DNA of 64,000 nucleotides, taken from the NCBI RefSeq assembly GCF_009914755.1, contig NC_060930.1; one strand, given 5' to 3'. A model generated the notes under the pieces. That model was not told the origin of the DNA and did not search any database. It was given only the letters and a program-made list of their open reading frames with translations. A program made the translations under genes and the position numbers. This document shows positions 1 to 64,000 of the stretch, one piece after another. How positions within the stretch are numbered: the first letter of the stretch is position 1; each line of letters begins with the position of its first letter. The DNA is from the human T2T-CHM13v2.0 reference genome, Homo sapiens.

Positions 1-292
1 CAAGGGCAGGGCCAGGTGAGATAATTAAATCATGGGAGCATTTCCCCTGTACTGTTCTCCTGGTAGTGAATAAGTCTCGTGAGATCTGATGGTTTTATAA
101 ATGGGAGTTCCCCTGCCCAAGCTGTCTCTTGCCTGCTGCCATGTAAGACATGTCTTGCTTCCCCTTTACTTTCTGCCATGATTTTGAGGCCTCCCCAGCC
201 TGCGGAACTGTGAATCAATTAAACTTCTTTCCTTTATAAGTTACCCAGTTCTGGATGTGTCTTTACTAGCAGCATGGGAACAAACTAATATA
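1..292 (+). mobile_element. THE1-family (THE1C/D-like) MaLR LTR, truncated by window start
   Basis: gtgaataagtctcgtgagatctgatggttttata...gaggcctccccagcc...ttacccagt...aactaatata follows the THE1 LTR consensus to its 3' end. Confidence 0.9.
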
Positions 293-361
293 CCTTCCTT
301 TCAATTTTTCTGCGAACCTAAAGCTGCTTTGAAAAAAAAAGCCTTGAAAAATAGAAGTGAG

Positions 362-908
<547 letters not shown>

Positions 909-1003
909 TTATTTTCTATCTTGTAATATAATTTGATCCTTTACACTTACATAGTCAACTGATTCTAAAAGGAAATATTTTCATTGTATGAACATTTAAC
1001 TAT

Positions 1004-1041
1004 ACTCATTATAGAGTCAAGCACTCATTATAGAGTCAAGC
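1004..1041. repeat. Perfect 19-bp tandem duplication (actcattatagagtcaagc x2)
   Basis: Directly visible. Confidence 0.95.
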
Positions 1042-1287
1042 TGTGTGATATGATTATGTTTCCTTAACTAGATTGTTATTTCTGACTCTCACTAATTGTT
1101 CAAAATGCTGTATTTTGGACCATGTCTTTGTTAAGAAGTTTTTTGTTTATCCTGGATTTTCTGATTGCCTTTTCCAATTGAGAAAAGAAACATTTATCTT
1201 TAGTATTAGATCATTATAATTTTTAAAATTCCTGATTATTCTATATTTGCTTGAAATTTATTTTTTGTTTCAGAATCCATTAAAGTG

Positions 1288-1560
1288 CTTTTTTTTTTTT
1301 TTTTCTTTTTGAGACATGGTCTCTCTCTGTCACCCAGGCTGGAGTGTAGTGGCATGATCTCAGCTCACTGCAATCTCAGCCTCCAGAGTAGCTGGGATTA
1401 CAGGAGTGCACCACCACGCTCAGCTAATTTTTGTACTTTTAGTAGAGTCAAGGTTTCACCATGTTGGCCGGGCTGGTCTCAAACTCCTGGCCTAAAGTGA
1501 TCTGTCCGCCTTGTCCTCCCAAAGTGCTGAGATTACAGGAGTGAGCTACCATGCCTGCCC
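1288..1560 (-). mobile_element. Alu with an internal deletion in the right arm
   Basis: Alu consensus; gcaatctcagcctcc skips about 30 bp between two similar ctc(c/a)gcctcc motifs. Confidence 0.95.
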
Positions 1561-2205
1561 AAGGTGCTGTTCTTATTGGTTAATTCCTTTTATATTGATA
1601 CCCAAAATTTTTGTATAACTTTTTGCTTTTCTCTGAGTGTTGCGTATCTTTTTTTTTTTTTTTTTTTTTGCACTTGCGATTTTATAATGTATTCAGGCAC
1701 TTCCCCTTCTCAAATTCTATCTAGTCAATGGTATTTTCCCTTTCCCCAGTGGCTTCCCGCCCAGAGCCCTCCTTCTTCCTGCCTCCATCTGTACCTCTAT
1801 GGTCAGTTCCATAGCTGTCATGCTGAGACCTCCCTTCCCTGCTCCTGGTTCTGGTTGACTGTCCCCTGGATCCTGTCTTTCTTTCTTTCTTTTTTCTTGG
1901 TTTGTCCCCTTCCTTACTTTGCTGGAGTAAATCCTTAACTGAAATGTGTGTGGAAGGCAAGTGTTCTGAGTCCTTGCTTGTGTGAAAAATTTTTTTTTTG
2001 TCTTCTTTCACATTTCATTAATTATTCAGTTAAGTATTGAATTTTAGACTGTATACTAAGAATTCTAAAGACATGAATTCTGTATCTTTCAATATCTAGT
2101 TTGTTTGCAGGGGATTTTCCTCTGTTCTTAACTTTCAAAGTAATGTTTATAGCTGTGAGCCCTTTTCCTTTATCCTGCTTATTAGCTGGTAAATCTTTTC
2201 AATTT

Positions 2206-2254
2206 GAAAACACAGTTTCTTTTTTTTTTTTTTTTTTTGAAAACACAGTTTCTT
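2206..2254 (-). mobile_element. Poly(A)-only retro-insertion with 16-bp TSD
   Basis: gaaaacacagtttctt - T run - gaaaacacagtttctt|aa. Confidence 0.8.
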
Positions 2255-2877
2255 AATAAGCCCTGGAAACCTCCTTTTATTATTTCTTTGCCTCCATTTT
2301 CTCTTTTTAAAAGCCCTATTAAATATTGAATTTTCCGAGTTGATCTTATGTGTCTCGCCATTTCGCTCCCATTTTCCATTTCTTTGTCATTTTGTTCTCC
2401 TTTATGACAGACTTCATCTATTGTTACCTTTTAGCCCTTCTATTTTATTGTGTATCTTAGTGATCCTGTTTTTAATCTCCAGGAGTTCTTTTTAATTTTC
2501 ATATTCTCCTTTTCCATAGCATCCTGTTATAGATGCAATCTCTAATTTCTCTAAAGATATGAACAAGAATTTTACTTTTCAAAAAGGTTCTCCACAGTTC
2601 TTTTCTTTTGTATTTCAGGCTTCATTGAAATGTTTGATGTCTCTTGGTTGTCTGGTTATATTTAGAATGAGTGAATTGAATGGTCAGGAGCTCTGTGTAG
2701 ACAGTTGGGTTCTATTGACTGAGAGACTTCTCTTTGAGCTGAGTGGACAGGGAATTTATGCCTTACACAGTAGCCCTCTGAGTGTCACAGTTAGGAGGGA
2801 TTTTCTCTAATGCGCCAATACCCATGCTAATTGCCCTAGTTTCCTCCAGATATTTTATCGATTTTCTTTTGAAAAGA

Positions 2878-2909
2878 CTATTTATTTATTTATTTATTTA
2901 TTTATTTTT
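2878..2909. repeat. (TTTA)n microsatellite
   Basis: Directly visible. Confidence 0.9.
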
Positions 2910-3389
2910 GGCCTAGGAATAAATGCCTTGTTTCAGCTTCTGTTGGAAGAAGAGAAGGAGGCAGATAGGAAGCTGTGGTTGGCTGTTCCTTGCATAGACC
3001 TTCAACAAATTCCCGTTTTCAGATCTGGTTCTCACTCTTTATCTCTGTTGTGTATGCTTCTTCCTACTCCAGACTCTGGAGTAGGAAGCCAAGTAAGTTA
3101 ATTCCCTTCATTGCAGCAGCACCTTCCCCTCCTCGTTTGTATATAAAGCGGCTGCTTTCTTAGCTCTGCTTTATCCATTGGTCAATGTTTCTCCATCTGT
3201 GTTCTGTATTCCAACAATTTATTAAACTCTTTAATCCACTGATGGCATGATGTCATTATTCTGTATTTTTGGAGGTTTATACTTTTAAAAATTACTACTA
3301 TAGTTATAATGAGGTATCAGAAAGAAAATAGAAACTTACATTTCTTCAGACCTACCATTCAGAAATGGAATTCTGTTTTATATAATTAA

Positions 3390-3925
<536 letters not shown>

Positions 3926-4324
3926 TAATCTTTAGCATTTATTTTATTTAATATTGTGAGCAGATAGTACAGAGTTCTCATAAGTCCTTTCTCCTTCATA
4001 CGTGGTTTTCTCTATTATTAATCTTTAGAGTTTTCATGCTAAGATAAATATAACATCTGGTCAAGGCAGAGAATATGATTTCTCATAGATTACCAGGAAC
4101 ACTTCAGTAATAGTAGTCACAGGAAAGAATAAACCTAAACAAATCTAGAGAAAGAGTTCAATACTAATAATAGAAAAGACTTAATAGGTCCCTCAGCTCA
4201 GAGATACTTTAATTATAGAGGGTCCTGGAATCTCTATCACTGGAAAAATTTAAAGGATAAATATCAATATGGCTTTGGAAAGAAAAAATACATTACTTCT
4301 ACAATTAACTTGTTTTATCTTGGA

Positions 4325-4520
4325 CAAAATGTTTGTGAAGCTCCTACTGTGTACTAAAAACTTTGGTGGGTGTATGGAGTACAAAGACAAATGAAACATG
4401 AGCTATGCTTTGATGTCTAAATAGAGAGATAGACATGCAACCAAATAATTTAATACAGTGTTCTAAGCATAATAGTCTATTCTAAGTGAAGTCCTGGAAC
4501 AGAAGAGGGAGTGAGCAGTT
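4325..4520 (-). mobile_element. L2 fragment
   Basis: gctcctactgtgtac...gagatagacatgcaaccaaataatttaatacagtg is typical of an antisense L2 3' region. Confidence 0.6.
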
Positions 4521-4682
4521 TTCCTTGAGTGGGCCCCAAAAAGATTCCAAATAATTGTGGCTTGAATTTTCTATCTTGACTACAAAGATTCATTCTGTGG
4601 TATTTATACCTGGAAAAACAGCATTTTACTTTTCTAAAACAATGGCCTTTTTGCATCTGGAATTTCACAGATGGTTCTCAGG

Positions 4683-5432
4683 TGTATAAGTCAGAATTCA
4701 ACCAGAAAATAAAAGCCACACAGTCATTAGAATAAGGGAAGTTTAATATGAAGAATAACTATCCATGTGGGATTAGAATGATAAGAGATTGGCTAGTAAA
4801 AAGTAAAGAGAACTCTAAAGAATTTAGGAACTGCAGATACAAGGAGAAGCCATGATGTATAGGACTGAGACAGAGCACCCAAGGAAAAGGATTTCCTCTC
4901 TCTCAGGGCTAAGATACATACCTCATTGGAATGGGCATAGCTGTGGCTCACCAGATAGTGGAGGAGTCCCTGAAATACCTTGATGAACTTGTAGGAAATC
5001 TTTCCTCTGAGGTGCTGAGAAAGCCATTGACAGGGACATGCTGTGCTTTGCAATTCATTGCAATGTTACCTGAGGGTTTGTTGGGGAAGGTATTGGCCAT
5101 TGAGTGCTTCTGGCTGCTGGAGCCAGAGGCCAGGTGCTAGAGGAGCTCTTCACTATAGGAACTGTTTATTTTAGGTGTCGGTGGCAAAGCCATGATGGCA
5201 GAAGCCTAGTGCTGAAGAAATTGGGTACTGTAGCAGCCTAAGAAGAGGAGTGTATAAGAACCACCAAGAGAACAATACCATTTCTCCTCCAATATCTCTC
5301 CTCCCTCCACCAACAAAGCTTAACATGTGCCAGCTGGTGAAAAGAAATTGTAAAAGACCCATATGCATTTTACAGAGCAGGATATGAAAGATAGATTTTG
5401 AGCCTCGAGGCAAGTAAATTGATAACTGACAC
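4683..5432 (-). mobile_element. ERVL solo LTR (LTR33/LTR41-like)
   Basis: TG...CA termini: tgtataagtcagaattcaaccagaaa ... gaggcaagtaaattgataactgacaca. Confidence 0.7.
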
Positions 5433-6519
5433 AACAGGATAAATTTTTGTGACTTTCTCTAAAATGAATCATCTCTTTGAAAGTTCACATCGTATTTCAG
5501 TGTTCATCTTACTGATGTCTTACTGATGGTTTACTGGTTTTCTTACTTGCAATATCTGTTTAGGAAACTTTTGACACTTTCATTTTGACATTTCTCTTGA
5601 GGTCTAAAATTTAGAAGCATGTCTGGCTTCAAGGTGTTTTTTCTCTGCCTTGATAGAACAATAGCATTTTGTGGTTTTCTATCTAGAGAATTCTAAATTT
5701 GTGGTTCCTTGGTTAACTAATCCAACCTTTCACTGAATCTTTCTATGGTAACTCTGCTCATCATTTTCTTTCTCTGGTCCCTCCTTTCTCACTATATGCT
5801 ATTGCCTTAGTCTTCTTGATAGTCCAAGAAGCCCAGGGTTTTTTGTAGCTGAGAGTTGGAATTGGTTTTATAACCCCTTAGGATTGAAGATCATCCTCTC
5901 AAAGTATTGCACAGAATGTAACACTTTCCAAATGTGGTGTCTAGCATGATACTGATATGAGACAACCTTACCCCCTGTAATCAAGATATTGTATATTTCC
6001 TGGCAAGTAAATTTCAAGCCTTTTGGCTCTACAGATTCTCTGTTTCTTGGTTTAGAGGAAATTTAGCAGGTGATGTGTTATAGTATGGAGTCACTTATAT
6101 GTTAAAAGCTACATTGTGACATGGGAGATTTCAGTGATGAAAAACCGGAAGTGGGAAATCTGCAGTTGGCAACTTGATTAAGGAGAACTTTCTAGAAATG
6201 TAGGGGCAAGACACTGATGTGTTAGAAGAGGGAAGATGGTAGCCCTTAAAAAGAAACAGTGTGACATACATGCTGAAGGAACCATAGTAACTAAGAAGCA
6301 ACTCAACGATGATTAATGACTAATATTGAAAAAACATTCTGGAAGCAGTGATCCAAAAAAGGCTGGGAGAACTATAGAACTGTGCCCAAACCTCCTTTTT
6401 GGAATCCTTTTCAATGCTTGTGGAGATTTTGGAGAACGGAGATTGTATAAGACTTTTTTGCTGTGATACATAATCTGAAGAATTCATGCTTGTCACATAA
6501 TCTTATTTTTCCCATAGCA

Positions 6520-6677
6520 GTGGTAATAATATATTTGAACGTCTACTATGGGCTAAGTACCATTTAAAACATTATTTACCACCACTTATAAGATGCAAGT
6601 TATAATCATTTTTTATGGGAAAACTGAGTCTTACAAAGTTTAGACAACTTGATGTGGGCCAAGTTTTGGACCTGGGT
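6520..6677 (-). mobile_element. MIR SINE
   Basis: ttgaacgtctactatg...ggaaaactgagtc...aagtttagacaacttg. Confidence 0.65.
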
Positions 6678-6795
6678 ATAAGTTCTGTGAAGGCAGATAT
6701 TATAGCTGTTTTGTTCAGTTGGTACCCCTGGGGGCTTGAAGAGGGTCTATCACATAATAGGTGCTCCGTAAACATTTGTTGACTGGATTAATGAT
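6678..6795 (+). mobile_element. L2 3' end
   Basis: taagttctgtgaaggcag...taggtgctccgtaaacatttgttgac. Confidence 0.75.
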
Positions 6796-7080
6796 TCCCA
6801 TATCTGAATGTTTTTTACTCCCTCTTTTTCAGTATTTCATATTGAGATTATTTAAGAGTTTGGGCCATGGCTCTCCTAGTTCTCTATAATGGATATTCCA
6901 ATGGGTTCTGAGAGTAGGAAGATATTAGATGAAGGTAGTAATGTTGAACTGGTGAGCTGGAGGTCCTTGCAGGTGGGAATAGGCTAAGGCTGGCATAATT
7001 GTATAGAACTCACAGCAGACCTAGAAAGGTAAGTCATCATTTAGTAAATGGCTTTGTCCTTCCATTTGATATATTTCACA

Positions 7081-7245
7081 CAGGAATCTTTAACCTAGGA
7101 AGTATCGTACCCAAGGGGGTTCATGGGAGGTTCCCAGGAAGCCCACTGATTACTGAAATTGCATGTAAAGTTGTATGGTGATGTATTTTTCTGGGAGGAG
7201 GGTACACCATTTCTAGGGGGCTGTGACACTAAAAAGATTAACAGT
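7081..7245. mobile_element. hAT-Charlie MITE (Charlie4z-like)
   Basis: caggaatctttaacctagg...tttctgggaggagggtac...tgtgacactaaaaagattaa. Confidence 0.6.
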
Positions 7246-7297
7246 ATTCAATGAGAACACTTATCATTTACCTTCTGCTCGACCATAAAGTGTATTG

Positions 7298-7359
7298 TTT
7301 TGTAATATTGTAGTATTTTTTGTAATTTTGTAATATTGTAGTATTTTTGTGTAATATTG
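7298..7359. repeat. Short tandem repeat of ttttgtaatattgtagtattttt
   Basis: Two copies plus partial copies. Confidence 0.85.
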
Positions 7360-8632
7360 GACTTGACACATTCTTTTTGTTGATTTTTATTAAAAGGAGA
7401 AATTTCATTTTGTCCTACACATAGTGAATTTTAAATTATTTTTAGGTATAGTTGACATTTCCGAGCTTAGGCCTGGGGCACTTCTCTTACTGAAAAACCT
7501 ATGTCACTCAGAAGCCCAGAGAAAATATTAATTAATTTCCAATTTACTTGGAGGCAGGATGAAAATAATAGGTTGGTCTCTCCTTCTGACCACCCAAGAT
7601 GCCAGCCACCCTGAATGCTTTTTCTTGTCCCTTCATGTTTTGGATCCAAACTAGCTAAATCAGGATCTTTTAGAGGTTTTCTCTAAATAAGCTAGCAAGC
7701 ATTTACCTGTTTGAAACAAAACCCACAGACCTGCTTGCCTAATTCTGGCAACCAAAACCCTGTGGCTGTGAGCAAGTTTGCCTCCGCTTTGATCCATGAT
7801 GTGTATGACAATATATTTTTTGGCTGTTCTAAAGCAGACTGCCAATTAGATCCAAATGTGTCAGACAGACTCAGAGAGGGTACTAGTGGCCAAGTTTCCA
7901 TTAGTGGTTACTACTGATTGATGCCTGCAGCTTTCTGTTCATGTACAAATAGAAACCTATTCTCATCTTTGATCTTGGGGTTGGGAGTTGAGGTAATGAG
8001 GAGAAAGTCCCGGAACACAATTAAATCTCTTTGTATCTCTCAACTTGTAACTTTTGTTTTCCATTTAACACAGGAAAGACTCTGAATATTAGGAAGTTGT
8101 GATTCTCTTGTTCAGACTAGGGCATGCTTTTCATTTGCTCAGATACAGAAGGATATAGGGAGAAGGAAATAAACCATGTTTATGGAAACACAGCTCTGTG
8201 CCTGTAACGGTGTTAGATGCTTTCCCACGTGACCTCATCCAATTCCCTAACAACTCTAGAAAACGAGGATTCATATTCCACATACTCTTAAGGAAACTGC
8301 GTTTCAGAGGAGAGGGAGAAAAATACATTCTTCTGTGTTGCGCACATTGTAAGTGGCAAAACAAGTTGAAACAGGCAACTGTTGGCCTCAATGGCCTGTG
8401 GTATTTCCACTCCACGGTATAACAATGTAAGTGATTATGGTGTTAATCCTCCTGGTACTGCAAAAGAGCTTTATGAAAACCTTGAATGCACAATGGGAAT
8501 GGGAACTATTCTGAACAGTTTATTTAGTCTAGAAGCTTACCTGTGAGTCATCATAGACCAATACAAAAAAAATCAGAAACCTAATTTCTAGATTTTAGCC
8601 TTTGCATTAATACTTAGAAATAAGCTGGTCTG

Positions 8633-8683
<51 letters not shown>
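8633..8683. repeat. (TCTA)12 tetranucleotide STR
   Basis: Directly counted; preceded by tctg. Confidence 0.97.
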
Positions 8684-8684
<1 letters not shown>

Positions 8685-9104
8685 AGTCTCTGCCTATAGT
8701 TTCTGAAACCAGAATCTTGTTCTGAGAAGTAAACTGTGCAAGGGGAAAGGATGAAGGAGAAAAAAAGCCAAGCGAACCTCTTTTCTTTGTAATGAGTCAT
8801 ATTGCCTGCACTTGGATTTTCACTGACACCAGCTAGGACAGTTTCTGCCCCTCCTCTCTCAAGGAAGACCTTAATGATGGTTCACAGGGCCTGAATCTTA
8901 TCTGTGGTACCAATTAATTCTGGAAACTAAAAGTGTACTCATTTGAATTTATGTTTAAAATTTTTTTCTTTCTCCCTCCTATACTTATTTTCTAGGGAAG
9001 TAATTTGACATTTGGGTCTGCATTACACCAAAGTGAGTGAAAGATACTTTGCTACAGTTTTTCAGGGAAGGGAGGTTTATTTAGCTGTGGTAAATAGCCT
9101 AGAA

Positions 9105-9326
9105 CAGAGGTTGGCAAACTTTTTCTGTAAAGTGCTATATCGTAGGTACTTAAGGCTTTGTAGGCCATACGGTCTTTGTGGTTACAACCCAACTGTGCTG
9201 TTGTAGTGTGAAAGCAGCCAGTCAACACATAAATGAGTCAGTACGGTTGTGTTTCAATAAAACTTTATTTATGCAAACAAGAGAGGGGCCACATTTGGCC
9301 CCTGAGCTGCGGTTTGCCAAACTTTG
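9105..9326 (+). mobile_element. MER58A hAT-Charlie MITE
   Basis: TIRs cagaggttggcaaact...gtttgccaaactttg; perfect 8-bp TSD gcctagaa at 9097 and 9327. Confidence 0.92.
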
Positions 9327-9704
9327 GCCTAGAACATATCTCAGGTTTTTCTCTGTGTTTGACACCTACTGCCAAGCACATAGTAAGTGCTCAATAAATA
9401 ATAAATGTTTTTAAATAACTGCACATGTAAAGGAACAATAGAACTCTTTCCAGACTTTATAAGTAGCAACTATGTTATACATTAAGGAATGAGTTGGTAG
9501 GAGTAGAGTCAATCTACAGATAGAAGAATAAAGCATGAGAGGTTAGGGCCTCAAGAAGCTGCAGGCAAATTTTCATGTAGAATTCAAGCTCCCTGACTCT
9601 AATCAGTGGTGCATTTACTGAGCTCCTTTGGTGCATGCAAGTTTATATTATTTTACCATTTATTTTAAGGAAATCTATGTCTTTCAAAGAGAATAATATT
9701 AATT

Positions 9705-9960
9705 TCTGTTGCATCAGATAAGCTCCTCTGGGTTGCAAGAGATAGAAAACCCAGTTCAAACAAGCTTAAACAATACAGGGAAGTTGTTGGCTGATGAAAC
9801 AGAAAAGTCTTGATATAGAGTAGGCTCCAGGCAAGCTTGACTCAGGCACCCAAAGTCACCAAGAATCCAGTTCCTTTCTGCCTCCTTGTTCTGCCTATCA
9901 CTTGGTCATCTTCATTGTCAGATTCCACCCTATGGGGTGCTCCTTAAGGTTTTCTTGCTT
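9705..9960 (-). mobile_element. Old MaLR LTR fragment (MLT1L/N/O-like)
   Basis: ggttgcaagagatagaaaacccagttcaaacaagcttaaac. Confidence 0.6.
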
Positions 9961-10129
9961 GGGATGGTGGAATAGGGAAAATGAACTAACTCCTCCTCAA
10001 ACTTTTGCTGACCTTGGCCAATTGAAGAAACAGAGCACAGATAAAAAATGGACTAACGTGTCCTGGCTGGTGAGTGGGAAGCCGAATGAAACTGGGCAAG
10101 TCAACTGAATATTTGGCAGTCCTGAAGAC

Positions 10130-10620
10130 TGGGAACAGACCAGGGAGTAGATGCATTCTAGGGAGAGGAACATCTTTGGAGGTATGCAAGAGTCCAGCAA
10201 GTTTGCTTAGTCCAAAGTTGTTTAGAATCACTGGAGTATAAAGAGTAGGGGGGATGTAAGGATGGATGGACAGGTAGGAGAGGACCAAATCCTGAAGTGA
10301 CTTGAAGAAATCAGCTTTTATCTCCAAGATAACTAGGGCATTGCTAAAGTTTGAGCAAGGTAGTGACGAGATGAAACTTACGTGTGAGAAAAATTATGTT
10401 GATAGTTTTGTGGAAGGAGGTTGAGGGAGAAGTAGGGAGAAAAGCAATGAACCTGATATAATTAACTGGATGTAGCATATGATGGTGGGTATGAACAAGA
10501 GAAGAAGAGTAAGAGAGCCATTTAGATAGAATGAACCTGCTGGATATGGGGGAGAGTGAATCAACCAGAATGATGCTGGTCTTCTATTTCAGGAGCTGTG
10601 TGCATGGTAAGGCCACAGAT
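10130..10620 (-). mobile_element. L2 fragment
   Basis: Purine-rich antisense L2 (gcttttatctcc...tttgagcaaggtagtgac). Confidence 0.6.
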
Positions 10621-11077
10621 CATGACAAATAAATAACATTTCCCTGCATTTCCTTTTGAGGGCACGGACATGGGAATCTGGGGTGTCTTGTTTATTTTTC
10701 CAGATATGCTGAATGGGAAGAACCCGAATAAAGGTGACAGTCTCCAGACAGTATTCTAGTTGCTCAAGTCATGGTAGAGTCTATGCAAGGTCTGTAACCA
10801 GTTTATACCCATGGTCCATGGGTATACTGATGGTCTGAAGGATAAGTGAAGAGCCCAGGCCAGATAGAATTCAGACGTAGCCCCAGAGGCCCTGGCTACT
10901 CAGTCTTTTCAAATACTACTGGGTGGAAACCACTGTGAGGGAAACTTTTCTGTCTAACCTTTTTTGGCTTCTGTTGCTAATGGAACATATTCTAGGCATC
11001 AAAGCCATTGTCAGTTCTGAAGGAGAAAAATGCCTCTCTTTGGCTTTTGTAAATATCCTGGCTGGGGGATTCACCAT

Positions 11078-11139
11078 ATGCAAATGCCTTAGGCATCCTG
11101 GCGGTGAGGGCACAGAACACTGTGTCCATCTGTGACTCA
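11078..11139. promoter_or_regulatory. Candidate composite element: octamer, steroid-receptor palindrome, E-box and AP-1
   Basis: ATGCAAAT 11078; AGAACActgTGTCCA 11114; CATCTG 11127; TGACTCA 11133. Confidence 0.4.
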
Positions 11140-11802
11140 GCCAGGCCCCACAAAGAGCAATCACCAAACCCGCAGAGGGAGAAGGAGAATTGGAAGGAGC
11201 CTCGGCATTGTTCTGGCCATGGGAACGTATGTTGGGAATATTGTTCCAGCCACTGCAAAAGGGCTCCCAGCATTGCTTCCCAGGAAACATCATGCGTTAC
11301 ACTGGTGACAGTAGCAGCCGCACAGGTTGAATGACCACTGGGGGAGCGGTGGATAGATGCTCACATAGCAGTGTGGGCAGTTATGGCTTTGCAGGACACC
11401 ATCCCCCTCCACAGGGGCTCAGCTCAGCACGCCTCTAAAGGCCTGAACGGAAAGAATTGTGGGTGGGAGCCAAAGGAACACATTATTTAAGAGAGATTGG
11501 TTCTTTAGTTAGAAAATGCTTAGAGATATGGCAGAAAGGATTCTAAATTGAAATGCAGTGACATTCTCATTAGATCCAGGAAGTCTTTGAAACTTTCAGA
11601 CTGAGTTAGTTGCTTTTCAGGTAAAACCAGTCCCCAAGCCATAGCTGAATTGGTAGTGCAGCATTAGGCAAATAGGCAGATGTGGCATACAAAGAAATAC
11701 GAAAGACAGCTATGAATGTTGGAGAAGAAAGCTTTTTTCTACTCTCTACCTTCCTTACTTCTCTGGATCCTTCTTTCTTGTCTATTAACAATGCTGTCTC
11801 TT

Positions 11803-12129
<327 letters not shown>

Positions 12130-12214
12130 CTCTCTCCTGATATTATGGCAAAAAAAGAGTTCCCTGAGACTTGGTTTTAGATACAAATGAACAAATGAAG
12201 TAGTAGGGATTCTG

Positions 12215-12560
12215 TTCAATCTAGTTCAGCATCCTCTGTTGAATGTTCACTATGGGTGGGGCATTGTGCTATGGATGAAGGTCAGGGGAGGTGGTAAAAC
12301 AAGACACAGTCCATATTCCCAAGGTGCTCACGGTCTATGGTGGAAGACGGGCATCTTTTAAAGTAAATGTTACACAAATCAAACTGTAGTAAGTGCTCTA
12401 AGAAAGGTATAAACAAGATAGAAAGACAAGTGAAGGTATTCTGACTAGAGACATAGGAGAGATGCAGGAAAGAACTGACCTGGGTAGAAAGATGGAGTAA
12501 GAGGGAGTGCAAGAGCAAGATGGCAACAGTGAGAGATAGACAAGGCACTAGAATGTTCTG
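12215..12560 (-). mobile_element. L2 fragment
   Basis: ttgaatgttcactatg...caaggtgctcacggtcta. Confidence 0.6.
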
Positions 12561-13319
12561 AGAGTAAACGTCCCCACATAAACACTGCTGGGTTGGGTGG
12601 CATGGCAGAGAGCCCCCCATGATTAACTTGCTTCTCTCAGGGTATTGGAATTGGGACAGTTGCTCTTCCATGTTTAGAAAAGTTTAACACCTGACTGAGA
12701 GTCTGAGACAGGCTAAAGAAGGGCTGCTTCTCTTTGGGGATGGGGGGGTTCCCCAAGAACAGACTAAACACAAAGGCTCCTCTGACCTTTCACAGTTAAA
12801 TGACTGTGCCAGGACAGGAGAAAAGTAAGAGTTTTTCCTGGTCTGTCTTTCCTTAGTTAATATTTATCAAGAGTCTTTCCCAGGTGCTGTGGAAACCCCC
12901 TGATCACAAGGAATGTGAAGTAAGATGGAGGAGATACAGAAGTTGGTTTTATCGCTTTAAATATGACACTGATGTTTTTCAGAGACCCTGGAGATCCTGA
13001 AACCATTCATCTATCAAAGCCTTTCTCTTAGGCCTCTATTCTGTGCAAGCCATGAAAGAACAGGCCTTCATGAAGTCCTGCTTTATATATTTTTTGAGAC
13101 ATGCATTTCTGAAAACTGGACTAAATTATATGCTTGCCTGATTTTGATTCAGCGACTGCCTCTAGAGATGATTGGGTTGGAGTATTATGAGGAATTTTCA
13201 CAGTCAACAAAGCCCAGCCTAAGAAAAGTGGAGAAATGCAGGTGCCAACCCACAAGTCCTACAGAAGACGAGGGGTGGGGTGTGGAATGTGGACAGGGCA
13301 GAAAGTCACATTTCTTGAA

Positions 13320-13520
13320 GAACTTTATTCACCAGGCACTGTGCTAGGTACTTTAGAGGCAATCCTTAGTCTCCACTGTGTCCTGAATGAAATAGGTGGC
13401 GTCCCTATACAACAATGAAGAAACTGAGACCTGAGTGGTTAAGTAACTTGCCTAAGGCTCATCTACTCAGCAACGATGCAGCCATTATTTGCAGGCCAGA
13501 ATCCAAGACTTACTACCTGC
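13320..13520 (-). mobile_element. MIR SINE
   Basis: ccaggcactgtgctagg...atgaagaaactgagacc...ggttaagtaacttgcctaagg. Confidence 0.8.
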
Positions 13521-14859
13521 TCAGCTGCCCTGGGGAGAGAGATGCTCTATCAGAAAACAAACAATGCTATTCTTTCATTGTGCTAATACCAGGAAAGGAG
13601 GAAGTGCAAACAGTACTACCCCTCCAACAATCTTGCTGCTGCTAGGGCAAGACTTCTCAAACTTTTTTGTCCACCACTGTAGTAAGAAATACATTTTAAA
13701 GGAAGACCCAGTGCAGTTGTATATAAATCTTCACATTTTAATATGTGGAATTAAATGAAGCAAGTCTTATGTTAAGTAAGTGGGTAGTGCTCTGACTTCT
13801 ATTGAAGTAATTTGATCTATTAGTTCATAAAAAAATAAAATGCTGATCCTGATTCTGCAGGTTGGGGGTTGTCTGCACAGTAAAACATTCTTTGGGTGTA
13901 ACAGATTGGAGATTTGTTTGCACTTTTGGACAAAGGAATTTTCACAGCGTCTTTCCTCTTTTGCATTCATTTCTCTGGCTAAGGACCCAAGGTTAACATT
14001 TTATGACTTATTTTTCCCATAAAGGCTGTTTGGTTCTATGATCTCCAAGAGCCTTTCACTCTACTTGTGTGTAGGGTTACATCCCATAATATATGCTACA
14101 TCTTCACGTTCCTGAGAACGAAGGGCGCTAGTGTAGCCCTAATCTGTGGACGACATTCGCACAGACACAGCTCTGAGGGTGTGTGCATATCAGGCAGGTT
14201 AACGCTTGAGGAGGGCTCCCTGGTCCTACCCCTACTGTGGGGCATAGACTATTTTTAGATGCAAAAGGTTGGAAAAGCAGTTGCTCATTCCTGTTAAAGT
14301 ATTACATCAATTTTCTTTTTAAAGGAACAGCTAAACTATATTCTCTAATGTGTACACAATCATAGAGGAATTTCGAATGTGAGAAAGTTGATCATGTCTG
14401 CTTTTTAAAAAATTTTCCATTATCTAGGTTAGGTATATAGATTTCCCCCTTAAGACTTCTGCTTTTTAAATCAGCAATTTTAAACTTCATCCACTGAATT
14501 TTTTGCTAGAGTTGGTGGTCCCTGGTGCCATCCCACATAGTGTTGAAGAGGGTTGGGGAGAGAGGTGGTGTTTGATGAGCTGGGCTTTATGGTCTATAAA
14601 GGGGACCCCATCTGAATATCATGCTTCCCAGATTTGTGGGAAGGAACCTGCAGGCACAATCTTTTTGAAGCAACTTTGTGTGCTATGACGTGCCGGGCAG
14701 ATAGAAGCAATGATCACTATTAGATGTGGCGCTAAGAGAAACGCTCTTTATCCTGATGGTAAAAGATGGCAGGCATTTCCACGGCGCAAATGAGGATTGT
14801 AACAAGTTGCTGCTCTATACCTGCTCACAAAACCTGTTACTCTATACTTGACCAATAAA

Positions 14860-15070
14860 TCAAACATTTACTGATTCCTTATTATATACTAAGCATTGTG
14901 CCAGGTTTTTGTGGAGGCTGAAAAAATACGAGATATGCTTTCTGCACTTTAGGTGCTTATAATTGAGCTTCAGGGAGAATATAAATGAAAAAAAAAGGGG
15001 GGAAAGTCCATCATTACAGGATGGCATGTAATTTAGTGCTAAATGGTGTGCTGCAGACCATGAGAGAAAA
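14860..15070 (-). mobile_element. L2 fragment
   Basis: caaacatttactgattccttattatatactaagcattgtgccagg. Confidence 0.6.
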
Positions 15071-15341
15071 ACTGAATGGTCAGAAGAGTCCGAGGAACTC
15101 AGACCTGCCTCATGGTCTGTGAAGGAACATCTGTGTTGGAAACCAGAGAGAGGAATGAGGAAGCACCAGAGGTCTGTTTATCTGAAAAAACTCTACTGAG
15201 TAACCTGTAACCCTTGGGTTTTATTTGAACTTCTTTGTGGTGTGGATTAAACTCAGGGCTCAAGACAACCCATGCACTATAGCACCGACTGAAGGTCTTG
15301 GTAAATAACTTAATTGAAGGACCATGACTTCTGCATCTTGG

Positions 15342-15693
15342 TGTCTTAGTCTGCACAGCCTGCATAACAAAATGGCTGAAACAATAGTAATTTTATTTTT
15401 CCCAGTTCTGAAGGCTAAGGAAGTCCAAGATCAAGGTTTTGGCAAGGAGGGTTTCATTCTGAAGACGCTTCTCTTCGCTTGTAGGCAGCTGCCTTCTTGC
15501 TGTGTGCTCACATGACCTCTTCTTTGAGAGAACTCTGGTCTCTTTCCTTCCTATAAGGGCACTGATCCCATCATGGGGATTCTACCCTCATGACCACATT
15601 TAAACCTCCCAAAAAACCCCACTTCAAAATATCAATACATTGGGGACATCAACATATGAATTTTGGAGGGACACAAACATTCAGTCCATAACA
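15342..15693 (-). mobile_element. MLT1A/B MaLR solo LTR
   Basis: tgtcttagtc...aagtccaagatcaagg...gggacacaaacattcagtccataaca; 5-bp TSD cttgg on both sides. Confidence 0.9.
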
Positions 15694-16664
15694 CTTGGTA
15701 TGCTCAAGTTGTATGATGGAAAGGAGAAAGGGAGAAGCTTACCAGAGGGTCCACTTCCTCAGTGAACTTTGCTACAGAGAAAGTGCATCCTAGCTACTCT
15801 ATCCTTATCATTTGATGTGCTCAGTTCTTTCAAGGGCACACTGATTTCAGCATCTTCATCACAGTTGAAATCAAGGCTCTGAATGTTAAATTGGAAGGCT
15901 GCTGTGCACCAATTTTTGTGTTTAGTATTAAGGCCTCTTGAATGCATGCTTTTGAGAAATGTATACTGCTCTGTGCAAATCATACAATTTATCCATCAGC
16001 TTCCATCATTAATTTAACATATGGGTAGCAGAGAAGCCACTACTCACTCAGTTCTCAACTGACTGCCTTAATGATGCTTTCTCCCCCGTCCTTGGTTCTT
16101 CCACTTAGTATTTCTAGTGTCATCTTCCTCCTATTTGATTCTTCTTCACTGCTTCTTCCTCCTTGCTCAGGAAGACATGAATAAAGAAGCAGTGAGTTGT
16201 TTGTTTCTTTATTTTCCTGCCTGTGTACTAGAAGGAGCCAGACCTGGTACATTCATTTGAGATAAGCAGGGTTGGGTTGTAGTTAAATGTTTGCAGAGAA
16301 TGTTCCAAGGAAAACAGAGTATGGGGGTTTAGATGGGGAAAGTGCCCTCTGAGTCAGTATCAGATGAGGCCTCTGTTGTGGTGCTGGGAAGGTGGTGCTT
16401 GGGCTATGGAGAAACAATCCCACAACCTGAATAATAGCCTGTGGCCAACAGAATTCTGTGTCTTTTCTTCCAAGTAAAGCCGGCTACTGGGCAAATTCCA
16501 ACTCGGGTGATCCCATTGTTTTCAACATTAATCATTCTCAGAAATATTGAGTTTTCTAAAGTGTTTTGCCAAGGCGGCCCTTGGAAACCTGTCTATGCTT
16601 CTGGATGAACCAACCTAAGTCACATCACTCCAGATATCATGGAGGATATCCATATGGTTATATG

Positions 16665-16815
16665 GAATCATAGAAACTTGTGGACGGAGGAGACTTAGGG
16701 ATTATCTAGTCCAACCTTCTTGATTTCAGGTAAGGAAAGCAAAGCTCCCTGGCTGGTATCTTTTGCCAAGTGGCAAAAGAACTGGGCCTCTATCTGGGCT
16801 TCCTGACTCTCACTC
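16665..16815 (-). mobile_element. MIR3/MIRc fragment
   Basis: aatcatagaa...gacttagggattatctagtccaacc. Confidence 0.6.
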
Positions 16816-17531
16816 AATTCATGGTTCTGTTGAATATGCCCTGGTTTGGAAAGTCTATGTTTTGTTTTGTTTTTCTGTTGCGATAGGCTTCCTTTGAGGA
16901 TTGCCTGGTATTTTAGCAAAATGCTGGGAATTTTACAAGCTCATGGTTTAATAGCCAGGGTTGGCATTGATTTCACCTCTAGCAGAGCTAGTAGCGGATA
17001 TAGAGGTGATAAATAAAGCTTAGAAAATGTGCTGGGATAAAATCTGTTAAGTCAACAAAACTAAAGCCATGTTTCATTCAAGACTGAATTTTGTTCTTAA
17101 TTCATTCTGGGGTCAGACTGGAACATAGGCTTTCCCTAGGCAGTTTTCACGGGCAATGGTATGAAGAGCTTCTCTGTCTTTAGCCATTGCGATATATATT
17201 GAGGGAGGGGAGGGTATGGTATTAGAGAGAAGGAGAGAAGGAGAGAGCAGTGTAGCCAGGAAGGAAATGGCATTTATGATTTGTGTCAAGAAACATATTT
17301 TTCTTCTCTATTATGGTCTTTTTATTGAAATACAGGTTATCTAACATCTTAAGGCTTCCTCTGATAAGAAGGAAAATAAAGATTAATTAACAATGTGTTT
17401 TATGGCAGGTTGTGTGTTCATAAAAGGTCTTTTGACGGGAAGCCAGGAGACCAAGTAGCCTCAGCTGTACCACTAAGAAGTCAAGAGCACCCAACAAGTC
17501 ATTTCTACGCCTTGACCTCCAGTTTTGATTG

Positions 17532-17792
17532 TTTTTTTTTTTTACTATGTTGCCCAGGCTGGAGTGCAGTGGCACGATCTCGGCTCACTGAACCTCTGCC
17601 TCCTGGGTTTAAGCGATTCTTGTGCCTCAGCCTCCTGAGTAGCTGGGACTACAGGTGTGCGGCACTATGCCCAGCTGTTTGATGGGGTTTCACCATGTTG
17701 CCCAGGCTGGTCTCAAACTCCTGGCCTCAAGATCCTCCTGCCTTGGCATCCCAAAGTGCTGAGGTTATAGGCATGAACCGCCGTACCCAGTC
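17532..17792 (-). mobile_element. Alu (J/S-like, linker deleted)
   Basis: Alu consensus with internal deletions. Confidence 0.93.
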
Positions 17793-18527
17793 AAACCCCA
17801 GTTTCTTTATAGTGTCATGAAGAGGTGCATTATTAATAGATGACTTCTTGGGTTTTTTTCTAGCTTTGAAATTCTAGATTATCACTTAGAGCAAGAGATC
17901 TTGTTCCTGAAACCATTCTGATTGGGTTGTGTATTCTGCCACACAGAGCAACGGCTGCTAATGCATACAGTCCAGAATTGCCTGGTTTGCTCATTAGCAC
18001 CCTGAGGATCATGAGTCCAAGGCTGCCTTCCTTCCCCTACCAGAAGCTGATTAGGAAGCTTTCATAATCTGGAGATGGATGGGATGTCCCAGAGACATCT
18101 TGTCCAAAGGATTCTTTCATCCCTTGTCTTGAAGGCTTGTTGTGCTGCAGGCACCTTGCTCAGTGTCTGCCCTGGGAGGGTAGTCCCCTTCCTCTCACAG
18201 GACCTCTCACCTGGTAGAGGTCATGAAGTGCTCTTGGCAAGTATTTTTGATTGTTTGAGGCAAGACTCAGGTGGTGTTAAATGAAACTGGCCCAGGGACA
18301 TTCCCTAATGGCTCAGTGCTCAGCCACTTCACTTTTGGGCCACAGATCAGCCTTTTCTGGCTGCCCCTTGGAACTGCTGATTCCCTCAGGCTGCTACTTC
18401 AGGTCTTAGGGCTAGCCCTTCTTTCAGGGAGTCTCTAACACTTGCCCAGCATGTACTCTGTTCACATAGCGTTCTAACTACTCGTCTACATGGCATCCAA
18501 TGGTTTTTGGCCCCAATCTTACATCTT

Positions 18528-18529
<2 letters not shown>

Positions 18530-18567
<38 letters not shown>

Positions 18568-18594
18568 AGACACTCATACACACACACACACACG
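18530..18594. repeat. (CA)n microsatellite, interrupted
   Basis: Directly visible. Confidence 0.97.
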
Positions 18595-18595
18595 C

Positions 18596-18851
<256 letters not shown>

Positions 18852-19474
18852 TGAGTTTTCTTGGGTCATAGCTTGGTAGAAAGGTGGTGAGGACCCCTGA
18901 GACTATGAGAGGGAGGATAGCAGGAAATACCTCTTGGATATTGAAACAAAGAAAACTGTTGATGACAAAAACAAACAAACAAAAAACAAAAAAAACCCCA
19001 GAATCCTCTAGGGCAGAAACTTTGAGAACAACACTGCCTAATACTCAATGGTAAGTTTTGTTTAGGAGCTGTACTCTTCTATTAAACCTAAGGTTTTAGT
19101 AAAAGTTTGTTCCATGAGGTAGTAGTGATAGTGTTACTTTGAGTGCTGAGAAGGAGGAGGGAAGGTGGTGGCCAAAGGTGTGGGAATGGGATTAGAAATC
19201 AGAGCAGTATCCACAGGAAGCAAAGTGAGAAGTAAGACTGAGAAATCAGCAACAGCAGGAATTTGGAGTGGTATGAACCAGGGGAACATGTCTCCTGGAT
19301 GCCTGGAAAAATTAGGGAGGGTATTGGATGGAAGATGGCAGATAACTGTGAAAAGGGTGCCCTTAGGTAGACTTGGGGACATTTGGTTTATCTAACTGGA
19401 ACATCCACACACACAATTGTGTGCAAAATGATCTGGCATCATGCAGTACATTGGATGAGGCTGTGCACTCCTGA

Positions 19475-19650
19475 ACCATCTAAGTCCATGGTTGCACATT
19501 AAAATGTCATGTTGAGCTTTAGAAAATACTTTGCCCTGTCCCTTCCCAGAGAGTCTGCTCTAATTGATCAGAAGTGAATCCTAGACACTGAAGTTTTAAA
19601 AAAGATCTCAGGTGATTCCTAGTGTGCAGGTAGATTTGAGAAAAATCGAC
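19475..19650. mobile_element. MER5A/B MITE
   Basis: ggttgcacattaaaat...caggtgattcctagtgtgcag...ttgagaaaaatcg. Confidence 0.65.
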
Positions 19651-20085
19651 CAAATTGTAATTTTAAGGTGAGTTGCATCCAAGTGATTTTTACTCATTTC
19701 TAAGTTTATTTCAATTATAGAGACTGAAGGGTAATCTGGAAGGTATTGTCAGCAAAAGTAATTCCCAAGATAGGTTTATAAAACATCAAAAGTTTATACT
19801 CCAAACTATACAACATTTTAAAGCAATATGTGTCAGGGACATGAAGATATGAATAAAGCATTCAACCTAGAGTTTCATTTTGATTCAGACCAGCACTGTA
19901 ATGAAAGTTTAATTTCCTTATCTGTCAAATAGAGCTAATCATGGTATCTGCCCAACCTCACAATTTTGGAACTAAACAATAAAGTAATAGATGCAAACCT
20001 ATTTGATAGATTTAGAAAGTTTTATTTCTAATACTGTGGGGTATTGTTGTTTTTGTTTTTATGTAGTCCCAGTCATGAAAGATTG

Positions 20086-20285
20086 TATATGTGTGTATAT
20101 ATATGTACCTATACATATTTAAAGGTATATATGTATTTTAAAAATACCTAATTATATAAATATAACATATTTATAAATGTGTGTTATATATCAGGTATTT
20201 ATATGTATACTGATAGGTACATTTATATACACAGAAATATATAAAATATATGTCTACATATACACATGTGTATGTATATGTATAC
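20086..20285. repeat. TA/TG-rich low-complexity tract
   Basis: Directly visible. Confidence 0.85.
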
Positions 20286-20520
20286 AAGGTAGCCACTGGG
20301 CCTTTGGAAGCAAGGCCTTTGGAGCCTAAAGAGTGCTATGCCATGCACAGAGAAACCGCTCAATCACAGGTGCTGATAATTCCCAGGACTACCAACAGCC
20401 TCGCCTTTGTGCTGACAAGACTTCCTGATACGTCCTCAAGGATGATCAAATGAACTTCATGACTTGTTTCTGTTTCTGCCCTTGGACGACTTCTGCGGAA
20501 ATCATCTCTAGGTAAGGGAT

Positions 20521-21078
20521 TGTTATAATTTAGGATCTTTGAGATGAAGGGCACCGCTTCATTGATTAGGGGGACACAAGATGGAAATAAAGATTTTATT
20601 ACTTACAGGTACTGGAGGTTACACGTCATGCCCAGAGGGCACACACTGAAGGCAGGGAGCACACGAAGACAGAGAGAGAGAGAGGAATCCACGCACTAAT
20701 GACTTTACTGGGTCCAGGGTGTTATCCAGGCAGGTCTCCAGTGGGAGTTTTACATGGTGGGTTTAGCGAGCAGGCATGAGTTCAGGAGGTCATGCTGCGA
20801 TGAGCGGTGGTCGCTGTGACACATCTGCACAGTCTATGTGGGCTGTGGGAGTCAGCAGGGCCTGCCCAGCAGGCTATATCTAGCTGTCACTGGGCAGGGG
20901 GTCACCAGGAGGAAGTTGTATAAGGCAGATATCTAGATGGACCACACTGGGGGACTGGGTTTGGGAGTATAGAACTAGAAACTGCACCAAGAGTACCTAA
21001 GCCCTGCTTCTGGTATGAGAAAGTTAAATTTATATTCAAAATGCATGTTGAGGCAACATAGAATAAGAATTCACTTCA
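20521..21078 (-). mobile_element. ERVL solo LTR (LTR47/LTR53-like)
   Basis: TG...CA termini; gccctgcttctggtatgagaaagttaaa...gaattcact; 5-bp TSD gggat at 20516 and 21079. Confidence 0.8.
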
Positions 21079-22346
21079 GGGATATAACCTGGAGGTTAGC
21101 ATGGGGAATGGGATGCCCTGGAGAACCACGGCCACTTTCCCAGCTCTCAGACAAAAGCATTCACATGGATGTTATAGAGTTTCTTAGAAGGGCCACTGGC
21201 AGGAACGGCCCTCCCTGCGCCCCCGCGAAGCCCCCCTGGTGCCCCATGAGGAATGGCCCTTCTCAGTAGCTCTTTTCAATTCCTCTCCATCCCAGGTTAC
21301 CTCTACGGCATTGAAATTCTCAGTGACAGAGAAGTTCTGGGCTCTTCATCCCTGTTTTGGGGCAGGGAATCTCTCTTTTGGCCTTGGGCTGTCCCTAGTA
21401 AGGAAGGAGCTCTAACAAGGCTTTTGTGTGTGTGTCAGAAGACGGCCCGCCCGGCAGGAGCACAGCAGCTCTGTTGTGGGCCCAAGAGGAAGCTCTGTAA
21501 GAACAGTCTAAGGGGAGGAACAGGGGTTGGTGGACGTGCTGCTAAGTCACATTAGGGGATTCCAGTAAACACAGGAAAAGAATGTGGTGGTTCCCCTTCT
21601 TGCACAACAGCCTAGAATGCACTTTCCATACAGTGCATCCTCAGGAAGGATTAAGAAATAAGGAATTAAGGACATGGTTTTAGGCCCTCATTTCTTTGCT
21701 TCTTAGAGCTCTTCTTTCCTCCCTTATCTTGGGGTTTTTCAAGGTATTCAAAGTCCAAGGTTGAAGCTGGGATTTAGGAAGGTCACTCTGGGTTTTGTTC
21801 AGCTCAAGGTACACCTTGTCTTAGGTATTCAAGGGAGTTCAAGAGAGGGCAGTGGCAATGGGCTGAGAGAACATCTACCTTCATCCTCATTCCCCTGTTG
21901 CCAGCAGCGAGATGACCAATGCTGGCTGTAGATATGGTTACCTTTGGTCCCCATGGAAGGTCTGCAGGCCTGGAGGTGCAGGTGTGGGACATCAGGGCAC
22001 CCCCCTGGCACTACCATTTTGTTCTTCAGGGCTCCTTTTCCACAGCTTCTGGAAAGCTCTTAGTGTTAGAAGGGAATGGTCTTTGGACCACTGAGAGACA
22101 GAGGTCTGCATTGAAGTCTGAATCCTGCTTCTGGTTAGCCCTGGGACCTCAGGCCATTTCCGACATGTCATCCCCTCCCATTCCCCTGTTTACCTGTTGA
22201 ATGGAAACACTCTGTCAATTATAAAGTATTACACAGAGTTAAAATATTATTGTTAAGATTTGGTGATTACATGGAGGTTAGCTTGATTTCTATTGAGCAC
22301 ATGTATATGTGGTGGGAGAAGAACTTCAACAGGGAGTTAAAGGTCA

Positions 22347-22766
<420 letters not shown>

Positions 22767-25625
22767 TCAGTTATATAGACCAGAGGGAAGAAATTGGGGG
22801 ACAGAAAGGGGGAAAAGCTATCTGGGCCTTAAGTTAAAATCTATGAGAGATGACTTTTTTAGTGGGAGGAGCTGGTGACTTAAAAACTCTCTCTGCCTAC
22901 AGGGGCTCCCATTTGACTGTTAGAGACTTTTTCCTTTGGATGAAACATGGTTCTTTCACCACAATTCTCATTTAAAATATAGATATTTCTTGAAGGGGTA
23001 ACATGTTAAGCTATCTGTTCCTTTTCCTGTTCATTTTCCTACTGACAGGGGCAGCCTGGGTAAAAGTGATGACACAGAATTATCTGGAAAGGGAAAATTG
23101 AAATCAGGATGTGGAACAGAGGACTTTAGAGACTCTTCTTCATCACTTTGCTTAGGTTTTAGTTTCACTGGGATTTGCTGAGAGGACAGGGAATGAGTGT
23201 CCCAGGGTGTCTGCCTGAGACTGGAATTGAGGAAGGGGTGAGATGTTAACCAGAGAGCTGGGAGGGCAAATCCCTGGTATCCAGAAGCTGAATAGCACTT
23301 CTGTTCCCTCACTGTATGCTATTGAGTGTGTTGGCCCAGCATGGTGGAAACACCGCATTCCCAGGCTGAGCACCTCATGCTTCTGCAGAGAAAATGCTTT
23401 TCCGCCTCAGCTTGTGTCACGCCAGATGCACTCTGATCTCAGAGGGAAATGTGTGCTACTGGTAATTAATAAATAACCTATCACAGTTTACAAAAACCTT
23501 TCAAATCCAGCACGGCATTTGGTTCTCATGTGTTCCTCTCAGGGTGCTAGATGAAATTCTGACTCTAATTCCTCTAGTAGATGAGGAAATGAGAACACGG
23601 AGTTTCTTAAGATTACTCACTTGGAAAGTCATGGAGTTACCCGGAAGCAATATGGCTCGCCCTTGCACCAAATCTCACTGTTGACAATGACGATGGTGGG
23701 TGCTTCTCTTACTAGAATATCAGTTTATTTCTCCAGCTCTTCTCTGAGGAAAATAATACCCCTGAGGACAAATTTGAGGCACTGTTATGTGAAATGCTGA
23801 CTCCCTGAGAAGGAAGGGAACGTTGGAAGCCGAGAATGCTTGTGCAGTTCCTCTCATGCTGCAGTTTTCTGGTGCCATCTGCTGCTCTGTTCAAGTAATG
23901 GCAGACGAATGGCTCTTGGTTGAAGGAAGGCAATGGTTGTAGTGAAGTGCGTCTTTAGGGTAACAGAATTGAGTTTTTATCAAACTGGGGTGTGTGTAGG
24001 TCATTGTACTCATTTCAGTGGTTTATGAGGACTTTTTAAAAGTTGTCTTTTCCCAAAACACTAGGATTGCAAGGAAAGATCTGATGTGCAACTTATGGTA
24101 TGCTATGCTATTAATTATATCAATGAATAGTTGCATGTTAAGAGAGATAGAGAGAAAGAACAATAATTCATTCCAAAGGAGGGAGCCCTCCAGTAGACTC
24201 TGAGCTATTTGAGGGTAAGAACCAACTTAGTTATCTTCGTACCACTAACCTACCAAGTGCCTGCCACCAGTTGTGGGCACCAGTGAAATATATGCTCATT
24301 CTGTCACTGATGGTACAATTTTGGGTACAGTGGCATATGCATGAGACTACGTACATCCGCCCTGGCCAGCAGTCTTCTCAGAACATGAGTGAGTTAGGGA
24401 ATTCTTCTCTTATTTCCACAGAGGCAGGTAGCCTGAGCATGGGGGATATACACCTTTAAGAGACAAATACCAATCCAGTTCTTTACAAAGGACAGGGCTG
24501 GATTTTGTTTTTAGAGGCCAGTTAAGGAATGTGAAAAGATGACAGCATTTAATCCATAAAATGAAGAGAATGTGACATAATCCATTTGTAGGCCCCATTC
24601 TTAATATCCACAATTAGTATTAGAGACAGGGACTCTAGCCGAGGGATGGGGCAGGAATAGGTCCTAAGTTTAGGAAAGTTTCCAATGGGGCAGAGATTCC
24701 CAAGATATATCTCTTGCCTCTAATGAGAAGATACAGAAGGGAGACTTGGAAACAGTTTGTTCTTTGGACATCTTGCTCCTGCTAACCACCTGTGTAAGGC
24801 ATCGCCAGGCGTCCCTAGCCCTAGATTTCACCCAGCTACTTCTTGTGGGCTGTGGGGAGGGTATGGAGCAGCATCTGCTAATGTGGAATCTAACATTCAC
24901 GTAGAATGGCTTGAGGCCTTTCTGTTAGGAAGTGGGAGTATCTCCGAGGAGGCAGAGTCTACAAGCCTAAAATGAGAGTGAAGATATTTCCCCTTCATTT
25001 TATTTTTACACTTAATTCAGCAAACAGCTATGTGCATGAACAGGTGTGTGAGTTAAAATATGCCTTTACATGTGACTATTTAAAGGAAACTTAATTCTTT
25101 TGAAAAGCAAAGAATCTTTTTGCAAAGTAAATAATCATGACACAATTCAATTGATAATCTATGAGTTAGCTAGGATGTATTCATTAAAAGGTCTTTGTTG
25201 TTACCCACATTTTATATGTTTAAGGGAATATAGAAGGACATTTAGTCTTAGACCAATAAATGGATTAGCTGGTAAGTATTGAGGCAAAAATACATGTTCT
25301 TATTTATAAAATTATAAGATTATCTATACAAAATTATATAATATTAACATTATAAATATACATTATAAATTGGTTTCCAGATCAACTCTCCAAAATCAAT
25401 TAAATCTATGATACAGATGAAATCATAACATTTGTAACTAAAACAAGTAAGAAGAATGCTGATAGAATGTTCAAAATTATAAAGGAGATAAAAATATTGA
25501 GTAGAAATATGTGTTTAGTTCTCGTTAAGATGTTTGAGTAAATGTTTGAGTATTAAAAACACAAGAAGAGATTTTTGTAAAGCTTGAAGAACTCCAAGAA
25601 TTTGAGATGTTGGTGCCTTGATTCT

Positions 25626-25876
25626 TGTGGCTAATTCAATCTAAAACCGTGTAGCTTTCCTGTCTGGGTAGATATATATATTAGCTTTTACTTATGAATT
25701 AGGCAATTTCTCTCTCAGAATTGAAACAGAGGAAGTAAGGAGAGATTTCCCTGGACTTACTAGGTAAGATCTAGAAGACAAAGATGGAGGAATAGAGTTG
25801 GACAAAAATATGTATGGGTGTGATCTTGGTCTGTGAGTGATGACTGGCCTGTAAGTGGAAAAATTAAGAAAATCAG
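25626..25876 (+). repeat. Donor arm of inverted duplication 1
   Basis: Reverse complement aligns to 28453-28705 plus 29015-29048, about 25 mismatches in about 250 bp by hand. Confidence 0.93.
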
Positions 25877-26481
25877 CTCATGAGAGTTTGCATACTTCCC
25901 TGATTCCTGAAAGAAGAGAATCTTTATCTGCTGGAGTTTCCATGTTGACTGACAGTCATATATGTTAAAAGGAGAACAACATTTTACATGTTTAATGACT
26001 TTTGGAAAGTCATTTGCAAAGTTTTTTTTTTTCTTCACACAGCAACATTATACAGTGGTTTGGGAAAGGAATTTCAATTCAGGAATTTTATTTAAAATCA
26101 AAATTCAATTGCCTTCCCTAAACTCCTTTAAAGTTGCTATTTTTTATTCTGATACCACCAGTGAAGGGCCTAACTCAGGCTTCTCAGGATGACATCCCAA
26201 TAAAATCCCGTGGCAACCAAGCTCTTCGCGACAAGTACTCAGCCGCCTTTCTATCTCTGTGTGTGTCGAACAGGCAGACAGCCGTGAGTCATCAAATACA
26301 CACTGGGGTCATTTGGGAGCTAATCTTTATAAAGATGAAAACTGCATCTGAATGTTTATTGTTGTCTTCACTTCAGTGCAAGATAAAGAAGCTCCGTCAA
26401 GTAACGCAGTGGGCCCTCAAAGTGTGGTCCTGGGACCAGCCATGTCAGCATCACTAGAAAACTTGTTAAAAAAGCAGTTCT

Positions 26482-27342
26482 CCAATGAGCACACATGGAC
26501 ACAGGGAGGGGAACTCACGCACTGGAGCCTGTCAGGGAGGCGGGTTGCGGAGGGAAAGGGAGAGCTCAAGATAAATAGCTAATGCATGCTGGGCTTAATA
26601 CCTTAGGCAATGGTGAAGCGGCTACGTTACCTGGGGTATATATCCTGGGGTTCGTTGTGGTGCGCCAGGAAAATTTAGGACACAGACACACATGAGGAGT
26701 TTAGGAGCAGAGGTTTAATAGGCAGAAGAGAAAAGGAAGATAAACAGCTCTCTCTATAGGGAGAGGGGTCTCCGAGCGGAAAGGACCCAGCCAGCGGTAA
26801 ATGTGCCAGGTTTTACAGTCAGATTTGAGGACGTGGTGTCTGATTTACATAGGACTCACAGATTGGCTCGATTAGGTACGATGTTTACATAGTGCATGGG
26901 GAAGGCTGGTTCCCCGCCCTAATCTTATTATGCAAATGGGCTTTCCAGTTCATTGGGGACATCCTGTCTGCTCCTCACTGTACACATGGCTGACAAAGAG
27001 AAGGGAAGATGGAGCTGCCATCTGAACATGTCTAGTCCCTAGTTCCTGCCAGGATTCACCCATGCAAGCTCCCAGCTTGCTTATTTATGTCTGCAGCTTG
27101 ACTTTACAGGCTACTCTGTTAGAACATGATTTTGGGCTGCTTTTCATTAAAAAAAAAAAAAAGGTCTTACCGTGGACTCCCATAACCCTTACTATCTGCC
27201 TAAGTGATTTCTTCTTAACTCCTATATCAATGGGCTGACAGGTGCAGCAAACCACCATGGCACACGTTTACCTATGTAACAAACCTGCACATCCTGCACA
27301 TGTATCCTGGAACTTAAAATTAAATTAAAAAATTAAAAAAAA
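26482..27342 (+). mobile_element. L1PA (older subfamily) 3' end, interrupted
   Basis: cacatggacacagggagggg...gcagcaaaccaccatggcacacgtttacctatgtaacaaacctgcac; TSD aaaaaagcagttct. Confidence 0.92.
26614..27229 (-). mobile_element. ERV1 solo LTR, LTR9 family
   Basis: 616 bp, TG...CA; minus strand starts tgatataggagttaagaagaaatcacttaggcagatag; 4-bp TSD atgg. Confidence 0.85.
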
Positions 27343-27706
27343 AAAGCAGTTCTTGGGCCCCATTCCAGACCTCTTGAATCAGAAACTTGGGAAGGAGGGT
27401 TCAGTAATCTGTGTTTTAATACATCCTCCTGGGGATTGTGATGCAAGCTCAGTATTGAGAACCACCGAGTAATGTGTGAATGAGGTCAGGAGAGCTAAAG
27501 AAGTAGGCTAAGGGGAGAAGTCAATTCAGGCTAATTCACTCCAAAACACCAACGTTATTATATATCTGAAAGAAAATTGAAAGGAATCTTAAGAATGATC
27601 TTCCTCAGGGTTAGGAAATAAACTAAACACAGCCTGAGGAACAGTGGGAAAGGATGGTGGATACTACCACCAATTTTCTCTTGGGGTTGAAGCTGGAAGT
27701 GTTAAT

Positions 27707-27890
27707 CAGGTCTACCATACCTTATCTAAAATTTCAACGTCACCAAAGCTCTGGCAACTGAGAATTTTACTGTAAGTTTGGTACCAAAACTCATTGGTGG
27801 CAAAATCTAACCAGAGTTCATGTGAGGCTTTACATTCATCATATTTATCCCACTTCGAGTGAATATTCATATTTTGCTTTAATTATCAAC
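27707..27890. mobile_element. MER46C (TcMar-Tigger) fragment
   Basis: ccaaaactcattggtggcaaaatct...tttatcccactt...gtgaatattcata. Confidence 0.75.
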
Positions 27891-28452
27891 TTAGTTGTAG
27901 GATAGCTCTGCTGGGGAGGCAGTGGGTCTGAGAGCCACTACTAAGGAGGAAGTTTAGCCCTTCTCTGTCCAATGCTCCCCAGATTGCAGTTTCCTTGGGC
28001 ACAAAGCCATAGCTTGAACCACTTTGAGGCCCAGTAGCTTAGACGGAGCCCTGTGTGCTGAATGAATGGGAAAGTTCCTATCATGAAAAGGTGTCATCAA
28101 GGAGGTCCAAGTGACCTCCAGTTTTCAGAGTTGAGGAAGTTACCTCTGCCGTCATCACACCAGGCCACTGAACTCTCAGAGCAAAGACCAACTGGAAGTG
28201 AATGTAGAGATTACCCTTCCCCTCCTTAGAAAAAAAAAAAGATTAACTAAACTCTATCCTTTATTTCAGTTGCATAGTTTTTCTGTAATATCCTTTCTCC
28301 ACTTAGTCACCATGTCTCCTTAGACTCCTCTGGGCTGTGATAATTTCTCAGACTTTCCTTGGTCTTGATGACCCTGACAGATTTTTTTCCTTTTAGTTGG
28401 CATGTAATAATTGCACATATTTATGGGGGTACAGAGTGATATTTCAATACCA

Positions 28453-29048
28453 CTAATTTCTTAATTTTTCCACTTACAGACCAGTAATCTACTCACAGAC
28501 CAAGATACCTGCATCTGTATTATCACACTCAGCCATAATTTTGTCCAACTCTATTCTTCCATTTTTATCTTCTAGATCTTACCTAGTCAATCCAGGAAAA
28601 TCTCTCCTTACACCCTCTGTCTGTTTCAATTCTGAGGGAGAAATTGCCTAATTGGTAAGTAAAAGCTAGTATATATATTTATCTACTCAGACAGGAAAGC
28701 TACATATTTTTTATTATTTTATTTTATTATTTTTTTGAGACAGTCTCATTCTGTGGCCCAGGCTGGAGTGCACTGGTGACATCTCGGCCTACTGCCACCT
28801 CCGTCTCCCAGGTTGAAGCAATTCTCCTGCCTCAGCCTCCCAAGTAGCTGAAATTACAGGTGCCCGTCACCACACTCCGCTAATTTTTGTATTTTTAGTA
28901 AAGACAGGATTTCATCATGTTGGCAAGGCTGGTCTCGAACTGACCTCAAGTGATCCACCCGCCTCGGCTTCCCAAAGTGCTGGGATTACAGGTGTGAGCC
29001 ACCGTGCCCGTCCAGAAAGCTACATGTTTTTAGACTGAAATACCCACA
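28453..29048 (-). repeat. Inserted arm of inverted duplication 1 (contains an Alu)
   Basis: Inverted copy of 25626-25876. Confidence 0.93.
28706..29013 (-). mobile_element. AluS
   Basis: Full Alu; TSD gaaagctacat at 28695 and 29015. Confidence 0.97.
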
Positions 29049-29719
29049 TACATTGTGTAGCAATCAAATCAGGTTAATTAGCATATTCATCACCTCAAAC
29101 ATTGATCATTTCTTTATGTTGGGAACTTTCAAAATCCTCTCTTCTAGCTTTTCAATATATGCAATAAATTATTGTTAACTATAGTCACCCTACAGAGCTA
29201 CATAGAACATTATAACTTATTTTTCTTTTTTAGCTATAATTTTGTTTCTGTTAACCAACCTCTCCCTATCCTTCCCTCCCTCTATCCTCCCAGCCTCTAA
29301 TAACCATTATTCTGTTCTCTATTTCTATGAGCCCAATTTATGTTTTTAGCTTCTAGATGAGTGAGAACACGTGGTACTGATCTTTCTGTGCTTGGCTTAT
29401 TTCACTTAACATAATTGACCTTGACAGTTTTGAAGGGTAGTGGTCGGGTATTTTGTAGAATTCCCCTCTATTGAATATTGATGTTTTATCCTCTTGATTA
29501 GACTAGGATCATGGGTTTTTGGAAGGAAAACCACAGGTGGAATGCCACTTTTATCACACCATATTAGGGGTTATCCTTGACAGGGCTCTCCTTAGCTGAG
29601 GTGGTGAACTGGTTGCTATCTCATCATTCTCTGTATATCAGGACCCCTGCCAGCCTTTGATGCTCCAGGGTTATGCCTATTGCCACAGAATTCAGAGTTG
29701 AGTTTTGGCTGGCTCAGCT

Positions 29720-30160
29720 GTGCTGGCCTTGCCAGTGGAAAAAAAAATCCAACTCAAACCAACTCAAGAAAGGAATTTCTTGACTCATGTTTCTATAAAA
29801 CCCAGAATACTGTTTTTAGGCATGGCAAGATCCAGGAACTCAATCACAAGCGTTCAGAAACTCTCATGTATTGGCTGTGGTTTTTCTTGGGTTTCATTTT
29901 TAGGTTGGCCCTCTCCAAATTTTAGAAAAGATGATTCCTAGACATTCCGGAATCTTTGTGTGATCCCAGAGCTAGGCTTTTTAGAGAAGAAGAGCATGAT
30001 AATATGAAAGCCCAGCAGAAACCCCAGGAAAGCACCATGCTCAGCTCAGGTCCAATGCTTATTTCAGGATCAGCAGCAGGAAATGCGCCACTCTGATTGG
30101 TCAGGTGTGAGTCATGTGCCCACCCCCCTGCCCCCATCTAAAACCACGAGGACTGAAGAA
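29720..30160 (-). mobile_element. Old MaLR LTR (MLT1L/N-like)
   Basis: ccaactcaaacc...aggcatggcaagatccaggaactca...ctgattggtcaggtgtgagtcatgtgcccacccc. Confidence 0.65.
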
Positions 30161-30289
30161 GAAGAGCAAAGGGAGAGAAAGCTGAATGACAGTACACATA
30201 TGATGTCTTTAGTGACATCTAAAGTCCTTTGTTAAAATGGAATTAGTAATATGTATAGGGGGACTTTTGAGAGCAAAAAGAGAAAATTT

Positions 30290-30550
30290 ACATAATGTTA
30301 CCTACACTTAGTTCCATGGAAAGCCAGGTGCTTTTCTAAGCATTTCACATATACCAACTCACCTATTCTATAGAACTGCCCTAGGAAATAGACACCTTTA
30401 TTAACTTAATTTTACAGACAAGGGAACCCAGGCACAGAGAAATTAGGTAATTCTCCCACAGTTATATGACTGATAAGTGGCAGAGACAAGACTTGAACCC
30501 AGGTATTCTCACTCAGTATGTTCTTAACCATCTTATGATACTGTCTACTG
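30290..30550 (-). mobile_element. MIR SINE
   Basis: ttttacagacaagggaacccaggcacagagaaattaggtaattctccc...acttgaacccagg. Confidence 0.8.
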
Positions 30551-30556
30551 AGAAAG

Positions 30557-31331
30557 TCATATGGGAGGGGACAGGGAAGTGCTGGGTAGAGAAGGGGTGG
30601 GTCCCTGGTGAGGGCTCCACCCTCGGGCTTGTGCCCACAGACCTAAGTGAGAAAAGGAACTTCTGTTTTTGCGCCAAAATGTTGCATTTTCCAAGACCAC
30701 TCTGGCCTGCCATGCCCCCCACCCTGTGCCTATAAAAACCTGAGACCGTACCAGGCACAGGCACAAGCGGCTGGACATTGAGAGGAGCAGAGGAGCAGAA
30801 GGCTCAGACACCAGCAGGTGCCAGCAGGCCGTAGATGGCGGGAAGATGTGGAGTTTGGTTGGGGGTGGTTGGAGGAGAGTCTAGCCGCTGGGTGGCCCAA
30901 CTCCAGGGGAAGACCACCTTACCATTCCATCCCCCTTCTGGCCTCCCCATCCATCTCACTGAGAACTACTCAATAGAACCTTGCACTCATTCTTCAAGCC
31001 TACATGTGATCCGACTTTGCCGGTACACTAGGGCAAGAATCCGGGACACAGAAAGCCCTCTGTCCTTGTGATAAAGCAGAGGGTCTAATTGAGCTGATTA
31101 ACACAAGCTGCCTGCAGATGGCAAAAGCTGAAAGAGCACACTGTAACACGTGCCAGCTGGGGCTTCAGGAGTTGTAAACAGCCAACCATAGATGCTGTTG
31201 TGGGGTCGGAGCCTAAAAAGGCTCCCTATGACCTGCCGGTCTGCATGCTCCTCCTAGGGGGTCACTGAAGATGCAAGCCACACCCCTGTCGCATGCCCTG
31301 CGTGGGGGATAAGGGAACTCTTCCCGTTTCA
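30557..31331 (+). mobile_element. ERV1 solo LTR, MER50 family
   Basis: cagggaagtgctgggtagagaaggg...ctataaaaacc...gggaactcttcccgtttca; 4-bp TSD aaag. Confidence 0.85.
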
Positions 31332-31879
31332 AAAGCATTGGACAAAGTTAGTTTGCTGGATGTTTCCTTTGGGACCAAGGCCCATATGCAATTGCTGGGA
31401 TTGTTGGCTGTTATTAGTTCAGAGCTGAGTCCTCATCTGAATGGAGCAGCCGACCCCAGGGTTCACTCCATTCTTGGGGACAGCCTCCATCCAGTGACTG
31501 CCTGATGTGGAGATCAAAGGCCTGTGCTCCTGGTCCCTGTAGGGTCATCGCGATGCCAGAGCTTCCTATCAGACCAGTCAACATGCCCTTCAACCTCTTA
31601 CAGGTATCATTTCTGGGACCACTCCCAGTAAAACTTTTTCTTGCATAAAAATCTCATTTTAGAGTCTATTTTCCAGAAAACTCAACTCAAAGAAGCCAAC
31701 TGCTGTTCTTCATGCTTGTTCATTCCACAGGGTCTAGCATAATGAAATCGCAAATTGACTCCAAGATGAATGAATGAATGAAGATATATAGGCATTTCTC
31801 AGGAGGTGTTAAGATGAGACATATTGACCCCATTCTCTTCCTGATAAAAGGGCCTCAAAATACATAAAATATTGACTTA

Positions 31880-32175
31880 AGCCTTTGCTTAAGGGTCACT
31901 CTACTACAAAGCCTTTCCTTATCAACTGGTATAAAATTCCATCCCCCCTCTATTACTCTCAGTCCGTCTTACTCTGCTTTATTTTCTTATAACATTTATC
32001 ACCAAGTATCTTCCTCTCTCTTTGTATCTCTGTCTCTCAATTTCTCTCTCTCTAAATCTTTCTTTCTCTATATCTATTTCTAAATCTGTATTATCTCTAT
32101 CACCCATCTATATCTATCTTTAAATCTCTATTATCTATCTATTGATAAATATCTATAGATCTCTCTCTTTAAATT

Positions 32176-32221
<46 letters not shown>

Positions 32222-32355
32222 CTCCTTCTGCACCCAATGAGATACAAGATTCAAGAGAGGAAGAATTTCTATTTTGTTCATTTTATCCTCAGTGCCTACA
32301 TCAGTCTCTGGCTCATAGTGGGTGCTCATTAAGTATCTGCTGAATGAGTGAAAGC
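31880..32355 (+). mobile_element. L2 3' region interrupted by CT-rich and (CA)n tracts
   Basis: gcctttccttatc...ttttgttcatt...ctggctcatagtgggtgctcattaagtatctgctgaatga. Confidence 0.75.
32179..32219. repeat. (CA)n microsatellite
   Basis: Directly visible. Confidence 0.97.
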
Positions 32356-32372
32356 TGAAAACAAGGAGATTA

Positions 32373-32717
<345 letters not shown>

Positions 32718-32919
32718 TCACAGAAAGAATAAGCTGGTAGCACAGAGAACACCAGCAGCAGCCCTGCTGAGACATGTACCATGCTCTGAGGCTCAGACAA
32801 CAGCTGTGATCTACACAGTGCACCCCTTTCCTCCTGGGCACAGGCTTGTACTCTGACCTTGAGTCTATTTTCTTCAGACTTCCAAGTCTGGATCCTTTTC
32901 CACAGGCAATCTCGAGCCT

Positions 32920-33080
32920 GCTAATTACAGAGTGTGTGATTTTAGACAAATCTCTTCCTCTTTCAGCTTTAATTTTTCTGTCTGTAAAATGAGAATTCTG
33001 TGCTTCTTACCTGATAGGGACTAAATGCAATACCTTACATAAAGCTCTTAGGAGAGTCATATACACAGTATGCTCAATAG
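32920..33080 (+). mobile_element. MIR SINE
   Basis: tgtgtgattttagacaaatc...tctgtaaaatgagaat. Confidence 0.65.
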
Positions 33081-33339
33081 ATTCTCTGATTGATTGTGGT
33101 ATTTGTGCAATACTAGGAGATGTATGATCTGTTGGGGGTTTTACAGAGGGGATTTATGTTCTGGACTGGAGATTAGACAAAGATTAGACAACTTAGCTTC
33201 ACTAATTCTAAGTTTGTGGTTTGAGGTGACAATCTGAATGGAAACGAATTTGCTTTTTCTAACCAGAGCAAAGCTCACTCTGTTTTGATCTGAGTAGGGC
33301 ACTTTTCCTTAGAAACATACATACGTAGTTTTGCAATAC

Positions 33340-33490
33340 AGCACAGGGCAGTGGTTAAGAGCATGAACTCTGGAGCCAGATCACTTGGGTTTAATTTTTG
33401 GCTCTATAACACAGTAGCTATGACACTGGGCAGTTATGTAACCACCTTCTCCCTTGATTGTTTTAATCTTTAATATGGGGATAACAGAAA
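33340..33490 (+). mobile_element. MIR SINE
   Basis: gtggttaagagcatgaactctggagccaga. Confidence 0.8.
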
Positions 33491-33670
33491 AGGGAGTAGG
33501 TCTACTGCACTCAATTTTTCTTAGATCTTATAGATACCTGTTTGAGCCTGCACATGGACGGGTCTTGTCGCAACTGTCATGTGATGGCTAATTTATGATT
33601 GAATGTCTGGACAATAAAGCAAGATGATGCCAATGGGATTGTAAGTAAGTGCATTAAGAACTGGATGGTA

Positions 33671-34177
<507 letters not shown>

Positions 34178-34902
34178 TCACCCCAGTTTGATGTTCTCTA
34201 TAAACATGTGATGAAAGTGTATCCTTTGAGCTCTGTAGTAAATTGTGGTTTTTAAGATTTTTGTGTCCAGGTACCCAATTCTATCAGGCCTCTAACCTAG
34301 TCATTCATAGAATCGCTTCAGTTCTAGGTAGTTCTGGAGTGAACATTTCTTGTTTCTCTAATCACCTTTTACTTATCCTCTCCAAAGGAAGATAAATTGC
34401 TGATGGTTGAGTATGAATCTACTGGGCCATGTACAACACAATGGCTAGTTACGATGCCGCCAAAGTGAGAATCTGACTCGACTTTCTCTTGTGCTATAAA
34501 TCTGTAGGAAGGGAGAGGGATTTAGCACTGCCATTCTCTGGGAGCTAAGTGGACTGAACAGGATCTGCTTGTTTACCAATGCCTGATGGCATATATGAGG
34601 GAGATTTTGACTGCAGGCTGTCAAGTACAGACTTGGCGTTATACCCTGTTTTTATTTTATGCTTTTTTCAAAAAGATTAAACATCAGCCATTAGTGAAGC
34701 TGCTATTGCAATTGCCACTTGGGCTGGTGAACTTTGTGAATGTTCTGATAGGTTAGAATTGTGAGAAGTGAAAGTGAGGCAGGAGGGAATATTGATTCCC
34801 TAAACTCTAGCACTTCGAGATGTACAATTAAAAAAAAAATTTTTAGAAGTGGTGAGGGAAACACAGGTTGCTGAAATGATTTATTGAGAGGTAAGGCTAA
34901 CT

Positions 34903-35115
34903 ACACAGGGACATAGAATGTGGAATGATAATCATTGGAGACTTGGAAGGCTGGGAGGGAGGGTGGGGGATGAGAATTTACTTAATGGGTATGGTGTATG
35001 TTATTTGGGTGATAGATACACTAAAAGCCTAGAATTCACCACTATGAAATATATTCATGTAACAAAATTGCACTTGTACTGCTTAAATTTGTACAATTAA
35101 AATTTTTGAAAATAA
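34903..35115 (+). mobile_element. L1PB-type 3' end
   Basis: cattggagacttggaagg...tacactaaaagcctaga...catgtaacaaaattgcacttgtac. Confidence 0.88.
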
Positions 35116-35464
35116 AGGCAAATGTAAGCATGCTTTCTTTAAAAAATTGGGTGTTTCATTGAAAGATAGAAAAATTCTGCATCTTAAAAATTCCAGTTGG
35201 CCTTTTAGTTACTTTGTGGTCAATGATATTGTCTCACCTTTCCAATATCCATTGGAATAGTGATGGTATCTAGGAATACACAAATATAAATGATAGGAAT
35301 GCCCTGATCCAAGGGGCAGAGGTCTGTGAATGGCTCACAGCCACCTTTCATAGTTCAGGATCTGAAATTCTGTGTGTCAGGGGCATGTGGAAGTGGAAAG
35401 CACACATTTCCCTATCTGTGAAGTGTCTCTCTTTCCCTTGACTGGTCTGTGACTTCTCTTGGAC

Positions 35465-35537
35465 TCTCAAAGTTCAACCAATCAAAGATGAATTGATTCT
35501 CAAAGTTCAATCAATCAAAAATGAATTAATTCAAAGT
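35465..35537. repeat. 33-bp tandem duplication (2 copies plus partial)
   Basis: tctcaaagttcaaccaatcaaagatgaattgat / tctcaaagttcaatcaatcaaaaatgaattaat. Confidence 0.9.
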
Positions 35538-35892
35538 CATTAAGTTTGTAGCTTGTGCTATGTCTTTAGGCAACACTTGGGTAGTGAAAATAAAATAAAG
35601 AAAAAAAGCAAAAAGCAGTGCTTCTGAAGGGTGATATTGTTTCAAGAGATTAACAAAGATTTGTCATGCATTCCAGAGCTGTGGGGTGGCAGTGCACTGC
35701 AACTTGTTGTTAGAGCCTGCTTGTTGCTGCCATCAAGGTCAGGCTGTCTTTGCCACCCCTCAGTGCCCATCAAAATAATGCATCGATAACAAAAGCTGTA
35801 GCAGCTTGACTGACTTCTGCTGCACCCAGAAATTTTGGGGATAAACTACAAGGGGAAGCTTTGAATTTCTCTGGTGTGAAAGGATACCCTCC

Positions 35893-35919
35893 ATTTCCTG
35901 CTAATTAAGCCATATTAGG
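35893..35919. promoter_or_regulatory. SRE-like element: ETS site, TAATTA and CArG box CCATATTAGG
   Basis: atttcctg ctaattaag CCATATTAGG. Confidence 0.45.
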
Positions 35920-36521
35920 AGGAGGCAAAGATTTGTGGCAGATGAAATCAAAGCTGAATTGAGAACATTATTAACGAAAATTAATCTCTAAGCTCTCCTT
36001 CATTCCCTTTTCTCTAGACTAGCATGGTTTCTTTCTTTCTATATAGCCATTTTAATATTCAGGCACAATTTTCCTCTTAATATTCAACTATTGTTAGCAT
36101 GATACTTATATTTTTTATAGTATTTACAAGGTCTTTTAAATTAGTCTTTTTCACTGAACATTTATTTTTAAAATAATGTTTTTATTATGAAAAAATTATA
36201 TGATCATTATAGAAAATTTGGAAGCAAGTGGCAGTGACAAAACGTAATAATATATTAAGTTAATGATAGATACGAAATTTCTATAGCCCAGTTCAGGCCT
36301 CAATTCATCAATAAGGTTGCTTAGGGCCCAAAAGATTTTTTATTGTAGGTGTATTGCTATTATTGCATTTACCATGTTTTAAAAAATCAAATCATTACCC
36401 GTAGTCTCATTCAAGAGCAGGTGCACTTTCTTACTCATTTTTCTCCGTAAGTTTCTTTTAATCATCAGTTTTTTGCAGCTTCTTTGAGGTATAATTGACA
36501 AATATTAAAATCCACATATTT

Positions 36522-36805
36522 GTTTATTTTTATTTTGACTTTTTTATTTTTTAATTTATTTTTTCTTTTCATAGGTTTTGGGGGAGCAGGTGGTGTTTGG
36601 TTACATGAATAAGTTCTTTAGTGGTGATTTGTGAGATTTTGGTGCACCCGTCATCCAAGCAGTATACACTGTACCCTATTTGTAGTCTTTTATCCCTCAC
36701 TCCCTTTCCAGCTTCCCCATCACAGAGTCCCCAAAGTCCATTGTATCATTCTAATGCTTTTGCATCCTCATAGCTTAGCTTCCGAGTGAGAACATACGAT
36801 GTTTC
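36522..36805 (-). mobile_element. L1PB1 3' end
   Basis: caggtggtgtttggttacatgaataagttctttagtggtg; TSD aaatccacatattt at 36508 and 36806. Confidence 0.92.
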
Positions 36806-37062
36806 AAATCCACATATTTAAAGTGAACAATTTGATGAGTTTGAAATACATTTATATGTATCTGCGAAACCTTTACCCAAATTGGGTTAATTATCACCTG
36901 CTTCTCGCTTCTTCAGGCAACCACTGATTTCTGTCACTATAGATTAGTTTGCATTTTTGAGAATTTTATGTGAATGGAATCTTATTTTTTCTAACCTCTT
37001 TCTCTCAGAATAATTTTTTAGAGATTCCTCTATGTTGTTTTGTATATTTATAGCTCATTACC

Positions 37063-37232
37063 TTTTTTTTTTATTTGAAACAGGGCCTTGTTCTGTTGCC
37101 TCCACCTCCCGGGTTCAAGCAATTCTCCTGCCTCAGCCACCTGAGTAGGTGGGACTACAGGCACGCACCACCACGCCTGGCTAATTTTTGTGTTTTTGGA
37201 AGAGACGGGGTTTCACCATGTTGGCCAGGCTG
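37063..37232 (-). mobile_element. Truncated Alu
   Basis: Partial Alu; TSD agctcatt(a/-)ccttttt. Confidence 0.9.
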
Positions 37233-38814
37233 AGCTCATTCCTTTTTATTGCTGAGTAAGAATATGCTACAATTTTTTATCCATTTATCTATTGATGTAC
37301 ATTTGGCTTGTTTCTAGTTTTTGGCTACTACAAGTAAAGCTGCTATGAACAGTCATGTATATATTGTGTGGACATACACTTTCATTTCTCGTGGATAAAT
37401 AGCTAGGAGTAGAATGGTTAGGTCATATGGTGACTGCATATTTACATTTTAAGAAATTGTTTCTCAAAGAGGTTGAACAATTTTACATTTTCACTAGTAG
37501 TGTATGAAATTTCTGGTTGCTCCACATCCTTGAAAACACTTGATATAATCAGTCTTTTCAATTTTAGCCATTCTAGTGGTTATGTAGTGGTGTAGTTGAA
37601 CATTTTTTTCATGTGCTTATTTGCTATTTGTATATCTTTTTTGAAGTGTTAATTAAAATATTCTGCCCATTTTTAATAAAATTGTGGTGGTGGTGTTAGA
37701 GTTTTTAAAAAATGTATTCCAGATATCAGTCCTTTAACAGATACATTATTTGTAAAGATTTTCTCCCAGTCTAGGGTTTCTCATTTCCTTTTTAAAATAG
37801 TGTCTTTGGATAAAGTCTAATTTATGGTTTCTTTTTATTCCTGTATCCAAATCTTTGCCAAACTAAGGTCACTATGATTTTTTTTCCTATTGTGCTCTAG
37901 AAGTTTTATAATTTTAACTCTTGTATTTAGGCTTATGTTTTATTTTGAGTTAAATTTTGTATATACTAAGCGGTAAGAATCAAGGTTCATTTTTGTGCAT
38001 ATAGATACCAAGTTGTTCCAGAACCATTTATTGAAAAGATTATTCTTTCTCTTTTAAATTGTCCTGGCACCTTTGTCAACAATCCTAAATATGTGGGTCT
38101 ATGTTCTATTCTAATTCATTTATTGATCTATTTTTATGCGAATACCACACTGTCTTGGTTAATGAAACTTTGTAAAAGCTTTGAAGTTAGGCAGTACGAA
38201 CCCTCTGGCTCTTTTTTCAAAGTTGTTTTTCCAAAGAATTTTCTACAGAGTCAGTCGTGTTATCTGCAAATAAAGCCAGTTTTATTTCTTCTTTTCAAAT
38301 CTGGATGCTTTTCAATTTTATTTATTTATTTCCTATTGCATAGAATAAAATCTCCAGCACTGGATACACATGTTCTCTGTCATAAAGAGAGGTTATAATT
38401 CTCAACTAGAGGAAAGATTTATGAAATGTTCCTTGGTGTATAGCATTTTAGATTTCAGTTATAGAATGAGATTGTGTGCTCAGGATTACCTGTCTGCAAT
38501 GCCTGATATTTTCCTCTTGGGCAGGCATCCAACTAGTATCTGAGAGGGAAATCCAGTAGCCAGAAGGAAGGAATCTGCTTTACATTAATTCTCAGGACAA
38601 TATTATTTGACTATATACAGATAGGATAATGATGACATGATAATTATAGGCAGGAAAGCTATGAAAAATAAAGCTTGAAGTAGGATCTGAACACCTCGTT
38701 TTTGAAGGGTATCTCCAAATATTTTATTGGAATACCAGATATATGAATTTCTCTTAAGTTCATAGGCTTCAAACGTTCTAACAAAGCACAGTCCTGAAAA
38801 AATAACTTGAGGGG

Positions 38815-39040
38815 CTTCACCGAAGAAGATATACAAATGGCAAATAAGCACATGAAAAAAATGTTCAACCACACCAAACATTAGGGTAATGCAAAGTAAA
38901 ATCACAATGAGACATTACTACATACCCACTAGAATGGCTAAAATTAAAAAGACTGACCACATCAAGTGTTTTTAAGGATGTGGAGCAACCAGAAATATCA
39001 TACACTACTGGTATGTAAAATTGTTCAACCTCTTTGAGAA
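38815..39040 (+). repeat. Inverted copy of L1 segment 37461-37646 (inverted duplication 2)
   Basis: About 90% or more identical to the upstream segment; the terminal 28 bp are identical. Confidence 0.85.
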
Positions 39041-39629
39041 GTAGTACACATATGCACAGAGTCATATTAAAATGTTACCTATGCAACTGTCCTATACATT
39101 AAAGTTATTAAAAGATCTGAACACTTAGGAAAAGAGGACTGAATAAGCAATTAAGTATTTTTTTTCTTTTCCTGCAGGTGAAATTTCTCAGGATTAAAAA
39201 ATTCTCTAAAAACATCCTAAAGGAAATTTTTTTTCAACAATTTTTCTTCTATGAATTCACTTTTCAGTTCACATTTCTGGAGAAAAAAACTCAGTGAAAA
39301 ATTGATGAAAAATGTTCATCTAAATGGCAAAATATTCTAAGCTAAGCAAAAAGCATTTTTTAGATGCCAGTGATTGAGTTACCAAGGGTGGGTATTGGTT
39401 GCGTAGGATGGAGTGAGCCCAGGAGGTCCCGGCTAGGAGAGTATCACTACTGACCCCATCATATGCTGGGATTGTTGGGTTTGCCTAAGAGCAGCGGGGT
39501 TTCAGTTTATAGTACCTATCTCTCCCCACCCCAATCCTTTTGTGATCAATAGAATATATTAAAATGACAGCTTGCAAACTATGAAAAAGCTTGCAAACCT
39601 CACAGAAGAGAAGTCTTTAAAAACTATTA

Positions 39630-39742
39630 AAAATTTTAAAGACACAGGGTCTTTCCATGTTGCTTAGGCTGGTCTCAAATTCCTGGGCTTAAGTGATCGT
39701 CCTGCTGTGGCCTCTGTGTAGCTGCTGTGCCATTGTGCATGG
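39630..39742 (-). mobile_element. FLAM or AluJ monomer
   Basis: gacacagggtctttccatgttgcttaggctggtctcaaattcctgggc. Confidence 0.8.
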
Positions 39743-39858
39743 TGAAGATAAGTTTTTTAAAATTATTATTTTTGTTTTATTATACAAGTAGTATGAGTTC
39801 TTTGGGAAATCAATTTAAAAGCATATTTCGCTATCCAAGTAAACATAAAAATATGCAC

Positions 39859-40167
39859 TTTATTTTTATTTTTATTTTTTTTTTGAGATAGAGTCTCACT
39901 CTGTTGCTCAGGCTGGAGTACAGTGACGAGATCTCAGCTCACTAGCAAACTCTGCTTCCTGGGTTTAAGCGATTCTCGTGCCTCAGCCTCCGGAGTAGCT
40001 GGGATTACAGGCATGTGCCACCACATCTGGCTAATTTTTGTAGTTTTAACAGAGACAGGGTTTCACCATGTTGGCCAGGCTGGTCACGAACTCCTGACTT
40101 CAGGTGATCCAACTGCCTCAGCTTCCTAAAGTGCTGGGATTACAGGCATGAGCCATTGCGCCTGGAC
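39859..40167 (-). mobile_element. AluS
   Basis: Full Alu. Confidence 0.97.
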
Positions 40168-40189
40168 TACATATTATTTTTTTTAACGT

Positions 40190-42110
<1,921 letters not shown>

Positions 42111-42249
42111 TAGGTTGGAGGTTTTTTTCTCTTTTTCACTCATTTTTCTTCTTTCTCCATCGTGTTTGGAAAGAGGTATTTTGGTAAACTGGAGAACAGT
42201 GATAGCTTTGATATGCTAAACGCATCAGACTTATCCCAAGGAAACCTGT

Positions 42250-42618
42250 TGATATGGTTTGGCTGTGTCCCCACCCAAATCTCATTTTGAATTTTAATTC
42301 CAACAATTCCCACGTGTCGTGGGAGGAACCTGGTGGCAGGTAATTAAAACACGGGGGGTGGGTCTTTCCCGTGCTGTTCTCGTGCTAGTGGATAAGTCTC
42401 ACGAGATCTGACGGTTTTAAACACGGGAGTTTCCCTACACAAACCGTTTCTTTGCCTGCCGCCATCCACGTAGAATGTGACTTGCTCCTCTTCGCCTTCT
42501 GCCATGATTCTGAGGCCTCCCAGCCACGTCGAACTGTAAGTCCATTAAACCTTTTTCCTGTATAAATTATCCAGAGTTGGGTATGTCTTTATCAGCAGCA
42601 TGAAAATGGAGTAATACA
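42250..42618 (+). mobile_element. THE1A/B MaLR solo LTR, complete
   Basis: tgatatggtttggctgtgtccccacccaaatctc...gtaataca; 5-bp TSD cctgt at 42245 and 42619. Confidence 0.96.
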
Positions 42619-42666
42619 CCTGTTAAGAGTAGCAAGGAATGATGCCATGAGTAAAAGATGGAATCA

Positions 42667-42961
<295 letters not shown>

Positions 42962-42974
42962 GATGGAATCAGCT

Positions 42975-43119
42975 GCCGAGTGTGGTGGCTCACGCCTGTA
43001 ATCTGTAATCCCAGCCCTTTGGGAGGCTGAGGTGGGTGGATCACAAGTTCAGGAGTTCAAGACCAGCCTGACCAATATGATGAAACCCCATCTCTACTAA
43101 AGATACAAATATTAGCCAG
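42975..43119 (+). mobile_element. Alu left monomer
   Basis: Stops at attagccag; contains a tgtaatc duplication. Confidence 0.9.
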
Positions 43120-43716
43120 TAATCAGAAGTTAAAGCATTCATTCCTTAATCTATTCATCAAATGGCTAAGAAGTTTCTAAAATGCTCTCTTCTATGGAAT
43201 ATGAAGATAAATGAGATTTGACCCCTAACTTCAAAGAACCCGTGATCAAAATTTGTGTCTATGTGTGCGTGTGTGTGTGTGTGAATGAGGGAGATACACA
43301 ACAGGTAATTATGATATAACACAATAACTGATATACAGAAACATGAACATTTTGCTTGATCCATAATTAGTCAAATCACTAATCTGAGTCTCTTGTTTTT
43401 ACCCACTATTCCATGCTCCTAATAAAAATAACATTTGAAAATATCAACAGGGATATCTAAATAGATACACATTCATGTCCTATGTTTTGCAGTATGGTGT
43501 GCATCCTACATGTACAGGGTCGATTTTTCTACCTCCCTGAGATAAGCTCCCACATTAATCTGCTATGGTACTACTTTCCTCCCTTTATCAATGATTCAAA
43601 GAATAACAAGCCAGACATCCTTGGCAACTGAAATCATTTCAATGTATTGAAATCATAAGGTGTACTGGTTAGCTATGGACTGTGCTGTCTCTTAACCCAT
43701 TCAGAAAGATGAGGGT

Positions 43717-43993
43717 AGCCGGGCGCGGTGGCTCAAGCCTGTAATCCCAGCACTTTGGGAGGCCGAGGCAGGCGGATCACGAGGTCAGGAGATCGAGACC
43801 ATCCTGGCTAACACGGTGAAACCCCATTTCTACCAAAAATACAAAAAATTAGCCGGGCGCCTATAGTCCAAGCTACTCGGGAGGCTGAGGCAGGAGAATG
43901 GCGTGAACCGGCAGGCGGAGTTTGCAGACAGCGCCACTGCACTCCGGCCTGGGTGAAAAAGAGTGAGACTCCGTCTCCAAGCAAAAAAAAAAA
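43717..43993 (+). mobile_element. AluY with two small internal deletions
   Basis: gagatcgagaccatcctggctaacacggtg and gaatggcgtgaacc; TSD aaagatgagggt. Confidence 0.96.
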
Positions 43994-44699
43994 GATGAGG
44001 GTCACCAGCAAAATTTCTTTCATTTTACATTGTTGATATCTCTGTTTTAATCCGTAGTCCTTGTGGAAGGTGGCTGTTGCCTGTTATACCTTGTGAGGGG
44101 GCTTAGCTAATCAACCCTTATTAATTAGTCACTAATATGGGCTATGTACCAACAACTGTTTTCACTAAGTGGTGGCAGCACTAATTGATGGGGCATAATG
44201 AGCCCCTCCCGAATTACGAAGAAACATTGCTCCTTACCCTCTGTAGATGATCCCTTATAGATGAAGGGCTACCAAGGGAAGGCTGGAACAGGCATGGGAT
44301 GGCAGGGTCTAATTTGTTTTTAACCTGCTTCTAAGAAGTTGCTTAATTAATATAGGATTAGCACATTTGAAGGCTTGAACAGGTGCAAACACACACTTGT
44401 AACCAGCTGTGTAATTGACCGCAGTGCAACAAGCCAGGTCTGAGCATGCAGACCTCACTAATCACCTGCTGACCTCCTATCTGTGGCTGTAAAAAGACCT
44501 GTTCTTTTTAGTGCAGGATTCCCTGAATCTATCTGGAAGGCCATGTATGTTGGGATGAGTTGAAATTTTTGGTTTTTGAGCAAACCTTTGTAAATGGGTT
44601 CATCTCCACATATGATACCCCAGAAACATTGCTGCTCCCCTTTTCTTGGTTTGTTTCTGTGGCCTTACTAACAATCTGGGGAATCTTGTGGATGTTGTA

Positions 44700-45065
44700 C
44701 AGATGCTCCTTGCCTTCGAGGGGTTACATCTCAATAAACCCATTGCAAATTGAAACTATTATAAGGAAAAATGCATTTAATACACCTATAGGTTTATCAA
44801 ATGTCATAGCTTAGCCTAGCTGACTTTCAACATACTCAGAACACTTATGTTAGCCTGCAGCTGGGCCAAATCATCTAACACAAAGCCCATTTTACGATAA
44901 AGTGTTGAACATCTCGTGTAATTTATTAAATAACATACTGAAAGTGAAAAACAGAATGGCTGTATGAGTACTCAAAGTATGGTATTTATTGAATGTGTAT
45001 TGCTTTTGCACCATTAAAAATGAAAAATAATTGTAAGCCAAACCATTGTAGTCGAGGATCATTTG
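44700..45065. mobile_element. MER47A (TcMar-Tigger MITE)
   Basis: cagatgctcc...aaatgcatttaatacacc...gcaccatt...gtcgaggatcatttg; TA TSD. Confidence 0.9.
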
Positions 45066-45149
45066 TATATGCTGTGGTAAATAGGTCTCCAGGCTTAGAT
45101 CTCAAAGAATTCCAGAGTTCTAGGAGCCTTTAGGAATAGCTACCTAGTT

Positions 45150-45367
45150 CAGGGGTTGGGAAACTGCAATGTGGAGCCAATTCAGCCTGCGACTTGTGTT
45201 TATAAACCAAATTTTGTTGGAAAACAGCCATGCTTATCTATGTATTTATCCATGTTGCTTTTGTGTTACAATGGCAGAGGTGAGTAGTTGTGTCATTGAG
45301 CATATGATGTGCAAAGCTGAAATTATTGACTCTCTGGCTCTATACAGAAAAAGTTTCCTGACCCTTG
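45150..45367 (-). mobile_element. MER58A MITE
   Basis: caggggttgggaaact...tacagaaaaagtttcctgacccttg. Confidence 0.88.
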
Positions 45368-45599
45368 AGATCAAGGGTCCAATCCATACTATATTTTTCA
45401 GCTTTTGTAGTAAAATTAAGTAAATTGCCCTTTATAAAAAGTTTTCAAGGAGCTCACTGTCTAGCAGAGGAGATGAAATACCCAAAATATGTGTAAATTC
45501 CTTCCAAATTGCTATTTCTCGTACGTGAAATCTGATTTTTAAAAACTTCACTTCTCATTATTTTTTATTTTCCTGCACAGTAGATTGGGATCTAGGCCT

Positions 45600-45750
45600 A
45601 AATCTAGTTCCTATTCAGTCTGTGTCACCATACCTGGCATCGGTGTATCACATATTTGTTAATTTGTTTATTATCTGTCTTCCTCTATCACAATGCAAGC
45701 TTCACAAAAGAAAAACTTTACATTTCTTATTCACATATCCCTAGGGCCTA
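45600..45750 (+). mobile_element. L2 fragment
   Basis: ttgtttattatctgtcttcc...aatgcaagcttc. Confidence 0.55.
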
Positions 45751-45787
45751 AAATAGCAACCTGAAATATACTGGATACACAAAAAAA

Positions 45788-45970
45788 CTGTGTTTTATGG
45801 AATCTAAGAAGCCATCGGTTGTAAGTTGTACCATTATTTTATATACCACTAAGAAAGAAAAAGCACTGGCAATTAGTCTGTAACACATGCTGAGTCTCCT
45901 TGATTGAAAAATACATCCTTGTTCCAGAATTGTTAAAATGTGAAACAATATGCACCTTAAAACCAATGAA
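45788..45970. mobile_element. MER104 (TcMar-Tc2 MITE)
   Basis: gaatctaagaagccatcggttgtaag...ccactaagaaagaaaaa...gttaaaatgtgaaa. Confidence 0.75.
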
Positions 45971-46349
45971 GAAGGAGAATTGTCAAGTAGGTGGGAGAAG
46001 TGGCGATCTTATAATGATTTTCAAGGCTTAGCTAACATTTTGTCTCAAACCAAATCACAAATATTTATTGAGTAATTGCTTTGTGCAATATTCTGGCCTG
46101 GTGCTTCCTCCAAATCATCCCTTACCATAGCACCTTGGGGAACTCCTTGGCGTGCATCCCCCAAGCTGTAGAGACTCAGAGTCTGACGAGCCAATTTAGG
46201 ACTTAATTATATACTCCTTTTATTGATCACCATTGTTTCTAATGACATAGTCTTTTCTCCACAACTAATTTGTAAGCCCCTTGAGCGCAGGAACTGGTTT
46301 TTTAAAGAATGATGTATTCTTCACAGTGCTTTCCCTTTCTGTTACCCAG

Positions 46350-46460
46350 GGAGCACATGGCAATATAAGGGCTCCTGGGATTGAATCTTAAGTACAGAGA
46401 AAACCTAAGAATGCTTTTAGATAGACAGATAAGAGACCAGTAGAGAAGAGCAGATTGAAG
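46350..46460 (+). ncRNA. Candidate non-coding internal exon (111 nt)
   Basis: Acceptor ctttccctttctgttacccag|G; donor AAG|gtatgt; stop codons in all three frames. Confidence 0.35.
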
Positions 46461-47949
46461 GTATGTGTGAGAAACGTTATGTAATGAAAAGATAATTGAT
46501 GACACACACTTCCAGAGGGTGCTGGCGAGATTGATTCAAAAGCACACGGCTAGGGCACTGAGTAACGAGAAAGAAGTTGCAGATGAAGGATAAATGGACA
46601 GGAATAAGAAAGGGCTTCATCATTTAAGAATCTGAAAGAGACAAAAAGGTAAGGAAGGGACTAAATGGGAAGAAAGGGAGAAAACAAACCTTTTCTAATC
46701 TCATTAGCTTCACTCTTCCAATGTCCTCCCCACCTCTTCTCAAGGCTCCAGAGAATTTGTCTCCAAATGAAGCCCATTCTCTCTTCTTTCTTGTTAATAC
46801 TGCCTCCTCTTCTCCCTCTCTTCTTACTACTTTCCCTCCTTAGGCCTACTTACATCTTCTTTCCTCATCAATTCAAAGCTTTCAATTGGTCTTTCTTAGT
46901 AAGACATCTCTTTCTAGATTTAGACATATTTTAGGAATTATGAGGACAGAAAAGCAATGCAGGGGAATATGGGGAAGAGGAAGGAACCTGTAATTTATGA
47001 ATCACTTTTTTTTTTTCACATCTCCTAGGATCTTTACCTAGACCTTTCATTTAATCACAGACACCTTCCTTTAAAATTTTAGATACCCGTCCAAGGGTTC
47101 ACTAGCAAAGCTGTCGCATGAATTCCAGTCCTCTGGTTTCAGAACCCATATACTGTGCTGACTTTTTTATTTTTATAACATCATGTTGCCTTTCTATAGA
47201 GGTAGTTCCTTCTTCTAATTATGAAAGGCTCGTGCTTATGTGTATTCTTATGTTTAATGCCTAGTTTTCATTACTTGAAGAGATTTTGGCAAGATTTAGT
47301 ACTTTTTAAATATATTTAATTGCACAAGTAATACAGGTCCACAGGAAAAACGATTGAACAATCGTGATAGGCAAAATGAAGAAAATGAAAAATTATCCAG
47401 CATCCTTTGTGCCACGGCTTTCAAAATCAGTAAGATGAAAACCAATCCTCCTTCATTACAAAGTATTTTGAATAAGAATATAAGCTTAAGTGCTCATTCA
47501 GCAGCAGACAGACATGGGCTAATAGCTCAATGGCCTAACATTTCATCCCCGGACCAAAGCATTAGTTTTAGGCCTTCTTGTGTGGGATCTGTGGATTGTT
47601 TTATTTTCTTTCCTAATGAGCAATTGGACTAAAGGATCAGGTTTAATTATAACTAGAGTCCCTTTCTGTTTGTACATCACTGCAGACCTAATTGTAGGCT
47701 GGCATCCCTGCTGCGGCCTGAGTGGTCATTAGCTTGCTGATAATGAACTATGCTTGTCAACATGGCCTCATTAACCATTGTTTTTTTTTCAGCAACATGG
47801 TTGTAAGGGTTTGAACTTGTGATTGAGGATGTGCTGGACTCATCGTGCTGAGAGAAACTTGTCCAGTTACGTGGTTAGAACCAAAGAGTTTTGGCTCAGA
47901 CAAGTGATGCTATCCAAGGATAACTGGATCTATGCTGCAGCCTCAGGAA

Positions 47950-48120
47950 TGTGACATGTCAGGAAGAACCCTGACCTGAGAGTTAGAGAGTGAGATTCTT
48001 ATCCCAGCTCTGTGCTGTGTAGCCCTGTGACTTTGGGCTAATTGTATCACTTTCTGTCCTCTAGTTTTCTCACCTGAAAATAAGAAGGTTCTACTCAATG
48101 ATTGGTGAGATAACTTTTTG
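47950..48120 (+). mobile_element. MIR SINE
   Basis: atcccagctctg...ctgtgactttgggc...agttttctcacctgaaaat. Confidence 0.75.
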
Positions 48121-48202
48121 TCAATAAAAATAATTTTGCATGAAGCTTGTGCAAACATTTTTTTCCTTTTTTTTAATCAGTGATTTTATCTTCTTAGGTT
48201 AT

Positions 48203-48218
48203 ACACTAGAGGGCAGTG
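48203..48218 (+). promoter_or_regulatory. Candidate CTCF site
   Basis: ACACTAGAGGGCAGTG matches 13/14 of the core CCACTAGAGGGCAG. Confidence 0.5.
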
Positions 48219-48599
48219 GTACATTAATATTATAAACTATGAATGCACTTGGTACTGCATTCAGCTGAAAGTCATAGACATTTGAATTAGGAAGGGATCT
48301 TATCTATTTCTCATTCAAAATATAGGAAGCTGTTCTGTAGTGTCCCCAACAGATATTCTTCATGACCCTGTTGAACATTCCTAGTGTTGGGAACTTTGCT
48401 ACTTCGCAAGGCAGCTTCTTTTTCTTGTTAGTTCTACTTATTAGAAAGTTATTTCTTCAATTAGTGAAAAACCTGCTTTCCTATAACTTTTATTGCTGGT
48501 CTTGCAACATGGCAGAAAACTGTATCGCCTTCTTGTAATGGCATTTCACATCTTTTATAGAGTCGTATTACTGAATAACTGTATTTACCATTTATTGGT

Positions 48600-48980
48600 A
48601 ATTAGTAATTGTAAATTATAATTTATTGAGTATCAACTATGTATCAGCATTGCACCAGGCATCTTATTTACATTATTTTATTTAATTCTCACAATAAGCT
48701 CTGAGGGAATTTTCATCTTTATTTATCTGTATTTTACAAAGGCTCAGATCAAAACCACGTAACTGGTAAGCCATGTAGGTGGGATTTGAACCTAAGTCTG
48801 ATGAAAACCCCCTGCCATTGCTCACAAAACAACACCTCCTTTTATAAAGGTGAAGACATAAGACCCAGAGAAGGGAAGCAACCTGCTTGAGATCACACAG
48901 TAAATAGGAATAGAGTAGGAACCGGATTCTAGATCTTTGGAGAACACATTCAATTTTTCTTTGCCGTACAGCACAGTGCA
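48600..48980 (-). mobile_element. Two tandem MIR fragments
   Basis: gggatttgaacctaagtctga; aagacccagagaagggaagcaacctgcttgagatcacacag. Confidence 0.7.
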
Positions 48981-49115
48981 CTCAAGACCGTTGTCATTTA
49001 AGTCCCAAATCCTCTTTTCTATATGTTAAATGTTCCTGTTTCCCCTCATTGTTATTCCAATGGTTTCTTTGCTGTCCTGTCATGTCCTCTGAGTGTGCTC
49101 TTAATTTGCTGCATC

Positions 49116-49571
<456 letters not shown>

Positions 49572-50017
49572 CATTCTTTCTAAATTATAAAACTCAGAAT
49601 TCAAAACAGTGCTCTGTTTGAGTAGGAGAGAAGTCACTGAGACTGTATTTCCTGTCATTTGGACTTAATTTTCTATTAACATTGTCTAAGGTTGCATTAA
49701 TATTTTAATATAATGTTGGCTTATTTCAAATATAAGGTCAAACATACCTCTTGTTCCTTTTAGTTTTATTTTTATGAAATATAAGAACAAGACAGAGTGG
49801 TCCTGTTATGTTCCTATCGATAGAAAAAAAATCCTCCCTATCTGATGAAGAGTCTTTCTGAATTGATAGTAACCTAGAATAAATTTCTGGGTTCTTAAGA
49901 TATTCAAGGCATATGAACATGAAAATACTTGCATTTCTGGGATGATGATTGGATTCATTTTATATGTCAACATCCATGGTTGTTTTTGCTTTCCTATCAG
50001 AAATGCATGCTTGCTGT

Positions 50018-50420
50018 GTGTTGTAGACATTCATTGCTGTTTCCTTCCTGCCTATTATCTTTTGTCATAGCATGACTTTGACATCCTTTTAAAAAAGGCT
50101 ATGTGCAGCCCAAGAGGAGCTGTTGATCAAAGGGGCCCTGTCCTTGTCTAGCCAAGAGTTGGGCATACGAAGCAATGCTCTTTGCCTCAGGACTAGAAAT
50201 CCTGATTCTAGTGGTATGGAATGGAGAATTAGCAGTGACTGATTCATCCTGGTAACACCAATGCCTGACTTTTCAATATTTCCTTTGATCTGTGAGCCAA
50301 TAATTTTTAAATATATATATGCATATATATATATATATATATATGCATATATATATATATAATTTTAAAAGTTAGAATCAGTTTCTGATGATTGCAGCCA
50401 AAGCAATCCTCACTCATACA
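50018..50420 (+). mobile_element. ERVL/MaLR LTR fragment (LTR33-like)
   Basis: Ends agaatcagtttctgatgattgcagccaaagcaatcctcactcataca. Confidence 0.55.
50311..50360. repeat. (AT)n palindrome with two symmetric GC interruptions
   Basis: (at)5 gc (at)11 gc (at)7. Confidence 0.95.
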
Positions 50421-51936
50421 TCAATCTTTGGGATATATTTACTTTTTTTGAAATAGCCTTATCAGAAAGTTCTACCTTTTCATGACATAGCAGAATAGCT
50501 CATCTATCCAACAGAGTCTGTTAACCTATCTATCATAGAAACTTTTCAAACAATTTTTGGGATGACAGTTTTTAAACTATGTTTTCCACATCTAATACAA
50601 TGGGTGTGTGCTGAAAAACTAGTGAGAAGTGAAATTTCATAAACTGACTTTCCTAAGGGCAATTGCCGGTCAAAAAAAAAATCAACGTTGACATCCAATG
50701 TTGAATCATTTTGAATGCTAATCATCCATCTGTTTTATAAATTTAAAATTTGATGAATTTAGCTTTCTTTTTTTCCAAGAGGGAAGCATTCTCATGTTTT
50801 TAGTTAAATGCTAATTCATGTTTGAAACCTATTAATATATAGTTTTGGTGGCAATATTATATCTTTATTTAGGCTGTGTATCATAGGCATTAAACCATCA
50901 TAGCAATGGGACCTTTTCAATTCTGTTTTTCTTACTGTGTTCTTATCTGCACACTGGGCATCTCTTTCATGTGGGAAAATTCCAAATTCATTTGTAGTTT
51001 TATTCCTGACTTTCTGAGCTTCAGGTTCACATTCTCAACTTTTTGCATGAAATATTCGTTGGATTTTTCTAAAGGCATATACAGTTCCATGTGACATCCT
51101 CAAACCAAGTTCTTTATCTCAAAGGTCAGTATTGAGAATATCATTTGCTACATTATAAATCACCTCTTTGATGGTCCAAGGTGGAATTTTCTCCCTGTTT
51201 TCAGTACAGAGAAGAAATGAGCTTTTCCTAAGTCACTGACTTGCTCAGTTCTCACGGACCCTGTGGCTCTTCCAGAGTTGTGACTATTAATACAAAGACT
51301 CTTTGAGCCAAAATCATGGCCTCTCTGGCCCACTTGTGGCTTCCACTTACTTTTCTATCCCTGTTTTTCTCTGGCTTCATTGTTTTCTTTCTTTTAAAAA
51401 TTTTTTATCTTGTTATTTTACCTTACTGTATAGTATACATTTTTGGAAGCTTCTGTAAATCTTTTTATTTCCCACTGGATAGTAAAAACTAACCACATGG
51501 ATTGGTGCCTTTTTTCCACCTGTCTTTTTCTGTTGTTTAAAATTCATCTCTTTGTTAAAGGCATCTTTAAGCTGCCTACCTCTGAGGCTTAAAACTTGGA
51601 GTCATTTAAAGTGCTCTCTATCCTTCATTCTCTGTGTCTGGTTGTCCTGTTCTCAGAAGTTGTTCAGTTGTGCTTCCATAATATCTCTTGCAAACTGGAG
51701 AAAAAATGGAAAGGTGGTCATCTGTCTGGAAAATTAGGGGACAGAATTTGAGGAGATGTAATGATCTCCATCCCTCAGATCACTGATCTTTTGGTAAAAT
51801 CAGCTGCTTTCCCCCCAGTCTGTTCTATCTTTTACCTTCTTACTATGATTATTCTACCTGGATTAATTAATTCTTCATTACCAGTCATCTGGATGACTAA
51901 AATTATTATATAATTGATTTTTTTTTGTCTTTAGAC

Positions 51937-52119
51937 CAGTGATTCTCAAACTGGAGCATGCATCCACATTCCCTGAAGGACTTGTTAAAACACAGATTTC
52001 TGGACCACACTTCCAGAGTTTCTGATTCAGGACATCTGGGGTGAGGCCCAAGGATGCGCATTTCTGGCATGTTCCTCGGTGCTGCTGCTGTCCTGGGGAC
52101 CACATTTTGAGAATCACTG
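51937..52119. mobile_element. MER5A MITE
   Basis: TIRs cagtgattctcaaa...tttgagaatcactg; TSD ctYtagac. Confidence 0.93.
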
Positions 52120-52249
52120 CTCTAGACTGTCCCCTTCTCCATGCTACACACTGCTCCCAGGGTATAGTTCTTGGAGGAGTGCTACTTTTCTCAAAAGTTT
52201 TCATTGCCCCTGGATTGTTTATTGAATTTATTTTCACATGTCAAATGTC

Positions 52250-52610
52250 CTGCCTTGTATTCAAGACCCTGAATGATCCTAATGCAACTTGTCACTTTCA
52301 TTTCCTGGTGTTTCTCCCTAGTCTTGTAATACTTTTTCTCTTCCTTTCCTAATCTCTGCTTATTGATGATCCACTCGTTCTCTAGGGCTCTACTCAAATC
52401 ACATCTACTACATGAAGCCTTGCCTGATATTGCCAGTTGCCCACTGAAGGTCAGCCTTCTTTTATTCTCTTACAGTGTTTTCAGCATTATGCCTTTAATT
52501 ATTAGTGTAGTTGTCTTCTCTCTTCTACTGAATTTAACAGACTCCAAAACAAGAAGCAGGGACCTCATGCCTTATACATGGAAGGTCTTTAATAAATTCA
52601 CTTGAATAGC
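52250..52610 (+). mobile_element. L2 fragment
   Basis: tattcaagaccct...ctcaaatcacatctactacatgaagcctt...aataaattcacttgaat. Confidence 0.65.
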
Positions 52611-53237
52611 TGCTGTATAGAGGTTTTAGGGTAGGGACATAGAGGATGAATGTTACTATAAAACAGATGTACAGTTTTCCTGAGATCACATTTTTGTGCT
52701 AAAAATCATGTCATTGCCCACTGTCAGTAATACAAGTGAAATATTTCACAAAACATACAATAAGCAATTAAGACTTAAAACCCCAAATTATCTCATCATA
52801 CCATGAGATTTCAACTGAATAGTAATTTTTGTCTCATCTTGATTATTGCCAAAGTTTATTAATTAAATATTATGATCAGTTTATGGACCAAATTATATAG
52901 ATGAAAGTCTGTCATAGGAGTACACCCTGCACTTGCCAATTTGTAAATAATAAAATGTTATCTTTATATGCAGAAAAGTGAATAACTATATTAAAATAGC
53001 CTGGCCACAAAACACTGTTTCTGGTGTATTAATAGGTGCTGTATGTATAAGGGGGTTTTCTATTATATCAAATACTTTTAGAAAATTCTAGATTAAACTA
53101 TGTTAAATCTTATTGAAGACTCCTCAGAGTCCATATGTGCTAATACGTTGTAGGAATCTTTAGAAGGGGGCATATAATATTTACCACTTTTTAAAGTTCT
53201 TTTTTTTTTTGGTTCTAATTATTTTATTGTACATGGC

Positions 53238-53411
<174 letters not shown>

Positions 53412-53591
53412 TGATAACTTTCCTTACATCACATTTTGGGAAGTTAGGTACAAAACTGTGTTTGTTTGGAAAACAGGAATTGCCATTGCAATGACCTGAA
53501 ACAGGTAGCACTGAGCCTTAGATGTGTACCTGCCTTCACCCATGATGAAAATGAATCTCATGGTAACAACCCTGGGTGCACAGTCAGTGGA

Positions 53592-53682
53592 TTTCTTTTC
53601 TTTTTTTCTTTTTTTTTTTGAAACGTAGTCTCGCTCTGTCGCCCAATTTGGAGTGCAGTGGCATAATCTCGGCTCACTGCAA
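53592..53682 (-). mobile_element. Severely 5'-truncated Alu
   Basis: Poly-T plus about 60 bp of the right arm. Confidence 0.88.
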
Positions 53683-54020
53683 GTGTGTTGTTCCTGATGT
53701 CATTCCCTGCATTCCTTTGGGGGGTGGGGTTGTAGGAAGGTGGGTATGTGGATTGGTATTAACGCAGTAATGCATGTCTTTAGCCATTTCCTACTGGTTT
53801 TCTGAATTATCTGCTCTACACCTAGATTCTCTACTCTAAACCTCATCTCCTTCTATCTCTTTTCTGGCTGTCAAAGAGAAGAAAAATGCTTTTGCATACT
53901 GTGTAAATCTTTGATTAAGAGGGCAGCAGCAAATTCTAATCTCTTTGATCTCTTTACCTTTAACCAGTCTTTTTGGGAGCATTTTCTGCGTCTGGTAGCA
54001 TCTTCTTCTTTTTAAATCTA

Positions 54021-54699
<679 letters not shown>

Positions 54700-56222
54700 T
54701 GATGTTGACTTGCTTCCAGTTTGGATCTGGAATTTACTTTACCATTGTCTTAAAATAAAATGTAGTGTGGTGAAATATTTTTGAACTGTTTGTTGTCTGA
54801 GTACCCAGAAATGATACTATATCTCTTTCCAGGAATATTGTCTCACAATTTTGCTAATTTATTATCCTATATCCCCTTGCCATTGCTGTACTTGACTCAG
54901 AGATCTTTTTTCTGAATCCTACAATCAATGTCCAGATGACCACTACGATGTATCTGTTTCCCTTAATCATGGGGCTAAGGAGCATTTACGAAAGTCTTAT
55001 AATTATTTCTTCTGACCTAGACATGAGGTCCTCTTTCATCCATGTTCCAACTGCTTTTATCTCTTGTTGGGGGCACACACACTTGTCTTGCTGATTGATA
55101 TTTGAAGCCCTAGGCATTAAATGTCCATAGTGAACACTTTCTTCCAGTTTGGTGAAAAATGACCAAACATTCTTGAGCTCTGCTTGTAAATCCATGTCCT
55201 AGCCATAGTCTGAGTTTTAAAATTGCTCAACTGGGGATTTAAAAACTCCACCAGATTCTCATTTTCCTTTCAGATTTTTGTAAGGTTCAAATGATCTAGT
55301 AAATGTGAAGCTACCTTGAGATCTCATATACTTTTCCCCAATATTCTGGGTCTCACTTAGCCTTTATTCTTTGGTCCTTACCTTGGGGTGCCTAACTTTG
55401 CAGCCTGACAAACTAACTTCAGAGTAGATCTGCCTCTTGCTCCGTTTCCTAGCAATGATAAAATGGTGGATGGGCCTCAAAATGATGGAAGATTTTTCTA
55501 TTCGAAACTGGAAACAACAGTGAACCTGTCAAAGTGTGGCTAACGTGTCACTGTCTTCATGACATACAGACAGAAGAAGGAGATGCCAGTGACAAGCAAA
55601 GTAACTCCCCCACGGCATGGGAAGAGCCAGCATCTGCTGCTGTCCAGGAATACAGTCTCACTGCTGCAGTCAAGGAAGGCCAAAGAAGCCACCGGGGAAA
55701 ACCAACCCATCCCGGGGACACTGGAGGCTCACTCCTTCCTCGCTGCATTCTGAGGCTGCTGCTTTGGAGTGAGAGGTAGAGAAACTCTCCTTCTGTCTAT
55801 AGCTCTTCTAAGAACAACAAAACATGATGCTCCAGGAAAGCTACTTTTGCATCTTTTCTAAGAAAGCCTCCTTCTGGCTCTGTTTTCTCCTAGATTATCC
55901 TCTGCTTCTCCTGAAAGAGAAGGTGATATGCCCAGGACCCTTCCTGAGTAAGATGTGTTCCTCAGAGGTTAAAAAAGAAAAAAAAGCCCCAAACCCCTGA
56001 AACCAAGAAATCAAGACAGCTCTGGTGGAGAAGCTTTTGGGAACTTGCTGGGGCAGGTGAGGTCTTTCAAAGCTTAAATCAGTCAAGAGGTGAGACACTT
56101 TCTCTCTAGAAACTCGGGTCATAGCCACCCCTCTGAGATATTCTTCCCTCTGCTGATGTCATGTGGTGTGGAAACCCTCTTCTCGTGGCTGAAAACAATC
56201 CTAAAGAAAGTCAGCCTCATCT

Positions 56223-56254
56223 GGGGAGGGGGTGCAGCGGGGGGAGAATGGGGG
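56223..56254 (+). other. Potential G-quadruplex
   Basis: G4-a-G5-tgcagc-G6-agaat-G5. Confidence 0.7.
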
Positions 56255-57874
56255 AATGTCCCTGGCCAGGAGGCCGGAGGTGCCCCAGGAAGCTGTTTCC
56301 TCTGAATAGTTAAATGGCTGCCTCTCAACTTGCACAATGTCACATTGAATTTGAAACAGGGAACTTTTTATATTTTTTCCCTGATTGTGCTGGCACCTGG
56401 CAGATGCCTATTTACCACAGGCATCAATACACATAGTAATCAAAGGAAATCAGAGGCACAGATTAGCAACAGCTGCAAGTCATTAGTGACAGACACGGGA
56501 AAGCACAATTCTGCACCCAACTTTGAAATAACCAATATGAGTATTTCAGAGCACGAGGGTTACCGCAGGGCACTCGCTAACATGAGAGCAGCCAAACAAT
56601 AGCTGGGCTTGTCTCTCCAGAGAGCACTCTTCTCAAAGGCAGCACCACACACTCCGTATTATAAACCAATCAATCACATGATATTGGTCCACTGAACGTT
56701 AGCCCTTTGCAGAGTCCATGTGCTGATCTGATCTTCTGACCAAAGGTTGTTGAACTGAAAAATAACCTCTGGCTGGTGGAAAACTTTGTTATCGCCTGTC
56801 ATAATTTTAGTGGTGGGAGTTTGAGTGTATTTCTGATGACTTAATTATATGATTGACCTAGTTGGAAAGGGGCATATAGAGGGGAAAACAAGACATTCCC
56901 CTTTCGCATTTAATCTCATTTTTCCCCAAATTTCTATTTGAAAATCAGCTATGATTGATAGCCGTTCTCTTGGTAGTTACATATTTTCATTGGCAACACT
57001 AACCTTAGCCTACTCCAAAAAATACTATTCAATTTTTAGCTTTTCCCTAATCAATTCATTCAGTGCCTCAGTGGAATACAAGTTGGTCATTTAAAAATTT
57101 CTAGCTGTTGCCTGATATGTCCCAAAACAAATTTAGCCAGCATGGGTTTCTATTTTAGACCATCTCTGGAAATGCAGATTTACTGTACAACTGGGTAATG
57201 GCTTAGAGATAAACAGACACAGTGAGCCGCTGTCTGATTAGCAGGACTGGGCGAAATTTAGCATTATATATATACTGCAATAATTGGACCGTTGCACCAT
57301 AGGATGTAAAGTAAATTGTTCTCAGTGCCATACGTGGGCTCTTCTTCTTTTACTTGATACTAAGGTTGGATTATTTCATTCTGTTTTAGAAATTTCTCCT
57401 TTTTCCCTGCTCTCCCTACTCAAAAATTATCTTCTGAAGGTTTTTCTAAAAATTCTTCTAAGTAAGTTGTTTTGGAGATTAGGATAAGAAGGGAGAAAAT
57501 GCTGCCTTTTATCTGGTGCAGAGCCAGCCATTAAACATCAGCTCTTTAACAACAAGCAAAAAGCTATTATTTTAGAAGAAAGCTGCCAGAGAACATGGAT
57601 CCCATAGGGCATCTGCCACATCATAGGCATTCAGATGCATGTTGTAATAGTCATATATGTTGTTTCTTTCCACTGTCAGAGTCAACAGATTATTTTATAC
57701 TTAACTAAATACCATGATCTCTTAGTTTAGGGAGATTTGATTTCTTCAGGTCATTTTGTAAGAAAGAAAAGGTATGGTATTCATTCATAATTTTATTTAC
57801 TAAAGTCAGCATATATTTTCGGGATGTCTACTATGTCTCAGGGAATGTTTTAGGCACTGTGGATACGGTAGCAA

Positions 57875-58145
57875 TTTTTTTTTTTTTTTTTAAGACAGTG
57901 TCTTGCTTTGTTGCCCAGGCTGGAGTGCAGTGGCTTAACTTTGGCTCATGGCAACATCTGCCTCCTGGGTTCAAGTGATTCTTGTGCCTCAGCCTCCCAA
58001 GTAGCTGGGACTATAGGTGTGTGCCACCATGCTCAGCTAATTTTTTGTATTTTTTTTCGTAGACATGGGGTTTCGCCATGTTGGCCAGGCTGGTCTGTAA
58101 CTCCTGACCTCAAATGATTCACCCATCTCGGCCTCCCAAAGTGCT
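57875..58145 (-). mobile_element. Alu (Jb/S)
   Basis: Alu consensus, 5' end clipped. Confidence 0.95.
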
Positions 58146-58257
58146 ATAGCAGCACAATTAATGAATAACTTGGTTATAATGTGCTCAACTGATGGTGAGG
58201 ATATAGGCAACTTACATATGAGGTGATAGTTTGACTACAATTGTTCATTGCTTAGAT

Positions 58258-58372
58258 CTTCTTTCCCTCCCTCCTTCCCTTCCTCCCTCCCTTCCCTCCC
58301 TCCCTTTCTTTGCCTTGCCTCTCTCCTTCCTTCCTTTTTTTTTTTTCCTCCTCCTACTCTCTTTCTTCTCCT
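58258..58372. repeat. CT-rich (CCCT/CCTT)n low-complexity tract
   Basis: Directly visible. Confidence 0.9.
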
Positions 58373-58476
58373 TTATTGGTACTTTGTGATTTAGACTTCA
58401 GAGGGACAAGGACAACCATTGTTGGTTACACAGGATTATTTAATTAAATAAAATATACAGTTTTGAGAATTAATCT

Positions 58477-58890
58477 GTATAGTTAGGATAAAGCTTCTGT
58501 AACAAATAAAGCCCCAGATTTCGGTGATAACACAGTAGAAGTTTATTCCTTGCTCATATAACTGTCTAATGAGGGTGTCTCCTGCTGAAGGAGGCTTTTG
58601 TCCATGCAGTAACTCAAGGTCTTCGACTCCTTCTGCCTTGTGGCCTTTCCAGGACCTGGAATCCTCTACTTCCCATTGGTGCAAAGGGAAACCGAGTGTG
58701 GAAAAGGAGCCATTCTTAACCAACTTGGCCTGAAAGAGGGAAGCATCACTTCTGTTCTTATTCCATGGGAGAGCTGCCTAGATGGCCCTATGTAGATGAT
58801 AGAGGGTTTGGGAAATTCTTAGTCTTATGCTGAACAGACACTTTAAGGTGATGATTCTATGCCATGGAAGCAAAGAACAGGTTTGAATGG
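58477..58890 (-). mobile_element. MLT1J/K MaLR LTR
   Basis: agttaggataaagcttctgtaacaaa...gaagtttattccttgctca...catcacttctgttcttattcca. Confidence 0.7.
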
Positions 58891-59435
58891 ACACAATTAT
58901 GAGTCAGACACTATGCTAATTTCTGGAAAAAAAAAAGTAGGCAAATCATCATCCTTTGGGGGGGTGAGAACCACATAACATAGGTACTCAACTAACCAAA
59001 CATGATATTCAAGTACTAAATTAAGCCATATGTAAGCACAGATGTAGGAGCAAATAATTCACTCAGAAATGAACTCAGGGCAGAAGCTGTTGAAGGAAAG
59101 CAGAGAGGAGGAAGGAGAGAGTGTCCGACCTGAGCTAAGGCATGAAGCTCAGAAGATGTCTGATATGTCCAAAGACTGGTGAGCTTCTCGATGTGTCAGA
59201 TGACCAAAAACTTGGGGATAGATGGGACTAGAATAGAGAGGGCCTTGTGGGCTATGCCTTGTGCAGCAAGAACTAGAATTGAAATGATAATGTGTATTGT
59301 GAGCTTGAGGCTGCAAATACAGGTCTCCTGACCCCAGTCCTTTTTTTGGATATTTTATTCTATATGTGGAAGGATACTGATTTGTAAAACTCAAAGTCAT
59401 GTGTGACTTTTTATGATCAAAGGTGTTTGGTCTCT

Positions 59436-59688
59436 CACTGCATGTTCTCACTTATAAGTAGGAGCTGAACAATGAGAACACATGGATACAGGGAGGGGAA
59501 CAACACACACTGGGGCCTATCCAGAGGGTAATGGCGGGAAGGGAGAGCATCAGGAAAAATAGCTAATGCATGCTGGGCTTAATACCTAGGTGATGGGTTG
59601 ATAGGTGCAGCAAACCACCATGGTACACATTTACCTATGTAACAAACCTTCACATCCCACCCTTGTATCCCGGAACTTAAAAAAAAAT
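59436..59688 (+). mobile_element. L1PA (older subfamily) 3' end
   Basis: gcatgttctcacttataagt...gcagcaaaccaccatgg...ggaacttaaaa; imperfect TSD aaa(g/t)gt(g/a)tttggtYtct. Confidence 0.93.
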
Positions 59689-60233
59689 GTATTTGGTTTC
59701 TAAGAACAAAAATATATTCCTGGCAGCCATGTTATTTACTGGGTAAGAATATGTCATCTTATAAAAGAGGCACGTTAAAATGTATTAATTACCTCATCTG
59801 ATTTCAAGGTTAATATTTCATCACATATTTAAGTTTCCTTTCCTTTCCCCCCAATACTTGCGGTAGTGAGTGTGCTTTCTTATCATGTCAGAGAGAGTTT
59901 GAAGTTCCAGGTAGCAAAAGAGGCTGAGGTTGTCTCAGTTGTTGCAGATGGAGATAATCTTGCACCATTCTGAGTAAGCCTGGCCTGGGAGATGGACCAA
60001 AAACTGTGTCATCAGAGGATGAAGGTGGGTGACCAGTGGCAGGACATATACATTACCTTCCCCCAAAGTTTTAGTAACCAGAATCAGGGGCCTGGTTACG
60101 AGGTGTTGATGTTCCTGTACCCATGGCTTATGCTGATCTATAGCATCATTAATTTTGTAATAAATATTTGCTATCCTTTTTTTTTAGGTGATCTCAAGCT
60201 AGTTAGCCAATATGATCACTCTTTCCTATACTA

Positions 60234-60492
<259 letters not shown>

Positions 60493-60559
60493 TAGTCATT
60501 TTTATATAAAGAGAGACCAGCATAGTGAAGTAAATTTATATGCTTTTTGTTAACCTAAG

Positions 60560-61100
60560 AAATATTTAATGAACATCTATTAAAAATTGAGACTCTATCT
60601 GGACCTTGGGGTGGAGAGGAGAGAGAGATAGAAATATGAGTAAACTGAGGTTTTTGCCTACATCTGGTAGAGAAGAATACAGCTGTATATAAATCATTCC
60701 TAATACCACAAAGAGTGTGAATGTTTCGTAAGAAGGAGTGAATAGAAGGGAAAAATTGTAGCTGGAGAAAATCAGGAAAGGCTTAATGGAGTAGGTGCCC
60801 TGGGAACTGGGTCTGAACTTCTGGTGGAAGGATGTTAATCTAGAAAGAGAGGCTGGAACTGGGGCACAGAGATGCATACGTACAGGAGGGAATGTTTATG
60901 GATCAGGAGTCAGGGCTGCATTACACGGGGCAGGAGGAGGAGGGAGGAGAGGGCTGTCCAGGATGTTGGCATTGGAACCAGACTGTGTAGGGTCTTGAAC
61001 ACATGGTTAGGAAGCTTGGATCTAAAATGGGAAAGGTCTGCCTCCAAGCTTTCAAGCAAAGAAGGGATTACCCAGATTTTATTGGCAAGGGTTCTGAAGC
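60560..61100 (-). mobile_element. L2 fragment
   Basis: gaaaatcaggaaaggcttaatggagtaggtg...gaaccagactgtgtagggtcttgaa. Confidence 0.6.
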
Positions 61101-62743
61101 TTAGAGAAGTTATCAGAGATAGGTCCAAGGTTACCTGGCCAGTTACAGCATAAGGAAGAAGTGGTTCAGAAGAAGTGGCTCATTATGAAATGAATGGGGT
61201 TTATGACACTGGTCATAGAGAAGGTTTGAGGACAAAGGCCAGAGGACATGAGCCCTTGGCTTTGTACGAGGACAGCACATTTTTCCCAGTGTAAGTCAGC
61301 CAAGTGTGAACACATTTAGGGCTCTTTGAAAAAAGAGATGCCCCCACCCCCTCCAGACCCCCAACACAAAGCTTTGGCTTCTGATTTTTGTTTGTTGTGT
61401 TTTTCTTCTGTAAATGCAGGTCCAATTATCCTTACTACTTTGAGCATCAGAGAGAGTTATATGGGTTAGAAGGACTGCTTATAAAATATAAACACAGTGA
61501 TGATTATCAGAAAAAACCTTTTGAGAGAATGAAGAGGCAAAATTTACTATAACTTCAAATGGATAAGTGCTGTCCAACTGGCATTTTATTTTTTTAAGCT
61601 GAAAAATATAGAATAGGAAATGCTGGAAGATTTCCTTTTTAGAACTTGGTAAAAATTATAGCAGATGAACACTAGGCAAAATCAAGGGGGGATTTTGCTC
61701 ACATATGAAAGTTTATAAGAAATCTAGTTGAGTCTGGTTTCAGTATTTGCTGAAGTTTGTGGCTGTGTCAACAAAGATGGGTTAAAGTAAGCATATTTTA
61801 GATCCTAAACAGAGCAGCCTCATAGTCTGGAATAGAGAGTAGCTTTAAAATGCTTTAAAATGGGTTTCCTTTTCTTTCCTTCCAGCTGTGCCTAGAGCTA
61901 GGGGAAGATAAACTGGCATGTTCTTTGTTACATAGCAACATCTATGTTGCTATCTCCACTACGCCAGGCTAGGGAGGTGCATAAGAGCACTAAGTCCTTT
62001 CAATCAGTTGTAGTGGAGTTGAAGAAAACAGATTGGGAGAAGCTGTGTAACTGTTCAATATGGCACTTTAATACCCGAAACATTGTAGCCAAATTTTCCA
62101 AAATAGAACTGACAGTCTCATTGGTAAAACTGGACCAATAAAATGGAGCAGTAATTAAAGTACCCTCACTGACATTTGCTCCTGAATCTTTTGGTCTGAC
62201 TTGGCTACTGCTATTTTCCTAATACTCTGAATATTTTGAATAGTGTGGAAAAGGGCATTAATATCCATGAACTTCTTCATGTTACTTTTGTGCCTTCTTG
62301 ATTTTGCTTATCACTCTCTACCCTGATAAGAATGGTCTTTATGTTATTTATTTGACTAGTCTTCTGAGTACCTAGGACCAGGTGACCCTTTAATAACCCA
62401 ATATCCCTTCGTTATATATCTATTTTCTTCCTGATGTGAATTACATTTTCTAATGACTAGAGAAGAATTTTGATCTTCTCTTTATAAAGTGCTTTGCATT
62501 TATTGTGCTTAACAATTATTGTAATATAAATTGTTTATGAGCTTAAATCTAATACTGAAGTTTTCTTGAAATGTTTTGTTTGTTGTCTTCTTCATCCTTA
62601 TGGTTTGAATTAGAGGAATTTTGTAAAAAATATTTCAGGTCCCATAAGAACAAAGCCTATGCTTTCAAAGCAAAGGATTTTCAAATAGTCTTAATAGTAG
62701 GAAAACTTATTAACATTAACATAAAAGTTAATTTCACAGACAG

Positions 62744-64000
62744 AATTCTGGGAAGACGGTGGTGTAGGAAGGACCAGGAATCTGTCCTCATCTATACAAC
62801 AACCGCCCTGGCAGAATCTGTCTGATGTAACTATTTTGGAACTCTGGAGTCTCTTAAAGGCTGGCAACTTCCAAGAGAAGGCATGGGTAGTAAATTGTGG
62901 TTAATTTCAGCCAATTTTATCTCTTAGCACAGTAGCAGCTACCCATTCCGCACACCCAGCCCCATGGCAGGCAGCCATGCACTAGTTCCTGAAGGGGCTT
63001 GTACACAGCTTGTAGGAGCCAGGGTTGGCAAAGAGGACTCTGTCCTCCAAAAATCAGGAATTCGTGCTCTGATTTCTGATTGCAGCTTCTGATTATACAG
63101 GTACAGACTAAGAGACGACAGCCATTGTTGTTACACCTTCCCGCATTGTTGCAAGTCTCTCCCTCGCTAGCTGAAATGACTTCAGAGCCCTTTCTTCCCT
63201 TTTCATTTTTTTTTCTTTTCCCCTTTTGGAGCCAGACATTAAAGAATAAAACATTTAAAAGTAACTGTATATACAGGAGAAGTCTAGAAAGTGACCATGC
63301 ATACCCAGGGGAAGGTACAGGCTCAGAAACGACCTGAGACCTGAGAAAACTTTAAATTTACACCTCAGGCTGATCCTTGGCACACAGACAGCCTATAACA
63401 ATACAGACAAAACCAAAAATAACAACAGCCAGCAAATCCTGGGGAAGAGGGATAATCTGATTTACAGAGGTACCACATTATTAGATCCAAATGTCCAGTT
63501 TTCAACAAAAAAAATCACAAGGCATGTAAAGGAATAGGAACATACTTTTCATTCAAAGGAAAAAAAAATAAACCAATGGAAGCTGTCCCTGAACTAGACC
63601 TAGTGGTGGATCTACTAGACAAAAATTTTAAAATAACTATCTTAAAGATGCTCAAAGAACTAAACAAAGACATGGAGAAAGTAAAATGACAACAACAGCA
63701 ACAACAAGAAAAACAATGTCTGAACAAAATGAAAATATAAATGAGAGAGAATATAAAAAGAAACCAACAAGAAATTCTGGAGCTGAAAAAAACAATAACT
63801 GAAATAAAAAATTCACTAGAGGGATTCAAAGGCAGATTTGAACAGGAAGAAGAAAGAATCAGCAAAATTGAAGAGAGGACAAGAAATGATTGTGTCTCAG
63901 AAAAGGAAAGATTAAAGAAAAGTGAGCAGAGCACAGGAACTGTGAGACACCCTTAAGTGGACCAGCATACACATGAAAGTCTCAGAAGGAGAAGAGAGAG
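62744..64000 (+). mobile_element. Old L1M 5' end plus degenerate ORF1, runs off the window
   Basis: gggaagacggtggtgtaggaag 5' end; ORF 63741-63956 NQQEILELKKTITEIKNSLEGFKGRFEQEEERISKIEER is the L1 ORF1p coiled coil. Confidence 0.9.

What the first reader, a model, noticed from the sequence alone, without database searches (positions are those of the whole stretch)
25626..29048. Locally templated inverted duplication of about 250 bp, dated by a four-layer nest
Seen: 28453-28705 plus 29015-29048 is the reverse complement of 25626-25876, with about 25 substitutions in about 250 bp by hand and a few indels, including a 17-bp segment found only in the downstream copy. The downstream copy splits an L1MA 3' end at caatac|...|atacattgtg. 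It has no TSD, poly(A) or TIR, and an AluS later inserted into it (TSD gaaagctacat). The L1MA itself sits in an older L1MC/MD with TSD tgaccYtgacag. The order of events is therefore L1MC, L1MA, inverted copy, AluS. Inference: a fossil template-switch or repair-templated insertion (FoSTeS/MMBIR or Pol-theta type) copied from about 2.6 kb away. If transcribed, the two arms could pair around the LTR9 nest and the candidate enhancer at 26150-26330.
Basis: partly seen in the sequence, partly recalled or inferred. Interest (0 to 1): 0.8.

Follow-up and report, generated by a model that had tools for sequence, protein, structure and literature searches.

The report
Fossil inverted copy-paste insertion inside L1
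About 275 bases of unique human DNA were once copied backwards into an old L1 repeat 2.6 kb downstream, a well-preserved scar of DNA break repair that belongs to a known class of mutation and now supplies one exon of a predicted non-coding RNA.

Summary
Arm A (25626-25876) and arm B (28453-28705 plus 29015-29047) are reverse complements: 223 matches, 25 substitutions, indels of 17, 4, 4 and 1 nt. A whole-genome search found only these two copies.

Arm A lies in otherwise unique DNA. Arm B sits inside the 3' end of a minus-strand L1. Intact L1 copies read caatac-ATGT-atacaatg at that point. The insertion therefore replaced 4 nt. It left no target-site duplication, no poly(A), no terminal inverted repeats, 2 orphan nt and at most 1 nt of microhomology.

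An Alu with an 11-nt duplication later landed in arm B. The L1 itself, with a 12-nt duplication, splits an older repeat.

Best reading: a single break in the L1 was patched by synthesis templated in cis from 2.6 kb upstream. Whether this was fold-back, replicative template switching or a cDNA patch stays unresolved.

This is a new member of a known kind (templated or interspersed inverted duplication), so interest is modest.

Two extras. Exon 3 of predicted lncRNA LOC105374955 lies wholly in arm B. A second, similar inverted pair (37461-37641 and 38823-39040) lies about 8.4 kb downstream.

The parts
25626..25876 (+). Arm A: the presumed source, 251 nt of otherwise unique sequence
   Evidence: Searches show the homology. 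Searches show the flanks 24900-25640 and 25860-26405 have no or only weak genomic matches. One search found no terminal inverted repeats.
28451..28452 (.). Two orphan bases (CA) at the left junction, matching neither the L1 nor arm A
28453..28705 (-). Arm B, main part: reverse-complement copy of about 25650-25876
   Evidence: Searches found only two copies genome-wide.
28706..29014 (-). Alu with A-rich tail (T-rich on the + strand), inserted into arm B after the copy was made
   Evidence: 8251 first-look candidates genome-wide. Flanked by an 11-nt duplication. Arm A is uninterrupted at the matching site, 25650-25659.
29015..29047 (-). Arm B, distal part: copy of 25626-25659. Its first 11 nt repeat the Alu target-site duplication at 28695-28705.
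   Evidence: (I5).
28381..28450 (-). Left half of the younger L1 3' end, with the T-run of its tail at about 28381
   Evidence: Matches other L1 3' ends directly beside the right half in 19 of 29 loci.
29048..29415 (-). Right half of the younger L1 3' end
   Evidence: 6959 first-look candidates, 40 scored at 77-80% identity. K2P to a majority consensus is 0.14, n=357.
28369..28380 (.). Left copy of the L1 target-site duplication TGACCCTGACAG. The right copy, TGACCTTGACAG, is at 29416-29427.
   Evidence: The flanks of the older repeat overlap by this length in 16 of 19 loci.
29428..29571 (.). Older dispersed repeat (L1-like) that the younger L1 split. Its left part is about 28241-28368.
   Evidence: 633 candidates at 74-79% identity. 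Contiguity shown. K2P 0.27, n=130.
28576..28654 (+). Exon 3 of predicted lncRNA LOC105374955, wholly inside arm B. The acceptor is ..ttctag| and the donor is |gtaagt.
   Evidence: Exon coordinates come from the hub's annotation. Splice-site letters were read. Arm A's equivalent of the donor reads AT, not GT.

Best explanation
This is a fossil of one copy-and-paste repair event, not a mobile element.

Sequence of events:
1. The younger L1 had already integrated.
2. The chromosome then broke inside the L1's 3' end, between caatac and atacaatg.
3. The break was closed with about 275 nt of new DNA. That DNA was templated from unique sequence 2.6 kb upstream on the same chromosome and laid down in reverse orientation.
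4. Four L1 bases were lost and two untemplated bases were added. No target-site duplication formed.
5. An Alu later inserted into the copy.

What is shown: the two-copy status, the insertion site, the junction anatomy and the order of events.

What is inferred: the enzymology. My rough odds are:
- 55%: DNA-templated synthesis in cis. Either the resected 3' tail of the left break end (+ strand ending at 28450) folded back and primed on its own strand at 25876, or a replicative template switch occurred. The other end was then closed by end joining.
- 25%: a cDNA patch made from a nascent + strand transcript of the locus (class-2 templated sequence insertion type).
- The remainder: undetermined.

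The confidence given here is for the general statement (a locally templated, post-L1, pre-Alu repair insertion), not for any one enzymology.

Present-day consequences:
- The copy puts the antisense of arm A on the transcribed strand. There it supplies a pyrimidine tract with an AG acceptor and a GTAAGT donor, used as exon 3 of a predicted lncRNA.
- Arm A lies in the upstream intron. It could pair with that exon as an imperfect duplex of about 225 bp.
For: - Only two copies exist in the assembly. The same tool found 633-8251 candidates for the neighbouring repeats.
- Arm A's flanks are unique.
- Arm B is bracketed by two halves of one L1. In other copies these halves are contiguous with 4 nt between them: 19 of 29 loci and 10 of 10 shown.
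- There is no duplication, poly(A) or terminal inverted repeat.
- The Alu duplication lies inside the arm homology, and arm A is uninterrupted there.
- The clocks agree on the L1. The arms differ by K2P 0.109, about 0.054 per lineage. The L1 is 0.14 from its consensus and the older repeat 0.27. The copy is therefore clearly younger than the L1.
- The junction features match what the TSIP review describes for break-repair patches: no duplication, no poly(A), microdeletion, non-templated bases (PMC5110952, passages read).
- Inverted nearby templates are the described signature of template-switch insertions (PMC8421209 passages; PMC11724301 abstract).
Against: - No outgroup genome was available. 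Arm A could itself be an insertion from a lost third source, and which arm holds the ancestral state at each difference is unknown.
- The Alu looks at least as old as the arms' split. Its non-CpG K2P is 0.081 (17/223) against 0.054 per lineage for the arms. By my arithmetic the difference is about 1.2 standard errors. A mixed-subfamily consensus and the higher GC content (0.54 against 0.36) inflate the Alu figure. It could also mean early gene conversion between the arms.
- Neither junction shows 2 nt or more of microhomology, which fits classical MMBIR/FoSTeS or Pol-theta joining poorly.
- The documented fold-back insertions I read about are 5-34 bp and lie next to the break (PMC11724301 abstract). 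Great-ape short-range switches have a median of 12 nt and a maximum of 128 nt (PMC7954356). This event is larger and more distant.
- No repeat library (Dfam) could be searched.
Confidence: 0.85

Rival explanations
1. Both arms are independent insertions of a very low-copy mobile element or other third-party sequence whose source is lost.
For: Arm A's flanks are unique, so no empty site can be shown for it. The genome search is word-based and may miss very old families (tool text).
Against: Only 2 of 2 candidates were found genome-wide, even at E<=10. There is no target-site duplication, terminal inverted repeat or poly(A). Two copies landing 2.6 kb apart in 3.1 Gb would be an extreme coincidence without a local mechanism.
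Confidence: 0.05
2. The copy was made during L1 integration. The L1 reverse transcriptase left the L1 RNA after about 70 nt, copied a nascent + strand transcript carrying arm A, and returned to the L1 RNA 4 nt further on.
For: The polarity fits. First-strand cDNA grows left to right from the T-run at 28381, and a + strand RNA through arm A would give exactly the observed orientation (inference). The locus is transcribed on the + strand according to the annotation.
Against: By my arithmetic, an insert as old as the L1 should show arm divergence near 2 x 0.14 = 0.28, about 58 of 248 mismatches. The observed figure is 25 of 248, K2P 0.109. Returning to within 4 nt of the departure point on the same RNA is an unlikely double switch.
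Confidence: 0.05
3. An RNA-templated patch. After the L1 was in place, a break was filled with cDNA from an unspliced local transcript, the class-2 templated sequence insertion type. This is a sub-mechanism of the best explanation, kept apart because it predicts a different enzyme.
For: The junction features match the class-2 description: no duplication, no poly(A), microdeletion, non-templated bases (PMC5110952 passages). Both arms lie inside an annotated + strand lncRNA gene, so a nascent RNA would sit close to the break.
Against: The class-2 cases described there come from distant regions. An RNA patch predicts either orientation equally, while both local pairs in this window are inverted. 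The source is intronic, and nothing in the sequence, such as a splice junction or a tail, marks an RNA intermediate.
Confidence: 0.25
4. An inversion formed by staggered breaks, which leaves inverted duplications at its ends.
For: Inverted duplicates bracket a 2.6-kb segment.
Against: The two L1 halves on either side of arm B are collinear, keep the same orientation and keep their own duplication. The intervening segment was therefore not inverted relative to the L1.
Confidence: 0.01

Closest known systems
Class 2 templated sequence insertions (TSI/TSIP; break-repair patches; PMC5110952, passages read)
   Same: The donor is retained. There is no target-site duplication and no poly(A). There is a microdeletion at the target and non-templated bases at a junction. 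It is a single short patch.
   Different: The described cases derive from distant regions and are argued to come from RNA. Here the template is 2.6 kb away in cis, is inverted, and shows no mark of an RNA intermediate.
Template-switch insertions of the MMBIR/FoSTeS type (MMB-TI, PMC8421209 passages) and short-range template switches in great apes (PMC7954356 passages)
   Same: An inverted copy of a nearby template is inserted at a single site, creating an inverted repeat.
   Different: Those are defined or searched within about 100 bp or tens to hundreds of nt. The great-ape switches have a median length of 12 nt and a maximum of 128 nt, and MMB-TIs are flanked by microhomology. Here about 275 nt came from 2.6 kb away, with 0 and 0-1 nt of microhomology.
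Interspersed (dispersed) inverted duplication with insertion-site deletion, a class of complex structural variant in present-day humans (bioRxiv 10.1101/200170, abstract and one passage), and 'bridges' of templated insertions in cancer genomes (PMC7025897 passages)
   Same: The topology is the same: a segment is copied, inverted, and inserted elsewhere on the same chromosome, leaving a small gap at the host site.
   Different: This one is fixed and tens of millions of years old, dated by nested repeats. It is much smaller than most catalogued cases.
Fold-back templated inverted insertions at double-strand breaks in yeast (PMC11724301, abstract only)
   Same: An inverted copy is made from the broken molecule itself, with one end extended by a polymerase and the other end joined.
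   Different: The yeast events are 5-34 bp, lie adjacent to the break, and use microhomology.

Membership tests
Break-repair templated insertion (class 2 TSI-like patch / single-template bridge) | The donor sequence is retained at its original place (copy, not cut) | tested here: met
   Both arms are present. Arm A is embedded in unique DNA.
Break-repair templated insertion (class 2 TSI-like patch / single-template bridge) | No target-site duplication, no poly(A); a small deletion and/or non-templated bases at the junctions | tested here: met
   4 nt of L1 are missing, there are 2 orphan nt, and there is no duplication or A-tail.
Break-repair templated insertion (class 2 TSI-like patch / single-template bridge) | RNA intermediate | not testable with these tools
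   The source is intronic or unspliced. Nothing in the sequence tells cDNA from DNA.
MMBIR/FoSTeS template-switch insertion | Microhomology (2 nt or more) at the switch junctions | tested here: not met
   Left junction 0 nt, right junction 0-1 nt, read. About 5% change per lineage could hide some of it.
MMBIR/FoSTeS template-switch insertion | Template nearby and often inverted | tested here: met
   The template is 2.6 kb away and in reverse orientation.
Short-range template switch (four-point model) | Template within tens to hundreds of nt; copied stretch short (median 12, max 128 nt in great apes) | tested here: not met
   About 275 nt were copied from 2577 nt upstream (against the PMC7954356 passage).
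Dispersed repeat / transposable element | Multiple dispersed genomic copies | tested here: not met
   2 candidates, both the arms themselves. A comparison with a repeat library was not possible.
Dispersed repeat / transposable element | Target-site duplication, terminal inverted repeats or a poly(A) tail | tested here: not met
L1-endonuclease retro-insertion (class 1 TSIP / processed copy) | Duplication of at least 5 bp, a poly(A) tract, and a TTTT/A-type target | tested here: not met
   The target was caatac/ATGT/atac, with a deletion instead of a duplication and no tail.
L1 chimera made by reverse-transcriptase template switching at integration | Same age as the host L1 | tested here: not met
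   Arms K2P 0.109 against an expected value of about 0.28 from the L1's 0.14. Gene conversion between the arms could bias this.

The most novel reading that the evidence does not exclude
The window holds two inverted local copies with the same polarity: 25626-25876 copied to 28453-29047, and 37461-37641 copied to 38823-39040. Their divergences are statistically indistinguishable (25/248 against 11/177). One reading is that both are products of a single multi-template-switch episode, a miniature germline chromoanasynthesis, in an anthropoid ancestor. Another is that they mark a recurrently breaking site. On either reading, the first copy was then exapted: it supplies exon 3 of a lncRNA, and that exon's inclusion would be governed by a roughly 225-bp intron-exon RNA duplex with arm A.
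Probability: 0.12. Interest if true: 0.55.

Novelty: new member of a known kind. Interest (0 to 1): 0.3.

Why it matters
Templated and inverted insertions are mostly known from cancer genomes, patients and recent polymorphisms. Fixed ancient examples are rarely resolved to the base.

Here the host L1 supplies an exact empty-site reference, and the later Alu supplies an upper bound on age. The junctions can therefore be read cleanly: a 4-nt loss, 2 orphan nt and almost no microhomology. The event can also be placed in time.

It further shows how such a copy can create splice signals by presenting the antisense of unique DNA to an existing transcription unit.

It is a tidy specimen of a known mutational class. 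It is not a new mechanism, and it has no demonstrated function.

Tried and rejected
- Rfam scan of 24500-30000 found no family at gathering score.
- A search of the window for a second copy of the 17-nt B-only stretch, with up to 3 mismatches, found only itself. At least one match occurred in 23 of 100 shuffles, so there is no local template for it.
- A scan for terminal inverted repeats in arm A found only an internal 11-nt pair and an AT palindrome.
- The sigma-70 promoter and terminator scan is a bacterial tool. It is irrelevant to human DNA and should be disregarded.
Alu dating therefore used 56 copies already held in the window and fetched loci. These are of mixed subfamilies, which inflates the estimate.
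- Literature search for LOC105374955 returned 0 papers.
- A relaxed self-comparison for further non-repeat local duplicates within 15 kb found only arm pair 1 and a 38-nt tandem at 35462-35532.
- Staggered-break inversion, L1 twin priming and terminal inverted repeats of one large transposon were considered and rejected. Arm B alone is bracketed by collinear halves of one L1.
- No primate outgroup, repeat library or RNA data was available. Presence or absence across lineages, family names, exon usage and RNA editing are all untested.
Full report
**1. Observation**

Reading the two stretches and scanning 24500-30000 for repeats shows five collinear inverted segments. They join 25626-25876 to 28457-28711 and 29015-29048, and are 33-99 nt long at 85-94% complementarity.

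blastn gives one gapped match of 206/248 (E 3e-56), plus the 34-nt piece beyond the Alu at 29/34.

A global alignment with the Alu and one copy of its duplication left out gives:
- 223 matches and 25 mismatches (14 transitions, 11 transversions);
- 29 gap columns, from indels of 4, 4, 17 and 1 nt plus ends;
- K2P 0.109.

One refinement: the L1 ends at 28450, and 28451-28452 (CA) belong to neither partner.

**2. Not a dispersed repeat**

Searching the window's own 3.1-Gb assembly with arm A, and with arm B at E<=10, returned two first-look candidates each time: the query itself and the other arm (82% with gaps, E about 2e-64).

The tool is word-based, so I looked for positive controls. For neighbouring repeats of similar length and only 74-80% identity it returned 6959, 633 and 8251 candidates. 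It also found weak 74-83% matches of about 80 nt. A family at that level of divergence would have been seen. A repeat library such as Dfam was not available.

**3. Which copy is the source**

Arm A is embedded in sequence that is otherwise unique:
- 24900-25640 gave only four weak matches, at 25286-25371.
- 25860-26470 gave matches only from 26406 on, where a dispersed repeat begins (where all 38 other scored matches lay at 26458-26700).

Arm B is bracketed by the two halves of one L1 3' end in minus orientation.
- In 19 of 29 other copies of that L1 fetched from the genome, the two halves lie side by side. Nine gave no left-half match and one had it about 350 nt away.
- All 10 copies printed have four bases between ...caatac and atacaatg..., ATGT in most.

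So arm B is an insertion that replaced 4 nt. The simplest reading is that arm A was its template. Without an outgroup I cannot exclude that arm A was itself inserted.

**4. Junctions**

- Left junction: L1 ...caatac, then CA, then the copy starting at the complement of 25876. The bases beyond 25876 show no match to the L1 end.
- Right junction: the copy ends at the complement of 25626, then L1 atacattgtg. One A could belong to either side.
- There is no target-site duplication, no A-tail and no terminal inverted repeat.
- The original insert was about 277 nt: 597 nt today, minus the 309-nt Alu, minus the 11-nt duplication.

**5. The nest**

- The Alu (28706-29014, tail to the left) is flanked by GAAAGCTACAT at 28695-28705 and 29015-29025. 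That 11-mer is part of the arm homology, and arm A is uninterrupted there.
- The L1 (28381-29415) is flanked by TGACCCTGACAG and TGACCTTGACAG.
- In 16 of 19 other copies of the older repeat, the two flanks map to overlapping coordinates, as expected for a duplication. Three had no left-flank match.
- The order is therefore older repeat, L1, inverted copy, Alu.

**6. Clocks**

Against majority consensuses built in-script from copies already held:
- The older repeat is at K2P 0.27 (n=130).
- The L1 is at 0.14 (n=357).
- The arms differ by 0.109, about 0.054 per lineage.

The copy is thus clearly younger than the L1. This argues against a reverse-transcriptase template switch during L1 integration. 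By my arithmetic that model predicts about 58 mismatches in 248, where 25 are seen.

The Alu is the awkward point. Its non-CpG K2P is 0.081 (17/223) and its all-site value is 0.135. It is more diverged than 38 of the 56 other Alus used. Structurally it must be younger than the copy, yet it looks no younger.
- The difference is about 1.2 standard errors.
- The consensus mixes subfamilies, and the Alu is GC-rich (0.54 against 0.36).
- Early gene conversion between the arms would also fit.

With commonly used neutral rates (recalled, not from a call), 0.054 per lineage corresponds to very roughly 25-50 million years. That points to an anthropoid ancestor.

**7. Mechanism**

Shown:
- one break;
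- one template in cis, 2.6 kb upstream;
- reverse orientation;
- a 4-nt loss and 2 orphan nt;
- almost no microhomology.

Inferred: the break was bridged by templated synthesis followed by end joining.

An attractive geometry is fold-back. After resection, the + strand 3' tail ending at 28450 contains arm A 2.6 kb upstream. Priming on itself at 25876 yields exactly the observed orientation. A replicative strand switch would do the same.

A cDNA patch from a nascent + strand transcript is the main alternative. The TSIP review describes class-2 insertions with just these junction features (PMC5110952, passages). That model predicts either orientation.

The event is larger and more distant than the documented short-range classes:
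- MMB-TI templates are searched within 100 bp (PMC8421209 passages).
- Great-ape template switches have a median of 12 nt and a maximum of 128 nt (PMC7954356 passage).
- Yeast fold-back insertions are 5-34 bp (PMC11724301 abstract).

In topology it equals an interspersed inverted duplication with a small deletion at the insertion site. That class is recognised in present-day human variation (bioRxiv 10.1101/200170, abstract and one passage). It also equals a single-template 'bridge' in cancer genomes (PMC7025897 passages).

**8. Present-day consequences**

The hub's annotation places exon 3 of predicted lncRNA LOC105374955 at 28576-28654, wholly inside arm B. The letters read ...ccatttttatcttctag|ATC...AATTG|gtaagt.
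- The pyrimidine tract and AG are the antisense of a purine-rich stretch of arm A, and arm A retains them.
- The donor GT corresponds to AT in arm A. One of the 25 substitutions therefore made or destroyed the donor. The direction is unknown.
- No paper mentions this gene.

As RNA the two arms cofold at -327 kcal/mol. This compares with -103 +/- 4 for 20 shuffles, and -49.7 and -34.3 for the arms alone. That is expected for any inverted repeat and is not evidence of function. No Rfam family matches.

**9. Second pair**

A self-comparison of the window showed another inverted pair, 37461-37641 and 39040-38823. It has 166 matches, 11 mismatches, K2P 0.066, and a 41-nt gap in the left copy.
- The left copy lies inside a continuous L1 body of about 1 kb, 37262-38229.
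- The right copy is an isolated internal L1 fragment of about 230 nt. Its flanks, 38400-38812 and 39050-39460, match nothing else in the genome.
- The best other genomic copies are only 74-82% identical: 40 scored of 895 and of 4812 candidates.
- This looks like a second locally templated inverted insertion with the same polarity, starting about 8.4 kb downstream of arm B.
- Its divergence is not significantly different from that of the first pair (25/248 against 11/177, z about 1.4 by my arithmetic).
- Whether the two share an origin needs outgroups.

**10. Verdict**

The observation and the general interpretation stand. It is a clean, datable specimen of a known mutational class, without demonstrated function. 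Interest is modest.

Noticed in passing
window 37461-37641 (+) and 38823-39040 (-): A second local inverted pair: 166 matches, 11 mismatches, K2P 0.066. The left copy lies inside an L1 body of about 1 kb (37262-38229). The right copy is an isolated internal L1 fragment of about 230 nt with unique flanks. Other genomic copies are only 74-82% identical. It is probably another locally templated inverted insertion with the same polarity as the main finding.
   Followed up: partly
window 28576-28654 with 28574-28575 and 28655-28660: Exon 3 of predicted lncRNA LOC105374955 is made entirely of the inverted copy. Its GT donor corresponds to AT in arm A, so a post-duplication substitution created or removed the splice site.
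   Followed up: partly
window 26483-26607 and 27230-27319 against 59470-59682: Two pieces of one dispersed repeat (1850 first-look candidates) are adjacent at 59470-59682 but about 620 nt apart between the arms. Something therefore inserted into that repeat at about 26608-27229.
   Followed up: no
window 28507-28523: The 17-nt stretch present only in arm B is bounded by AT on both sides in the alignment. This fits a small microhomology deletion in arm A rather than an insertion in arm B. No second copy exists in the window.
   Followed up: partly
window 35462-35532: A short tandem duplication: two 38-nt units at 89% identity, offset by 33 nt.
   Followed up: no

What the first reader, a model, noticed from the sequence alone, without database searches (positions are those of the whole stretch)
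37461..39040. Second inverted duplication hidden inside L1 annotation
Seen: the sense 'L1 fragment' at 38815-39040 is the reverse complement of 37461-37646. The 28 bp ttctcaaagaggttgaacaattttacat are identical and overall identity is about 90% or higher. Both copies share departures from the old-L1 consensus as I recall it (ttctcaaagagg, atttctggttgct, aaaacacttgat, gttgaacattttttt). The upstream copy has lost about 40 bp that the downstream copy keeps. Independent L1M copies would be far more diverged from each other. Inference: same geometry as duplication 1 (donor left, inverted copy 1-3 kb to the right) and similar divergence, about 10 kb away. This suggests a locus prone to fold-back template switching, or one complex ancestral event. 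Repeat masking would hide it.
Basis: partly seen in the sequence, partly recalled or inferred. Interest (0 to 1): 0.72.

Follow-up and report, generated by a model that had tools for sequence, protein, structure and literature searches.

The report
Old inverted copy of L1 piece
A roughly 230-base piece of an ancient, dead L1 element was copied long after the element landed and pasted backwards 1.2 kb away into unique DNA; it is a real but ordinary scar of DNA repair or replication with no sign of function.

Summary
37461-37646 and 38815-39040 are an inverted pair, 171 of 182 aligned bases identical (94%), with indels of 3, 41 and 4 bp. In the whole T2T assembly each arm's best non-self match is the other (180 bits against 161 and 113). 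Twenty-eight other L1 copies are only 67-79% identical to either arm.

The left arm sits inside a continuous, colinear antisense old L1, about 36478-38360. The right arm is an isolated internal ORF2 piece, with single-copy DNA on both sides and sharp homology ends.

The arms share 21 departures from the majority of the 28 other copies, against 8 private to one arm and 1 private to the other. They are sisters on a long shared stem. So the copy was made after most of the L1's decay, roughly 14-32 My ago.

Independent L1 insertions and L1 twin priming are rejected. The mechanism, fold-back synthesis at a break or a replicative template switch, is inferred only.

Whether the locus is prone to such events stays open. 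Interest is low: a known kind of event, apparently neutral.

The parts
37461..37646 (-). Arm A, the source copy. It is L1 ORF2 sequence (sense on the - strand) inside the continuous host L1. It has since lost 41 bp and 3 bp.
   Evidence: pairing with B. (colinear with 28 L1 copies on both sides of the arm). (polarity of the deletions).
38815..39040 (+). Arm B, the inverted copy. It is an isolated 226-bp internal L1 ORF2 piece, about ORF2p residues 1080-1155, with no L1 on either side. It has since lost 4 bp.
   Evidence: L1 likeness only at 38800-39049; 26 of 28 L1 alignments start at 38810-38824 and none ends beyond 39048; library copy L010 reads as ORF2p residues 1067-1226, E 2e-39..
36478..38360 (-). 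Host old L1 element. Its 3' end is at the left and its truncated 5' end near 38360. It is interrupted by a younger L1 3' piece (about 36520-36800) and a partial Alu (37066-37243). The ends are approximate.
   Evidence: antisense, colinear likeness to L1 copies from about 36900 to 38360. (reading of 36300-37300; the 3'-end assignment left of 36900 rests on my reading of the sequence and on recall). (nearest genomic copies of 37647-38360 only 68-76% identical).
38361..38814 (.). Single-copy DNA between the host L1's 5' end and arm B. With 37647-38360 it makes up the 1168-bp spacer between the arms.
   Evidence: 38371-38814 finds only itself in the assembly (1 candidate, 1 match); no L1 likeness.
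39041..39600 (.). Single-copy DNA to the right of arm B.
   Evidence: finds only itself; no likeness to the DNA beside arm A (64 of 500 shuffles reach the score).
38876..38916 (+). A 41-bp L1 stretch kept in B and deleted from A, at about 37588-37590 in A.
   Evidence: alignment. (median 28 of 28 other copies have these columns).

Best explanation
An old L1 element inserted here on the minus strand (about 36478-38360) and decayed for most of its life. Much later, roughly 14-32 million years ago, about 230 bp of its ORF2 region was copied. The copy was inserted in reverse orientation 1.2 kb to the right, into single-copy DNA 454 bp beyond the L1's truncated 5' end.

Both copies then decayed separately. 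The source lost 41 and 3 bp, and the copy lost 4 bp.

The most likely way, which is inferred and not shown, runs in three steps.
1. A break or stalled fork occurred at 38814|39041.
2. The free 3' end of the top strand folded back onto the same strand about 1.2 kb upstream, or switched to a template of the same polarity behind the fork. It then copied from 37646 down to 37461.
3. The lengthened end was released and joined to the other side.

This gives exactly the observed order: the left end of B matches the right end of A. The pair has no detectable function. It is a neutral scar.
For: Shown:
- The arms are 171 of 182 identical.
- Each arm is the other's best non-self match in the assembly. 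B finds A at 180 bits against 161 for the next hit, with 40 scored of 4807 candidates. A finds B at 180 against 113, with 40 scored of 1072.
- 28 other L1 copies are 72.8-78.8% identical to B and 66.8-76.5% to A. Among themselves they average 73% with a maximum of 83.9%.
- Counted against the majority of the 28 other copies, 21 departures are shared by both arms, 8 are private to A, 1 is private to B and 2 sites differ in both. With a majority of at least 0.7 the counts are 12, 6 and 0.
- A and B are sisters. FastTree gives support 0.999, stem 0.178 and tips 0.065 and 0.012, against a median tip of 0.169 for the others. IQ-TREE gives UFboot 100 and stem 0.149.
- The host L1 is old. Its body at 37647-38360 finds nothing better than 76% in the assembly.
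- A is colinear with the rest of the L1 on both sides. B's L1 likeness ends where the A-B likeness ends.
- B's flanks are single copy and unlike A's flanks (64 and 56 of 500 shuffles reach the scores).
- Each copy has deletions of its own relative to the other 28 copies.

Inferred:
- The date. K2P is 0.064. Rates of 1.0-2.2e-9 per site per year are recalled general values.
- The fold-back or template-switch route. It rests on geometry and on the closeness of the template in cis. Fold-back templated inverted insertions at breaks are described in yeast (PMC11724301, abstract read).
Against: - No microhomology is visible at either junction (reading), so nothing in the sequence points positively to fold-back priming. 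After about 6% divergence this is weak either way.
- The yeast fold-back inserts in the abstract read are mostly 5-34 bp, far shorter than 230 bp.
- The 'majority' used to call derived sites comes from copies picked for likeness to B. They are not a curated subfamily consensus, so some 'shared derived' sites may be subfamily differences. This also skews the private counts towards A.
- Only 40 of 4807 and 40 of 1072 candidates were scored in the genome searches, so a closer third copy is not strictly excluded.
- No other species could be examined.
Confidence: 0.85

Rival explanations
1. Both arms arose at the moment of L1 insertion, from one L1 RNA, by twin priming or a related insertion-time inversion. 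On the minus strand the order is flank, inverted piece, spacer, sense L1, tail, which recalls a 5'-inverted L1. The high likeness would then need later gene conversion between the arms.
For: The overall order and orientation resemble a 5'-inverted L1 (reading; the twin-priming layout is recalled, and only search listings were seen).
Against: - 454 bp of single-copy DNA lies between the inverted piece and the L1's 5' end.
- The inverted piece repeats sequence 714-899 bp inside the sense segment, not sequence 5' of its truncation point.
- The arms are far younger than the element. Tips are 0.012-0.065, against a shared stem of 0.15-0.18 and a median tip of 0.15-0.17 for other copies. The L1 body is no more than 76% identical to any other copy.
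- No target-site duplication was found around the composite: 499 of 500 shuffles reach the score after B. At this age that test is weak.
Confidence: 0.05
2. Two independent insertions of the same old L1 subfamily that happen to lie head to head. The shared departures would be subfamily-diagnostic sites.
For: Old L1 fragments are very common. The first look of the genome search returned 4807 candidates for this 226-bp stretch.
Against: - A-B identity is 94%, against a maximum of 83.9% among 378 pairs of the other 28 copies.
- The arms are reciprocal best hits with a wide margin.
- B is an internal ORF2 piece with no 3' end, no tail and no further L1 on either side.
- At 10 of the 21 shared sites, at most 3 of the 28 other copies carry the A/B state.
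Confidence: 0.02
3. An RNA-derived patch. A transcript crossing the L1 was reverse transcribed and the cDNA was used to mend a break 1.2 kb away, as in class 2 templated sequence insertions.
For: B has no tail and no target-site duplication. That fits the class 2 description: no TSD or poly(A), with end-joining features at the junctions (PMC5110952, abstract and section 9 read).
Against: - That class is described as templated from distant regions. Here the template is 1.2 kb away in cis.
- A second pair with the same geometry lies 10 kb off. This favours a DNA-templated, proximity-driven route.
- No annotated transcript covers 37461-37646 (hub table).
Confidence: 0.08

Closest known systems
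[quoted passage not shown]
   Same: An inverted copy of nearby sequence from the same chromosome is inserted at a break. [quoted passage not shown] The orientation and order of the arms here match this.
   Different: Those inserts are mostly 5-34 bp, use microhomology next to the break and lie close to it. Here about 230 bp was copied from 1.2 kb away, and no microhomology can be seen.
Short-range template-switch mutations in human and great-ape genomes (PMC5453318 and PMC7954356; search listing and abstract starts only)
   Same: Replication briefly switches to a nearby template of the opposite sense and returns, leaving a reverse-complement copy. This creates or extends inverted repeats.
   Different: By recall, those events span tens of bases within a very short range. 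This one is about 230 bp with a 1.2-kb spacer, and it is an insertion, not a replacement.
Class 2 templated sequence insertions (PMC5110952; abstract and section 9 read)
   Same: A patch of genomic sequence is inserted without a target-site duplication or poly(A), as expected for repair of a break.
   Different: Those templates are distant and thought to be RNA-derived. Here the template is next door in cis and in inverted orientation.
L1 5' inversion by twin priming (recalled; search listing only)
   Same: An inverted L1 piece lies 5' of a sense, 5'-truncated L1.
   Different: Here there is a unique 454-bp spacer, the inverted piece duplicates internal sequence, and the arms are much younger than the element.
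Large fold-back inverted duplications of human chromosomes (PMC3907307; search listing only)
   Same: Inverted duplication with a short single-copy spacer between the arms.
   Different: Those are kilobase-to-megabase terminal rearrangements with disease effects. This is a 230-bp interstitial insert, fixed and ancient.

Membership tests
Post-insertion local inverted duplication (templated insertion) of repeat-derived DNA | The two copies are closer to each other than either is to any other member of the repeat family | tested here: met
   171 of 182 identical, against 66.8-78.8% to 28 other copies. Reciprocal best genome-wide hits.
Post-insertion local inverted duplication (templated insertion) of repeat-derived DNA | Shared derived substitutions, and a shared stem on a tree of family members | tested here: met
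   21 shared sites, 8 private to A and 1 private to B. FastTree support 0.999 and stem 0.178. UFboot 100. Caveat: the majority comes from 28 copies chosen by likeness to B, not from a curated consensus.
Post-insertion local inverted duplication (templated insertion) of repeat-derived DNA | One copy in its original context, the other an isolated piece with sharp ends in unrelated DNA | tested here: met
Post-insertion local inverted duplication (templated insertion) of repeat-derived DNA | An empty site at the recipient position in lineages that split off before the event | not testable with these tools
   No other primate or mammalian genome was on hand.
L1 5' inversion by twin priming | The inverted segment abuts the sense segment, with at most a small overlap or deletion at the junction | tested here: not met
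   454 bp of single-copy DNA lies between them. The inverted piece repeats sequence 714-899 bp inside the sense segment.
L1 5' inversion by twin priming | Both segments date from the insertion | tested here: not met
   Tips are 0.012-0.065, against a stem of 0.15-0.18. The element's body is no more than 76% identical to any other copy.
L1 5' inversion by twin priming | A target-site duplication around the whole composite | tested here: inconclusive
   No match above chance. A short duplication of this age may have decayed.
Ordinary L1 retrotransposition (independent insertion) for arm B | A 3' end of the element with a poly(A) tail, truncation from the 5' side only | tested here: not met
   B is an internal ORF2 piece, about residues 1080-1155 of 1275. 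There is no L1 likeness beyond 39048 and no A-run after 39040.
Class 1 templated sequence insertion (L1 ORF2p acting in trans) | A target-site duplication of at least 5 bp and a poly(A) tract (PMC5110952 section 9) | tested here: not met
   No A-run at 39041 onwards and no T-run before 38815.
Inversion with staggered breaks leaving inverted duplications at its ends | The DNA between the two copies is inverted relative to its ancestral order | tested here: not met
   The host L1 runs colinearly through arm A into the spacer, from 37646 on to 38360.

The most novel reading that the evidence does not exclude
The second pair is 25650-25871 / 28457-28704, unique sequence with two copies genome-wide. 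Both pairs are inverted copies of about 230-250 bp, placed 1.2-2.6 kb to the right of their partner, and their divergence is indistinguishable. They could come from a single multi-switch replication accident in an anthropoid ancestor, or from a small region that repeatedly makes fold-back copies. In the second case the region would be a natural germline hotspot for templated inverted insertion.
Probability: 0.2. Interest if true: 0.45.

Novelty: new member of a known kind. Interest (0 to 1): 0.27.

Why it matters
On its own it matters little. It is a fixed, apparently neutral scar in intergenic DNA.

It does show that repeat annotation can hide real local rearrangements. A piece labelled as an old L1 fragment can in fact be a later copy of its neighbour.

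It is also a clean, datable example of a germline templated inverted insertion much longer than the short ones studied at experimental breaks. Two such events of like size, geometry and age within 13 kb could be used to ask whether some regions are prone to fold-back copying. That needs a genome-wide count.

Tried and rejected
- **Homology beyond the arms.** Local alignments of B's flanks against the reverse complement of A's flanks are at chance. 64 and 56 of 500 shuffles reach the scores, and two control pairings give 159 and 76 of 500. An apparent extension seen in the global alignment was dropped for that reason.
- **Target-site duplications.** I compared the DNA left of the L1's 3' end with the DNA after its 5' end, before B and after B. 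Nothing was above chance: 469, 72 and 499 of 500 shuffles reach the scores.
- **Direct protein evidence that B is L1.** The read-through translation of B (stops as X) found no L1 protein in the PDB (one chance hit, E 0.35) and no Pfam family. Fifteen read-through frames of five library copies also gave no Pfam family. One library copy then matched L1 ORF2p at E 2e-39.
- **First count of derived sites.** The MAFFT alignment with both arms gave 18 shared, 11 A-only and 4 B-only sites. This was replaced because that alignment misplaced bases beside the 41-bp gap. The count uses the pairwise alignment.
- **Genome-wide baseline for local inverted low-copy pairs.** Only one 100-kb block could be fetched, too little for a rate.
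- **Earlier findings of this scan.** They were not open.
- **Staggered-break inversion model.** Rejected because the spacer is not inverted.
- **Print record for the locus.** A search for the two neighbouring lncRNA names found 4 papers, 3 of them listed. By title, none concerns structure at this locus. I made no other search for prior description.

Full report
**1. The observation**

The two stretches are an inverted pair. The repeat finder on 36500-40500 reports three collinear inverted blocks:
- 37461-37488 / 39013-39040, 28 nt, 100%
- 37493-37593 / 38912-39012, 101 nt, 90%
- 37588-37641 / 38823-38876, 54 nt, 94%

blastn of 700-bp stretches around each arm finds only these, as two segments of 116/128 and 51/54.

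A gapped global alignment gives 171 of 182 aligned columns identical (94.0%). There are 9 transitions, 2 transversions and three indels of 3, 41 and 4 bp. A MAFFT multiple alignment gave 166 of 182. It misplaced bases beside the 41-bp gap, so I use the pairwise figure.

In the window's self-comparison this pair supplies two of the four most similar matches among 241 pairs.

**2. What the two arms are**

Twenty-eight other genomic matches of arm B were fetched with 1.5 kb on each side. One of them (L010) reads through as L1 ORF2 protein, residues 1067-1226 of 1275, at E 2e-39 against solved structures. The repeat family is therefore L1 ORF2, and arm B corresponds to about residues 1080-1155. 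The label "L1M" for the host element is recalled, since no curated repeat library was on hand.

Mapped against these 28 copies, the window shows continuous antisense L1 likeness from about 36900 to 38360. It is colinear with the copies on both sides of arm A. My reading of 36300-37300 puts the element's 3' end near 36478. Two later insertions interrupt it: a younger L1 3' piece and a partial Alu.

Sense L1 likeness is confined to arm B:
- 26 of 28 alignments start at 38810-38824, and the other 2 start at 38794-38797.
- None ends beyond 39048.
- The DNA between the L1's 5' end and B (38371-38814) finds only itself in the 3.1-Gb assembly. So does the DNA to the right of B (39041-39600).
- B's flanks are not like A's flanks. 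64 and 56 of 500 shuffles reach the scores, and control pairings give 159 and 76.

So A is in its original context. B is an isolated internal piece with sharp ends, no 3' end and no tail.

**3. Are the arms closer than independent copies would be?**

Yes, by every test I could run.
- **Genome search with B.** The best non-self match is A (180 bits). The next is 161 bits, and all others are 74-82% identical. 40 were scored of 4807 candidates.
- **Genome search with A.** The best non-self match is B (180 bits against 113). 40 were scored of 1072.
- **Multiple alignment.** B is 72.8-78.8% identical to the 28 other copies and A is 66.8-76.5%. Those copies average 73% among themselves, with a maximum of 83.9%.
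- **Derived sites against the majority of the 28 copies.** 147 columns have both arms at the majority state. 21 have a shared departure, 8 are private to A, 1 is private to B, 2 differ in both and 2 have no majority. With a majority of at least 0.7 the counts are 12, 6 and 0. At 10 of the 21 shared sites, at most 3 of the 28 copies carry the arms' state.
- **Trees.** The arms are sisters. FastTree gives support 0.999, stem 0.178 and tips 0.065 and 0.012, against a median tip of 0.169 for the others. IQ-TREE gives UFboot 100 and stem 0.149.
- **Contrast.** An ordinary young repeat in the window (27200-27350) finds many copies at 88-96%. The search would therefore have shown close relatives of the arms if there were any among its best candidates.

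Caveats:
- The 28 copies were chosen by likeness to B and are not a curated consensus. This lowers B's private count and may turn some subfamily differences into "shared derived" sites.
- The genome tool scores only the best 40 candidates.

**4. History**

Each arm has deletions of its own. The 41 bp and the 3 bp missing from A are present in 27-28 of 28 other copies. The 4 bp missing from B are present in A and in 26-27 of 28. The copied tract was therefore at least 230 bp, and both arms descend from one ancestor sequence.

The host element is old. Its body finds nothing better than 76% in the assembly. The arms differ by only 6%: K2P 0.064, with a 95% interval of the raw distance of 3.1-10.6%. 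With recalled neutral rates of 1.0-2.2e-9 per site per year, this places the copying about 14-32 My ago. On the tree, the copying falls in roughly the last fifth of the element's decay.

**5. Mechanism**

What is shown is a late, local, inverted copy-and-insert event with the left arm as source.

What is inferred is the route. The order of the arms fits a 3' end at 38814 that folded back on its own strand, or switched to a template of the same polarity behind a fork. It would have copied from 37646 leftwards to 37461 and then been joined to 39041.

I see no microhomology at either junction. No tail and no target-site duplication were found.

Fold-back templated inverted inserts at breaks are described in yeast, but mostly at 5-34 bp (PMC11724301, abstract). 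Patch inserts without a target-site duplication or tail are described in humans as class 2 templated insertions. Those are said to come from distant templates, probably through RNA (PMC5110952, abstract and section 9). Closeness in cis, and a second like event nearby, make a DNA-templated route more likely here.

**6. Rivals**

- **Independent L1 insertions.** Refuted by section 3 and by B's lack of a 3' end.
- **Twin priming at insertion.** It fails on three points: the 454-bp single-copy spacer, the fact that the inverted piece repeats sequence 714-899 bp inside the sense segment, and the age of the arms. It would need later gene conversion to survive.
- **A staggered-break inversion.** Excluded because the L1 runs colinearly through arm A into the spacer.

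**7.

"Duplication 1" exists. 25650-25871 and 28457-28704 are inverted, and they are the only two copies in the assembly. The core is 203 of 222 identical, K2P 0.091. That is not distinguishable from the L1 pair (Fisher p 0.45).

Its right copy was later split by an Alu. The same roughly 15-nt word stands on both sides of the Alu, so that copy extends a little further, to about 29030.

The two pairs are not parts of one large inverted duplication. Their order along the chromosome is source 1, copy 1, source 2, copy 2.

A single 100-kb control block from another chromosome, of like G+C content (0.41 against 0.40), had no low-copy local inverted pair at 88% or more. The 64-kb window has 2. More sequence could not be fetched, so whether the locus is prone to such events stays open.

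**8. Known or new, and verdict**

The kind of event is known. This instance is, as far as one search on the neighbouring gene names shows, not described.

No annotated transcript covers the arms (hub table), and nothing suggests function.

It is an ordinary neutral scar of low general interest. The pairing with duplication 1 is the only mildly curious point.

Noticed in passing
window 25650-25871 and 28457-28704 (to about 29030 beyond the Alu): A second inverted pair, of unique sequence, with only these two copies in the whole assembly. The core is 203 of 222 identical. The right copy holds exon 28576-28654 of lncRNA LOC105374955. It was later split by an Alu at 28717-29009, whose target-site repeat stands on both sides.
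   Followed up: partly
window 36520-36800: A younger L1 3'-end piece (antisense) inserted into the 3' part of the old host L1. It is flanked by a repeated 14-nt word that looks like its target-site duplication (reading; not tested further).
   Followed up: no
window 37066-37243: A partial Alu inside the host L1. The last exon of LOC105374955 (37084-37124, hub table) lies wholly within it, so that exon is Alu-derived.
   Followed up: no
window 27200-27350 and 59593-59682: A direct pair at 88.9% that turned out to be an ordinary high-copy young repeat. 39 other places at 88-96% were scored, of 2319 candidates.
   Followed up: yes
L033-L042 (G000:C1:50000001-50100000), block positions 97182-97319 / 98975-99112, 89451-89591 / 90602-90743 and 44792-45179 / 47948-48359: The control block holds three low-copy direct local pairs at 100%, 91.5% and 88.9% identity, and no inverted one. 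They may be LTR pairs or small tandem duplications.
   Followed up: no
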